NCBI GenBank assembly: GCA_051047955.1
Contig: JBPGPT010000041.1
Span: 1-64,000, forward strand
Length of the DNA: 64,000 nt
Source: Cystobasidiomycetes sp. EMM_F5
Taxonomy: Eukaryota
Direction of reading: 5' to 3'
Positions within the stretch are counted from its first letter, which is position 1. Each line of letters begins with the position of its first letter. Positions 1 through 64,000 of the stretch are shown here, one piece after another. A program made the translations under genes and the position numbers. A model generated the notes under the pieces. That model searched no databases. It was not told the DNA's origin and was given only the letters and a program-made list of their open reading frames with translations.

Positions 1-1589
1 TCCGTTTACAGATCAATGCACTTGTCTGTTTGGTACTCTGCAATCAGTATATTGACAGGACTTTGGACGATCCGAAGAATGCTATCGGAACGAGCAATAT
101 TTTCTACAGCGGTGCGAATACCAACCGCTGGAAGTCGTATGTGCTTGTGCTGATGCCGGCTTGCTGCGGTTCACAGCTGTCTTTGAGAGGTAGGCCGGAA
201 GGCGCTCAGTGAGTTCAGGCGGCGCTGATAGGCGCGACTGCTGTTTACCACAAAGAGGTCTGGCCGGGTTTACGATGCTCTTCGCCCTCACCTTTCTCGC
301 GTGGTCGTACGTCGACAGCAGACACGCGATGGCACGGCGAAAGCAGAGAAAGGCTGGTAACATCAGCTTTGCGCGCTTGCAAGGCAACCGTCTGTTCTAC
401 CCACATCGCATACCGACCGGGACTGCGCCTACCCCACCTCCTGCTGGCGATGTGGAAGCGCAAACTAAGTCACCGAAGCGGACGCAGCGGGGTCGTCGAG
501 CCTTCCTTGCGCTGTCTTCCATCTTTCTGGTGATGTGGGCGGTACCATCGTTGATGTAAAGCTCGTCGATATGCATTGCAAAGTTCACCTGCTGACGCAC
601 ACCTGCGCTGACATTGCAGTTTCTTCTGCCAAGGTTGGCTGTTCAAGTATGAAGACATTCGAACCGACTCCACTCAGCAGCAGCGACAAGGTGACACGTC
701 GCCGCGACGAATATGCACGCGAGACAGGCACACTGAGGGTTGCGAGCGGATTTATGCAATGGGCGTCAGTTCGTTCGTCCAATGTGCCTGGTTCATTTTG
801 TGCATCGGGGCTACGTCAATCTCACTATTGTCCAAGTGTAAGTTTCGACAGGATACGATCGTGCCATCGCTTCGTCTGACGTGATGTGTGCAGCACCTGA
901 GGCAGGTCTTGCATGGCAGAGTGTGCCAGTACGTCGGGGCCGCAGCCGTGAAGGTCGTCATGCTACGAATTCCAGTAGGTCGCTCCGGTGAGCATCTGGA
1001 ATGTATGTATGAGGCTCATGCGCGTTCTGCAGACTCGGACACTCCGCCAAACGGAAACGGGAACACTGCTGGTAGCAGTCCACCTACTGCGCCAACTGCA
1101 GGCGCAACTGCTGGAGCGACTGGCCCAGTGACTCCTCATGCGGGAGCAGCAGCTCCCGATGCACCTGCTCCCGCTGTACCTGCTCCCGATGCACCTGCTG
1201 CTGCACCTGCTGCACCTAATACTACTACTCAGGCTCCTCCTGCTGCATCTAATACTACTACTCAGGCTCCTCCTGCTGCACCTGCGAATCCCGTAGTTTC
1301 GGGCGGTGGGCCCTCTCCAGGCAATACCAACAGAAATGCAGCTGGCAGGGGTCAGGTTCCAGCGACTCTGAGGGGCCCGGTCAGTGGGATGTATTATGGC
1401 CCTGACGCTTATTATGGTCCGTATTCGCGAAATAGCAATTACTATGACAGACGTGATAGTCGCGGGCGGAGTCTTGGCAACCGAGGCGGTTGGCAGCAAC
1501 AGGGTGCCGGACCTAGCTACTGGGCGCGAACCCCATCGCGCCCAGGTGCACAATACATGAACAGTCGATCTCGCGAACGAAGCCCGTAG
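1..1589 (+). CDS. 4-TM membrane protein of unknown family, paralogue 1 (5' end outside the window); Pro/Ala/Gly-rich disordered tail
   Basis: Spliced exons give INALVCLVLCNQYIDRTLDD...FYSAVFERGLAGFTMLFALTFLAWSYVDSRH...LSSIFLVMWAVPSLIFFCQGW...GVSSFVQCAWFILC. Bases 1-840 are near-identical to 2344-3180. The tail ORF ends at TAG 1589. Confidence 0.75.
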
Positions 1590-2192
1590 TGCAGACTAGA
1601 CAGACTCACCTCAATTTGGCCACGGCTAGCAGCCTTCAAGGTACTGACTGATTAGCCGTCCTATTTTCTGGACTTTTCGTTGGAGGCTCTGCTTCGCGTT
1701 GCGGGGTGTTGATAAGCGACTTTTGCTGAATATTGCTGAATAATATTGATAGCATGAACAATCCTCGAGGTTGCACTTATTTAGTAACTTGCTATTTGCT
1801 GAGTTGAATTGCGGGACCGACGTTTCAAGATTGGGCAAGGCTCCGCCTGTCGGAAATTTGGCTAGTATCGTACATTATCAGCTCGGTGACATTAGGACAT
1901 CTGGTACTGCCCTCAATTGCCACCCGATCTGACGATGTTTCGCTTGCTGGACTAAATTCAATATTCAAATATAGAAGGGCGTTGACTGTCTTTCCTCGCC
2001 AGCTGTTCAACTCTCAAAATTCATGTGAGCGAGGTTTTCACAGCTGGGTTCGGCAGTCTCGCACTCTATTCCAAATTTCTCACACTTGCGCTTTACAGAG
2101 TCAAAGACGCTTGACAAAAAGGCACTGCCCCGCTTGCACCCATACAATCTTCTATGACTGCCGCAGTACAGTATGCCCTTACTCCACACAGT

Positions 2193-3917
2193 ATGGTGAG
2201 GTCACACCTTGCGTTGAATCTGCATAAGCTGAGTATAAGGCAGGGCTTGATAGCAGATAGCTCCGTGGTCGTATGGTTTGCGTCATTCGCTATCTCAGTC
2301 AGCTATACTCGGCTTTTCATGCCGTAAGCATGTGCACTAACTGTCCGTTTACAGATCAATGCACTTGTCTGTTTGGTACTCTGCAATCAGTATATTGACA
2401 GGACTTTGGACGATCCGAAGAATGCTATCGGAACGAGCAATATCTTTTACAGCGGTGCGAATACCAACCGCTGGAAGTCGTATGTGCTTGTGCTGATGCC
2501 GGCTTGCTGCGATTCACAGCTGTCTTTGAGAGGTAGGCCGGAATGCGCGTAGTGATGTTGGGGCGGCGCTGATAGGCGCGACTGCTGTTTACCACAAAGA
2601 GGTCTGGCCGGATTTACAATGCTCTTCGCCCTTACCTTTCTCGCGTGGTCATACGTCGACAGCAGACACGCGATGGCACGGAGAAAGCAGAGAAAGGTCG
2701 GTAACATCAGCTTTGCGCGCTTGCAAGGCAATCGTCTGTTCTATCCGCATCGCATACCGGGCGGGACTGCGCCTACCCCACCTCCTGCTGGCGATGTGGA
2801 AGCGCAGACCAAGGCACTGAAGCGGACGCAGCGGGGACGTCGAGCCTTTCTTGCGCTGTCTTCCATCTTTTTGGTAATGTGGGCGGTACCATCGTTGATG
2901 TAAAGCTCATCGATATGAATTGCAACGTCCACTCCTAACGCACACCTGCGCTAACATTGCAGTTTCTTTTGCCAAGGTTGGCTGTTCAAGTATGAAGACA
3001 TTCGAACCGACTCCACTCAGCAGCAGCGACAGGGTGACACTTCGCCGCGCCGAATATGTACACGAGACAGGCACACTGAGGGTTGCGAGCGGATCTATGC
3101 GATGGGCGTCAGTTCGTTCGTCCAATGTGCCTGGCTCATTTTGTGCATCGCGGCTACGTTAATCTCACTATTGTCCAAGTGTAGGTGTATCGAGGCTGTA
3201 CTCTCGAGACGGTACATTGACAGTGTGTCTCATTCGTCTTATTTAGCGCCAGAGACAGGCCTAGCTTGGCAAAGAATTCCTGTTAATCGAAATCGCAGCG
3301 GAGGTCCTGGTTCTGGTCGCGCGGGCAATTCAACCGGTAGCCAGAGTGCCAATCCCAGACCAGGTTCCAGCGCTCGTCCAAACGCTGGAGGCTCACAGAG
3401 CAAGTTCTCCAAGCATCAGTTCATTCGAGACCGCTCTGACCTATCTTCTGTAGGAGCTGCCGCCTCCCCTGCACCGCGAAGAACCTCGCCTGTTGTTGTT
3501 CAAACAGTGCCTGCACAGGATAATCCTTCTGCTGGTCAAGCACAAACAGGCGAGCAGCCTGCGCGTACAGTGACTGGCGGTGTCCCACCGGTGCCACCCG
3601 ATAGCCAACAAGTACCTCTAGCCACTGGTGCGATTGTGAGTAGCCTCATCACTCTGCATTGAGCCGCGCCGCAGTCTCATCTCCGTTCATCTCAGCCTAC
3701 TGCCCAAGCACCCGATGCTTCGGGCGGCGCTCCAGCGGAGTTTATCCCAGGTGGCCTAGGTATAGGCAGAGGTCGAGGCAGGGATGGTACGGACAGGGGT
3801 AGAGGTAGAGGAGCTGGTCCTGGTCCTGGTCCTGGTCCTGGTCTCGGTCCTGGCCGTGGTCCCCCACAATGGCCCAATACTCGACAACGGTCTGCACCTG
3901 CGTCGGTAATCGGGTGA
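2193..3917 (+). CDS. 4-TM membrane protein, paralogue 2; RG/GP-rich tail
   Basis: ATG-only first exon (2193-2195), GT-AG intron, then GLIADSSVVVWFASFAIS; same core as paralogue 1; last exon PTAQAPDASGG...GRGRG...VIG*. Confidence 0.75.
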
Positions 3918-4078
3918 CAATACATACGGCGATAGTGTACGCGACATTGCTGCGCGTACTCTTGCGATAGGTTTCAGGGATGTCAGTAGTAAGGACGTGT
4001 GTCAACTTGGATCAGCGTTTTGAGGTGTGGACGTCTGTTAGTTATTGCAGGCCTTGACCGTGGCAATCGCACGCGTCA

Positions 4079-4680
4079 ATGGTGAGCTAGAGCGTCAGCG
4101 TCTACTGCAATTTGCTTGCATACGCCGCCCAGCGCCCAGCTCAAAGTCCGCTATCCATGTACTGATGGCCGAGTAACAGCTCATCTTCAGCGTCCTCAAG
4201 ACCCTGACTGGGCAGGAAGTCACGGTCGAGCTCAAGAATGACCTGGCGATATCGGGGACCCTGAAGAGCGTAGACCAGTGAGCGCGCTGACGGGCTGCTG
4301 CAGCTTTGGCAGTGCAGCTGAGCGCAAGCCTGGGGCTTCGTTTCGTCGTTTTATCCAGGTTTCTCAACTTGAAGCTCGACAATATCGCCGTCAAGCAGCC
4401 AGAACGGTACCCGCACCTGGCAAGTAGACAGCGCATCAAGAGAGCGTCGTTGCTCGCGACATCTTACCGCCGTTCCGCAGATTGCCGTCAAGAACATGTT
4501 TATACGAGGAAGCGTCGTGCGGTATGTGCAACTGCCAAAGGCCGCAGTCGACACCCAACTGCTGGAGGACGCTACTCGGAGAGGCAAGTGCTTCCATTAA
4601 CCCGCTTGGCTTGTAAGGAAACCGCTGACTGTTTGCCTGATTGTGACTTTGCAGAGGCAGCAAACCAAAATAAACGATAG
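4079..4680 (+). CDS. LSM2: U6 snRNA-associated Sm-like protein LSm2
   Basis: Spliced product MLIFSVLKTLTGQEVTVELKNDLAISGTLKSVDQFLNLKLDNI...YPHLIAVKNMFIRGSVVRYVQLPKAAVDTQLLEDATRREAANQNKR; four introns, two of them GC-AG. Confidence 0.95.
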
Positions 4681-5116
4681 TCTATACGCGGCGCAGGCCA
4701 GGCTGCTCCTGTAATATGCTGAACGCGCAACATTGGGACGCTTTCAATAGTCAAGCTGCTCTGATTCAGCTCTACGCGCCAATTCACCGCCCAGACAGTA
4801 TTGACGGGCGTCGTGTGGCTCGCTTAGGCACAATCTGCATCAAGGCAGCATCCATGGAGCGTTATGTGAAGTCCCGCAGCGGAACTTTGGTACATTTGCA
4901 CGCCTTGCGTGGTGACCGGAAGCTCAGAGACATGGCTCGAAGTGATATGTACTAACGACGCATCGCCGCAACTGCCTGACTGACACATTTTGACTGTCTG
5001 ACACAAGCAGCAGCCTAGCTTCAGATCCGCCCCATTCCGCCGCCCAATATTCTCTAATACTTGTCCAGCGTCTTGCCAGCTCTTTCTAAAATTTGGCAGA
5101 TTCAGCAATACTCACC

Positions 5117-6696
5117 ATGGTAAGGATGACCATGGTGCTTGGCCGGCTCCAAGCTGATACACTTGATCCGATCATTGCAGGGTGCAATAGCTGATTCCGC
5201 CGTTCTCGTATGGTTTCTGTTCGTTGCGACGTTGGTGCGTCAGCGCGATGATTCTCTCGTATTGCTTCTCAGCGCTGACTTTCTCTTGATACGCGGATGG
5301 ATCTAGGCAAACAGTATTGCAAGCCTAGTCTACAGCAGCCACTACATTGATGAAACTGTAGACGGAGCTCGCCTGGGAACGTCAAATATGTTCTACTCCA
5401 CAGTATTCATACGGTAAACATGTTTGGCGGAAGATGCATGCGACAGGAGGCTAACGGAGCAATGTCTCGTGTTATTGTATCAGAGGGCTCGCCGGCTTCA
5501 CCGGAATTGCGGCGCTATCGTACCTATTGTTAGTCTGGGTAGACTCGCGACATCGAATGGCCAAACGCAAGCAGCAAAAAGTCTTGACCTTCAGCTTCAA
5601 GCGATTACAGAACAGTCGTATACACAACTACACTAATACAGACTCTTCGAATGCGGCCGTCGCTAGTCCCGACCCAGGCACTGCCACCAGTACTGCATCC
5701 ACTACCTCTGAATCAGCCGCGAGAGCCCACAAAGCATGGCTGAAGAAAAGTCAAAAAGGTCGGCGAATCTTACTCGTCTTCACCTCAATTTTCCTCATCT
5801 TGTGGATTGTGCCATCTGTGTTGTTATACGCGCAAGGGTGGTCCTTCCGCTTCCAGCCCTCATCAACGCAAAGCGCCCCTACCGCAGATACCACAAAGCC
5901 GCAGTCGGCGTGCATTGCTTCACGACATAGCCAAGAGTGTCAACGCGTTGTGGAAGTGGGAGTCAGCGCGACTTTCCAATGCCTCTGGCTGCTTCTCATC
6001 ATTGCATCAACGCTGGTCACGCTTCTGATTCGTTGTAAGTTGCGGCAGAGAGCACTGCCTGGGTCATTATGAGCTTCTGACTTTATAAGCCGTACAGCAA
6101 AGGAGCCGGATCTGGAAGCAGGTGCGCGAGCCATGTTCGATCAAGAGAGACAAACTTCGCTGGCAGAGCGTGCCAACCTTCGGCGGCTACGTGCTGAAAA
6201 GCGCAACCGCGCCAGAAGGGACCGCTTTGGGACCGGACGACGTGACAATAACAGGCCCACAGATTACACGAGGCGAAGCCCGTCACCGGTCGTTCCTCGC
6301 ACTTCTGACCCTGCCAACCCTTCACAACCCGCACTGGATGCTATACGAGGGAACGCGATGACTGAAGAATTATCTGGCATGGGATTAGCGTTCGACGACT
6401 TGATGCCTCCGCCGCCACCCTCAGGAAATGCAGGCAGAAACGCTGGCGGTCCACCTCGTCCACCAGCACAGAGGAATCAAACAGCTCCAGTAACAATGGC
6501 AGCGAGTCCACGGCAGGAGCGTCAGCGGCCTGCGACTACCGGTGGGAGGGTCACCATCATAGAGGAGGAGCCAGGGCCGAGTAGTCGCCTTTCAAGATCA
6601 CCTCCAAGCTCTGAAGGCTCAGCAGGACGTCCATCCGGTGGCAGACGCGGTCGTGGGCGTGGGCGTGGAGGTCCACCATCCTTGCGAGGAGGGTGA
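5117..6696 (+). CDS. 4-TM membrane protein, paralogue 3; Arg/Pro-rich tail
   Basis: ATG|intron|GAIADSAVLVWFLFVATL...GTSNMFYSTVFIRGLAGFTGIAAL...VWVDSRHRMAKRKQQK...LWIVPSVLLYAQGW...GVSATFQCLW; tail ORF 6133-6696. Confidence 0.75.
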
Positions 6697-7136
6697 GCGA
6701 CCCGAGATAGGGCCAAAGTCATGTCGGCTGCAGGCGTTGCCTACTCCACTCGTGCATGGTGCCGAATCTTTCAATCTTGTGTCTTCGCACTTGCCACGCG
6801 ATGAAGACGCACGGCGTACCCACACCGAACGTCTGCAAGTCTTCGTAGCCACATCTTTCCGCAGCGGTAGGGCATATTCGACCTTGAACGCATAAACACA
6901 TGCATTCTGTTGCTGATATGTCTATATTATATAAATACCGCAATATGCGTGCAGCATATTCTCACGATCCGCACAGCCATGTGCCCCCGTTCCAGCATCG
7001 CGGACTTTTTCGTATGACAAGATGACAGTCATGGTGTGAGGTCCGTCCGGTGCTGCCCGGGACCCTGACTTGGTATTTATAAAACGCTTAAACTTCAGCT
7101 TCCATCCACAAATCGCGATTTGTACCAGCAGAGAAC

Positions 7137-8619
7137 ATGGTGTGTTCGTACGTCCTGATACGTCCTCTGCTGACTGATTGGTCCGCACATAGGGTAACGC
7201 CATCGCGGATTCGGCCGTCATATTATGGTTTCTATTTGTTGCCGCTTTTGTGAGTTCTTTTTACCTGCCCAGATCGAATCTGATGCAAAGATGTCACGAC
7301 AGGGCAATGCAATAGCTTGTATCGTCTATTCAAGCCGATATGTGGATGCCAGTATGGATGGCATAAGCCTTGGCACCCCAACCATGTTCTATTCCGCGGT
7401 CTATGTGCGGTATGGTTTTGAAGGTCTACCCGTATTACTCTCATACGCTGAAGTGGTCAATTCCAGAGGACTGGCTGCATTTACCGCCATCGCTGCTTTG
7501 TCCTATCTCATTTGGGTTTGGGCAGACGCTCGAAATATAAGTGCCAAGCGCAAGCAGAGGAAACTTCTTACGTTCAACATGAAACGTTTGCAGAACAGCC
7601 GACTTCATCACTATCGAGCTCCAGAAGAAGGTCAAGACGATCGCACGTATCTCAAGAAGAGTCGATCTAGACGGCGGATTGTGCTCGTGTTCGTTTCGAT
7701 CTTCCTGCTGATGTGGGTCGTGCCATCGGGCATACATTTTGCCCAAGGGGTAAGCACTTAGAGACGAAGCGGAGACGTCTTACATGCGCTGACACACTCG
7801 CAGTGGCAATGGAAGTATTCGACCACGGACGCACAGGAAAAGCCAAAGACCTTCGAGTCTGCGTGTTTATACGACCGCAGGTCCTCCGAGTGCCAGCAGG
7901 TAGTCGAGACGGGCGTCAGCATGACTTTTCAGTGTCTCTGGCTGTTGCTTGCTGCCTTGGTGATCATCATATCACTCATGAGCCAATGTAAGTAACCCCC
8001 ATCCGGAAGACAGCGAGGCTTACAGTGTAAGATGTTTGCAGCGGTGGAACCTTATCCGGTAGATATCGAACGGCTAGGCTCCGGGACCGAAGTATGGGAG
8101 AATGGAAGTAGTTCGTCGTCTTCTGGTTCATCACCTCAGAGGAGAGGCCGATCTCCAGTCCGAAATTCCTCGCCTTTTCCCGGCAGAACAGCCGGCCGGG
8201 CGCAAAGATCTAGAAATCGTCCCGACGGTAAATCGAGGAGGTCTCGCATTGACCGTGACCGTAGATCGCCGAGCCGGAGTCGGCTGAACAATCACGGAAA
8301 CACTTTCGTTAGTCGCATACCCGTGTCTTCGAATCGGGTCAACAATGATGGTTTCGGTGGCCCCACAAACAGTGTCGGTGGCCCTGCAAAGGCCAATTTG
8401 CCGACGGGAAGCCTCAACAAGAATAAGAAGGATAGAAAGGACAAGAAAGTTAACTTTGGTACCGATGCGGGCGGCACGGGCGGAGTTGATACATTCGCCA
8501 GCGGTGGAGCCGGACCTGGCGATGGTGCCCAGAACAACCTGGGTCTGCCTTATCCGGAAGAAGATTTTGTGTTTGGCCCACCACCACCCCAACCCAACAC
8601 GGACAATCCTCGCCCGTAG
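7137..8619 (+). CDS. 4-TM membrane protein, paralogue 4; Ser/Arg/Gly-rich tail
   Basis: TATA-like TATTTATAAAA near 7074; ATG|intron|GNAIADSAVILWFLFVAAF...LGTPTMFYSAVYVRGLAAFTAIAALSYLIWVWADAR...LMWVVPSGIHFAQGW; tail ORF ends 8619. Confidence 0.75.
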
Positions 8620-8788
8620 GAGGCGACTGAGCCCGGGGGCACATTGCAGACGCGGGCGGCGCGAGCAAGGCCTCGCGATTTCCAATATCGAAAACGAAAT
8701 GCCCGCTCGTTCCGCTTCAATATGCATGACAGAATAGGCTACAGCGTTTTTCTTTCATATTCACACCAACGAGATTTACCTCTATCTG

Positions 8789-11700
8789 TTACTTGAACAG
8801 TTTACCGATCTTATTGCTGAAGCGATGACGAGTAGGGCTGGGTGCAGCTGCACCACCGGCCTTTGGCTCGATGTGAAATTTGGGCGCAAGCACAGGCTCG
8901 AGCTGGGTCAGGTGTGAAGACTGCTTCGGCGTGTCATCCAAGGCGAGTTCGGGCGAAGCCGCGGGAGGCTTTGCTGATGGGTCGGATTTTGAGTGACGAT
9001 GCCGCACTGATCGCGGAATCGAAAGGTTGGACGCCGGCTTATACAGATGAATATACGATCTTGGCTCGCTGACTAAGGAGGAATTGGCGCTGTCGTTGGG
9101 TTCGCTGCCCGCAACAACGTGGTAGGAGGTCGAAGGTATACGATCCTTCTCCGACGACGAGCGCGGCGACTTGCCTGAAGGCGAGGTAGAGGGTAATCTT
9201 TTATGCGAACGAGTGGCAGACAAGTCTGACCCCGCTCCTGGTGGCGCAAGTAAGGAGTTGTTGATGGATATCGTTGAGGCCTTGCTGTTTAAGGCCGCCT
9301 CTCGACTGTTGGTTTTGGTTAATGCACTTATTGGAGCCTGAGGTTCACTGTACGTCCTGCTAGGCGTATTTGCATCCGTAATGGCGGCTGTGAAATGGAA
9401 GCGGTGGAGAAAGTTAGACATTCGCACGTTGCACAGTCAAGCTCACTCACATTGCGGAACAATTCTGACCCCAGACACCGACACCGTTGAAGCCCCTGAC
9501 GCATTTCGTGGCACAGTTGAGCCAGCCGGTCGAGCGAGAGGTGCTTCGAAAGGCGAGACCATCTTGTGCGTCCACATTCTCTGCTGTTGTTGCTGCACAG
9601 CTGTTCTAGCCTCAGCATCGCTAATACGTTGTCCTTGATTTATTGGCGCCTGCTTGCGTGTTTCTTTACCAAGTATCTCCCAGCTATATTTTGGCATCGC
9701 CGGAGTATCAGAGATTGTCATTGTAAGTGGCTGATCTAAGGAATGTCGATTTCTGGCTGCATTTTCGAATTGCCGCTCTATCGACAGAGATTCGGCATAC
9801 GCAGCTAGTTGTTCAGACAGGGTTTCTTGACGATGTCCAAGCGGCTGAGTGTGAGAGTCGCCAGAATCGAAGTCTAGTAAGTCTTGCTCGCGCTTGCGCA
9901 CTAGATCTTGCACCTCGGCGTGTGTCACGGATCTGGTTCCGGATTCTGAAGGAGTAGCAGAGGACGAAGCGGTGTTTGACGTCAAGGTGTGCGGAGGCGA
10001 GGAAATCAGACTTGTTGCTGTGGTGGATTGCGAAGTTTGATACGCCAACGATGATACTGAGGCTAAACCGCAGAAGTCAGCACGCCTATACTACTGCAAG
10101 ACCTGTGCTTAGATGGGTCCTGAAACACACGAAGCTTACCAGGCGAAGATGAATACTCCAAGTAGCGGTGAAGGAGCCCAGCCCCTTCGCCCGTCGACCC
10201 ACTCCTGCTTGTGCGTGTGTCTGTGCCTATGGAACCGCTCCTGTAGGGACGACTAGCTGCAGACCAGCTCGCTTCCCCATCGAACGTTTGCGGAGTATTG
10301 TGCGGAGATAAGTTTGCGTTATATAGTGATAGCGTAGGAGACGTATACGTATTGACCAGACTAGCAAGCGGCGTTGTGTTCAGGCTTGAGCCTGTGCTGT
10401 CTACACGCGCTCGGCTACCAGTAGGTGAGCGCATCGGGAACGGACGTGCTTGATCCGTCGGAAAGGCGTCTCGGTTCTCATGGGCCGTCTCGGCGTCCAG
10501 CTCTTCCCCATCCATGTCGAGCGAGCGTGTGTCATTGTTTCCCGTAACAGCTTGATGTGTAGAGCTGCGCTTCCTAGTAGGTTCACGCTGGCCAGATGCC
10601 GGGCTACCTAACATCGGAGACGCCCGATCTTTCGGTGTACCGTTCCCATCACTGGCTGATCTGAAGTGACGATTGATTCCCTGCACTGTAATGGACGCCG
10701 GATCTTTGCTTTCTGCCGCCGAAGTGTCGCGTAATGGCGTTGTAACAGCACTGCGTTGGGATCGATATGCAGTTGATTCAATAACAGTAGGACGGCGAAT
10801 GACCACTGCAGGGCCTGCCAGTGGAACCGCGTCGTCATTCTCATCAACGGGAAAGTCATGCAGAGCCCGACTGGGCATTGACGCTACGTTGCGTACAGCT
10901 ACATCTGCACTCTCGCGCTCTCCATCGGAAGCATTGCTGGCAGCCGCTGAAAGGTGACTTGATTTCCGAGGCCTATAAAAGGTCGTACGACCTATCGCAT
11001 TTCCGCTATGGTGTGCTGCCGTGATTGCAGCTTTTGAAAAGAATGGTTGTGTGGAAGGCGACGGAGGTGGTGCAATAGGAGCAGGAATGACAATGTTTCC
11101 AGTTCCGCTACCGCTCGATTGTGATGCAGTCGGGCTCAGCCGAGGCCGCGGAAGAGAGCTTCCCACACTGTTTACAGCAGCATGTTCTGGTAGGAAGAAG
11201 CCTGTCTGGGTTGGCGGTGCTGTGACAGGATAGCCATAGCTGGACGAGGTATAGCTCGGCATACCTCCACCATGCATGTATGATGCAAGGCTGCCCCGCG
11301 CGCTGTAGCTTCTGCCACTACCCGTTGTCGCGGCACTTGAGCCACTGCCAGCACGACTTCGACCGGGCTGTAGGCTTTCCAAGCTGCCCTGTCCGACAGA
11401 TGCACTACCCCCGACCGAGCTGCCACTGTGCTGCCCTTCGCTGTGATACTGCTGATGTGAGCGATAGTGTCCGTAAGGGGGCAGATGAGTCAGGTACGTC
11501 TCGTCACCGGAACTAACATCTCGGTCTCTGTCCCGATCTGCACGCAGGAAAGCTTCTCTGTCCGCAGTCTCGAGCTCGTCATCTCCCGTAAAGAAGGACG
11601 AAGCGGCTGGAGATAGAGGCTGGCTCGTCGGCTCGCTTCCGTTCCTGTCGCGGGAGCTACTGGAACGAAAGACGCTCGACAAACTTGTCCGACTTGATGA

Positions 11701-13133
11701 GCGTTTTGCCTTTCCAAAATGGTATGGATCGTTGACTTTTGAGCTATTTCCTCCAATATGAGGACGACTCAGTCCAAACGAACTGCTCGTGGGTGTCATC
11801 CCGAGCGCTGTACGGATGTTTGGCAACGGATTAGTCGCTTTTTCAAAGACGGAGGGTAACGAAGGCCGTCTGCCCTTTTCCAAGTTGACGATGTGGTGTT
11901 GGCGGTGTGGCGATATAGGAGAAGTGGTTTGTCGAAGCATGTTGGACGAAGATGACTGGGATGTTATGGGGCTCAAGGCCTTGAGTGGGTTCTGACGCAA
12001 AGTCAGAGGTGGAGGGGCGGGGAATGATCGAGAGATATTTGCTGCTGCAGAGTACGGTGCGCTAATTGTGGCCTTGGCAAGCTTCTTGCCCTTGTTTGAT
12101 AAGCTGTCCAAGCTGGGCTTTCCAAGAAGCCTTCGTGTAGCATGGCCTATAGCTGTCGCTTCGGCTATAGGTGTCCCAGCTGCAGTGATGGGTGACAGGG
12201 TGCCGCTGCCACCTCGTAAGGAACGAGTCGGGCTTCCCGTTGTCCGGATTGACCGAACGGATGGCGTTATGCTGATATTGTCGCTGTCCATCCGCGCAGA
12301 TGTACCTAGTGCAGATGTCGAAGCGTGTGCGGAAGCTTGTGCTTGATCTGGCGGCTGCTTCCACAGTTTCAAGACGGTAAGTACGTTGATTTGGCCATGC
12401 TCCCTCGCGACGTCCTCGGCCGTCAGGCCATGCTTCTCTGTGGCATCGGGATTTGCTCCGCACGAAAGAAGCAAAGTAGCCACATTGGCGTGCCCGTTAG
12501 CTGCAGCAAAGTGTAGCGCCGTCGATCCTGTTTCTCCGATGCTATTGACAGCTTTCGACTTGTCGGTTGTATATTTGCGCGGCAGTCTGCGTGGAATACG
12601 TGAGTCCGACAGAACACCTCGACATTGTCGACAGTTTGCTGACCTGGCTGCGTTGACATCGGCGCCCGCATCGATGAGCATCTGTACAACGTGCTCGTTG
12701 CCCGCTGCGGCTGCGACGTGTATTGGCAGCACGCCATTGAGGACGCTGTTGACAGGCTGCCCCTGCATGAGTGCATATTTGACGAGGCCTGTTATACAAT
12801 TGCATCGAAATACCCCGTCAGCCCACCGTCCGAGCGCTTCGATGAGAACAGCTTTTCCAGCCGGAATGAACATACCGACATTGCCATTAGCAGCAGCGGA
12901 GTGGAGCTGCAGATCGAGGCTGAATGTATCATTATTTCGTTGGATATCAGCGAATGACGGATCAACGGGATGTGTTTGCCGGATACGGCGCAGCGGTGGA
13001 CCGCCAAACAAGAGGGAGAGTGGGAATACAATGCTCAGCCATTATCTTCACATATGTGCAAGTAATGCACGCACTAGTCTGACGTTACGCCGTATTTCGC
13101 TTGAGCTTTCTGGGCGGCTCTGCTTGGAGCCAT
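8789..13133 (-). CDS. N-terminal ankyrin-repeat protein with a long Ser-rich disordered C-terminus
   Basis: MAPSRAAQKAQAKYGVTSDY|LDLQLHSAAANGNVGLVKYAL...LPIHVAAAAGNEHVVQMLIDAGADVN...GSTALHFAAANGHANVATLLLSCGANPD (ankyrin consensus); continues through ORFs 9443-10048 and 8789-9427. Confidence 0.8.
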
Positions 13134-13809
13134 GTCTGGCGATAAAGTCGGGATCCCGAGACGAGCGAGTGGAGCTTTTGGCTGGGGACGAGCTGGGGCA
13201 GCTGCTGGGTGAGCACTACGACGGCGATGACGGCGGTTGCGATTCCTTTGGAAGCTGCACCATCAAAGTCTTGCGATTGTATGCTTTGCTCCCCGGTCCA
13301 ACGCGTAAAGTGGTGGGGAGGACTGCGAGTCAATGGAAGCGGCAGCAGTCACTGGCAGTCTTCATTGTATTGCAGCAACATCAGCAATATCAGGCTTGTC
13401 CAGCTTTTTGGCAGGTTGCAATCCCGCAAAGGTCGAGGGAGCTCGGTGAAGTTGCTGTCCCGCGTGTTCAAAGGACGCAAATCGGTAATGGTTGTCAGTC
13501 ACGGAAAACATTAGACATGGGCAATTACTGCTTCGTTATCTTCATTGCAACAAGTTATTGACAACACCACGTATCGCTGCTCGTACTGGACTGAAAGAGA
13601 GAAAATAAGATGGCCGCTACATGCTCAAGAGGCCGAAAACAGACTGCACGTCCGGAACAGCAGACGCGCAGCTTGGAGTAGACGGATAGAATTGCCAATA
13701 GTCTTGAATAGGCTTGAATGAAATATCGAATTGGATATGAGAAATGGTTGCATTTGGGTAGATGCGGGCTAGATGTATATATAGCACAGCGGAGCCATGG
13801 CATCGCAAG

Positions 13810-16800
13810 TCAGTGCCTTGACACTGCAGACGCCTTTCTTTCCTTTTCGGCATTGTAACGTTCCAGTGCACGGCGGACCATGCTCAATTCGCTCGAACGG
13901 GCGTTGCACTCGTCCACCATCCGCTTGAGATCGGTAGGCGAGACTGTCGGTTTGTGCGAAGACGCAAGAGCCTTGCCGACCTTTTCAATCTTTGCAAAGA
14001 GCTCGTCGTAGGTAGGGTGGAGCTCATCAATGTACCGGCCGCTATAGTACTCAAAGTCCGTGTCTGATCGTATCGTGACTTCTCGTAGCGCAGCATAGAT
14101 CTTGTACGTCGAGACGGAGATGCTGTATGGACTGTCGTCCCTCCTACTGCTACTGCTCTCGTCTCGCTTGCTGTTGCCGTTCGTATAAGCAGATACTGGC
14201 GTCTGTGCTCGAGACGCATTTGGCGTCCCTTTGGCTGACGAGTCTCTGACCTTGCCATTCGCAGCCGCCAGTTGTGCTGTACGACCCTTTTTGAACGAGG
14301 GCAAGCCGTCTTTATCGAGTTTGGCGGGTTTCTCTTCCTCGATCACAGGATCCTGCACATCAGTACGCATCAAAGCACGGACATGTGATGTAGCAGGCTG
14401 GGCCGACGAAGCGACAGCTTTTCTAGCCGTCGATCTTCCACGAAAACTAATCTCGCCGTCTTCAAATTCGCCCTCTTCGTATTCCGTCGGAGCTGCCGTC
14501 GACGGGTCGACAGTCTCGAAGTCTGATTCTGCACCTTCTGCATCCTCATCTTCGCCTTCAGAAGACGTAAAGACGAGCATCTCGCGCTTCTTCTTCGTTC
14601 CAACCTTTCCTTTTTCCTTTGCCGCCATAGATGACGCCGTCTTGGCTTTCTTTGTACCATTCTCCACGCCGGATGACCGTTCATCATCATCGCTCGCTTT
14701 TCGTTTTCTATCGTCCTTGACGTCTCGCGCAGACATGCGAGCGACAGGAGCGGTAGATGAACTCCGTGATGAGGGTAGATGGTCAGGTCTGCGCGTGTTG
14801 AAGTGCATGGAAGCAGGACTGGCCGTTCGGGGAGGTAGAGGCTGTGAAGATTCTCTTGATCGCGGTGGAGCATTCCTTGATTTACCGTGACCAGACTGCA
14901 AGGCATACGCAACGGTGTCCTCGCTCGGCCTGGCAGGTAACGATGCAGGTAACACCATCTTTGGCCTATTCTGTGGAGCAGCATGCGAGCCAGATTGCCT
15001 AGTCTGTGACGACGTCGACGAAGAAGAGGGTGATACGCCACGAGATGGCGGAGCGGATGGGGCAGTAGACGGTTTCGATGGGAGAGGGTGAAGACCTGAC
15101 GACACTGATGGTGACGGAGCTTTGACAGGAACAGCAAGCGTGACTTCTGGCTTTTCGGCTGGAGGAGTGGTATCTGTAGGGATCACTGCCACTATCGGTG
15201 TCACTGGCTCTGGTACACCGACTGGCTCGCCGTGGTTCACAGACTCCACCTCCGGGGAAGAGGCAGATGCCGCTGGTGAGCTGCCACTAGCATCACTAAG
15301 GACTTCATCAAGCGGAGGAGTAAGGCTGACGACGGGTGCGGACGTATGCGATGCCGCTGTTTGAAGCTGCGATTGCGTCACACTGGCAGATAATGTTGAC
15401 ACAGGCTGTATGGCAGGTAGTGTCGTGACAGGCTGTATGACCGGTGAAGCGGTATGGGATGGCGCTGGCGATCGTTTCGGAATAGCTTTCGACAGACGTG
15501 ACCCGCCTGCGGTCTTTGCAGCTGTTTTCGGGCCGCCTTTCGATGCAACGCTCGGCTTTACAATCACAGGGGAAGGTAGAGGAGCAGCTGCTGTTGCTGT
15601 TGCAGGAATTGTCGGCTGCACTACGGCAATTGGAGCATCAGCCTCGGTCTTTTGCCGTTTCGTTGATGGCGGAGAGCCATGTACGATCGTTGTTGGAGCT
15701 TTCCGTTTCGGCGGAGAGGGAGAGCGGGAAGAAGACGAAGAAGCGGACTCTTCGGATGATTCGCGAAGTCTCTGCACGACGGGTGGTGAAGCAGGCTTTG
15801 GCGCAATCGGAGCTACTGACACTGGTGGTAGCGGAGGTGTGGGTTCTCCGATCGGTGAGATTGACGCTTTCGCTTTCGTGCCTTTCGTCTTTGTCGTCTT
15901 CACTGCAGAAGTCTTCTTTGCGGCAGCTTTGGTTGGAGGTTTAGATGGTGCGGGTTTAGATACTACCGGGCCAGGTTGTGTCTGCTGAAGTGGGATGGTT
16001 GGAGGTTCGAAGGCAGTCTTGACGGGAGACGCAACACGCTGAGCCAGCGGTGCAGCATCCGTGTCATCATCAGATTCTGAAGCCGAAGCGAGATCATCTA
16101 CATCGCGCTTCGGTTCATAGTACCTTCTCTGCTGCATCGGTCTCGCAATCGGAGGATTCGAGACGCTCGACACGGTCGTTGCATTTGTGCTTGTTGAGAG
16201 GTTTGTAGAGTTGGAAAAGGAAGAATGTGATGAAGTTGATGATGTAGAAGAAGCCATTCGCGCAGCTTCAGCTAGAGCCGCAGCTTTTGCTTTTGCCTCC
16301 TCTTCGGCCTTGACAGTCGCTACATGCGCAGCTTGAGCTCGTTGCCGAAGCAGCTGTTCAGCGTGGATCCGGGCAGTCTGCTCAGATACCTCCTTCTCCT
16401 TCTTTCCCATCAGGCCTTTGGCTGCTTCACTCGCTATCAAACGACTGGGCGCCCTGGTCGCAGCGGCGCCTAGTAAAGGTGACCTGCCAGCCGGAGATGC
16501 TGTTCGTTTGGTGTTTGTAGCTGAAGTAGGTTTGAGAAGAGGAGAGCCTGGGGGAAGATGAATGTCAGTATGAAACGACAGAGCAACGGTCCACCATGCG
16601 ACTCACTAGTCACGCTGGCCGCCTTCTTCCCTTTTCCCTTTCCATTCTTTCCTGCCACCGACAGCATACTCTCGTCGTCGACCACAACGACTCTCCTAGC
16701 CTCCTTTTGCTTTTCGAGCTCTGCATTCCGTTCGCGCAGTCGTTCATTCATGTTTGCAGCCGTCTTTTCGCGGGGCACGCTCCTCTTTGCTGTCGGTATA

Positions 16801-17478
16801 TTCGCCGACTGGTACACGTGATGAGGGGTGCTGGTTGCGAGCAGGTAGAGTAGACCCGTCAGTGCGCTTGTTGCACTTGCAGACGGACTGGTCGCTTCGC
16901 CTGGATATCGTGCCTGTTTGGATGCGGAGTTGCCGGGGACGCTCTTGAGCGAGAGAATGTCAGTCGTCGATGCGGTAGACGTTCCCTCGAGCTTGTTGAG
17001 AGCATAGCTCGACTCTCCGACGACAAGTGCCTGGAAGGGTAGTCCATTCGTAGCCGATCAGTCGTTTAAATGCGACGTGTAAATGGGTGGGGTCGGAATG
17101 TGAGTAGGTACAGTCAGACTGCGCATACCCACAAATATACACCGTCACAGAATACAAACTCACACTCGGAGTGAGCCCCCTGCCCGATTCAAGCAGGTCG
17201 AGCTGGAGTGCCGCTTGTTTGCCGGGAGGAGGAGCACTGTACGCTGCTCTGAGCTGACCGAGTGCAGCCTCAGACAGGCGCATGTAGATTGGGGGAGGGG
17301 TCTTGTTGGGGTTCCCCTCTGCCAGTCTTGCTGGGATGCTGAGATTACTGACATTGCCGCAATTGTTCGAGTTGCCGTTTGCCAGGCGGGGCGTTGAAGA
17401 CGACGACGACGAGGAGGAGGATATTGCAGCACCCAGTCCTGGCGCTGGGGCTACTCTGAATGATCCTGGGGGGAGCAT
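13810..17478 (-). CDS. Large low-complexity nuclear protein, possibly ELL/occludin-domain elongation factor-like
   Basis: ORFs 16960-17478, 16470-16817 and 13810-16440 join through GT-AG introns. The C-terminal helical segment IRSDTDFEYYSGRYIDELHPTYDELF...ELSMVRRALERY resembles Occludin_ELL (inference). Confidence 0.5.
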
Positions 17479-17770
17479 GGTTGGCTTGAAATGCTATCGA
17501 CTATCGGGTATTGGATATCTTGCAATTGACTGCGATGAGTGTCGACGTCGATGTGATATAATGTGATGTCCTGCTCGCACTCTGGTCGTCCACTGCCAAC
17601 CCTTGCACCATCCCAGAGTCACTATCAACAGCCCGCTCGCCATGCATGAATGTCCTGCATGAATTGTGTGAATGGCAAGGCGGGTCGCAATATAGAAGTA
17701 CACAAATCATTGACATTGTTATTGACATTGATATTGGGTTAATAGTCGCAACGACATGGTTATATCTCCC

Positions 17771-19134
17771 TCACACCTCACCCATCACTTCATTCAGAAT
17801 CTGACTGACGCGAACTGCGGGGAAGGTGGAGTAAACCAACAGTCAGCAACGATAGACGTAGACGATAAGAACTACCCACGAGCCATCTCGCGCACACTCT
17901 CCCTCTCTCGCTCGTCCACAACTCTGGCCAGATACCTCTCAAACCGGTCTGGATGGTAGGCCAGAACCGCCGTCCGAACTGCCAGTCTTCGCTTCTTGCG
18001 ATACACATCCTCTCCATCCTTCCCCATTGAAAGATGCGCAACCAGGAAATCCAACACACTCGCCTTTGACAGTTCCCCACCAGCTTGCTTCGACACAGGC
18101 CATGGGAAATCGTGCATTCTCAGGTTCCCACCCTTGGCATCCGTCAAGCGAGACCAGGCATTCTGATACTCTTCTCGCGTCTTGACGAGCCCTTGCTGCG
18201 TTTTCCGCTTGGCTCGCTCTTCAAGCTGGCGGATACGTTCTTCTTCCAGTGCCCTCGTCCGCGCAATGTTTTCAGCGTGCCGTTTCGCCTTTTCTTTGCG
18301 CAGCTTCTCAAGCTCCTCCTGTCGTGCAAGCTCTTCACGCCGAGTACGCCGAAACATGCCGCGTCGGATGTGTTCTGCATATCTGCATGAAACTGCTCTA
18401 TTAGCACGTTGTACAAGTACAATATAACTACATCGAACGCACTCTTCGTCCGTCATGGCTTCCTTGAAGATGACTCTGTTGATGATTGCTCCAGTGACTG
18501 GATCGACATACCTATCATCATACACGCCCGTCGTTCCAAAACGTCTTTGATCTGGCATGTCCCGCTCGCGATAGTCAAAGCAGAGTCCGGCATTACTCGC
18601 TGCCGTAGAATATGGATCAAACCCTTCGTCATCGCGCATTGCCGAAAAGAGCTTTTCGCGAAACTGATGTTCGTCGTGTTGAGTGTCGTAATCTGTGTGT
18701 CGTTTGTGCGAGGAGGACGGCGGGAGACGGGATTCGTCGTCGTCGTCATTGTACGAGTACGGAACGTAGGGTCGGTCTTTACTCGGTCGCGGAGGGACGT
18801 AGGCATCGGAATCGGCGTCTTCGTCGCCATCCTGACCAGTCGTACGTCGTAAGGATGGCTCCGGGGATGGTTCAAAGTACCTCGAAGGACCAGGTTTGGA
18901 TTGATGGCTGCGTTTTGCTCGGCGTTGTTCTCGTTGTTCTCGCTTCAAGCGTCTAGCTCGTCGACGCTCCTCGTCCACATCACTTTCACCGTCCGAGGAA
19001 TAGCGACGTCGTCTTTGTCGTCTCTCACCCTCGCCGTCTCCCGTTCCTCGACGCCGGTCACTCTCAGTTTGCTTCATCCGAAGCTTGCCAGCTCTTTTGG
19101 CAGCGGCATCGACGACATCAGCGCTGCCTGCCAT
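17771..19134 (-). CDS. NFKBIL1-like protein (Arg/Glu-rich, C-terminal FPWP...HPDRF domain)
   Basis: MAGSADVV...EAMTDEE|YAEHIRRGMF...FPWPV...AVLAYHPDRFE...EMALRVSQILNEVMGEV*. Confidence 0.65.
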
Positions 19135-19274
19135 AGTAGCATTATGGAGGCATCGTTCAATTAAAATCAAGTATCCAAGTTGCGAGTTGCGAGTTGAAGC
19201 AAAGTCAACGTTGAATAGCCGTTTGCGACTTGGTTTAGAGTCAATCAGACGATAATTCGAATATACAAGCAGCC

Positions 19275-20698
19275 ATGGCAGACAAGTGAGTGCAACCATA
19301 CGACGTATACGATGCAAGGTGTCCCTGCTCACATTGTCCGCTCCTTTCTTTCGCAGAAAACAGCGACTCGTCTACTCGGTCCTCGAGTTTCTCCAGGCTT
19401 CAATGTCGGACGGTAGCATAAAGGACGACGACAAGGAGAGTATGGAGGTTGCCAGTGAGTGCGGTGGAGATTGTGTCTGAACTGCCGGTTTGGACGGCTG
19501 ATTGGGTTGCGCGTCGCTCTATTCCATAACACACCTACGTGTTCCTGCCTCCCCGTCGCCCAACTAATCGCATAATCATATCCCAGTCCAGTGCATCGGC
19601 GAGGCTTTCTCCATCGACTTGGACAATGAAGCGCAAAAGTCTCAGCTGTCCGTCAAGCCCGCGACCCTCACACAGATATTTGATGTGTACCTCAAGACTG
19701 AAGCGAAGCGGACGTCTACTGGGTCATCATCCTCCACTCCCACGTCTGCTGCAAATACTTCTGCATCATCATCAAAGACACCAAAGCCGTCCTCTTCCTC
19801 TGCTCCCTCCGCAGCCGATAAAGCAGCAGCGGAAAAGCTCAAGGGCGAAGGCAACTCGCTCATGTCACACAAGAATTATGCAGCTGCCATCGAAAAATAC
19901 ACGCAGGCTATCGCCAAAGACGGCGTGAATCCAGTCTACTACTCCAACAGAGCAGCTGCACATTCCCAAGCGGGAGACCACCAGAAAGCAATCGACGATG
20001 CAAACCAGGCAAAGGAGATTGATCCAAACTTTGCAAAGGCTTATTCCAGACTGGGACACGCATACTTTTCTCTAGCGAGGTATAGCGAAGCGGTAGAGGC
20101 GTACGAGAAGGGTGTCGAACTAGATCCCAGCGTGAGCCGTCTTGCTTCACAAGCATTCTGTTCCAAGTACAAACGGCTGACGTATGGGTCTCCTTTCTCA
20201 ACAGAACGCCTCTATGAAAGGCTCGCTCAATACCGCTAAAGCCAAGCTAACAGAGGATGGTGATGAGGATGCCGATGACACCATTGCATCCACGGGTCCA
20301 TCCCAGTCCGCCCGCGGCGGTGGAGGAGGTAATCCTTTCGCTGGACTTGCTGGGCTTGGCGGAGGAGGAGGAGGCATGCCGGACCTTTCGTCCATTCTCA
20401 ACAACCCGCAGATGATGCAAATGGCTCAATCCATGATGGCGTGCGTGGTCATTCAGCCATTTCAATCTAAATAATACTGATGTGATTGTTCAGAAATGGA
20501 GGCATGGAACGCATGATGAACAATCCAGCTATCCGCAGCATGGCAGAACGGTTCTCGTCTGGAGGTGGAATGCCAAACATGGCAGACATGATGAATGATC
20601 CTTCCATTCGTCAGATGGCAGAGCAATTCGGTGGAGCAGGTCGAGGTGCCGGCAGAGGTCAGGGAGGCAGTGGCAATAATAGCGATATGTATTCGTAG
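19275..20698 (+). CDS. SGT2: Small glutamine-rich TPR co-chaperone Sgt2
   Basis: N-terminal dimerisation domain (KQRLVYSVLEFL...ESMEVAIQCIGEAF), TPR repeats (AEKLKGEGN...VYYSNRAAAH...KAYSRLGHA) and a Met/Asn-Pro-rich STI1-like tail. Confidence 0.95.
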
Positions 20699-20850
20699 AT
20701 CGTCTGATGCGATTGCATCCTGTTATTCTTTTGCAAATAAACACAGCGTTTTTCACCGATACATATGATAGATGTAATGAATGTGAGATTTATTGTCTAC
20801 TGATAGTGTACCATACGCTAACACCTTTTGGGTGCCACCAGCTTCAAAGC

Positions 20851-21647
20851 TTAAGCTGAGGTAGCATTGGCAGCCGTAGTGGCATTCATGACCATTGTGT
20901 AGTTTTGAGACGCCAGGAAGTAGTTTCCAGCAATAGGTTGACCGGCGGCAGCAACGGTAGAAGTCAAGCTAAAGTTTGCACGGAGCGTGTTGTTGGTCGC
21001 AACGCTAGTGTACACAGCCGGTACGGAGTAGTTGGCAGGTTGACGGAACAGGAAGAAGGCATAGTTGTGCGGCAAAGAATCGGTAGCGGGTGGTGCTGGA
21101 CCTTGGTATGGCGCAGGTCCGATGGATGAACCAGCGGCTGGTGCCAAGCTGCCATTGGCAGACATGGTCAGGTTGGTCTGCCACCAGCTGTAAAGAGGTA
21201 AGCGTTAACAAGCGTGACTTGCCACTCGCGTCTTTGCAGCTCACTGGAGTCGTGTTCCACGGCCATTCAGACCCATAGCGACACTCGAGGCAGTAGCATT
21301 GGCCCCGATGCTGGTCAATGGCAGACTCAGGTCAATCATGTACAATTGGTACAAGTTGGCGGCTGTCGCATTGGTCGAATTTGCTGCAGTCGCGTTAGCA
21401 GCTGTATAAGCTACCAGAGGCTGAGATGCAACGCCTGCACGCAATGAAAGCATAAGCTTCGCTCGAGGCTGATTGTTTAATATTTATTCTTACTTGAAGG
21501 TGGGAAGCGCATGCCAGGCATCACGCTTGTGCTATTGTACGTAACGCGCAGCGTAGCATTGGCCATTGGCATAAAGCCAGCAGGTGACTGAGCGACCGTG
21601 CTGACAACAGCGGCCGAAAGAGCGGCCAGAGTAGCAATGAACTTCAT
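20851..21647 (-). CDS. Secreted phosphatidylethanolamine-binding protein (PEBP family)
   Basis: Signal peptide MKFIATLAALSAAVVSTVAQSP, YQLYMIDL and PYQGPAPPATDSLPHNYAFFLFRQP (PEBP motif); many N-glycosylation sequons. Confidence 0.8.
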
Positions 21648-21982
21648 CTTGACTTGTTTGTGACTGGCAGTGATTGTAGGCTTATGGAGACCGGGTATAC
21701 TTTGCGGTAAGCGGCGAAGAAGCTCGGTCTTGGAAAGCAGCTGATGGGAGGGGAGGAAAGGCAAAAGCTCCAGCAGACTTGACCAGAACGGATCTTCACG
21801 TTTCTGATTGGGAAAGCCTTGGCACCGCCTGCAGCTCCATTATGAATTTGTATTAATCTTCCCGCGTTTCCCGCAGTTGCCCGTTTCGAACTTTCTCATT
21901 TGCGAAACGTCACTGGTGCCTAGGCCGAAGCCGCAGCCGAAGCCGATGTGGCAAAACCTGGCTGCATAGAAGAAAAACGATG

Positions 21983-25112
<3,130 letters not shown>

Positions 25113-25389
25113 GATACGCGTTGTTGCGCATGGTACGCACAGGCAAAAGCCATTTTTTGAGTATGCGCGCGGCCCGCAGGAAAGGCAAAAGATTTGCAGA
25201 GTCTTTGCGCTCCAAATGGTATTGTGCGGCATGCCCTGTCACGATCGGTGTTGCAGTGGATCTTCGTTCAGTCGGATTTCAAACGCACCTATGGCAACGC
25301 CTGCATTCAAAACTCAACTTCAATCTCTCGACCGATCTTCACACGGCGACAAATGAGATTGACACCCGCTCTCCCGCCAGACTGCATTG

Positions 25390-26021
25390 CTCCGCGCATC
25401 ATGCTGCCTGCTTAACGCATACTTGTATTATCCGTCCAAAATCTGAGCATGCGAAAGATAGGCGTCGTTTCCGGCTGACTCCCATATCGACTAATAACAC
25501 AATTGCGGCATTCCATCTGCTTGCTGGTCTATATTTCACTGGGTCTGCCTGACCGCCCTGGTAGACGGATCATTTTTGATTTTACAGACGAACTTCTGCG
25601 GAGAAATCAATGCGAACTACGCTGTGTCAGACTGGGCCCCTACACGAACAAGAGTGTATAAGATGCGCAAAGCCTATCATATCCACAGATCCTGAATCCT
25701 TCACCTCTCGAACAGTCCAGAGTACTTCTTGCCTGTCAGATCTCCCCAATCTCCGAAAGAACAACGGAGAGACGCCCAAGAAGACTCAGCAGAATTACAT
25801 AATGAGCAGCGCGAGCGTTGTCATCACATTCTGAGGATACTTGGACCGTGAATAGCCTGCCTCGTGCGTGCTCCGGCTGTCAAGACGGCATTGCATCACC
25901 TGAAGGCCGCCTCGTACCTTCTATGAAGGACTGCCGCAAATATCATACAGAGCAATGTGAGCGAGTTCTCCGCGGAAAATTGATACTTTGGCCGTGAGTA
26001 GCTTGCTTCGTGCTTGCTCCG
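25390..26021 (+). repeat. ~630-bp duplicated segment, copy A (upstream flank, exon 1 and start of intron 1 of the split tRNA-Ser)
   Basis: Aligns by eye, with scattered substitutions and small indels, to the reverse complement of 31942-32568. Confidence 0.9.
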
Positions 26022-26233
26022 TCCTTTCATCAGTGAAGCTCGGAGTTTGTCAAAGAAGTTTCCTGAGACGTGATTCCGACTCCAGGAGTGGTTAAGGCGT
26101 ACGCCTGCTATTCGTAGCAAGTTCAGTGTATTCCCTCTGGGAGCGAGAGTTCGAAGTAAGCTTCAAAATCCTGTTCGAGCCTGTCTGGATCCGCAAACCT
26201 TACAAATTGCCCATCACAGCCTCTCAGGTGTCA
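25982..26233 (+). tRNA. tRNA-Ser(GCT) interrupted by two spliceosomal-type GT-AG introns (25994-26085, 26156-26219) and one canonical 14-nt tRNA intron (26111-26124)
   Basis: Joining 25982-25993, 26086-26110, 26125-26155 and 26220-26233 gives the 82-nt GATACTTTGGCCGAGTGGTTAAGGCGTACGCCTGCTAAGTGTATTCCCTCTGGGAGCGAGAGTTCGAACCTCTCAGGTGTCA. Acceptor GATACTT/AGGTGTC, D arm GCC/GGC, anticodon stem TACGC/GTGTA, variable arm TCCC/GGGA, T arm GAGAG-TTCGAAC-CTCTC. Confidence 0.88.
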
Positions 26234-26243
26234 CAAACCAAAC

Positions 26244-26268
26244 TTTTTGACGATCTTTGACCCTTTTT
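26244..26268 (+). terminator. Candidate Pol III oligo-T terminators
   Basis: TTTTT at 26244-26248 (10 nt after the tRNA 3' end) and at 26264-26268. Confidence 0.55.
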
Positions 26269-27174
26269 ACCCGCTGGAGCGTTCAAACCCCCAAGCTGTA
26301 CAAATTTTGGGAATATTGCCGGAATTCTCTCGTTTATGAAAAAAAAAAACCCGGGTCATTGTTTAGTACCGCTTTTTCCACCGTGCGGCGTGGTCAGTGT
26401 TGACATACAAAACGACGTCAATAATGCATCCTGTCCATTTCGCTTGAGGTGAGCGGACGACGCAAATTTTTACAACACCCAATTTCCTGCAGGATGAGTC
26501 AATCAAGTCTTAGATGCCTGTGTAGGATAGCACACCATTCATAGGTAAAGACCAGGCACATTGGCAACCCCACAAAGCACCTCAATAACTGTAACGACCG
26601 CGTGGAGGTACGCCCTATTTTACCAGCATATTTGCCTGCCTCTGAAGTTTGCAAGCCTCAATGTCTAGAAGTGAATGGCAGCTGAACTCTGCGAGACCAA
26701 GAGCGGATACCGATACATGGCCTTCTTACAGGCTCTCTGATGTGAATCCCTTGAAAAGAACGGCTTTTCGCGCATGGAGCCTTTAATGGGTCTTCCATTT
26801 AAAAGAGGGATTCCGCTGCACGTATCGCACATAAAAATCGTCAAATTGTTAGCTGTGATGACTATCATATCAGGATCAGCTTCTGCTACGTATGAATGTC
26901 ATCGGCTAGCTGTTGCGTCAGTACAAGGGAATTTCCCGGGATTTATCAGTGCATCATACGTATGCCTGGGAAAGCAGTAGGAAATTTTAGCATATACTCA
27001 GTGCTCAGCCGTTTATTTAATTCGTCATAGCACGAGTAGTCTGGAGCCCGAGTATTCAAACTATAGCAGAAGCAACACTTCAGCTGCCTGTGATTTGATC
27101 AGTGACGGTCGTACACGTGCTTCGTTCAGAAGCCATTCGCAGCGCAACCTTCTTTCTTCAGCACCATAGCAAGC

Positions 27175-28284
27175 ATGTCCACCGACATGGATCCTGTTCT
27201 CGTTGCCAAAGGCAAAGTGCGAGACATCTACAGTACTTCAGACCCGGAGACGCTGCTCTTCGTGGCTAGCGACCGTGTTTCAGCGTTTGACATAATCATG
27301 AAGAATGTGGGCAACAATGGCCGCTCCTTCAGCCGGAGGGAATCTGATTTCAATGCACAGAGCGTACCCAACAAGGGAAAATTGCTGACATCGCTCAGCA
27401 AGTTCTGGTTCGATAAACTCGGTCACATTCTGCAAAATCACTTTATTACGTCCGACTTGGACAAGATGCCGGAGGGTACGAAGCAATGGGGGTTGAGAAA
27501 CAATAAAGACTTGGAAGGACGGACTATGCTAGTCCGCAAGTGTCAGGTCTTGAAATGCGAAGCCATAGTCAGAGGCTATCTTACTGGCAAGTCCTGACAT
27601 TTTGCATTACATCAGGCGCTTACCCTCGCTACTCGATACTATAGGCTCTGCATATAAGGAATATTTACAAAAAGGCAGCGTTCACGGCATCAAATTACCG
27701 CCAGGCTTGAAGGAGTCTGTTAAGCTAGATCCTCCAATATTTACGCCCTCAACCAAGGCAGATGTTGGCGACAAGGATGAGAACGTCCATCCTGATAGGT
27801 GTACATAAAGTCTTTCTATCCGCCTCGTGAACTTATCGCTTACAAGCCTTACTTGACAGTACCGGAATTGCTGGGTCCAGAATACCAAGACTTAGCATTG
27901 TTGTTGGTACAAAAGGCAATTGAGCTATTCTCGACAGGTGCCAAGCACGCAGAGAAAGCTGGCCTCATCCTTGCCGACACAAAATTTGAGTTTGGCGTCC
28001 TTCCTGCCAGTCACTCTGGTCGATTGGAAGACCGCCTTATTCTGATAGACGAGGTGTTGACTCCAGACTCGTCACGGTATTGGGAGGCAAGCGAATGGGC
28101 AGAGGGGAAGACAATGACTGGGCTCGACAAGCAGGCTCTTCGTGAATGGCTGAAAGCAGGTGGCGGTGGGTTTGGAAAAGAAGGCAAAGACAAGGCAGTG
28201 GAGATACCTCAGGATGTGGTAGGGGAGATTTGGCGGAGATATGTAGAGTGCTACGAGCGCATCACAGGCGACAAGTTCACATAG
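27175..28284 (+). CDS. ADE1: SAICAR synthetase (phosphoribosylaminoimidazole-succinocarboxamide synthase)
   Basis: [64 protein letters not shown] and DKQALR. Confidence 0.97.
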
Positions 28285-28373
28285 CTGCGCCCAATCGATA
28301 AATATACTTTGATGCATGGTTGCGATTTGAACGATACCTTGATGTTTCGTTAACGATCTGAGCCCGAGTCACT

Positions 28374-30517
28374 ATGATGAGTCCAGCCAGCTCTGGCTAC
28401 CTATATCCTGGCTGACTTGTACTGTTGGATTGCTGCACGGCAAAGGAACCGACAAGGTAGTTATTCCGGCGCAGCCGTACGGTGCGATGCGATGCGCTGA
28501 CCATTCATTATCCCAGCTATACGTGACTGTGACCGAACATGCACTCGGCTCGCACACGGCCAATCTATCAGGCGCCAAAGGCAAGAAGTCGGCATCATCG
28601 TTTCAAAGGGTTCGTCGAAAGCAGAGGTGGTTCAGATCAAGCTGAGCCTTTTAGCAGCTGCCATTCGACTGCTGCGCGCTGTCTCTGCGCCCATTCGAAG
28701 ACCTCCCAGTATGCACAAGGGATGGGACCGTTTATGACCTTACGAATGTACGTTGTTGTTGGATTTACGGCCACGATGCCGAGAGTATACTAACAACACT
28801 TTGCCGGTCGGTTCTTATGTCTGCAGATTATGCCGTGGATCCGCAAACATGGTACTGATCCCGTAACTGGCAAGAAGCTGGCCTCTGGGGACCTCATCAA
28901 GCTAAACTTTTTCAAGAATGCCCAAGATAACTACTACGACCCCGTTTCATACAAAGTCTTCAACGAGCATACAGCCATAGTGGCCATCACGACTAGCGGT
29001 AATGTCTTCAGCAAGGATACCGTGGACAGCTTGAACATCAAGCCTGGAGTATGGCGCGACTTAGTCGATGATACAGAATTCGGGCGAAAAGACATCATAA
29101 TACTGCAGGTATGTAGGGCAAGTGGGATTGTCTGAGAGAAGCTGTACTGAAACCGCAAGTAGGACCCTCACAATCTGGAGAAGCGAGATTTATCCCAGTT
29201 TGATTACATCAAGAAAGACCTGAAAGGCGACGTGGATGAAGCTACGAAGGATCCGCTCAACAACGTCAATCTGGCTGCCATGGGCGGTGCCAGCAAAGTT
29301 TTGACTCAAATGCAACAGAAGAAAGCGAACGCGGCGGTGAGTCAGCATTAGCGGAACGCGATACGCGACTAAATATCGGTACCGCTAGCAGCCAACGAAA
29401 GCAGAGACGACCGATCCCCAAAGAGCAAATGTTGTCGACGTGAAGAAGGAAGCTCGAGCAAACAGTGCTCAGACTCCGTACAACGCCGCAGCCTTCTCGA
29501 CAGGCAAGGCTTCCGCATCGTTGACTAGTACAAGCGCAGATTTGTCAACGAAAAGCGACAGAGCGCTCATCGACGAGGAAGAGTGGATGTTTGAGCGGAT
29601 ATTGCCTGGCGAAAAAGGTTACGTGGCGATAAAGACCAATTTCGGCACCCTAAATCTTGAGCTCTTCTGCGACAAGGTCAGCACAATGCCCATCAATACA
29701 TGCAAGGCTGACAATAGCACTCTCTAAGGCGCCAAAGACTTGTTATAACTTCTTGATGCTATCTAGGCAAGGAAAATACGATAACACGCCGTTTCATCGG
29801 CATATTCCAGGCTTCATGATTCAAGGCGGTGATCCAACTGGGACAGGAAGCGGTGGGGAGTCATATTGGGGCTCCGACTTCCGCGACGAACATTCTCTGC
29901 GTAATGCGTACAAGCATGATGCGCGAGGCCTGCTTAGCATGGCAAACCGAGGCGCAAATACCAACTCGTCGCAGTTCTTCTTCACATTCCGACCTGTGCC
30001 GCATTTGAACGGGAAGCATACTGTATTCGGAAAGATCGTTGGCGGTGAAGATGTCTTGACCAAAATCGAAGCTGTGCCACCCAATCCAGCTACGGATCGC
30101 CCGACAAAGGCTATCAAGATCATGGACGTGTCCATATACAAAGATCCATTCGAGGAGTTTAAGACGAAGTTGCAAAAGCGCTTGCTGCGAGAGCAGGAAG
30201 GTAGAGATTCTGCAGGCGCCAAAGCCTTGGCGAAAGAAGAAAGAGACAAGGATCGTACAACGTAAGCACCTGCGTCTATCTTAATTAGAATATTCATCTG
30301 ACTTCTAAGACATAGTTGGTTTGGCACACAATTGGGCGAGAAAGGTTCTTCAGGCAAGCGCCAACTAGACGCTGGAGGCGTTGGCAAATACATGAATGCC
30401 GGCGATGTGCAAAGCCCTGCTGCAACTTCCTTAATTGACGAGTACTCAGCAGAGACGGGGCCGACGAAAAAAGTCAAGCGACAAGGTGGCGGGTTTGGCA
30501 GTTTTGAAGGGTGGTAG
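28374..30517 (+). CDS. PPIL2: Peptidyl-prolyl cis-trans isomerase-like 2 (U-box plus cyclophilin)
   Basis: M|GKGTDK|LYVT, CALSLRPFEDLP, PWIRKHGTDPVTG, TNFGTLNLEL, FHRHIPGFMIQGGDPTGTGSGGES, LSMANRGANTNSSQFF, HTVFGK; ends FGSFEGW*. Confidence 0.95.
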
Positions 30518-30740
30518 GATAAGCAGACAAGATGTGTAAGGTCAGAGTTATAACAGATCACTGAGTTGTTGTTGTATTATAGTAGCCTAGGTTGCATCTG
30601 CCATCGAGCGCCTGTGCCAACATAATTGTTATCAAAGAATGTGTAATTGTCGAACTAGGATGATTAACAACCCTTTCCAATACGATCCACCAACCGTGCT
30701 GTATCCGTGTTGTGATACACATCGCCCCTTGCAGCTACCA

Positions 30741-31621
30741 TTAGTGCATAGCAGGACGAATGGCTGTCTTGGCGAGTTGTAATCTCAAGCGAAGCCGTTG
30801 ACGATCGTCTTCAATTTTCAATAACTCATGGCTACCCGAATCTGTATCTCTGAGGCCAGGAGGATGCGCAGCGCAAAAGGCAGAGAAGTCCTCGCTGGCT
30901 TTCCTATATGCCAAGTTGAGCTTCTCATGCTGGTTTCGCATCAGCTTGGGGTTGTAAGGAGAGTCTACGAATGAAACATGTAAGCTAAACGTATCAGGTG
31001 GATCACAATAGTTGATGGGGGGCTTACGGCTATATCTAACATCAAGCGACGAGCCTTGTGGGTCTTGTAATCAGCCAGCGTTAGATGCTGTTACGGCAGC
31101 TGAACTCACTGCTGGAGTGCTGTTTGCGGATGCTAGACCCGATGCTGCTCGTCGAGCGTGCTGGCGACAGTGGCGATGAAGGAAAGGGCAGTGAAGCAGT
31201 AGACGATGAACAAGGAGACATGGCGGGAGGTGACAAGAACAGCTCCTCTTCAGCTTCCTCTGTTGGCGTATCATCTGCGGTTCAGATTCAACACGAGATC
31301 TCGGTGTAATTGAAGAATGTTTTCAATAATGACTATTACGCACCCGGATCAATTGTGTCTGTTTTTGAAAAAGACGGCAGAGTGCCACCGAATGAGAGAG
31401 ACGGCATGTGAAAGGATCCGAAGAGGGATGTGCCAAGACTACTACCGAAAAGCGTCTCTGACATGCCTGTTCAGTCCAGAAACCCGAATGTCAGCAATGT
31501 AAAGATATACATACAAGCTGTACGACATACCGCGTCGGTGCTGAGCGGGCGATGGTCCGACGGGTAAGACAGGATCGCACTGCTGCATGGCAGCATCAAA
31601 GCTTGCATTTGAGGACTGCAT
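30741..31621 (-). CDS. Hypothetical Ser/Pro-rich protein of ~210 aa, 5 exons
   Basis: In-phase GT-AG assembly: MQSSNASFDAAMQQ...|GMSETLFGSS...|DDTPTEEAEEELFLSPP...|NPQGSSLDVRYS|HSPYNPKLMRNQHEKL...IRPAMH*. Confidence 0.55.
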
Positions 31622-31941
31622 ACTAGACGAAGATCGTAGAGGGTGTTGTAAGTATCGTGTTCCAGGGCAGGAGGGTTATTGTCGCGCGGCAGAAGCAGAA
31701 GCAGGACAGGAACCACGGTCTCGGATGTTGCAGACAAGACGCAGAGGGAGTGTGATATGGACAGCTGTCAAATGGCCACGGCGATAGATCAGGGCCTGTT
31801 CGACATTTTTGCTGAATGAGTGCACTGCAAGCTCATATGACCCGCTCACAATGGTCCGCCGGCCGGCATCCGCTGTACTGGCATGCGAAGTGAAATCTGG
31901 TGCGAAGACAGTGCGATGACTGCTCGTGCTGCTCGTGTTGC

Positions 31942-32568
31942 CGGAGCAAGCACGAAGCAAGCTACTCGCAAACAAAGTATCGATTTTCCGCGGAGAACGA
32001 GCTCACATCGCTCTCTATGTTATTTCCGGCAGTCATCCATAGAAGATACGAGGCGGCCTTCAGGTGATGCAATGCCGTCTTGACAGCCGGAGCACGCACG
32101 AGGCAGGCTATTCACGGTCAAAGTATCCCCAGAATGTGATGAAAACGCTCGCGCTACCCATTATGTAATTCTGCTGAGTCTTCTTGGGCGTCTCTCCGTT
32201 GTTCTTTCGGAGATTTGGGGAGATCTGACAGGTAAGATACTCTGGACTGTTCGAGAGGTGAAGGAGTTAAGATCTGCGGATATGATAGGCTTTGCACATC
32301 TTATACACTCTTGTTTGTGTGGGGCCCAGTCTGACACAGCGTAGTTCGCATTGATTTCTCCGCAGAAGTTCGTCTGTAAAATCAAAAATGATCCGTCTAC
32401 CAGGGCGGTCAGGCAGACCCAGTGTAACATAGACCAGCAAGCAGATGGAATACCGGAATTGGTTGATTAGTCGAAATGGGAGTCAGCCAACAACCACGCC
32501 TGTTCACATGCTCAGGTTTTGGACGGATAATACAAGTATGCGTTGAGCAGGCAGCATGGTGCGCGGAG
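31942..32568 (-). repeat. ~630-bp duplicated segment, inverted copy B (contains a degenerate tRNA exon 1)
   Basis: Reverse complement of 25390-26021. It reads GATACTTTGTTT|GCGAGT where copy A has GATACTTTGGCC|GTGAGT, and no downstream tRNA exons are seen. Confidence 0.9.
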
Positions 32569-32798
32569 GAGTGTGACTTCAGACAAGTAAGGGTGTTAAT
32601 AGTGACTGCAGAATTGTTACGACAGCCTTTTCGATACGATAATCAGCTTGAACGAAATGGGAAGCTGACGGCGACCGCTTGAGACCCTTCGCATTTCGAA
32701 TCTCAGCCAGCATCTTGACCTGCTTGGCCATTTACAGGCAACTCCACGCTCTGCTTCCTGCTGCTGAAGCTGCGACGGCTTGTCGAACCTTTGAAGTG

Positions 32799-33731
32799 AT
32801 GCTCACATCCATGCTGCTCAAGACGTTGGCTGCTGTTCTGGTATTGGGCGCCGTCGAATCGCTCGCTGCCGAGCTGAGAGGCTCATTGGCTGCCAACGAG
32901 GCAATATCTCGTGAGTCTCAGCCTGTTTTACTCTGAGTTTGCGTTGGATTGAGCAATGTCGGCTGCAGATGCGTTCTTACCGCTGGCTCCGGATTCTGCT
33001 GTTGTATTGAACGGAGGTACATCTGGAAGCGCATTGATAACGATAAACGGGACATTCCGTCTGTAAGGTTGCGGCGGCTGATTCAGGTTGGCGACGCTGA
33101 TCTTAACTTTGATGCGCCAGACGAGATGTTGCCCCCGGAGACTACGTCTTGACCGTGCTCGACAGAGACTACACCTTTCCCACAGTAAGAGACACTGAAA
33201 CATATGCGGTATCGTCAACTAACGCACATTGCAGCTCGCTGTGCACATACCCACAGCCGAGGCAAATGGGGAACCAGAAATGCGGCCTCACACGATGGGC
33301 CGACGACCAACCGACAAATCGCTCATTCAGACTTTGCCGTATCCTCTCGTATTACGACCTCTCAACAAGAAGCAATATTACGAAGAGGCTCGGGTATTCA
33401 GCCCCATCGACATGCTAAAGCAGAACAAGATGATTCTGATGATGGTAGCAGCCGCAGTCTTCGCCTTCGGCATGCCGAAACTGCTAGTCAGTCCGGTTAT
33501 CTTTGCTGCGTTCCGGCACTGATTCTAAATCATCGTTGTCAGGCTATGATTGACCCGGAAGCTTTGAAAGAAGTCCAGGCGAATCAAGCCGAAATGCACA
33601 AGAATCTGCAAAATGTCCAAAATCTAGAGTTTTCTGGCGGATCGCTGGGCAAGTTACTGGCAGGCAGTACTGAGAAGGCCTCAGCACCTACATCGCCGGG
33701 AGGGCCTCAACGCAGACGGAAAGCAGCATGA
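32799..33731 (+). CDS. EMC7: ER membrane protein complex subunit 7
   Basis: Signal peptide, DUF2012-like beta region (YVLTVLDRDYTFP), LPYPLVLRPLNKKQYYEEAR...MLKQNKMILMMV TM segment, MIDPEALKE. Confidence 0.75.
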
Positions 33732-33825
33732 GCAGTGTTGGAGCATCGCAGGGGCGCTTTATACAGCAAGATATGCTAGCCACTCGCGTTCAGATGTAAG
33801 GTTGCAGCAATCTCTAGCGATTCCT

Positions 33826-34283
33826 TTATGCTGACGACAGGGCCTCGTAGTGCGAGTCGTACGTTTCTCCAACTTTCTCGGCACCGCTCACGATCACGAA
33901 GACAGCAGCTTCGGCCTGTTCGTCCTCTTTGTCATCCTGTGGCAGAGATGTGTATTCATCAAGGACGATCGACCTGTGACGGAATCTGTTGATGCGGTCC
34001 ACGGCACTGTCCACGATCGATAGACATATTGCCAAACATACGTGGCCTAGCAGCGAGAGAATGGTGCTGTAGGAGCATATTAAGGTAAGCTATGCATGAG
34101 TGAGACTGGGCGGAACCTAACGACGTACGCCCATATGGCCAGGACTGCAAAGCGGAACCAGAGTGGAGACTCGGTGGCTACATCAACCACGCTAGCCGCC
34201 GAAGAGGCTTGAGATGCAGCTGAAGCAACGGCATGGACTATAGCAGCTGTTGTGCCATGGCAGTGATGATGGACCGGTGCCAT
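33826..34283 (-). CDS. Small hypothetical membrane protein
   Basis: MAPVHHHCHG...PLWFRFAVLAIWA|ILSLLGHVCLAICLSIVDS...YEALSSA*; one GT-AG intron. Confidence 0.5.
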
Positions 34284-34531
34284 AGTCGAAGGTCTTGATA
34301 AATCAGCAATACTGCAGCGAATCGTGCGAAGTTGTCTGGCAAGCAACAGCCGAGCGTCAGGCAGTCTCTCTCTCTATATATTTCCCTTTGCCGGCATATC
34401 GGATCACAGCCGTGCGCAGATCGTAAAAAAGGAAATTGCCAAAGCGATCTATCCTTTTTGCGACTTGGCTACAGGCCGGCTGTCTGCCAAATTGCGGGAA
34501 TATCTAATAAGGAAGTTAAGACTAACTTCGT

Positions 34532-37035
34532 TCAGACATATCTATCTATTATCTGGGATACGATGTCCGGCTTCCGCAGATTATTGCTGACTTTGTCAAT
34601 TTCGTCATATCGAAAGGGTTGATCTGACATGAAGGACAATGTAGCCATTGAATTTGCACAAGATTGGTGTACAGAGTCGGATGTATTGGTGTCCAGCGGA
34701 TCGTGCCGAAAAGCGGTGTTCGCGACAGGCCCACTTTGAGAGATGTGCTTCAGGGATGGTGCTCTGACAAGCTTTGCCGAAGCGCGATTGACAGATGTCG
34801 CTCGCGTAATCTTGGTATAGCGGAGACTCGCATTGTCAGAAGGTTCGATATGCACGTTGCCTTGACTATGGGTGTAATAGTCATCTCCGCTGGCTGCATT
34901 TAGAAACCTGCAACAAGTATCGTCAGTATAGTCGTACATATATGCACGACATATCGTCATACGATGTGACATCGAAGCCCCTGCCAACTTGATGGACCAC
35001 GTCACTCCCGTTTGGTGTGCTTTGACTTTGCCAACTGTCTGTAGGGTGATACAATGCCGGCGGTCGTGGTAGTTGTAATGCAAGCGAGCATGCCTCCTCT
35101 GCGTCCTCGCCTTGTTTGCACTGTCCTGATGCTCGAATGGGAGGCTTCGGAAAGAATGACAGCGAAAGAGCACTCAACACCGACGAGCCACGTGCAGTAT
35201 CAATTGGATTCGATGATTGAATACTAAGCCCGCGAAGATTCCGCAGAGCATCTGTTGCCTTGGTTTCTACGCCTACGGGCGTAGTCATGCAGAACCCGGA
35301 CGGGTGACAGGGAAGATCCTCTTCAGGACTTGGCAGGACTATCGAGACTAGACGCGGTACAGCCTTTCTCGAGATCTTTCGAGTCAACTCTGGTGCCTGT
35401 ACGTGCTTCAAGTTGTTCAGGTCAGGCGTGGTCTGCATTGGCTTCGTTATAAGGTTTTGTTTCTCTTTTGTGACAGGCGGATGTATCAAGGCCTTTTCCA
35501 CATCTCCTTGTCCGCGTTCATCAGGCGGACTTGTATCCATATCCAGGTATGAAACGTCCTTTGGAACCGACTCTTCTTCAGGCAGAAGCCAGGACGGCAC
35601 ATTGCTCCCATGACGAATGACTGGGCCAACAGTAAGACTTTCTCGATGCGGTAGACGCACAGAAAGTGTTGAGACTGGCGAAGTTGCCGGAAGTTGTAGC
35701 GTACCATCTAATGGCCCTCTGTTCTGACCCGTCACGCCTATGTAAGCTGATTTGGGGGGTAGGCCCGGCGGCTCCGATGTTCTGCCGAAGAATGTGTCTG
35801 ACTTGTCGAATACAAGCGGTGCAGATCGCGGATACGACGGCGTTCCCCGATACGTGAAGCATAGTAAATCTACCAAAAATATGTACGATACGATCGCGTT
35901 CAGTAAAGCAGCGAACGGAGTCATGGGAAATGCATGAATGACGAAACCTGTGACGCGGATACTGGTTGCTAGGAGAAGTCCAAATATCAATGGACCCTCG
36001 AAAAGAAGGGTGGAACAATTGTGTATGTAGGCGATTTTCAATCCAACAATGGCCAGCATTGTTAACTGGTCGACGACTGTTTAGCTTCTGCTGCAGTGAA
36101 CACAGAGGGGTGCGACTCTCACTAGAGTGATGAATTGCAGAGCATTGTCTGCTAGAAAAAGGCGTTTGAAAACAGTAGCTTGGACGGTGAACATGTCACG
36201 CCACGCTGCACCCAAGGCGACCGCTGCTGCCTAAGTTTCGCATCAGCGCCGTGTCGATCAGTTTAGACCTTGATGCAGATAATTTACATAAGAGAGCCAG
36301 ATGTACGCCCTGCGATATTGATGTGTCACAGTTGCACTAAGTATGGCGTCAGAAGGTGAGATGCAGAAGCATACCGGAAAATTGGGCGACCTTGCAGACC
36401 CAGTGCCCAGCTGTTCCATAGCCAGTGACTATTGACTTCTGCTAATCGTTCCAAGGATCTACATTGACCACTCTATGTCGAACTTTCAGCTAAGCCTTCC
36501 GTCTAGACATTGCCAACTCTTACCCTTGATACGCGCATGTTTGCGTATAGAAGCTGGCCAGCAATTGACAGAGAAGCCAGAATCTCAGACAAGACGGCTT
36601 CGAATCTACAGTCGAGATCAGCAATTTGAAAAAAGGACATTGACGCAGACGGCAGCGCTTGATCGTGCCTACCGATGTCCGTTGCTCTCGGCCACGACTG
36701 TGACACCTTCTTGAGAAACCAGCCTGATCAGATCGAAGAAGCCGGAGGCGAAAGCCAGACCAGCTGACATTGTGAGAACGGCACCGTCTCTGGCGAATCT
36801 ACATTATTACCATTTACAGGAGATTAACAAAGCTAGCTAACCTGGAGCTGTCACATGTCGCAGAATCAGCTGGCAGCAGCACACCATGGGAGTACACTAC
36901 TCACAACTTGGAAGTCGCCAGTAGCAACATCGCGGACGCCATGCCCAGTACCCCGATACTGATTCCAGGTATGACGCTTAGAATAGATTGCACTTCGGCC
37001 GCACTCGACCAGACCAGCGCTGATGGCCATGCCAT
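34532..37035 (-). CDS. Hypothetical multi-TM protein with a disordered C-terminus (multi-exon)
   Basis: Hydrophobic exons (ILSVIPGISIGVLGMASAMLLL; LAIVGLKIAY...LIFGLLLA...LLNAIVSYIFLVDLL) followed by Pro/Ser-rich ORFs 34923-36059 and 34532-34900. Ends are approximate. Confidence 0.55.
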
Positions 37036-37589
37036 CTGCTTCGAGGCGTCGTTGAATGATATGTTTTCAGTACCATAAGACGAATCAAGCCCGGCGCATT
37101 GCCCTTGTCAGTCGTGCACCGACGAGCCCAGCCGTTTGAGAGATACTATCGACAGTGGACCGCTGACAGACACTCAGTGGGGCGTCGCAGAGTATACCAG
37201 CATACTCAGTTGGTAAAGTGAGAACCTCTCAAGCGCGATAGCATGTCGGAAGCGATATCTTGGAGACGCGGGCAGTGTGCATGGTCGTCAAGGACGCCCT
37301 GGTGATGATATAGACTTTGAAGACCGTTGTCTACTCGTAGTGTGATAGGAGGTGCAAGCACCAGCATTTGGTAAATGTAAATGCGAATAGATGGCTACGA
37401 GTATAGACGGGTCATCCTCACAAGCAAAAACCACTGTAGAGATCCGCTCCACGCCTGAGTATACCGCGCACCGCGGAGCATGTCAGTATGTCAACTGTAA
37501 ATCTGCACTGAGTACTCGTGGCAGAACATCCACACACGCCGTCAGCTGCATTGATACTTCGTCAGTTTGATTTCAAGCGACTGCACAAA

Positions 37590-38306
37590 ATGGCTCCGAC
37601 TTCGACGCCGCGGCAGCTGCCCAACATTGTCATCACTGGCACGCCTGGCACTGGAAAGTCATCGCACGCCGAAGCCTTCAAGGGAGCTTGCTCATTCGAA
37701 TTCGAAATCTTGAACGTCGGCGATATCGTCAAGGAGAAGGGATGTCACGATGGCTGGAACGAGGAGTGGCAGAGCTACGATGTCGACGAGGACAGGGTCA
37801 GTATGCAACTATTCGCGCTGCAAGGCGCATTCGGTGTCAATCTGACAATGTTGCCGTTACTTGCGTTCACAAATTTCGCCGTCGACAGCTCTTGGACGAA
37901 ATGGAAACCGAGGTGGATGCAGGCGGCAAGATTATAGACTGGCACAGCTGCGAGATCTTTCCGGAAAGGTGGATTGACTTGGTCATCGTCCTCCGTTGCG
38001 ACCACACTAAGCTCTGGGAACGACTCGAGAAAAGGTGGGGCTTGCATTGACCGAGTTTGCGAGAAATACTAACAGGCATGATATATGCAATGGAATTACA
38101 GAGGATATGCGCTCAAGAAGATTCAAGAAAATAACGAGGCCGAAATTATGCAGGTCGTGCTGGAAGAAGCACGCTCTAGCTACGCCGAGGAGATTGTGGT
38201 CGAATTGCAAAGCGAATCACCCGATGACATGGAAAGCAATGTCGACCGTATGCTTCAATGGGTCACAAATTGGAGGAAGGAGCGAAATTTACCAGAAAAG
38301 CCCTAA
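37590..38306 (+). CDS. FAP7: Adenylate kinase isoenzyme 6 / Fap7
   Basis: PNIVITGTPGTGKS, IIDWHSCEIFPERWIDLVIVLR and KIQENNEAEIMQV. Confidence 0.95.
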
Positions 38307-38761
38307 TTTTGGACGCACAGTTGCGATGTGACCTTATAAGTGTCATTCGCCAGACGCTTACTGCACACTACAGCCGTCGCCGCCTCAACGCACCACTCAG
38401 CAGCCAGTATTGTGCGCGCAGCAAAAGCGCATCGAGCGACATTGTCAACCTTCGCTTAAAGGGTTCACACAGCTATATGATCGCACAGCGCAATGCAGAC
38501 GCAACCACGAGATCGACTCTTTCAGTCTTGGTCATAGTATGCTCCATTTGGACCTCTAAGCCCGGACCCGGGAATAGCCAACCCCGCAAACGAGCGGACT
38601 GCTGTCGGTACCAATGCCTATGGACGCAGGAAGATACGGTCTCCTACTATGAGTTCGGAAAAGTGCTACCGTACATACAATGTGCGGGATGAGCCGCCTG
38701 TACGCCGGTAACAGCATATTAATCACGTCGGCGTGACTTTGATGTGGGAGACAAGATCCCT

Positions 38762-41613
38762 TCACAAGAGATGGTATGCGTTGGACAGAGCATGCTCTTT
38801 AATGTATTCTCCACCCTTCTCTTGATAGTCTGCCAACGTCACTATTGTAGCGCGAAATTCGCTCGTCTTGGCAAATTTCGTCATGCCTCGCCATGCATCT
38901 AGTTGTGGATCGCTCGCTCTGACAATTTGCAGTGGCGATCCGACTGGCAGCACCGAAGTCATGTCGCGCTTCAAGCGGGCGTCTAGTTGCGGTATCTTGG
39001 AGTAGCCACCTGTCAGGAAGACGTTCTGTTGCGAAGCGTTAGATTCTGCATATCGACGATCGAAAAGCACCTACGTTTGTCAAGCGATTGCGCTCGGCGG
39101 TACTGAAGGACTTGAGAATATGCTCGATTACCTCCAGGAGACCTGCTGAATCGATCCCGGCAAGGCTCGGTTGGAATGTCACTTCTGGTACCCGGATTCG
39201 TTCAACATTGAGGTGAAGCTGTGCTGCTTGTTCTGGATTGCTCTGATCGAAGGAGTCAAGCGGGTCTTGCGGAGCCATACCTCGCACGAAAGCATTGAGC
39301 AAGCGTTGTTTGGCCATCGCTCGCCGCGATGCAGTGCTGTTGATGGTGAAGTCCGGATCGTGTTTCAGCAATGTCGCCTCGATTTTCTGCAACTGTGCCT
39401 GCTCTTCTTCCTCGACTTCCGAGTCTTCTCCGCCCTAAATTGACTCTGTGAGCGTTGCCCAGTCATCGCAACGAAATGAAGACCCTCACGATTTCCCGAT
39501 ATACTGCCCAGTCGTCATCATCGGCTCCGAATGTGTCTTCCGTCTCTCCCTTCTTCCGCTTCTTTTTAGTCGGCGGTCCTTCGCCAGCCATGTTTGTAAT
39601 GGTCTTCATGCGTTGTTGTGCAGCCAGACTCTTGCGGTCACCTAGCTGATTCTTGACTTCTTTGCGCATCTTGGCCCTCTCGATGGTCTCTTCGTGCATT
39701 GAACGCTTAACAGCTAGCCAGTCTTCAAAATTCTTCTCGCGATGTTCGTCGTCCAATCGTTGAGCTTCGGCCTACAATTCGGTCTGGTAAGCTCTGCGCG
39801 ACGTTCGGGTATTTGGTACTCACGTCGCGAGCCTTTGCTGCATCGCGTTCAGCTTTCATTCGCATTCGCGCGTCATAACCCGCTTTATTGAGTTTCTGCC
39901 GCCGTTTCTCCTTGATCTCCGCTTCGGTGAGCTGATGATCCGGAATGTCGACTAGCGGGAATGACGGGATTTCCTGCGAGATCAATTCGTCAGCACGTGA
40001 AACAAAGACCTATTGCGTTTGAAGATCTACCTTGTCTTCTTCGTCTTCGACACCCATGTCCTTATTCCGTGCTCGTCTGATGGACTTCTCAAGCTTTGAT
40101 ATCGTCTCCTCCATTTCCGACTCGCTGGTGAAACCAACGAATTGTACACGTTTCTGTGTAATCAGTCGGAAATCTTAGCAATTGCGTTTCAAGTGTGTTC
40201 ATGTATTGAAGAGGGCAGCACGTACAATGTAGTCCGCCTTCTTGTCAGTCGCCTTGAACTCTCGAATAGTAAGAAAGGAAGCCAGATCCGCTTCCTTTTG
40301 TAACAGCTGTAGACAAGGAAGTTCAGAATACACGCTTCTAGATCGAGCATTGGGGCACCACCGACCTTCTCTTGTCGATTCGCTTGAGCCTGAGCTTGCA
40401 GTCGCCTGCCTTGTTCTCTCTTTTTCTCCTGCATCCGCAACACGGCATCCTCCGGCGTCACATAGTTCTCTGCAGCCACAAAGGGGAACTGGATGATACG
40501 ACCCATATCGGCTAGTTTGGAAGGATCCGCCGCGTTCCGAATATCCTCGTTGTAGTCGAGAGAATAGTAGCATTGGTCCCGTAACAAGGCCTGAAAGTTT
40601 ATTAGACATTTTACACAAATGTACGAGTGTGTACTTACCGTTGCTTGCGATATCGTCACTCTTGTCGGAAAATTAGGGTACTTCAACTGGACCAGCTTGA
40701 GCAGATAGTCTGATGCTTGAGATCCGCCCCACATGATCCTACAAAAGAGTCACTTCGGTGTAAAGGCTCGGGATTCTATACTACACACCTCTTCGAGTTT
40801 GCTAGTATGCCCTTGCCGTTGAGGACTGGGATGACGTGCGTGGAAACGGTAGAGCTGGACACAATCAAGCCGTCCTGCTGCCCAGACTGATAGAAGCTCG
40901 CCAGCGAGTCTACAAGATAATTGACAGACGGGACACGGTATCCTTCGAACAGAAGCTCCGACATCACTGTCCAAATGAACTCAGTTGCTGCAGGTCTTCT
41001 GACAAAATCGTTGGATGACCCACTGCTTCTGCAGTAAAGGGGATTTCCCAGTGTCTCTGTCATTGCTATCGGATGAGGTATACCTGTGTCGTCATTGATG
41101 CCCAGCTTGACGAAAACAAAGTCAAGAAGGTGCTCCTGTCAATTTAACACGGTTGTTGGCTTTGCGTTTAAGTGACAGCCAGAACGCCGACTCGCCATCG
41201 TATCCATATTCACGACCGTATCGCCTTCAAACGGAGTCTTTGCACTGACTCTAGAGTTGTGCTCGAGATATGCCGACGAACCTGCCAACAGGATAGGTTT
41301 CCCTTGCCGCCGGTCTCGATACCTGCTCACGACGCTTTCGCAGGCTATCCGGGGCGCCGTCTCGTTTCCCCAGCCAGCACGCATCCACGTAACGCCTGCA
41401 TATCTTTCCCGTCAGCTTTACTGGTCGTTTGTTGGCCGTCGTTTGCTGCCTCGATCAAGGGCCAGACGGACCATTGTCCAGGACGATGGGCGTGTCAGCA
41501 CCGCGATAAGCCTGCTCATAGTCGGTCGAGAGCTGCGGTTCGTAGGACACATATTCATTCACGTAGTGGACAGCTTTCGGACGCGATGGACCAGCCTCGG
41601 CGTTCATGTTCAT
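38762..41613 (-). CDS. ARP5: Actin-related protein 5 (INO80 subunit)
   Basis: PIVLDNG, RAGW, MSELLFEGY, WGGSQASDYLLKLVQLKYP, EIKEKRRQKL, DTFGADDDDWAVYR, LNVERIRVPE and NVFLTGG. Confidence 0.95.
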
Positions 41614-41794
41614 TTGGTTTGGGTGGGCAGAGGCAGAGAGCAAGTGGGTAATATTACTGCTGTAAGCTCGCAACCCTTTCGAATCATCAAATAACCTTCC
41701 GACTATGTTGCTGTGTTATGTTACATTGCGGGGCTGCGATGCGATACTGACACGACCAGTCTAATTTATGCGAAATATGAACACCATCTTGGAA

Positions 41795-43489
41795 TCAAGA
41801 CTGATCCTCCGAAGTCCAGCGAAGGCCCATCTCGTAAGCTCCTATCATTATACCACAAGCTGGGGCAACCTTAGCTAGTCGCGGTACCAGACCACGCCAA
41901 AGACCTTGCCAGCCTTCCGAGCGGATTACCTCTTTGCAGATGGCTAGGGTTCCACGATTCGATTGCGTAGAATTCTCAGTCTGCCTCCGTGTCTTGATGA
42001 CATCAAACGGATGTGAAACGAATGATGCAATCTGCGTCGGAAGTAATTAGCATACACGCAATGCCGATGGCAGAGACGAATTCTCACGATCCCACTGCCA
42101 GCGCCGCTCGCAAAAGCGACAGCAAACGTCTTGCTCGCCTGGTCCCCATGCGCAACTTCTCCCATGCCCCTACCGTCGCTCAGAACTCGACGGATCGCTT
42201 CATAGCCCGCCCAATAAATACCAGAGAACGGTACGTCCCTCCACAGTGTCGCAGATAACCCTCGCCATAAGCTTGTTGCGCCTTGTTTTCGTACCAGATC
42301 TGTTATGGATGATGTCACGTTTGCAAATGATACATGTGTTCCAGTGCTTTGCATCCGCGTGCGAAACAGCTCAAGTGGGGCCAAAAGAGTAGCGACCGCT
42401 GCCCTAGAGACGGAGCCTGCAAGGAATGTAGTTGTGGCTATGTATGAGCGGGAAGCGGTTCCCGTAACTGGAGAAACGTATCGTGCCGGAGCATGTTCTA
42501 ACGCAGCGGTCCGAAGGTTGTCGTACCCTACCATGTATATGACTTGCGACGGGACTGACATGACCAGCGACGGAGACAGTCCCCGCCATAAGGCAGGCAA
42601 TCCTTCGTGTCTGCCAATCTTGACAAAGGCGTCAAAGAAGCCGTTAAAATGACGGCTAGACTGAGCGGAGAGATTGGGTAGTTGCTCGGCTGCTATTGTC
42701 GATGACGGATACAAGCATGCTTCTCCAGCGTTCATCGCCAACGCAGCTGTTCCACCAGTAGGTGTGGTGAATGAGATGGGTATGACTCGCGATACAGAGG
42801 GCAGTCGCAGGGTGCTCCTTGACGCACTCGCCGTTGCTCCAGCAGCCGAAGCAGCTGTGATCTCCCTGGGATCAAAGCGGCACAATATGTCCTTTTCGGC
42901 TAGGTTTGTCGTGAAATATGTCTTTTGGCAGCATGTCGCCAGATTCGTAGCTGCCAGTGATCTTGCATGCTGCAATGGTGACAGGACTGTGGAAGCCGGT
43001 GCCTTCCCCTTGCCTTTCCGCCGTGCTGCCTCTATTGCTGATGTAGACGCAGCAGCAGAAGTAGCAGAGCGTGATGGCGGAGGTACCTGTGATGAAGGAA
43101 TGAAGAGCGATTCTTGCATCTGCTGAGTCTGCAAGCGGATCCGCACGACATCAAAAGGCGTCACTGCGGACGGGGCACAGCAAAAGGAAACATTGTCAGC
43201 AAGATGGTCATGAATAAACGCGGTTGCCAACAGCTTGGATCATAAGGATTTGTGTCCATCTCAAGCAACCTTGTCGAAACTCACTCGTCAGGCTCGTAAT
43301 CAAAGCACCGGTCGAAGCCGCGATGATTCTGTTCTTCTCCCGCTCTCGTATTCGAGCTAGTCTTCTCTTTGCTTGCCGGTCATCGTCGCCGTTCTGGCTG
43401 TTTGAAGAGCTGGATCTCGATGATGACGGCAGACTTATCGGGGATAATGCAGAAGTGGAAGCCTCTGGAGGCAGAGTGAAGGACGCCAT
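41795..43489 (-). CDS. MTM1: Mitochondrial carrier of the SLC25A39/40 (Mtm1) type
   Basis: ASTGALITSL-VTPFDVVRIRLQ, LWRGLSPSLVMSVP, APLELFRTRMQ, LWRDVPFSGIYW and RLAKVAPACGIMIGAYE. Confidence 0.88.
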
Positions 43490-43871
43490 GGCCAGCTTGT
43501 GCGCAGAACGACAGGTGTAGCTGGTAGCCCAGTTCGCTGTCAGATCAGAGTAATTTGGTCAGTCGCAACCCGTTCAGCAGAAAAAGATCAGATTGACAAT
43601 CAGTGGCGGATCTTTCGAGACTCACCCGGACGACAACCCCGGCCTGCCCGCTGGCGATTGCGGACATTCAATCTCGCCAATGTCAATCATTCACACACAG
43701 GCGCACATCCGATTCCTTTCATCTCCCGTCCGCTTGTCCCCAAAGACTCGCTCTCACTTTCCGGGTGAACTAGTGCTGACGACTTGCTAAAATCAATTAA
43801 CGAAGCTGTCTTTGCTCACTCTCACTCGTAGAGAAGGCTTGTTGCCTCGATATATTCCCCTTCGCCGCGCC

Positions 43872-44810
43872 ATGTCGTTACTAAACAGCAAGAATACCCT
43901 GCTGGTGTCTGACTGGGACGGCACTATCGCGGTTTCCGACACCCTCGCTCTCATCTCGCCATCACCCGAAGCACTTAAACCGTATACCAAAGCTTATATG
44001 GACGATATGGAGGCTTTATCTGCCAAGTTTGGTCCGCGGAATACTCTTGACCGCATGAAGCAATGGCTCGAAGCTATGCAGAGTGAGCAGCCGTCTTATA
44101 CAGGCTGGACAGTTAAGGGCATTGCCTGACTAAAGCACCAGCCCTGGAATATGACAGTGTTCACCGTGTCGAGCAGGGAGGCCTCTTCAAAGGCATGGCC
44201 CGTGCTAGCTTACTAGAAAGAGCACGCGACACCACCAGGCTCTCTGTGCAAGCAGGGAGTGTCGAGTTTCTCAAATCTTTCCAAGGCCAGTGGGGAGTTG
44301 TGTCCGTCGGTTGGAGTGCCGCATTCATCAGGGCCGCACTTGAAAGCCGAGGAGTGGATCTTTCTAATTCCAATATCAAGATTTTTGCAAACGAGGTAGA
44401 ATTCGACAATAAGGGCATAGGGACCGGGAAGATCAGCAAGCACGAAGGCAATGCTGCCGGTATACGGATAGCGGCGGACAAATTGCGTGAGATGCGGCGG
44501 ATGGTCGAAAGCTGGAAGCAGCAAGATCCTGAGAATACAGGCGGAATTGTGGTGGTAAGTCAGTAAAGGAGCAGCATTCCACACAGGCTTACGCTCTGAA
44601 CAGTATGTCGGCGATTCCGAAACCGATTTGCTGTGCTTACTGGAAGCAGACGTCGGCGTGATAATGAACAGCAAGAAATTGGAAGAGCAGTGCAAAAGTA
44701 TGAATCTTCAAGTCTCTCAAGGCTTAGACAATCTTCCCGGCAAGAAGTCGATTTCAGAAGCCTACGAACTGCGAACCATCCCTAATTTCCTACCATTTTC
44801 ATTTGCATAA
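43872..44810 (+). CDS. HAD-superfamily hydrolase (Cto1/UPF0655-like)
   Basis: HAD motifs SDWDGTI, VVSVGWS, ANE and YVGDSETDLLCLLEADVG. Confidence 0.8.
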
Positions 44811-45310
44811 TTGCCAGTGGACAAAAGCCTGTGGCCCCGGCACTGAACATGGTGCAGACGTACGGAAAAGTACTATTTCACACGGCGATGCTAAGCACCT
44901 ACGCGCTCCCATGATTCGACACAGCATCAGAGCGGACGACGTGCCTATGGACAGCTGAACTTCAGTTGAATGGCACGCAAGAACAAATGGGTTCCAACCT
45001 CCAATCAGTGTGTACTGTGTGTGAAGCATGGCTTCTAAATGCTTTCAGCTGCAGTCGCGAGCTCGTTTTGTGAGCAGAAGGGTGTTCAGGCGCTATTCTC
45101 AGCATCGACATTTTGCATATCTGGGAAGAGGGAGACCTACGGGCTTAGCCAAAGTCATGATTTTGATAATAGCTTCAATTTATGCTGCGTGTCTCCAAGC
45201 TCTATGCGCCACCGTGTTTTCGGTCATTGACTGCTATTTGCATAACGACTTGATTCAATTCCAAATCATTCATTGATATCTGAAGTACGGCTCATTCACT
45301 TCATACAAGC

Positions 45311-46474
45311 ATGTCTGACAATGCGAGCTCGTCCAAGCCCTTAGCAACAGTGCCAGAAGATCAGGCGACAGCATCGACGTCCTCGAGCCTGCCGCCAGCA
45401 GCTAAAGCGGCCGCCGAGGCAGCTGTAAAGACTGCTATATCGGAAACACTAGATGCAGAGGAAGGAGAGATTGACGAATCAAAGGGCAGTGAAGTGAACG
45501 GTGACGCTGGAGGGCTTCGAACAGTCTTTTCGGATCCGAAGAATTTCAACGTCGTCCATCCTTTATATTCGAAATGGTGAGGCAGCTCACAATCATGCAT
45601 CAATTAACTCGTGTCTGATGGGTATACATGGCTTCGTACGAAACGCCCACTTCGACCGGAATATTCCCAGGATTCTCTGGTTCGACAATGCTTCAAAGGC
45701 AGACAAGGCGAAGGAATGGGAGGAACAATTGCAACAAGTGATGGCGTTCGAAAGTGTGGAAGAGTTCTGGGGCCTATACAACAAGTACGTGTAATAGGCA
45801 GGCATTGCCTGGCAGCAGTTGCATGACAGCATGAATGGCCTAGGCAGGACGCCCAGCTGACTTTGTCGACAATTCATAGCATCGTGCCTCCATCTCATAT
45901 CGCTACAAATTCAAATTATTACCTTTTCAAGGCTGGCATCAAGCCGGCGTGGGAGGATCCTGCCAATGCAGAAGGTGGAAAATGGGCTATCCAGCTACCG
46001 CGAGACAAATCCAGGGACGTGATTGATAATTACTGGTTGTATACGGTGAGCATATCGTGCGACACCTGCTTTCTGTCCTTCGAAAGCTGAATCGGCATGT
46101 CGTATTATCCAGATGCTGGCTGCTATCGGCGAAACATTCGAAACACCGCATGGTGTTGCGCCATCTCCCGACATGCCTTTCACCGATGAAGTGACTGGTA
46201 TCATCATATCTTCGCGCCGCGGCTTCTACCGGATATCGATCTGGACGCGGACATCCGACTCGAAAGCAAAAGTCGAAGATATCGGCAAGCACTTCAAATT
46301 CGATATCCTTAACAATGCCGGCAAGCAAGGCGGATTCAGCTCAGAAGTCGAATTTCAGAGCCATCGAGCTTCTCAGGTCTGTCTGATTCCCGAACGATGC
46401 ATCGGGAGCTACCCAACTGAAACTCTGAATTCTATCTGTAGGTTCGTGGAAAGAAGCCAGCATTCGTACTGTGA
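45311..46474 (+). CDS. TIF45: Translation initiation factor 4E
   Basis: HPLYSKWILWFD, SVEEFWGLY, YYLFKAGIKPAWEDPANAEGGKW, MLAAIGETF and RISIWTR. Confidence 0.95.
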
Positions 46475-46767
46475 TTTCTAGCGTTGTTTGTGCTGGTGCA
46501 AACTCTATGTCATGACTGGGTTGCTTTAATGAATGCCCACTGCAGGACGGTTACAAGGCGAGATCCGATATGATTGCCATGCTTTTCCGGCGACTCTGGC
46601 TCAAGCAACGTTTGCTTGATGCAAATACTTCGCCGCTAGCGTTATTTTGCAGCTTTTCAACGCGTTCGAAATATAATGTCGGCTGCGAGACATTATCATC
46701 ATTAGCTTCTTAGAATTGCATTCACTATCGAGCCAACGCAAAATACTGTTTCACTATCTGCTTGTTC

Positions 46768-48269
46768 ATGGCAGAAAGCAATGGTATGCTTTACACATGA
46801 CTGCTACGCCAGATAATGAAGCCTTGCCGCATACTCATGAAGCGGCATTCTCTCAAAGGAGTCGACATCGCCGCGGAGGCGCCGACTGAACGCAGGTTCT
46901 GGCTAATGAAAGCTGAGCCAGGTGTGTATGACACTGAGGCGGGTTTGTTATTCCAAGATGTGCAGACTGACGCGCTCCGGGCAGACTCGCGGATAGAGAA
47001 AGGTAATTGGCCTGGATGCGTGTTTATTGCGTTCGAACGCGTGCAAAATTCCAATCATGCAAGCATTCGGCTAGCAGAGACGCATGACAGTATTCAACAG
47101 AACCGCTGATGATGTCTGCTCTCAGGCAAAGATGTCGCCTTCTCCATCGACCATTTCGAGAAGATTGGGTTGGGCTGGGAAGATTCCGCGTTACCTTGGT
47201 CCCGCTTTTACTGATGTCACCCGTAGGACCTCGCATTGGGATGGTGTACGAAATGCCGTGGCTAAGAACTACATGAAGAATGATATGCGAGTCGGCGATG
47301 GCGTAGGCTACAATGAACAGGCAGGCTGTCGCATGGCACAATCGAAATGACACAGACACGTACTCCAGGTCCTCTTCTATCACTCTAATACCAAAGTGCC
47401 CGGTGAGAATGCTCATTCAAGCCTTGTGGCCATGACTGACCAGATTCACAGGCGTAGCTGGACTTGCGGAAGTCAGTAGGTATACGAAGGCCGAGCATTT
47501 CTGTTGTACTGAGATTAGTCGGAACAGATAGTGAAGGAAGGGTATCCTGATCGTGAGCCGTGTCCGAGCACTGCTCTACCGCACTTTGTCTATACTGACA
47601 AGCCGTCGCGCATTCGTGAAGACACCGCTTGGGATCCGTAAGCGACATTTGGCGAATACTCGCAGCTGCAGGATTCATGTACGCTTCTTCTCCCAGTGAA
47701 CATCCATATTATGATGCGAAGAGCGACAAGGACAAACCAAAGTGGTTCATGGTAAGCCGTCTGCGCGCCTGATCAAGCCCTTAACCCACGGCCACCGTAC
47801 CCGCTTTCAGGTAGACGTAATCTTCAAGCAGCGGCTCGCTCATCTGGTTCCGCTTGCTCTGTACAAGCATTTGGCTAGTCAGAATGAACTGCCTGAAGAA
47901 TTGGCATATTTAACGCCAGAGCACCTGGAGGCCATCAAGGCCATGCCACTCGTCACGCGCGGTCGGCTATCGGTCCAGACAGTTTCGAAGGTAGGTCGCA
48001 AGGGTACTATGAGCCAACCTCGACCTCGCTCACTGTCGAGTACTGCATACGAAACGCAACCGCAGCTGGCCTATGATGCGACTGTGCTGCTCGGAGAAAA
48101 CGGCGGCTTTTCCGACTTGGTCGCTAGGACTACTGTAAAACGCAGTCAGTCTAAGCGGAAAGTGGCGGACGTGGAGGACGCGGATGTCGAAAGTGGGCGT
48201 AGGGACGATGCAGATGCTGAGCAAGCAAGCAGACCAAAACGAGTACAACGACAGAGGCAGCAGACTTAG
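46768..48269 (+). CDS. THYN1: EVE-domain protein (THYN1-like), many micro-exons
   Basis: FWLMKAEP, FSIDHF, WDGVRN, VLFYHSN, GYPDHTAWDP, YYDAKS, PKWFMVDV and RGRLSVQ. Confidence 0.88.
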
Positions 48270-49060
48270 CTCAACATGCCAATCCCGCTCTTTCTCCCCA
48301 CTGGGAATACCAACAGCCCAGCCGGCCCTTTCATGGGCGTAAGAAGAAGAGGCATCTCTGCACGCGTGAAGCTAGACAACCTTAGCTAAAGCAACGGAAA
48401 TTATGCAAGGTCTTACGCTAGCATGCCCACACAAATGACGGGCTGAGACCGTTGCGTGTTACAATTCCGTGCGCCAGACCCAACGCCTCCGTGGCCCCGT
48501 TCGCGCAAATCTCGTGCGCCCGGATCTGACGAGAGCCGCTCTCATAACGGCGGCACTTTGGCGCATGAGAAGATTGGAAAGATCGTGCTACATTTGACGA
48601 CTAAACGTATTTTCCAGTTGAGTTCCGTTGCAGCGAGCTCGCTTCGTCATAGCATCTAGTGTGCCATGCGGGTCACACCTTGGGGCGACATCGATACTTC
48701 GGCTCTCGAGTGACACTGACATTGCCAACCTGTAAGCGAGGCGTCGACCTTGCGCCGTATCCCCATTCCTCACCATTTCCAGTGTCAGCCCACTGCAGCC
48801 GCCGCCGAGGTACGTGGCCAACATCGTGTCAGACGCAGATCGTAACGGTCGCCGTCCGGCGAGAAGCAGGTTTGCAGAAATTTCACAACTTGGTGACCTG
48901 TTGAGGAAGGTTGTCATACAACTTCTGCTTCTGCATACAACACACCAACTTGGTTTTGACGGAGCTTCTAGACTTTGGAAGGGTCAGCTTGTGTGATTCA
49001 GGTAAAAGGTACCCGCTGAGTAGTATAGGGTGTTCAGGCTTGCAGCATATCTAGGACAAG

Positions 49061-51449
49061 ATGCTGGATGGCACACATTCGTTGAAGCACACGCGCTCTA
49101 TCGCAACCTTTCCGTTGCAAATGGGTCCAAAGCTTGAAGATTCTGGCTCATCTAGCGGGACTTTTGGAGAAAGACTCAAAAGTCCGCCACTTTCAGAGCC
49201 ACCTTCTGGTAAGAAGACGCATACGTCGTTACTGGTGAACAGCCACCATTCTCAAAGCCACTGTGCTTTTGCCCCTTCCGTCCAGGCACTTTGGGTGAAC
49301 TGAGCGCACAAGCCCGTGACCCATTTCGCAATGCTCCCGGTAAGCCCAAGCCCTATTCTGATTTGAACATTTAACCAAGCCCCAAGATGATGCTCAGTCG
49401 AAGCGTCACGCCTGCAATCTCCGTTGCACCACTCGCAATCCATACCTGGCCTTGGAATGGGCGGGATGGGTCGAGGGCCGGCGGTAGGCCAAAGCGGTAA
49501 GCCAGCCGAATGCGATCTGGCACTATGTGTCTTCGGTACGCATACCCACGGCTGACTGAGCATCCCTCGTTGCCCTACAGAGCATACACTGACCCCGCGG
49601 CGTAGCCAGCTTGTGATGGGCTCAGCTACGAGACTGCCTTCATTACGCTCCTCTGGGCTGAATCTGTCGCCGACGCAGCCATTACGGCGTAGCTCAAGCG
49701 GGCAATATGAACCCTTGCCGACATCGCTCGATGTCAACCATTTAGACAGCTTACCACCGCTGCAGCCACCCTCGAGTCAGAACGGGTATGCTCGACCCGA
49801 GTGGATGCGGTATCCGCTGCATTCCAGCCTCCGAGATGCAGGGCAGCTTGCAGGTCAGACTAGTCTTCGCTCGCGAGCGAGCGTGTCGGGAATGGATTTG
49901 AGCAGCATTGACCTTCCGCCACTGTCTACTCCGTTGCCAGGCGGCCAACCTCCATCCAGTATTTCACCGGGTGCTCATCGTCGAAGCTCTGTGATGAGTA
50001 TGCGACAAGCATCCCGCTCCCCAAATGACCCATATCCACGATCTGGTTCACTCTTACGAAGCCGGTCTTCAACCTCAGGCTTAGAAGCATCCTCCTCTTC
50101 CAGTTCGCTCGAACCAGAACGCTGGGAATCTAATGCTGCACCGTCTTTCGCGTTCGTCAAGAGGGAGCCTCTGGACACGTCTCTACCTGCACCATCGGGC
50201 ATGCCTGGTCTACCCGGTCTCTCAACACCTCACATACCACCCGGCCCGGGTGTGTCTGGCATGTATAGTGCTCATATTCCGCAGGCTCCTTCCGAGTCAT
50301 ATAGGCTTGGCCAGCTACAACCACCGGGGCCAGACATGGCAGGATTGCCACCTCTAAACAGCTTTGCACCAATGCACGCCATGCCACCGCTGGCTCCGCT
50401 TGGCGAATACCCTGGCCATCCACCGCGCACGATGACACCGTCAATGTATGGTCCGCCCGGCTCCGCAGGTCTGGGCCCCTTGCCAGTGATGGGCTATCCT
50501 GGCATGCCGCCTTACGGCCATTACCCACTGCCGCCGGGGCAGCCTGTCTATCCCTATCCTCCACCGCCAGGAGAGCTGGTCTACTCGTATTATCCGCCCG
50601 TTCCGCATTTTCTGCCTGCTCAAATGGCGGTACGTCCCTCGCTGGCTACTTGTACGCAGGCGCTTATCTCTTGATGACATGATATAGCCACTTTATGGCA
50701 GGCCGAGACTTCACGTTTGCTACGTGTGCAATCGAGACTTCAATAGGCAGCCTGATCTGGAGAGACATGTGAGTACTGTCGGCTGGCTTGTAATTGCTTG
50801 ATAAAGGAACGCGGCTTACAGACTTCTACAGATGCGCATACATACGGGAGAAACGTAGGTCTAGGTATCTGATGTGTGATTCCCATTGACATTGATCTCG
50901 CACATTAATACTGGCACCATCCCCAGTCCATATGTCTGCCGCACGTGCGGAAAAGACTTTCAGCGCAAAGATGCTTTGCTGTGAGCCACGATTTTCCGGC
51001 TTGACGTGATCTCGAATGACGATTTACTCTGCTCCTAGACGACACGAACGTACTCATTCTAAAAAGTGAGGCCCCTTTTGAACAAAGATGCGAGTCAGAG
51101 ACTGATGGGCATCGCTTACAGAGACGCCGAAGGGCAGGCCGACGGGCAGGCGTTGGCTGATGTGCGTCACTACGATGAGGGGGCATTGCCGACCGTAACG
51201 TAGCTGACTTTGATACGACAAACAGCAGCCACTCATAGATCCAGGGCCAGAACCGTAAGTATTTCCGTCATCTTCAGTACGGACAATACTAAGGCAGATA
51301 TATACGGCTTCAGTCACTTCAGGTGCAGATCATGTGGGCGCTCTTTCCAGCGCAAGGATGCCATGCTGTGAGTGCTTGCAGTAAATGGAAAGCAACGAGC
51401 TGACAATTTGTACGCTTGCAGACGACATGAACGAACGCATATGGTCTGA
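49061..51449 (+). CDS. C2H2 zinc-finger transcription factor (Pro-rich N-terminus, up to three fingers)
   Basis: HVCYVCNRDFNRQPDLERH|MRIHTGET|PYVCRTCGKDFQRKDALL|RHERTH and HFRCRSCGRSFQRKDAML|RHERTHMV*. The start is approximate. Confidence 0.85.
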
Positions 51450-52250
51450 ACAACAACAACGCAACCGCTTCGCCATGCAAACATACCATACATAATACCA
51501 TACACGATACGACTGCATACTGTCCTCTTGCTAATCGCCGCATATCGGCTTTTTTTGTAATTCATTCGCAATGGACGATTCTCAGCCCTTCTTTCGGAAA
51601 TGAACTCGCGTTTGACGCCGTGCATAGGGGGCTGTGGGTCGCGGGGTTGAGGCTAACGATTTGTCTCGGGAGTGAAGTCAAACGCACTCTCGGTCACCAC
51701 GTGAGGATCCGTTGACCGTTAACGACTGACTTTGGAAGCTGTCCAAACAAATGTCGACGCGGGTTATGCAGCTCTGACGACGCGAGGCTTGGAATCGAAG
51801 AAAAATCTGGCAACATCGACAGGTTTGAATGTGCAGCAGACTTCACAACTCGCCTCTCCACCATTAATGACCCGCGTTTTCGTCCTGGCTGATTTTTGTC
51901 TTCTTCGCAGTGTCTCTTGCATTCCCACATCCTCAACTTCGTGCTCCCCAGCTGTCCCGGCCTGCTCACATTCGACTCGTTCAATACGTTATCGTATCCA
52001 CTTAAGATCTCATGCTTCGCTCATCCGATCCTTACCAATACCCTTACCTCGATGCAGACAATTCCATGCGCAATGACCCTCCCATGCGTTGGTCGGCCTT
52101 TATATAGCTTACGCGAACGTACTGAATTAACCGTTTCGTTTTGTAAGCCGTCGTCGGTCCGCTCGACTGGTATCATTTCGATAGTCGGCAGTCATGTACG
52201 CTTGTGATAACCACTGTTGTGCTGGGTCTCAGGTCGTTGTTGACATAAAG

Positions 52251-53100
52251 ATGGTACAGCTCATAACACAGGCAGACAATCTTCTTCGAGGAGATCAAGA
52301 AGCGACCGATGGACGTATCCTCCGAGCCTGACGTATGCAACAGGGCAGGCGACCCATTTTTCGCAATATGAGCGAAGCAGAGCTCTTGCGCCACATGTCC
52401 AGGCACCTCTCCATACGACCACCTACAGTCAAGCCTATGCGCGGACATCACCGCCTGCCTCAGCGGGATCGCGGACCTCCTACGCCCGCTCCCATCGCAT
52501 GAGCTCAGAAAGCGGAGACTCGGTCGCCTCTGCATCCACTCTTGTAGTATCGCAAAATCCTGGGATTTGTGAAGCGGACAGCTGCATACAGTACACATAC
52601 TTTGGTCAGAAGTATTGTGATTTGCATGTGAGTCATCGTTTTCAAACCTCTACCGATTGTGTCTCGATGGAAAATGACGTGTGTTTAGAGGAATTGGTTT
52701 ATAAATGTGGCTTCGGGGCGGCCTCATACCTGCACAATCTGTTTCATTGGTTTTGTAACGTCCGATGAGATGTACGAGCATCAGTCACAGGAGCACTACG
52801 TCCGAGAGAGCCAGCGTCGAAGACTTCCATGTATCGCAGGCACTCTCCTTCAACAGCCCGCTCCGACCAGGCCTGCGAGTATCGACACACTCGACACATC
52901 ACCGCCATTACAGCGTTCTGCATCCTCCACTATGTATCGCTGCAGGAGGTACGTGAATTCATTTCGGTGATACATCCATGATTGGACCTGATGCTCGCGT
53001 ACTCAGCTGTGCTTTAGTCTTCAGCAATCATTATCAACTTCTCGCTCACGAGATGAGCGGAGATCACAGCGACGAACAATGGCTCGTCCCGCATGCCTAA
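52251..53100 (+). CDS. Small protein with two C2H2-like fingers
   Basis: RPHTCTICFIGFVTSDEMYEHQSQEH and YRCR|SCALVFSNHYQLLAHEMSGDH...PHA*. The 5' end is unresolved. Confidence 0.55.
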
Positions 53101-53397
53101 TGTAAAAGGAAGTCATCGTAGTAAGTTGAATGTCTCACAACTACGCACAGCTATCAGTCTAAGTGCAGCTTTTATAATTTCCAATCAGCGGAAGAAGGGG
53201 CCCTACAACCTCCTGTAGTAAATTCATCATGTAGCAATACGCAATCGCTGCCCATATCTGGACGCATTAGTCCGGCAGCCGTTAGCAAGCGCATTTAGCA
53301 TCAGCCTTAACTTTAGTAACTTTCTTCGCCAATGAAGGCCATTAATCAGCGAATCAACCTGTAGCATGCATTAGCGTTTCGATTAGCATAGTTTAGG

Positions 53398-54079
53398 TCA
53401 CACTGCCTGTACAACAACAACACCTTCAAGCGTAGCATCCTTGAGCTGCTTCAATTCTACCCCACCTGTCTCATTCCTCGATATTTATCGCCTTGATTGC
53501 CGACGAGCATTGTCGATTGCTGTAACTGCTTAAGCTGCCGCTTCGCGCCCGCTAGAAATGACTTGATCCTACTCTGCGAATGTGAATCGGCAGAACGTGT
53601 CAATGCACGATTAGGGAAGGGCAATGAATAGATCAGTGTCAATTCGCTCACCAGATCTCGCTGTGTTCGCATCTGGTCGAAATCGCCTCGAACCCAGGAA
53701 ACAGTCTCGTGTCTGCTTCTCAAGTCGCCTAATCCTATCGAAGGTAAGGACGTATCCGTAAGAAACGACTCGGACTGCGTCGGCCGTTGTGGACCGACCT
53801 TTCGTACTTCGTATGAATGACCGATAAAGAGCAAGAACCTGGGTTCTCAATAAGAACTGATAGTTGTGCGTGAGGATTTATGATTCATACATCGAGCCTT
53901 CAGGACGGCAGGGCTTAAAAACCAGAACATACGTGGTCGAGGGTCAGCACATCCTGATCCTTGACGGCGCGAAGCGCATTCAAGCGGGATCTGGTGGAAT
54001 TGCACGGGTGGTGGCTAGTTGTGAAGCATCTCCTCGTGTTCGGAAGGAAGTTGGTTCGAAAGTGGTCCAGCAGCATCAT
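53398..54079 (-). CDS. Mitochondrial LYR-motif protein (LYRM2-like)
   Basis: Presequence-like N-terminus, then LTLDH|FLLRTQVLALYRSFIR...ETVSWVRGDF...|SRIKSFLAGAKRQLKQL. Confidence 0.75.
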
Positions 54080-54272
54080 GTGTTCTGACCTGGTCGGTCT
54101 AGAAACAAGTGGCGAAGTCATGCGCAAAATACTGAAGGCAGGGTGCAGATACATGTGCGACGAGGACCTCATGAGAAGGATACTCTCGCAAGACGCTGAG
54201 CCGGCCTGAAGTGAAGTATTTCGACTAAAACTACAACATACGATAAAAGGCATATCGAGATGCCGGCAGAAG

Positions 54273-55585
54273 CTATAATGAATCCGCAATGACCTTCGAT
54301 TCGTTAACCGTAGCTTGTACAGTCTCCGTTACCATCCTGTCATATTGTGCGTCAGCAAGCGTTAATCTACCATGCCACCAAAGGATACGCACCGATGAAT
54401 CTCATTCTTGTCTTTGTCGGTGACGAGCTCGCGAAGCACGCTGGCATCCGCGCAGACACCAGCCGTAGTGCTTGCTACACTCTCGTCGCCCGTCCGCTCC
54501 AGTAACGCATCCCACCATTTATACAAGAAAGATTCCGCAATGAGACGGAACCAAGGCGTGAAGCTGTTACCTGTGGCGACGATAGAGTAAGCCTTGGGAC
54601 GTAGGTCACAAAGCGGAGCTGTAACGTACTTTCGTTGGCAAACATATCCTTGAGCTCAGCTTTTGACACCCAACATACATCGGAGACTTCGTTTGGCTCG
54701 GGCTCAACTGTCACATCCGCTGTTATGAACAGGATGTAGTCGACTAAATAGTAGCGTCAGCATTATGCACGGAATTTTCGACATTACTGCTCACTTTCGT
54801 GCTCGCCCCACATGCCGCTGCTTGGAGCGAGGTAGTGTATTCTTGTGATGTATACAAAGTCGTCCAGCGGCACTTGAGCGTTCCTGATGCCCAGCTCATG
54901 GAAGAGTTTCCTTTGTGCAGCCCTTCGGACTCCTAGTGTGCCTTCAGGCTCCATCTCCTGCTTGACCGCCAGAGGATGCGAGCAGCAGGTATTTGTCCAC
55001 ATGTCTGGAAAAGTGATCTTTTCGCTCGCTCGCTTCTGCATGAGTAGTCTGCCGTCAGAAGGGCGGAAGAGGAAGGTACTGAAGGCTCTATGCAGTAGAT
55101 TCTGCGGCGGTAAAATGTTGCTCATGAGGTGGCCTGCCGAGAAACAAACAGAACCGCCGCGTCCTCAGAATTTTTCCACTGTCGCAAGTATTGTTCGCAA
55201 ACGTACACGTCTTCTTGCTAGCCTCGCCAATAGCATTATCGTCATAGTCTAAGACTATCAGCTCCTCCTTCATGAGTTCCAGCTGGACGGGGTCATATTC
55301 GAGTTCCGACAGTTTGACATCGTTGTAGCCGTTTGTGGACGCGCTGGCATGGCCATTGACGCCGTTGCTCGTGGATGCCATATTTCGCACAATGGTGAGC
55401 AGTCCGAGCTGTGGATTGCGACTGTCGCGAGCGAATGTCGTCCGATTAAGCGTTGAATGAGTTCGAAATAGCCCGCTGGAGCAGTAGGCTCTGCCTTTCA
55501 AAACCTGGGCGATGTTCACGCTGCGTGATGCTACTGGTAGACGTCGAGGAACAGCAAGAACGGTATGCCGGGATAGTCTTTGCAT
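54273..55585 (-). CDS. IDI1: Isopentenyl-diphosphate delta-isomerase type 1
   Basis: LLHRAFSTFLF, QKRASEKITFPDMWTNTCCSHPL, AAQRKLFHELGI, WGEHE, NEVSD and FTPWFRLI. Confidence 0.97.
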
Positions 55586-55652
55586 GAAAGGTAGCGAGAC
55601 AAGTATGCTACCCACAAAGCTACTGATGACAACAACGATAGCTTCGAAACAA

Positions 55653-57786
55653 TCAATTTGTGATATTCTTGCGATATACCTTGTCCGAAAGTACAGAGTA
55701 CACTCGCTAGACCGACTCGCTAGACCGACTCGCTAGACCGACTCGCACCCAAATCTTGACTGTGTGTTGCTGAGGCGAGTGAACCTTCAGGATGTCCGCT
55801 CATTGCCTGATATTGGTGGTACTCACTGGATCAAGTGATGCACTTGCCAGCATGCCAGACTTTGGTTCGAGCTGCATACATGATCACAAATCAGCAGTAC
55901 ATTTGACGGCGCACGGATCCCCGCTTCAGACAATACTCACAGCTAAGCAAAGCACAGCACCCTCGTGCCCCTCTAGCTGTCGCACCATCTTGCGAGACTG
56001 CAGATCCCAGAAACAAATCTTGCCGTCCTCCGATGGTGCCGCAATACAGATACCGTCTCCCGATGGACCTGTTGCAGTCATTCGACGGGCTTGCTCGGGT
56101 ATCCAGAACAGTGCTGGAGTCTGATGCCTATCAAAGCCACGTATTAGTATTGTCGACGGTTGACAGTGCAACAGCCTCACTTGACATTTTTATGCCCGAC
56201 ATACGTCTTGACGCATTGCTGTGCGTGAAAGTCCCATAATTTGATGGTCGAGTCAAGCGTCACGCAAATGATATATCGAGCATTCGGGGTGAAGGTACAG
56301 AATGTTGCTGGCGGATTTGCTTCCCCGACTAGCGACCGCAGGCATTGCCCGGTCGATGCATCCCACAGTCGCCTGTGTAGGTTGCTTTGAGTGGGTACGT
56401 CTCGTGCAAGATACGCCGATGTATGTGTATATAAACACTCACAGCAATCCATCGTGTCCGCACGAGCAGAGGAGTGAGCCGTCGTAGCTGAAGGCAACTG
56501 AAGTGACAGGATCGGAATGAGCGGGAAGGGTTCTCAGACATTTCCGCTTCTTGATATTCCAGATCCGTATCGTCTCGTCGTACGAGCCTGAAGCCAACAA
56601 ATTTCCTCGAGGGGAGTAGGCGAGGCAGAACACAAAGGAAGTATGTCCACGCATGACTGCTAGAGGTGCATTCGAGCGAGAGTAAGAGGTATTTCCGCCC
56701 ATGGGAATGGTGGAGGACGGAGGGAGCTGACCATTCCTCCACATATCGGGGTATGGATCTTCTACCTCCTCCTCGGCTTCATCGCCATTGTAGCCCTCAG
56801 CAGGTTTCGATCTTTTGGTACCGGTCGTGTTGGCACCGCGCGCGGTAGCATGGCCGTTGACCTGGCCATAGTCGCCAGCCGAAGCAGCCGCCACAACATC
56901 GCCGACATTGACTGTCCATAGTCTGACTAATTTGTCATCGCCAGCACTCGCTAGCGTCGAGCTGTCTGGCGAGAAGACTATATCGTTTATTCCCGCACTT
57001 CCGACTGGCGGGACGGAAGACAAAGGAACGTCTACCTTGACGACCGGCTTCTCGAGTGGTGGAATTGTATATGCCCGAATGAACTGAGGCGGAGACGACG
57101 CTGCAACTCCGTTAGAAGTAGAAGTGGATGTTGCAGTTTCGGGCTGAGCAGGCGGCAAGGAGAAGAGTAGTATACGACCGTCGCCGCCTGAGTGACATGT
57201 ATACCGTCAGTCACTATCACTTGAGTTGTCTTTGTCCAAGCTCACCTACTTGCTGTGGCTAGCCATTTACCATTAGGGGAGAAACGTATACTAGAGACTG
57301 CTTTTCGGTGCCCAGTGAGATGGAAGCGGGCTTTATAGTTGGGAAGTGCGACGTTTGCATGTTTGTCGGGAGTGTCCTTGGGAACAGGTTTGTGACGCAG
57401 TTTGAATGGTCGATGGAATCTCGCGACAAGCGGGTCTATGTAAGGCGGTTCTTCCGATGGCTCGCTGGAAGGTATCCGCAGAGCATCATTTTGGATATCC
57501 GGCTGCCCGTTGCCTGCATCTGCTTCTGATTCTTCGGCTGTTGCATAAATCGTTTGGATTCATTCACTGATGCGGCTGGAAGAGTATCGATGGTCCACCT
57601 ACGGTACGCAGCGCTTGAATAGTCGATAGTTCCAGCTTCATCCATGCCATTATTTTCCACCTCCAGCACCTCTGCCTCGTCGAGCTCGCCGTCTCCAACC
57701 ACATCCAAGCTCATGTCCAATACGCCTGGACTGGCTCGCGGGCTGGAAGGACCAGCCTCAGGCTCATGCTCTGCATCGTGTTCCAT
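55653..57786 (-). CDS. SWD3: WD40-repeat protein WDR5/Swd3 (COMPASS)
   Basis: [60 protein letters not shown] and [14 protein letters not shown]. Confidence 0.88.
55702..55746. repeat. 13-bp tandem repeat (ACTCGCTAGACCG, ~3.5 copies)
   Basis: Read directly from the sequence. Confidence 0.95.
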
Positions 57787-57917
57787 GCTGCTGTGGATAA
57801 TTGACCATTACAAAAAGAAAAGCAACACTCCATTATGACGCGCTTCGATATCCTGATCAACGTCAATTGTGATTGCAACTTGCGCTATCTCCAACATAAA
57901 CGCTGCTAATCAACACC

Positions 57918-59397
57918 ATGTCTGCTGTAGCTGCTACTCGCCGTGCGGGCGTGCGAGCTGCTGCGCCATCCGCAGGACTCCAGCGAGGGTTTCTGAAGAA
58001 TGGCTCGAAAGCGACAGCTTCAACGACCGCGAGGGCATCTCCGACGACACAGTCTAGGGATATGTCGGGCTACAGTGCAGCGAGGCATCTCCCATCGGGG
58101 CCGTCGTCTTTTCCTAGAAGAGCTCCCATGGACGCACCGCAGTATCGAAGCATTTCATCGTCGTCATCTGCGTCGCAGTCCCATAGCAAGACTGTCCCTC
58201 CAGCTGAAGTACCGCAGAACCTCGCACGGAGGTTTACTGCATTCTACGCGTCAAACTTCGAAAGGAGACCAGTTGCGACGCTGTGGTCAGTGATGATGAC
58301 ATTACGGCACATCAAGTGCTGACTGCAGCAAGACTTGCTTCTGCAGCGTCGCAAACTCTATCCTAGGCTTCGTTGGAGATGCTGCGGCACAGCTCATTCC
58401 GATGATTGTGCGCATACACGCCTTAACGTCATACTTGCACAAACTTATCCTTGCAAACACGGCAGGCTGGAGGTGGTGCAGGACCTGTGCCATCATGGGA
58501 CTGGTCGCGGAGTTTCAGATTCTGGGCGTATGGCTTCTCGCTTGGACCGTTGATTGGTTTGTACAACTCTTTCACAAAACGTAGGATTACGTGTTGACAG
58601 TATAGAATACTAAACAGAAAAATGGAACCGATTCTTGGAGTTTCGCTTTCCATTGAGACCTGTACAGCAAGTGTTCCAGGAAGCTCCAAATCCAGTAGTC
58701 GACCTATCACATGAAGACCCCTCCTCTCCTGGCTTCATCGACAAGCTACGTAAAGAGGCTGAAAAGGAGGGTTTCAAGGTTCGAGTAGAGCGCGGTGACC
58801 AAGATCAAGGACAATCTCTCAAAAGTGCAGCGCAGACGAATACTTCCTCGTCATCGACAACTGGAGGTACTGCTACTGGACAAGCGGGGTCAAAGATTGT
58901 CGACCCCCAAACGATCGCTATCCCAAATACGACAGGAAGCGTATCATTCTCTGCATTGTTCAAGAGGGTCTTCATGGACCAGGTGCTGTTTGCGCCGATA
59001 GGTCTCGCCCTGTTCATCGCTGCCATGGGAATTATGGAAGGTCTGGACTGGCCAGACGTGGAAGCAAAGCTGAAGAAGATGTGGTGGCCGCTTACACTCA
59101 TCAACTGGCAGATGTATGTCGCGCTTTGAGCGAATCGCATGCTTGCACTCGCTAATTTCGTATCTTCAGATGGCCATTTGTGCAAATCATCAACTTCAGA
59201 TATATGCCGCTGCGGTACAGAGTGCCATTCTCGTCGAGCTTGGGTATATTATGGTATGTGTGGCCGTATCGTCCAAACAACAAAGCTATTTCTGACTGGG
59301 TGCTTTCTTTTTTTTGGTTTTTGCTTACAGGACAGTATTCCTGAGTTTCCGCAATGCTAAAGCTGTATCTGAAGGTGCACCGGTGCAAGCAACTTGA
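57918..59397 (+). CDS. Mpv17/PMP22-family mitochondrial membrane protein
   Basis: FERRPVATL, GFVGDAAAQ, KWNRFLEFRFP, KRVFMDQVLFAPIG and NWQIWPFVQIINFRYMPL. Confidence 0.9.
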
Positions 59398-59941
59398 ATA
59401 GGTTGTAATAATTAAGTAATCCGTCATGACATTCCGAGAAAAACAAGTATCAGGACTAGGCTTACTTCTTCACATATCTGAGTTGATATACTGACTTTAC
59501 TGAACGGCGGGCTTACGAGCAATGCCGAAACAAGTGTCTTCAGATCCGTAGTGAGTATGCTAGGACTCACATAATATAAACGCCGTGATGGTACTGACCG
59601 CTTCCAGGCACGTTTCGGACGGAAAACGAACAGATCACCGCCACGCTCCGCCTAGGATATTATTACAAACTTATTGCTGGAAGCTCTGCAATAACTTGCT
59701 ACTTCCCGCCGCGCATGTGGCTCGACAGAGACATTATCAGTCTCGCGGACACCTGGGCGTTCGCGCCGCATCACGTGATTCAGGACACTTAACGCCAGCA
59801 ACGTGCATAAAGGTTTCATCTAGACGGGAAAGCGCAAAGATGGCTAAATATAGCGGGAGACTGAAGAGATCTAACGTAGAATGTTCTGAACAGCTCTGTA
59901 TCTTGGCTTCCACTAACCAGACGTTACGCTAACAAGCTGAC

Positions 59942-62828
59942 ATGGCGAAGATCATTCGACTAGCCACCGCCATCCTGCTCGGTTGCACCGGCAGCTGCTC
60001 GGTCTGGGCGCAGAATGCGACCAAAGCGGTCGTTCCTCCGGCTTCTCTAAGTCTGCCAGCATCCTACGTAGCGCCTGGTTTCTTTCCCACCAATGTCTTC
60101 AAAGGCTTCTTTTCCGGCTATGAAGCTACTCAGACGTCTCAGGAACCACAACCCCAAATCACGAACGGCGTCGGGAGCACCTATGGCTTATCCGACATCG
60201 GACCCAAGGCGACCGACACACCTAACCAGAATTATTATGACCCCGTTGTATACGGTCCATCAAGCTTGAATGCATCCTCTGCGGGAATAGGTTATATTAT
60301 CGAGGCAAAGACCAATCTCTCGACAAACTATACTCTTGCTCTGGCCCAGACCGCGTATGCGCAAATTGTGAACATCATTGCAGACAACTCGACATCAAGC
60401 AATTGCACAAAGTGTCTCAATGGGCTTGTCGTTGCTCAGAATCTGTCACGCATTGCTCCTTGGGAGATTCCAAACCTTTTGGTCAATTTGTGCAACCGTT
60501 ACAATTACAATGCGAAGATCTCATGCGCTGTACGGAAGGTAGACGCTTCTATCTGTTTGAGCAGCGTTGACCTTGTATTCAGGCTCAATTCGCTCAACAA
60601 GCGGACGGTGCCATGGCTGCCCAGGTGATCTCTCAATTCGATCCGACAGGCCTCGATGGTCGATATGTCTGCTGGAACTTCATCAACAAGGCCTGTCCAA
60701 TGCCAACGACTCCGGCCCTCGACCTCACAGGGTGGTTCTCGAAGCCAAAGCCGGCAAACGCGACGGCACCAATTCCCTCAGGTCAGAGGATCAAAGGTAA
60801 GTAACGACGCAGACACCAATGGAAATGAGCTCAAGGTTCAATACCGGCGACAAGTTGCGCACATTTCGGACTTTCACCTAGGTAACGCTGCATCAGTCAA
60901 AGCTTATCATGAAGTAACGTGGCTAATTCGTAATGCATCAAAAATCCGCACTAAGATCCGCACTATGCTGTGGGATCCGAGGCAAACTGTACGAACGGTC
61001 TCTGTTGCCAATCTTCCTCGATCAATAGTGTTTCGCCAAATACGACTTCGATGCCAGCAGCACGGTTCGGTGCTTTCAAGTGTAGGTCAACGGAGCGCAC
61101 ACTACCTTTGTATTACAGTCAATATCTGATGCATGGCATTGTAGGTGATGTGCCTTACGATCTCGCTGGCTCCGTCATTCAGTCCTTCCCAATTCTGACT
61201 GGTGCGAACGGCTCGAATCCTGTAAATTTTACGATCTTCACAGGCGACCTGGTTACACATCTTCAGGACAGGTGGGTTTGCATTCTGTCACCTTCTCTCA
61301 CGATATTTGACGTACCCTGCTGCTGTGATAGTCAGATGAATCAGAATTTGATCGAATATACCGAAGACTCAGTCTTCTCCATGATGAAGTCTTTCTTGGG
61401 CAATGGTCCTGTATACGCGGCTCTGGGTAATCACGACACGCTCCCTATCGCTGCCGATGCGCCACATTCCATCAATGTCTCCGCAATCGCAAATGAATTC
61501 AGCTGGAATTACAACCATGTCAGCAAACTTTGGGAGTCTTTGGGTAAGGCATCGCGGCTCACAGCTCTTCATCATGCCGCTGATCTTGATGTTGTAGGCT
61601 GGATCAGCAGCGACGTGCAGGCTGTGTCTGCCTCTCACTATGGTGCCTATTCAACAAAAACGCCAGGACCAGCTGGACTTCGCATCATAACGACAAACAC
61701 GGACATGTGGTACCCAAACAACTACTTTTCTTTCATCCGCATGACAGATTCTGATACATTTGGCATCCTTCGTTTTTTAACGGATGAATTGCAAAAAGCC
61801 GAGGACAATGGCGAACGCGTCTGGATAATTGGACATGTCCTGTCTGGATGGTCAGGGACGAACACCCTTACGGGTCCTAGCAATCTCTTCCAAGCGATGT
61901 TTGTTTCTTCCCCATAAGCCTGATAATATAGCTTTTTACAATTTCTGACGGGATCAAAACTATCAGAATCGACCGCTATTCTCCGCATGTTATTGCTGGA
62001 TCGTTTATGGGGTAGGTAGTATCTTAAGGAGTAAGAGCAGCGCGTTAATCGCGATAATCTAGCCACATTCACGAGGATGCCATCTCCATCTTTTATCGAA
62101 ACAACGCCACGAACATCTCCGCTGCCAACGCAGTCAGCGTACAATGGATGGGGCCATCGATAACACCTTTGACAAACCTGAATAGCGGATTCAGGATGTA
62201 TGAAGTCGACAGCCAGACTTTCGATGTTATGGACTCATATACGTGAGCTCAAAAGGCTGACTTATCAGCGAAGGAAGCTGAAAGCTCCACATACTGCAGA
62301 TGGATCGCAAACGTATCGAACTTTGCTGCATTGTAGGTCTAAGTTCCCAGGAGGATCGAGCCTTTTGTTGACGCTTTCTCCGCTGTCAACAGGGACAGTC
62401 AAACGTCGTACGGCCCGACCTGGCAATACGAGTACTCTGCTCGTGAGACTTACGTCAGTACCAAGAACTCTCAAGTAACGCGAATGCCGCAACTGATCAC
62501 ACTATCATCAGGGTGGTAACATCTCCTGGCCGGCCAATGCTCCCCTCAATGCGACCTGGTGGCATGTACATCGACTATATTACTGGTTTCCAGATATTTA
62601 CAACGCTAACTTGCATGCATACAGCTTGTAACCGAGCAAATGGCAATAAATCCTTCTCTCGTTTCGACCCAGCAATTTTTGCAATCGAAGTCATCGGTCA
62701 ATACGCCAAATTGTACCAACTCAGCATGTCAAGCTGCAAAAATCTGCTACATGCGCTCTGGCTCGTCTTCCATAGCATATGCAAATTGCGACGGTGGGAA
62801 GTACGCGTCCACACAGAGCAAGTACTGA
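59942..62828 (+). CDS. Secreted acid sphingomyelinase-like metallophosphoesterase
   Basis: Signal peptide, saposin-like Cys region, HISDFHLD, FTGDLVTH, YAALGNHD, ERVWIIGHV, GHIHED and GPSITPLTNLNSG. Confidence 0.92.
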
Positions 62829-62982
62829 GACAGAGCCAATATCACTCACAAGCCATAATTAAGCACGCTGCCTGCACTGCATTAATATATCAAGTAAAGG
62901 TGGCATTATAGAGGGTAGCCCAATACAATGAGATGGCAAAGTAACATGGTTTCAGACGCCAATTCAAAGAACCTGGTCTGAA

Positions 62983-64000
62983 CTATACATCTTGCTTCGG
63001 CCGCTTTGACTTGCGCTGACGATCCTGCCCATCCTGCGACTGGCCCTTTCGCTTGATCGATGCAACAAGCGAAGAAAGCGCGTCTGTGGCAGCTTTACGG
63101 TTTGCTGCGGGAAAGGCTGTGCCTGCCTTGTCTGCTGACGCGTCCTGACGGAGTCCCGTGTCTCGTCTTTTCCGGCTCTCTTCCAACAAGCGCTGCATGT
63201 TCTTCGTCTTCATGTACCTGGGACAAATGTCATGTTGGCATTGCTATCAAGTAAACAACCTTTGCAACAGCATACCTTGGATTCGACGGATCGAGCGCGT
63301 ACTCGTGATTCTCATGCAGACTTTTGAAGCGCTCATCCTGAGCATCGACCGTGAACCGATCTTGCTCTTTTCCGAGATATTCGGTTGCCTCTTGATGCTT
63401 TCTGCGATCTTTGCCCTTCTTGAGCGCTTTCTTGGGTTTATTGCTGATCTTCTCTGCTCGCATGATGGCGTGCATGTCGAAATGTCGGCCTTCATCGCCG
63501 GAGCCATCTTCATCGCCCACGAGAAGTGCCAAGCGGGCTGCGTCTTCCTCTTTAGCTTGTTGCTCAAGCTGTTTGGCGGCCTTCTTAGACAGCTTCGTTT
63601 CCGGGATAATCTCGACCTGTTGCTCTTGGTCATCCAAGTTGAAGAAACCGTCTGGCGCATTCTCGTCCTCCTGATTGACGCCGTTATCCTCATCAAACAT
63701 GGCATTGGCATCGTACGCTTCGTCTGGGTCACTTTCTTCAGAGTCATTCATCAATCTCCCAGTGGTCTGTTTGCGTTTATCCGCTCTGCGCTGCTCCTTC
63801 TTCCTCTGACGGCGTTCGCGTTCTCTGCGCTGATAGGCATCAAGCGACGTCTCGTCTTTGTTTGCCTCGTCCTCTTCGTCTTGCGCTTGTCCTGATAATG
63901 CCGGCGTGAAAGTAATCTGCATATCATTATCGTCATCATCACCGTCAGACATTCCGTCCAGTTCGCCGTTTGCAGAAAGACCGAAAGCCTCGCGAATCCG
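62983..64000 (-). CDS. ESF1: Pre-rRNA processing protein Esf1, 3' part (NUC153 domain)
   Basis: MQITFTPALS, HFDMHAIMRAEK, FTVDAQDERFKSLHENHEYALDPSNPR|YMKTKNM and LSSLVASIKRK. Confidence 0.92.

Follow-up and report, generated by a model that had tools for sequence, protein, structure and literature searches.

The stretch of DNA that we analysed (64,000 nt, hereafter the window) contains a set of short blocks on the forward strand that together make up a tRNA. The locus lies between a gene with a glutamine-amidotransferase domain, which we take to be asparagine-synthase-like and whose end is near 25100, and a gene that was confirmed as SAICAR synthase in the Protein Atlas and whose start is near 27180. 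When positions 25994-26085 and 26156-26219 are left out at their GT/AG edges, the remaining blocks join into an 82-nt tRNA-Ser(gct) as called by ARAGORN, with all stems paired and with an additional intron of 14 nt at 37/38. The initial annotation had described a fully paired 82-nt tRNA-Ser(GCT) assembled from short blocks and had proposed a tRNA scan of the sequence spliced in silico; all of its coordinates proved correct, and the scan accepts the spliced sequence as tRNA-Ser(gct).

Exon 1 (25982-25993, 12 nt) supplies tRNA positions 1-12, that is, the 5' strand of the acceptor stem, U8, G9 and the 5' strand of the D stem, and 11 of its 12 nt match the start of one intact homologue (L003) when the two are aligned. 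Exon 2 (26086-26155, 70 nt) is itself divided. Its first part, exon 2a (26086-26110), holds positions 13-37 with the D loop, the 5' strand of the anticodon stem and the anticodon GCT, and exon 2b (26125-26155) holds positions 38-59 with the 3' strand of the anticodon stem, the long variable arm, the 5' strand of the T stem and the T loop as far as A59. Between them lie the 14 nt at 37/38 (26111-26124), which have no GT-AG edges and which both ARAGORN and a check of position identify as a canonical tRNA intron of the endonuclease type. Exon 3 (26220-26233, 14 nt) supplies positions 60-73, with C60, the 3' strands of the T and acceptor stems and the discriminator A73, and it pairs with exons 2 and 1 throughout the T stem (5/5) and the acceptor stem (7/7). 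The acceptor stem of the joined tRNA includes a wobble pair, U3.G70. None of the tRNA blocks is truncated or overlaps another, and their order is correct. The minimum-energy fold of the joined 82 nt differs from the cloverleaf, and its energy is ordinary (z = -0.9).

The two larger inserts are of the spliceosomal type. Intron 1 (25994-26085, 92 nt) reads GTGAGT...TCCAG and splits the A box, and intron 2 (26156-26219, 64 nt) reads GTAAGC...CTTAC...CACAG and splits the B box. Their positions are non-canonical, at 12/13 in the D arm and at 59/60 in the T loop, and the junctions expected after splicing are GGCC|GAGT and CGAA|CCTC. The earlier placement of intron 2 inside the T loop stands, and by our own count the break falls exactly at 59/60. 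At the DNA level, neither internal Pol III promoter box is intact, since intron 2 interrupts the gene's own B box and no A box was matched at the locus with up to one mismatch. A run of five T (26244-26248), which resembles a Pol III terminator, begins 10 nt past the 3' end, and no run of four T occurs in 25982-26233.

Detection of the Locus and Chance Controls

ARAGORN calls no gene in the unspliced genomic sequence, whether its intron option is on or off, and Rfam gives no match there at either the gathering or the E-value threshold, which bears out the earlier expectation that standard scanners would miss the gene. At E <= 10, Rfam returned four weak matches elsewhere in the window, with no tRNA among them. 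Two low-stringency ARAGORN calls, with introns of 1206 and 293 nt, were rejected as implausible. No Pfam family was found for the reading frames at or near the gene (25899-26162 on the reverse strand, which overlaps it, and 25580-25831, 26668-26898 and 26741-26977), which means that no recognisable protein gene uses the tRNA pieces as exons.

As a control across the window, every GT..AG stretch of 40-120 nt was removed and the product was scanned for tRNAs. None appeared in 38,265 single removals. Two appeared in 6,887 double removals, both at the tRNA-Ser locus; in the second of them the acceptor is shifted 3 nt downstream, to 26088, which would take GAG out of the D loop. In a separate simulation, the 300-nt flanks were shuffled in 20,000 trials, and some combination of a 12-mer and a 14-mer completed the cloverleaf in 327 of these; when the adjoining GT and AG were required as well, the count was 0/20,000. 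The split cloverleaf with its GT/AG edges is more than a product of chance.

The initial annotation had also called for a search for other tRNAs split by GT-AG introns. In the window, only the tRNA-Ser locus was found, and the metagenome, prokaryote-genome and viral collections, searched with a pattern requiring AG directly before the D loop, gave no locus with a split relative. A looser pattern of 21 nt matched four loci, all of them intact tRNA-Ser(gct) genes on metagenome contigs and all free of introns (0/4). The joined 82 nt align to these four genes without gaps at 62-68/82 identical positions, and columns 8-44, read by eye, are identical in all five rows of the alignment. Only one base of the variable loop and the discriminator differ from all four intact homologues, the discriminator being A73 at the split gene and G73 in 4/4 homologues. 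According to passages of PMC6827378, G73 is the discriminator of all yeast tRNA-Ser, and a G73A variant of yeast tRNA-Ser appeared highly functional.

Splice Signals

For reference, we used 27 likely protein-gene introns of the window, which were picked by eye from 149 candidates with the help of a branch-site filter and which measure 49-85 nt (median 59). The 5' splice sites of the tRNA inserts, GTGAGT in intron 1 and GTAAGC in intron 2, both stand at the 74th percentile of these picked introns, either score is reached by only 0.7% of the window's GT dinucleotides, and both agree with the GTRNGY pattern of the genome's own introns. Intron 2 has an acceptor at the 67th percentile, and its edges, read from the sequence, cannot slide. 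Intron 1 has a weak acceptor, which ranks at the 4th percentile of the picked set and is equalled by 38% of all AG, and a rival AG lies 3 nt downstream of it, at 26088. Intron 2, at 64 nt, is inside the reference length range, and intron 1, at 92 nt, is longer than all 27 reference introns (maximum 85).

Branch sites were sought as CTRAY, expected about 10-40 nt ahead of the acceptor. The best candidates are TCCGACT, with its A 6 nt before the end, CTGAG, found by eye, and CCTTACA, whose A lies 17 nt from the end. They are weak, at the 4th and 7th percentiles of the picked introns, a comparison that disfavours the tRNA introns because a branch-site filter had been used in selecting the reference set; among random 64-mers, 31% and 19% do equally well. 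CTTAC, the core of the intron 2 candidate, is likewise the strongest branch-site candidate in the intron at 7988-8041, which is probably a real one. The branch sites named in the initial annotation, CCTGAG and CCTTAC, lie off the CTRAY consensus and are no better than 19-31% of random 64-mers. The broader claim that the inserts resemble the protein-gene introns of this genome is borne out by the exact GT...AG edges and the strong 5' sites, is compatible with lengths in or just above the reference range, and gains nothing from the weak branch sites or from the weak acceptor of intron 1.

Local Duplications

The locus is a patchwork of local duplications, which had been overlooked earlier. Copy b (26173-26215, forward strand) lies inside intron 2 and is a decayed duplicate of the gene's T loop, the 3' strand of the T stem, the 3' strand of the acceptor stem, the discriminator (here G) and the trailer. 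It is identical, without gaps, to the spliced 3' part and trailer at 29/43 positions (0/2000 shuffles as good), and this duplicated 3' end and trailer makes up 43 of the 64 nt of intron 2. Within it is an unbroken B-box-like sequence, GTTCGAGCC, which ends in T, like the T arm of the tRNA itself. A second decayed duplicate, copy d (26270-26304, forward strand), lies downstream of the gene and covers the variable arm, the T arm, the 3' strand of the acceptor stem and the trailer (0/3000 shuffles as good; tile p = 0.0013 against the window). A strict B-box search matches copy d, at 26281-26290, and not the copy in intron 2. No further copy of intron 2 was found within the window.

The exon copy has changed more slowly than its duplicates. 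At positions 53-73, the exon copy has no changes of its own, copy b has seven and copy d has six (p 0.005-0.016); since choosing the best of three copies as the exon inflates this test, the corrected bound is p <= 0.015. None of the 13 lineage-specific changes (0/13) falls in the exon copy, and its pairing with exon 1 and within the T stem is complete (12/12, as against 7/12 for copy b and 7/12 for copy d). However, the exon copy and copy b are alike at 15/22 positions of the trailer and at 14/21 of the tRNA part. The trailer is as similar as the tRNA part; fast divergence of copy b could thus be the whole explanation, and the argument for selection is the weaker for it.

At the 5' end, a segmental duplicate (25390-26021, forward strand), 92% identical to 31942-32568 in inverted orientation, covers the region upstream of the gene, runs through exon 1 and stops 28 nt into intron 1. 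The 40-mer formed by exon 1 and these 28 nt occurs four times within the window. Copy C (25836-25875, forward strand) is 85% identical, has GTGAAT in place of the splice site and lacks one T in its exon-1 part. Copies B (31942-31981) and D (32088-32127), both on the reverse strand, lie in the inverted duplicate with no tRNA body after them, and copy B is altered at the end of exon 1 and in the GT. Only the 40-mer that precedes the tRNA body keeps the GCC strand of the D stem in register beside GTGAGT. The first 28 nt of intron 1 thus recur three times in the window, always with exon 1 and never in a gene. Intron 1 has no significant homology to the tRNA (577 and 717 of 3000 shuffles as good), and the sequence after copy C has no significant likeness to that after the 40-mer (532/1000 shuffles as good), which rules out a simple tandem repeat of 146 nt. 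In all, this duplication-prone, non-coding DNA holds five or more partial, decayed copies, either of the gene or of its 5' end. The local duplications changed what we take to be the likely origin of intron 2, and they keep a pseudogene reading of the locus alive.

Discussion

Two mRNA-type inserts break the tRNA-Ser gene, probably that of a filamentous fungus, and it could therefore work only if the spliceosome mends its transcript. We suggest that the locus has about an even chance of being a tRNA gene that depends on the spliceosome, or that did so until recently. The fuller proposal, to which we give slightly less than an even chance, is that it may be a living tRNA-Ser(GCU) gene whose transcript would pass through both nuclear splicing systems, and that at least one of its spliceosomal introns arose in situ when the 3' end of the gene was duplicated. 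The original reading of the locus as a spliceosome-dependent tRNA gene agrees, at the level of sequence, with the positions of the inserts, their GT...AG edges, their 5' sites and their lack of the bulge-helix-bulge (BHB) motif that the tRNA endonuclease requires outside 37/38, but draws no support from the branch sites or the acceptor of intron 1.

On the proposal of a living gene, the locus would be a nuclear tRNA-Ser(GCU) gene with three introns of two kinds, one of 14 nt at 37/38 and two with GT-AG edges at 12/13 and 59/60. Its primary transcript would span at least 25982-26243. The spliceosome would excise the introns of 92 and 64 nt to form the two expected junctions, after which the tRNA endonuclease and ligase would take out the 14-nt intron. 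The ends would presumably be trimmed by RNase P and RNase Z and CCA added, and the product could be charged by seryl-tRNA synthetase by way of its long variable arm. Transcription by Pol III is possible, given the run of five T, the lack of an internal run of four T and the unbroken B-box-like copy in intron 2, and transcription by Pol II from a start in the duplicated upstream block is also possible. Intron 2 would have been born in place by an internal duplication of the gene's 3' end together with 17 nt that provided the 5' splice site. Since most of this intron is the gene's own 3' part, it does not appear to have been inserted ready-made, and the strong 5' site exactly at its junction is hard to explain without selection for splicing.

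The main rival is a dead, rearranged tRNA-Ser(GCU) pseudogene, in which repeated local duplications and insertions in an unstable intergenic stretch broke a redundant copy and the pieces that fit are merely the least decayed ones; any transcript of it would never become a tRNA, although such a gene may have been spliced in the past. We regard this as rather unlikely, yet much at the locus is consistent with it, including the decayed partial copies, at least five in number, of the gene or its 5' end, the A and B promoter boxes that are both broken in the DNA, and branch sites and an intron 1 acceptor that random sequence matches in strength. The intact homologues do not share A73 and U3.G70, none of these four genes has an intron, and the trailer of the exon copy is conserved like its tRNA part relative to copy b, whose divergence need not measure time. 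However, random breaks do not explain two strong 5' splice sites, each of a strength found in 0.7% of GT, together with AG ends, a combination that none of the 20,000 shuffles gave. Nor would a pseudogene be expected to have no mismatch in any cloverleaf stem, where 5/12 positions are unpaired in each duplicate, an exon copy with none of the 13 lineage-specific changes, or tRNA pieces that are complete, non-overlapping and rightly ordered.

It is also conceivable, though improbable, that true introns of the spliceosomal type arrived ready-made in a redundant copy whose function was never selected afterwards, either because an abundant tRNA or a read-through transcript took them up by reverse splicing and was then reverse-transcribed and recombined, or in the form of introner-like mobile elements. 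Precise, sense-direction GT...AG edges fit such mechanisms, as does an intron 1 with no detectable homology to the tRNA, and passages of PMC5855946 give reverse splicing as the usual explanation for the introns of U6, U2 and U5 genes and suggest that RNA abundance may play a part where non-coding RNA genes have introns. Against this, 43/64 nt of intron 2 are copied from the gene's own 3' end and trailer, two independent insertions into one gene of 82 nt are needed, and neither intron has another copy within the window except for the 40-mer, which carries exon 1 along with it. Far less probable still is that the inserts are endonuclease-type introns at non-canonical positions, cut at BHB motifs as in Cyanidioschyzon merolae, nucleomorphs and Thermoproteales. 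Genes for tRNAs with several introns, some outside 37/38, do exist in archaea and a red alga, but the yeast enzyme cuts at 37/38 only (both according to passages of PMC4033280). In four registers, a simple test of our own, distinct from the published BHB scanners, found no BHB motif in either insert, that is, no central helix of 4 bp with flanking bulges of 3 nt; the best central helix had 3/4 pairs, with 0/4 for the outer and 0/4 for the inner helix. Both inserts, moreover, open with strong 5' splice-site hexamers, for which an endonuclease mechanism has no need.

Intron gain through internal tandem duplication has reportedly been described in protein-coding genes by Rogers in 1989 and by Hellsten et al. 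in 2011. In its simple form, the model has the period of the repeat equal to the length of the intron and both splice sites derived from one duplicated AGGT. Intron 2 resembles such cases in that it largely duplicates neighbouring gene sequence and its removal restores the original. It differs in that the expected period is 64 nt, whereas the duplicate lies 40 nt from exon 3, in that its 5' site lies in 17 nt of other origin, and in that its host is a tRNA gene. Tandem duplication has also been proposed to underlie permuted tRNA genes.

The multi-intron and non-canonical-intron tRNA genes of Thermoproteales and C. merolae, and permuted and split tRNA genes, are likewise hidden from standard scanners and have up to three introns, in the D and T arms among other places, but those introns are bounded by BHB motifs and cut by the endonuclease, as passages of PMC4033280 describe, whereas the inserts of the tRNA-Ser gene lack a BHB motif and have GT-AG edges with strong 5' sites. 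Spliceosomal introns are recorded in the U1, U2 and U5 snRNA genes of Rhodotorula hasegawae and in rRNA genes (Takahashi et al. 1993, 1996; Bhattacharya et al. 2000, cited in passages of PMC5855946). These too are GT-AG introns in fungal stable-RNA genes, outside protein-coding genes, but the list as given in the passages of PMC5855946 includes no tRNA, and none of its entries pairs a spliceosomal with an endonuclease-type intron in one gene.

A close parallel is U6, which Pol III transcribes. In Schizosaccharomyces pombe, the gene for U6 snRNA contains an mRNA-type intron (Tani and Ohshima 1989, 1991; Frendewey et al. 1990, cited in passages of PMC5855946). Like that gene, the tRNA-Ser gene encodes a small structured RNA with a GT-AG intron of the spliceosomal type in a conserved part, and the unbroken B-box-like copy in its intron 2 bears comparison with fission-yeast U6. 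Unlike it, the tRNA gene has two GT-AG introns as well as a canonical tRNA intron, both of its internal promoter boxes are split, and its splicing is a prediction. Moreover, a tRNA is not a component of the spliceosome, and closeness to the catalytic centre therefore cannot explain the gain of an intron here.

Passages of the reviews PMC12530127, PMC10275265, PMC13149111 and PMC4033280 place spliceosomal introns in mRNAs, in other Pol II transcripts and in a few snRNA and rRNA genes, and describe tRNA introns as cut by the endonuclease. The initial annotation knew of no description of a spliceosomal intron in a tRNA gene, and our literature searches, together with these review passages, give none either. 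A tRNA that needed the spliceosome would break this separation of intron classes. If our reading is right, the tRNA-Ser would be the first known case of a tRNA that relies on the spliceosome, and sets of tRNAs compiled with standard scanners can miss working genes. It would then be asked how a gene with split A and B boxes is transcribed, how a transcript the size of a tRNA recruits the spliceosome, and how many tRNA genes the tRNA scanners have overlooked. If the locus is instead a pseudogene, it is a warning that splicing in silico can yield tRNAs that look perfect. The locus also documents, in intron 2 and with unusual clarity, the making of an intron from a duplicated part of the gene that hosts it.

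Structure of the split tRNA-Ser(GCT) gene

The layout claimed in the initial annotation for 25982-26233 (+) is correct, and the sequence matches that description exactly. Intron 1 (25994-26085, +; 92 nt, GTGAGT...TCCAG) follows tRNA position 12, and intron 2 (26156-26219, +; 64 nt, GTAAGC...CACAG) interrupts the T loop, by our own count after A59 and before C60. A one-base shift is possible at the edges of intron 1, whereas the edges of intron 2 are fixed. When both inserts were removed by script from 25982-26233, ARAGORN called the joined sequence a tRNA-Ser(GCT) carrying a canonical 14-nt intron at 37/38 (26111-26124, +), as the in-silico splice had been expected to give. Pairing is complete in the variable arm and in the acceptor (7 bp, two of them G.U), D (3 bp), anticodon and T stems (5 bp each). 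That scanners would miss the unspliced gene also held true: on the genomic sequence a tRNA was reported neither by ARAGORN, run both with the intron option and without it, nor by Rfam, either at the gathering threshold or at E <= 10. A tandem acceptor, CAG followed directly by GAG, stands at the end of intron 1 (26086-26088), and use of the second AG still yields an ARAGORN tRNA-Ser, its D loop lacking GAG.

Shuffle trials showed the cloverleaf by itself to be weak evidence. A 12-mer and a 14-mer able to close the acceptor, D and T stems turned up in 327 of 20,000 trials with shuffled 300-nt flanks, and in 273 of 19,500 with real window chunks as flanks; GT and AG adjoined the stem-closing pieces as well in 0 of 20,000 shuffles. 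In a window-wide control, each GT..AG stretch of 40-120 nt was deleted on both strands, and double deletions were made with a loose 5'-site filter. None of the 38,265 single-deletion constructs yielded a tRNA. Two of the 6,887 double deletions did, both at 25982-26233: the splice originally described and a variant with the acceptor 3 nt farther, at 26088. No gaps are needed to align the joined 82 nt with four intact tRNA-Ser(gct) genes from metagenome contigs (L001-L004; 62-68 of 82 positions identical), all rows of the printed five-row alignment, read by eye, being identical in columns 8-44; the joined sequence is unlike all four homologues only at one base of the variable loop and at the discriminator, an A where 4/4 have G. 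Because of the splice controls and this alignment, the pieces at 25982-25993, 26086-26155 and 26220-26233 are, on sequence grounds, parts of one real tRNA gene. Yeast has G73 in every tRNA-Ser, and a G73A variant seemed highly functional, with no mischarging, in the relevant excerpt of PMC6827378; the A73 of the split gene is therefore unusual, not disqualifying. On one of the metagenome contigs, L001, three intact tRNA genes, Ser(AGA), Ser(GCT) and Ile(AAT), lie inside 800 nt (160-922), and tight clustering of tRNA-Ser genes is therefore possible in the source organisms.

Splice signals of the inserts

The inserts had been said to resemble this genome's protein-gene introns; this stood for the strong 5' sites and the intron 2 acceptor, and is doubtful for the weak branch sites and the weak intron 1 acceptor. 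Position weight matrices were built from 27 likely protein-gene introns, picked by eye among 149 ORF-joining candidates (49-85 nt, median 59; starting GTRRGY, with CTGAC or CTAAC in most). Both 5' splice sites fall at the 74th percentile of the picked introns, a score reached by 0.7% of the window's GT dinucleotides. The acceptor of intron 2 ranks at the 67th percentile and that of intron 1 at the 4th, where 38% of all AG are equally good. The best branch-site candidates, TCCGACT in intron 1 and CCTTACA in intron 2, stand at the 4th and 7th percentiles and are equalled in 31% and 19% of random 64-mers, the percentile comparison being biased against the tRNA introns because a branch-site filter was used in choosing the picked set. 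The CTTAC core of intron 2 also forms the best branch-site candidate of the picked intron at 7988-8041. Two candidate introns about 2.3 kb apart, at 535-619 and 2879-2962 (+), share near-identical starts and tails and have similar flanking reading frames, which suggests a putative gene pair in tandem duplication near the window start.

Duplications around the gene

The segment 25390-26021 (+) is an inverted duplicate of 31942-32568 (-), about 6 kb away (633 bp, 92% identical, non-coding); it spans the gene's upstream region and exon 1 and stops 28 nt into intron 1. The 40-mer formed by exon 1 and those 28 nt occurs four times, two per block, at 25982, 25836, 31981 (-) and 32127 (-). Only in the copy preceding the tRNA body does the GCC D-stem strand stand in register beside GTGAGT; neither feature remains in the copy at 31981, and those at 25836 and 32127 carry GTGAAT. 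By eye, the changes between the duplicates mix transitions and transversions, and repeat-induced point mutation is not obviously their source.

Within intron 2, 26173-26215 repeats the gene's 3' part, from the spliced T loop through the 3' strands of the T and acceptor stems to the discriminator and trailer; this copy is decayed but aligns without a gap, 29 of 43 positions being identical (equally good shuffles, 0/2000). It holds an unbroken B-box-like GTTCGAGCC and lacks the trailer's T run. A second decayed copy, from variable arm to trailer, lies downstream of the gene at 26270-26304 (0/3000 shuffles equal; tile p 0.0013 versus the window). No tRNA homology was detected in intron 1 by shuffle comparison. 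The trailer (26234-26258, +; about 25 nt including TTTGACGAT) recurs inverted at 26821-26880 (-), about 600 nt downstream, as a 76% complementary match in one search and a gapped match in another; this may be a chance match or one more relic of the local duplications.

The exon copy, that is, the gene's own 3' part, has no changes of its own in tRNA positions 53-73, against seven in the intron 2 copy and six in the downstream copy. The probability of zero changes in a named copy is 0.005, or at most 0.015 after best-of-three correction; for the exon and downstream copies alone, p = 0.016. The exon copy pairs with exon 1 and the T-stem strand at 12 of 12 positions, each duplicate at 7 of 12, so that only the exon copy is fully paired. 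Because the diverged copy carried by intron 2 separates exon 2 from exon 3, these few sites suggest that the exons were kept under constraint with the gene already split. The exon and intron 2 copies are equally similar in the trailer (15/22) and the tRNA part (14/21), which selection on the exon and faster divergence of the intron 2 copy would both fit, and the intron 2 copy could have been decayed before its arrival.

Proposed processing and alternatives

The initial observation is confirmed, and its interpretation as a spliceosome-dependent tRNA gene appears partly supported. In the reading that we judge most likely, and to which we give an even chance, the spliceosome would take out both GT-AG inserts and the endonuclease pathway the 14-nt intron, producing tRNA-Ser(GCU). 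We favor it mainly because intron 2 appears to be made from the gene's own sequence, so that, unless splicing was selected for, the precise placing of a strong 5' site at the junction has no easy explanation. A rearranged pseudogene, which we consider rather unlikely, would suit a setting rich in duplications, as well as the broken promoter boxes and weak branch sites, but would leave the splice-site edges and the intact stems unexplained. Insertion of ready-made introns, with no function, is less probable again and fails for intron 2. Endonuclease-type introns at both inserts seem very improbable, since neither insert has a bulge-helix-bulge motif in any of the four registers tried; the portion of a 2014 tRNA gene diversity review that treats the yeast tRNA endonuclease restricts cleavage to 37/38 (PMC4033280).

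Transcription by Pol III is favored by a T5 run beginning 10 nt past the 3' end, with no T4 run in the 252 nt, and by the B-box-like copy inside intron 2. Judging by the title of a 1990 paper by Frendewey et al., cited in PMC5855946, fission-yeast U6 introns reportedly contain a B-box match, and the copy in intron 2 is alike in this respect. Against Pol III, no A-box match with <= 1 mismatch was found at the locus; for Pol II, a promoter could lie in the upstream block.

The initial annotation knew of no described case, and a full-text literature search, with subscription journals outside its scope, likewise found no spliceosomal intron in a tRNA gene in the text it covered. Splicing of tRNA is assigned to the endonuclease, not the spliceosome, in the passages retrieved from a review of tRNA (2023), a paper on the loss of tRNA introns (2025) and a review of splicing (2026) (PMC12530127, PMC10275265, PMC13149111). 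The word stem "spliceosom" is absent from the 2014 review, and no such class appears in the portion of its Table 1 consulted (PMC4033280); in an excerpt of a U6 review, the spliceosomal introns listed are those of rRNA genes and of the genes for U1, U2, U5 and U6 snRNA, with tRNA absent (PMC5855946). If the splicing proves true, this tRNA gene would add a new kind of host to those known for spliceosomal introns.

Genomic setting

The locus sits in about 2 kb of non-coding DNA, and Pfam gave no family for four frames in or beside this stretch, one of them overlapping the tRNA gene. A C/D-box snoRNA model (sR38) matches weakly at 33539-33589 (+), with 18 bits and E = 8.9; this lies far under the model's gathering score and is probably due to chance. 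In our reading, short introns that carry CTGAC branch sites, together with the gene content, would suit a filamentous ascomycete. The upstream neighbor, ending near 25100, has a glutamine-amidotransferase domain and, in our own reading of its translation, looks asparagine-synthase-like; a SAICAR-synthase gene starts downstream near 27180.

What the first reader, a model, noticed from the sequence alone, without database searches (positions are those of the whole stretch)
26156..26289. Replacement B boxes and T-run pattern suggest the split tRNA is still a Pol III gene
Seen: both native internal promoter boxes are broken at the DNA level. Intron 2 carries GTTCGAGCC (26173-26181) and a second GTTCAAACC lies downstream (26281-26289); both fit the B-box core GTTCRANNC. 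Neither spliceosomal intron has a run of 4 or more T, while T5 runs follow the tRNA immediately. Established: S. pombe U6 uses an intron-located B box and S. cerevisiae SNR6 a downstream one. Inference: the promoter has been rewired so that a Pol III transcript is spliced by the spliceosome.
Basis: partly seen in the sequence, partly recalled or inferred. Interest (0 to 1): 0.72.

Follow-up and report, generated by a model that had tools for sequence, protein, structure and literature searches.

The report
Split tRNA gene with duplicated promoter boxes
A serine tRNA gene of a basidiomycete yeast is cut by two ordinary mRNA-type introns, and the two promoter-like motifs are decayed copies of the gene's own T-loop; one sits inside an intron, where it could still recruit RNA polymerase III.

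Summary
GTTCGAGCC (26173-26181) and GTTCAAACC (26281-26289) exist. Both native boxes are split. No T4 run lies in the introns, and two T5 runs follow the tRNA.

What is new is what the motifs are. The last 47 nt of intron 2 (26173-26219) are a diverged copy of the gene's own T-loop, acceptor strand and trailer. 26270-26304 is a second decayed copy of an uninterrupted variable arm, T arm and acceptor. So both motifs are B boxes by descent, left by partial local duplications, not chance matches.

Removing 25994-26085 and 26156-26219 gives an ARAGORN-valid tRNA-Ser(GCU) with a canonical 14-nt intron. This was 2 hits among 19,748 GT..AG pairs, against 0 of 94,906 control pairs. A metagenome contig (L039) holds a tRNA-Leu(UAG) with an mRNA-type intron at the same D-loop site, an intact B box and a T7 terminator.

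Whether Pol III still transcribes the gene through the intronic box is plausible but unproven. The T5 terminators and the U6 precedents in the same fungal class favour it. No RNA data or orthologues were reachable. The "no T-run in introns" argument is not significant.

An earlier scan note (e1-4091646) reported an mRNA-type intron in an algal tRNA-Ala gene on other DNA.

The parts
25836..25875 (+). Decayed upstream duplicate of exon 1 plus the first 28 nt of intron 1. Its 5' splice site reads GTGAAT and its D-stem part is damaged.
   Evidence: the repeat finder family D1: 40 nt, 85% identity, spacing 146.
25982..25993 (+). Exon 1: tRNA positions 1-12 (acceptor 5' strand, U8, G9, the first three D-stem bases). 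This is the 5' half of the A box.
   Evidence: ARAGORN on the in-silico spliced sequence. It is the only 5' exon among 19,748 GT..AG pair removals that gives a tRNA.
25994..26085 (+). Intron 1: 92 nt, GTGAGT...CAG, spliceosomal type, inserted in the D loop between positions 12 and 13. An alternative 3' site lies at 26088.
   Evidence: No run of 4 or more T. No significant similarity to the tRNA's 5' half (530 of 1000 shuffles reach the score).
26086..26155 (+). Exon 2: tRNA positions 13-59. It contains the canonical intron and ends with GTTCGAA, the contiguous remainder of the native B box.
26111..26124 (+). Canonical 14-nt tRNA intron between positions 37 and 38 (tRNA-endonuclease type).
   Evidence: ARAGORN reports i(38,14).
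26156..26219 (+). [quoted passage not shown] A CTTAC branch-like site lies 17-21 nt before the 3' end.
   Evidence: CTTAC-type elements also lie near the 3' ends of the likely introns of the neighbouring SAICAR-synthetase gene.
26173..26219 (+). Relic alpha: a diverged copy of the gene's own T-loop, T-stem 3' strand, acceptor 3' strand and 25 nt of trailer. It begins with the intronic B-box-like GTTCGAGCC (26173-26181). Its last 40 nt form an adjacent tandem repeat with 26220-26259.
   Evidence: 30 of 47 ungapped matches. 18 of the 31 positions after the motif match (binomial 1.5e-4). Only 10 of 127,938 window 31-mers do as well. Local alignment is reached by 2 of 1000 shuffles.
26220..26233 (+). 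Exon 3: tRNA positions 60-73 (C60, T-stem 3' strand, acceptor 3' strand, discriminator A73).
26244..26268 (+). Two T5 runs (26244-26248 and 26264-26268), Pol III terminator-like. The first lies 10 nt after A73.
   Evidence: The window has 34 T5+ runs on the + strand.
26270..26304 (+). Relic gamma: a decayed copy of an uninterrupted variable arm, T arm and acceptor strand. It contains the downstream B-box-like GTTCAAACC (26281-26289).
   Evidence: 29 matches in 41 alignment columns; 1 of 1000 shuffles reach the score, 2 of 2000.
25390..26021 (+). Block duplicated in inverted orientation at 32568-31942 (92% identity). It holds the 3' end of the upstream gene, the spacer, exon 1 and 28 nt of intron 1. 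In the other copy the exon-1/5' splice-site junction GGCCGT reads GTTTGC.
   Evidence: blastn and alignment.

Best explanation
The locus is a nuclear tRNA-Ser(GCU) gene of a cystobasidiomycete yeast. It now needs three splicing events: two spliceosomal GT..AG introns (in the D loop and the T loop) and the usual 37/38 intron.

The two 'replacement B boxes' are not new inventions or chance matches. They are the T-loops of two partial duplicates of the gene's own 3' part. One duplicate (26173-26219) makes up three quarters of intron 2. The other (26270-26304) decays downstream of the terminator.

Shown:
- the split gene, in silico;
- the paralogy of both relics to the gene's 3' part;
- the double T5 terminator.

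Inferred:
- Pol III still transcribes the gene.
- TFIIIC is anchored on the intronic T-loop copy. That copy matches the spliced T-loop at every specified B-box position and lies 17 nt beyond the truncated native box.
- Transcription starts upstream of exon 1 and stops at the T5 run, giving a precursor of about 262 nt.
- The spliceosome then removes both introns, as it does for U6 precursors in fission yeast, before the tRNA endonuclease, RNase P and RNase Z finish the job.
- The downstream copy is probably an inert relic or at most an auxiliary TFIIIC site.
For: Split gene:
- ARAGORN finds tRNA-Ser(gct), 83 nt plus a 14-nt 37/38 intron, only after both intervals are removed. It finds nothing in the raw window.
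- 2 of 19,748 GT..AG pair removals in 25780-26420 give a tRNA. Both use the same introns, with one alternative 3' site. 0 of 94,906 pairs with five control dinucleotide boundaries do.
- 0 of 59,739 single GT..AG removals over the whole window give a tRNA.
- The 5' sites GTGAGT and GTAAGC and the CAG 3' sites are as in neighbouring gene introns.

Relics:
- Relic alpha: 30 of 47 matches, 18 of 31 after the motif, P 1.5e-4, 10 of 127,938 window 31-mers as good; 2 of 1000 shuffles.
- Relic gamma: 1 of 1000 shuffles.
- All seven specified B-box positions survive in both relics, while the rest of alpha is 22 of 38 identical. By my arithmetic that is about 0.02 per relic if neutral, but with ascertainment bias.

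Pol III:
- T5 at +10 and +30, and no T4 in the 262-nt precursor.
- Independent case L039: a tRNA-Leu(tag) with a 55-nt GTAAGC..ACTAAC..TAG intron at the same D-loop site, an intact GGTTCGAATCC, no T4 in its 159-nt precursor and T7 8 nt after A73. It was 1 of 116 loci and 1 of 1806 joins.
- Up to four spliceosomal introns occur in one fungal U6 gene (review passage); that this gene is R. hasegawae's is recalled. Reference titles in the same review place U2, U1 and U5 introns in Rhodotorula hasegawae. That species is Erythrobasidium hasegawianum, class Cystobasidiomycetes. This is the class of the window's nearest named relative (95% identical protein).
- TFIIIC binds stably through the B box, and its A-box module binds mainly the DNA backbone (PMC11724288, passages).
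Against: - There is no expression, polymerase or TFIIIC data of any kind.
- No orthologous locus could be fetched, so motif conservation across species is untested.
- The distance from the exon-1 half of the A box to the intronic box is about 184 bp. Natural yeast tRNA genes have 31-93 bp.
- A TFIIIC complex with normal spacing from the intronic box would place initiation inside intron 1 and miss exon 1.
- Against the 11-nt consensus the motifs are only 8 of 11, like 197 other + strand sites.
- Survival of the motif in both relics is partly an ascertainment effect, because they were found through the motif.
- Absence of T4 in the introns is not significant.
- The discriminator is A73, whereas tRNA-Ser usually has G73 (recalled, not tested). 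The acceptor stem has two G-U pairs.
- The spliced product could not be scored with the Rfam tRNA model.
- Other copies of tRNA-Ser(GCU) may exist in the genome, so this one could be dispensable.
Confidence: 0.45

Rival explanations
1. The split tRNA is functional but is made from a Pol II transcript (its own, or read-through from the upstream gene). The spliceosome acts co-transcriptionally as on any mRNA, and RNase P/Z then release the tRNA. The B-box-like motifs and T5 runs are inert leftovers of the ancestral Pol III gene and its duplicates.
For: - Both motifs are explained by descent alone, so no function is needed.
- Splice signals are ordinary.
- Both boxes are broken, and the A-to-B spacing is abnormal for a tRNA gene.
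- A 632-nt block running from the upstream gene's 3' end into intron 1 was duplicated as one piece.
- A Pol II-made tRNA exists elsewhere: tRNA-Sec in Trypanosoma brucei (PMC2943599, title and start of the abstract in a search listing only).
Against: - Two T5 runs sit within 35 nt right after A73, while the copy of that trailer inside intron 2 has lost its T run.
- The 262-nt precursor is free of T4.
- L039 has the same kind of intron with an intact B box and a T7 terminator.
- U6 shows that Pol III transcripts can be spliced.
Confidence: 0.2
2. Pol III transcribes the gene, but the two relic boxes do nothing. Initiation relies on an upstream element and TFIIIB, as proposed for red algal tRNA genes with interrupted boxes, or on the truncated native box GTTCGAA.
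For: [quoted passage not shown]
- An AT-rich AAATATCA lies 35-42 nt upstream of exon 1.
- 7 of the 9 native core positions remain contiguous.
Against: - Fungi have TFIIIC, and their U6 genes depend on B blocks.
- The native remnant lacks C61.
- The upstream element is weak and was not tested.
- All specified positions are kept in the intronic copy, against 58% identity elsewhere in it.
Confidence: 0.15
3. The locus is a decaying, duplication-riddled tRNA pseudogene. It is no longer expressed or needed, because other tRNA-Ser(GCU) genes do the work.
For: - At least four local duplications have hit the locus: D1, alpha, gamma and the inverted 632-nt block.
- The discriminator is the unusual A73, and the acceptor stem has two G-U pairs.
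- Neither ARAGORN nor Rfam detects anything in the raw DNA.
Against: - After in-silico splicing every checked cloverleaf invariant is in place: U8, A14, G18 G19, U33, A37, G53 T54 T55 C56, A58, C61.
- Both boundaries are consensus GT..AG, with 0 of 94,906 control pairs giving a tRNA.
- Intron 2 contains trailer-derived sequence, so it arose in the DNA. Its splice sites therefore had to evolve or be kept in place, which implies selection for splicing.
- In the non-functional inverted copy the exon-1/5' splice-site junction is destroyed, while this copy keeps it.
Confidence: 0.15
4. The two motifs are chance matches to a loose 9-nt pattern.
For: The pattern is not enriched in the window as a whole: 16 hits against 17.85 expected. 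Each motif has 3 mismatches to the 11-nt consensus.
Against: Each motif is embedded in a 35-47 nt stretch that is significantly similar to the tRNA's own 3' part. Two + strand hits fall within 134 nt.
Confidence: 0.02

Closest known systems
Schizosaccharomyces pombe U6 snRNA gene (Pol III; spliceosomal intron carrying the B block; Tani and Ohshima 1989 and Frendewey et al. 1990, as cited in PMC5855946)
   Same: A gene of Pol III type is interrupted by an mRNA-type intron, with a B-box match inside that intron and an A element and T-run terminator outside it.
   Different: Here the product is a tRNA, not an snRNA. There are two spliceosomal introns plus a canonical tRNA intron. The intronic box is demonstrably a duplicate of the gene's own T-loop. 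Transcription and splicing are not shown here.
Saccharomyces cerevisiae SNR6 (downstream B block, ~200 bp from the A block; PMC5855946, passages read)
   Same: A B-box-like element lies beyond the terminator (26281-26289). The A-to-B distances (about 184 and 292 bp) are far above the tRNA norm.
   Different: The SNR6 downstream box is essential and conserved. Here the downstream motif sits in a decayed gene fragment, and an intronic copy lies closer.
Spliceosomal introns in U6, U2, U1 and U5 snRNA genes of Rhodotorula hasegawae (= Erythrobasidium hasegawianum, Cystobasidiomycetes) and other fungi (Tani and Ohshima 1991; Takahashi 1993, 1996; Canzler 2016; seen only as cited in PMC5855946)
   Same: The fungal class is the same as the window's nearest named relative. 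mRNA-type introns sit in conserved cores of non-coding RNA genes, including a Pol III gene.
   Different: Those introns are ascribed to reverse splicing into RNAs at the spliceosome's active site. tRNA is not a spliceosome component. Intron 2 here carries gene-trailer sequence, which points to a DNA-level local duplication instead.
Non-canonical D-loop and T-loop introns of red algal nuclear tRNA genes (Cyanidioschyzon merolae, PMC3978253; Chondrus crispus D loop 20/21 and T loop 58/59, bioRxiv 10.1101/2021.12.21.473619; passages read)
   Same: Nuclear tRNA genes have introns in the D and T loops as well as the anticodon loop, so the A and B boxes are interrupted. tRNA-finding programs miss these genes or call them pseudogenes.
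   Different: The red algal introns are short bulge-helix-bulge introns cut by the tRNA endonuclease. Here the boundaries are GTGAGT..CAG and GTAAGC..CAG. The bases beside the junctions cannot form the central 4-bp helix of a BHB (read).
Intron creation by tandem genomic duplication (Hellsten et al. 2011, PMC3265369; search listing and start of the abstract only)
   Same: Intron sequence is a paralogue of the adjacent exon and flank. 26180-26219 and 26220-26259 are adjacent 40-nt repeats.
   Different: The present splice sites are not the duplicated AGGT of the classical model. The AGGT in the acceptor strand is TGGA in the intronic copy, and 17 nt of the intron have no identified source.

Membership tests
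Eukaryotic nuclear tRNA gene (type 2 Pol III gene) | Sequence folds into a cloverleaf with the universal invariants and a sensible anticodon. | tested here: met
   Met only after in-silico removal of the two GT..AG intervals: ARAGORN gives tRNA-Ser(gct) with a 14-nt 37/38 intron. The raw DNA gives nothing. No covariance-model score of the spliced form was obtained.
Eukaryotic nuclear tRNA gene (type 2 Pol III gene) | Contiguous internal A box (positions 8-19) and B box (52-62). | tested here: not met
   The A box is split after position 12 and the B box after position 59. The best A-box matches in 25780-26300 have 3 mismatches. A full-core B-box copy lies in intron 2 instead.
Eukaryotic nuclear tRNA gene (type 2 Pol III gene) | Oligo-T terminator shortly after the 3' end, with none inside the transcribed region. 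| tested here: met
   T5 at 26244-26248 and 26264-26268; no T4 in 25982-26243.
Eukaryotic nuclear tRNA gene (type 2 Pol III gene) | Occupied and transcribed by TFIIIC, TFIIIB and Pol III. | not testable with these tools
   No RNA or ChIP data were reachable.
Spliceosomal (U2-type GT-AG) intron | Consensus 5' splice site GTRAGY and 3' YAG at boundaries whose removal restores the product. | tested here: met
   GTGAGT..CAG and GTAAGC..CAG. 2 of 19,748 GT..AG pairs against 0 of 94,906 control pairs give a tRNA.
Spliceosomal (U2-type GT-AG) intron | Branch site at a suitable distance from the 3' splice site; length typical of the genome. | tested here: inconclusive
   Intron 2 has CTTAC 17-21 nt before its end. 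Similar elements appear in likely introns of the neighbouring gene, which are 54-59 nt long (that solution is 1 of 48 open-frame solutions and was not checked by homology). Intron 1 (92 nt) has only weak candidates (CTGAG, CCGAC).
Spliceosomal (U2-type GT-AG) intron | Spliced RNA or lariat observed. | not testable with these tools
   No usable RNA data.
Bulge-helix-bulge (tRNA-endonuclease) intron at a non-canonical position | Two 3-nt bulges separated by a 4-bp helix formed by the start of the intron and the start of the 3' exon. | tested here: not met
   By direct reading, the first bases of either intron are not complementary to the first bases of the following exon. The minimum-free-energy fold of the precursor shows no such motif at either junction.
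Pol III gene with a displaced B box (S. pombe U6 / S. cerevisiae SNR6 type) | B-box match in an intron or downstream of the terminator. | tested here: met
   26173-26181 lies in intron 2 and 26281-26289 lies 47 nt past A73. The intronic motif equals the spliced T-loop at all specified positions.
Pol III gene with a displaced B box (S. pombe U6 / S. cerevisiae SNR6 type) | The displaced box is required for TFIIIC binding and transcription, and is conserved in relatives. | not testable with these tools
   No orthologous locus or functional data. The only comparator, L039, keeps its native B box.
Intron born by tandem duplication | Intron sequence paralogous to the adjacent exon or flank. | tested here: met
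   The 47 nt at 26173-26219 match the T-loop-to-trailer segment.
Intron born by tandem duplication | Splice sites supplied by a duplicated AGGT. | tested here: not met
   The AGGT at 26226-26229 corresponds to TGGA in the intronic copy. The actual 5' site lies in 17 nt of unknown origin.

The most novel reading that the evidence does not exclude
A Pol III-transcribed tRNA precursor must be processed by two different splicing machineries: the spliceosome twice and the tRNA endonuclease once. Its promoter function has moved to a duplicate of its own T-loop that now lives inside one of the introns. In that reading intron 2 was built in place from the gene's own 3' end, and the duplication that broke the B box also supplied the replacement. 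Together with L039, this would make spliceosomal introns a recurrent, overlooked class of tRNA intron in fungi that standard tRNA finders miss.
Probability: 0.3. Interest if true: 0.85.

Novelty: new variant of a known kind. Interest (0 to 1): 0.66.

Why it matters
A 2023 review of eukaryotic tRNA processing places eukaryotic tRNA introns between positions 37 and 38, removed by an endonuclease and a ligase, and contrasts this with the spliceosome (PMC10275265, passages). A 2018 U6 review lists spliceosomal introns in U6, U2, U5, U1 and rRNA genes but not in tRNA genes (PMC5855946). Five full-text searches found no paper describing one.

If this gene is expressed, three things follow:
- Some tRNA genes are invisible to standard finders, which would explain 'missing' isoacceptors in fungal genomes.
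- It gives a second natural system, after U6, in which the spliceosome acts on a Pol III transcript.
- It is a dated, sequence-level example of an intron assembled from a local duplication, together with the promoter element it displaced.

Tried and rejected
- RNA evidence. The look-up of sequencing runs on 25600-26500 listed no RNA holder; it gave only 8 small runs added by species label, with next to none of the words. Laying X1, X4, X7 and X2 on 17000-36000 at 82% likeness placed only about 50 nt at 29812-29863 and nothing on the locus. Neither result says anything about expression.
- Genome and records. No whole genome is held for this window. The record behind L039 is not held, and L039 has no informative ORF, so its organism is unknown.
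- Metagenome scan. 
- Rfam. cmscan of the raw window or locus gives no tRNA. The spliced form could not be given to that tool.
- Intron 1 origin. I suspected that intron 1 also derives from duplicated tRNA 5' sequence. This is not supported: 530 of 1000 shuffles reach the score. 218 of 1000 reach it for the segment that holds the exon-1-like piece near 25893, and 44 of 1000 for the D1 copy.
- Alpha versus gamma. A direct relation between them (repeat family D3) is not significant (196 of 2000 shuffles). Each relic is related to the tRNA's own 3' part, not demonstrably to the other.
- Other repeats. Neither intron has other copies in the window apart from the duplicates described, so they are not introner-like repeats. 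The sequence after the two D1 copies is not similar (1085 of 2000).
- Papers. Canzler 2016 and Frendewey 1990 are not held, so what they show about intronic boxes in Pucciniomycotina could not be read.
- Earlier scan notes. Look-ups by place and by sequence gave nothing. Of three by words, one gave nothing, one only unrelated notes, and one gave one related note on other DNA.
Full report
**Where we are.** The window is eukaryotic. A 499-aa reading frame is 95% identical to a protein of 'Cystobasidiomycetes sp. EMM_F5', and the next hits are Cyphobasidiales and Rhodotorula. These are Pucciniomycotina yeasts.

The finding lies in a 1.5-kb spacer between two + strand genes. Upstream is a glutamine-amidotransferase-domain gene whose last frame ends at 25552. 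Downstream is a SAICAR-synthetase gene that starts near 27175. No genome is held for the window.

**The split tRNA is real in silico.** ARAGORN and Rfam find no tRNA in the raw window. Removing 25994-26085 (92 nt, GTGAGT...CAG) and 26156-26219 (64 nt, GTAAGC...CAG) gives a tRNA-Ser(gct) of 83 nt plus a canonical 14-nt intron at 37/38.

Its features after splicing:
- a 7-bp acceptor stem with two G-U pairs;
- U8, A14, G18 G19, U33 and A37;
- a long variable arm;
- G53 T54 T55 C56, A58 and C61.

The solution is essentially unique:
- Of 19,748 pairs of GT..AG intervals in 25780-26420, 2 give a tRNA. Both use the same introns and differ only in a 3' site 3 nt further on.
- Of 94,906 pairs bounded by five other dinucleotide combinations, none does.
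- Of 59,739 single GT..AG removals over the whole window, none does.

The junction bases cannot form a bulge-helix-bulge motif. The likely introns of the neighbouring gene are 54-59 nt long, with similar ends and CTTAC-type elements. That reading is one of 48 open-frame solutions and was not checked by homology. I therefore take both insertions to be spliceosomal-type introns. They sit between positions 12/13 (D loop, A box) and 59/60 (T loop, B box).

**The observation.**
- GTTCGAGCC lies at 26173-26181 and GTTCAAACC at 26281-26289.
- Both native boxes are interrupted, although GTTCGAA, 7 of the 9 core positions, stays contiguous at 26149-26155.
- There is no T4 in either intron.
- T5 runs lie at 26244-26248 and 26264-26268, the first 10 nt after A73.

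Their statistical weight differs.
- GTTCRANNC is not enriched in the window (16 hits against 17.85 expected). But 2 of the 6 + strand hits fall inside these 134 nt, which would be about 2e-4 if independent (my arithmetic).
- The window's + strand has 34 T5+ runs, so two T5 runs within 35 nt are equally unexpected.
- With 165 T4+ runs on that strand, 156 nt of intron without one is what chance gives two times in three. That part of the argument has no force.

**What the two motifs are.** This is the main result.

The last 47 nt of intron 2 (26173-26219) align without gaps to the gene's own T-loop, T-stem 3' strand, acceptor 3' strand and the first 25 nt of its trailer. That target is 26149-26155 followed by 26220-26259.
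- 30 of 47 positions match.
- In the 31 positions after the 9-nt motif, where the register is fixed by the motif, 18 match (binomial 1.5e-4).
- Only 10 of 127,938 31-mers of the window do as well.
- A local alignment is reached by 2 of 1000 shuffles.
- 26180-26219 and 26220-26259 are thus adjacent 40-nt tandem copies. The boundary between them is the 3' splice junction.

The downstream motif sits in a second relic, 26270-26304. It aligns to an uninterrupted variable arm, T arm and acceptor strand, with 29 matches in 41 columns. One of 1000 shuffles reaches the score, and 2 of 2000.

So both 'replacement B boxes' are T-loops by descent, left by partial local duplications of the gene's 3' part. 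The relic inside the intron includes trailer sequence, which is absent from mature tRNA. Intron 2 was therefore assembled in the DNA at this locus. It was not acquired by reverse splicing of a foreign intron, the route usually proposed for U6 introns (PMC5855946).

The classical duplicated-AGGT model does not fit exactly. The AGGT of the acceptor strand reads TGGA in the copy. The 5' splice site lies in 17 nt whose source I could not find.

**A duplication-prone locus.**
- Exon 1 with the first 28 nt of intron 1 has a decayed copy 146 nt upstream.
- The block 25390-26021 recurs inverted at 32568-31942 with 92% identity. In that copy the exon-1/5' splice-site junction is destroyed.

I could not show that intron 1 derives from tRNA sequence.

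**Does the intronic box work?** The intronic copy differs from the spliced T-loop only at position 52 and at the unspecified position 59, so it is as good a B box as the tRNA's own. All seven specified positions survive in both relics, while the rest of the intronic relic is 22 of 38 identical. Under neutrality that is roughly 0.02 per relic. The relics were noticed through the motif, so this is suggestive only.

For Pol III:
- The double T5 terminator lies right after the gene. The trailer copy inside intron 2 has lost its T run.
- The review passages say that S. pombe U6 has its B block in its intron. They say that S. cerevisiae SNR6 has its B block downstream, about 200 bp from the A block.
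- TFIIIC holds on through the B box, while its A-box module mainly touches the DNA backbone (PMC11724288).
- The yeast known for spliceosomal introns in U6, U2, U1 and U5 genes, Rhodotorula hasegawae, is Erythrobasidium hasegawianum (the U2, U1 and U5 cases from reference titles; its U6 case is recalled). It belongs to the same class as this organism's nearest named relative.

Against Pol III:
- The exon-1 half of the A box is about 184 bp from the intronic box, against 31-93 bp in yeast tRNA genes.
- Normal spacing from the intronic box would start transcription inside intron 1.
- Nothing was measured.

**An independent case.** After 1806 in-silico GT..AG removals, exactly one locus, L039, gave a tRNA.

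L039 is a tRNA-Leu(tag) with these features:
- a 55-nt GTAAGC...ACTAAC...TAG intron at the same D-loop site, between positions 12 and 13;
- a 25-nt canonical intron;
- an intact GGTTCGAATCC;
- no T4 in its 159-nt precursor, although the 867-nt locus has eight T4+ runs;
- T7 8 nt after A73.

Its organism is unknown. It shows that the window's gene is not a one-off. It also shows that such a gene can keep every Pol III feature except a contiguous A box.

**Literature.** Five searches found no paper on spliceosomal introns in tRNA genes.
- A 2023 review places eukaryotic tRNA introns at 37/38 and contrasts their removal with the spliceosome (PMC10275265).
- The U6 review lists such introns for U6, U2, U5, U1 and rRNA genes.
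- Red algae have D-loop and T-loop introns that break the boxes, but of the endonuclease type (PMC3978253; bioRxiv 10.1101/2021.12.21.473619).
I did not check it.

**Verdict.**
- The motifs are true B-box sequences by descent, and the terminator signal is real.
- Continued Pol III transcription through the intronic box is the best reading. I give it 0.45.
- The rivals are a Pol II host transcript (0.2), Pol III without help from the relics (0.15) and a dying pseudogene (0.15).
- RNA and occupancy experiments, or the orthologous loci of other Cystobasidiomycetes, would settle it.

Noticed in passing
L039 637-809 (metagenome contig, 4059 nt): A tRNA-Leu(UAG) gene has a 55-nt GTAAGC..ACTAAC..TAG intron at the same D-loop site (positions 12/13) as intron 1 here. 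It also has a 25-nt canonical intron, an intact B box and a T7 terminator. The organism is unknown. The same insertion site in two different class II tRNAs is unexplained; it could be shared descent, gene conversion or a preferred site.
   Followed up: partly
window 25390-26021 and 31942-32568: A 632-nt inverted duplication at 92% identity carries the 3' end of the upstream gene, the spacer, tRNA exon 1 and 28 nt of intron 1. It ends abruptly inside the intron. In the second copy the exon-1/5' splice-site junction has a cluster of four changes in five consecutive bases.
   Followed up: partly
window 26000-26010 and 26152-26162: An 11-bp complementarity, with one G-U pair, links the 5' part of intron 1 to the exon 2/intron 2 junction, covering the 5' splice site of intron 2. 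It forms in the minimum-free-energy fold of the 252-nt precursor (z -1.97). It could order the two splicing events or be chance. It was not tested.
   Followed up: no
window 26233: The discriminator base is A73. From memory, cytoplasmic tRNA-Ser usually has G73 and A73 is typical of tRNA-Leu. This was not checked against other Pucciniomycotina tRNAs.
   Followed up: no
window 27587-27644: The reading frame of the SAICAR-synthetase gene is best kept open by an intron that starts GCAAGT, a GC-AG intron. This is one of 48 open-frame solutions and was not verified by homology.
   Followed up: partly
window 25893-25925: A stretch resembles the tRNA's acceptor 5' strand, D-stem start and anticodon stem-loop with the D loop missing. 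It looks like a further decayed 5' copy by eye, but the alignment of the segment that holds it is not significant (218 of 1000 shuffles).
   Followed up: yes
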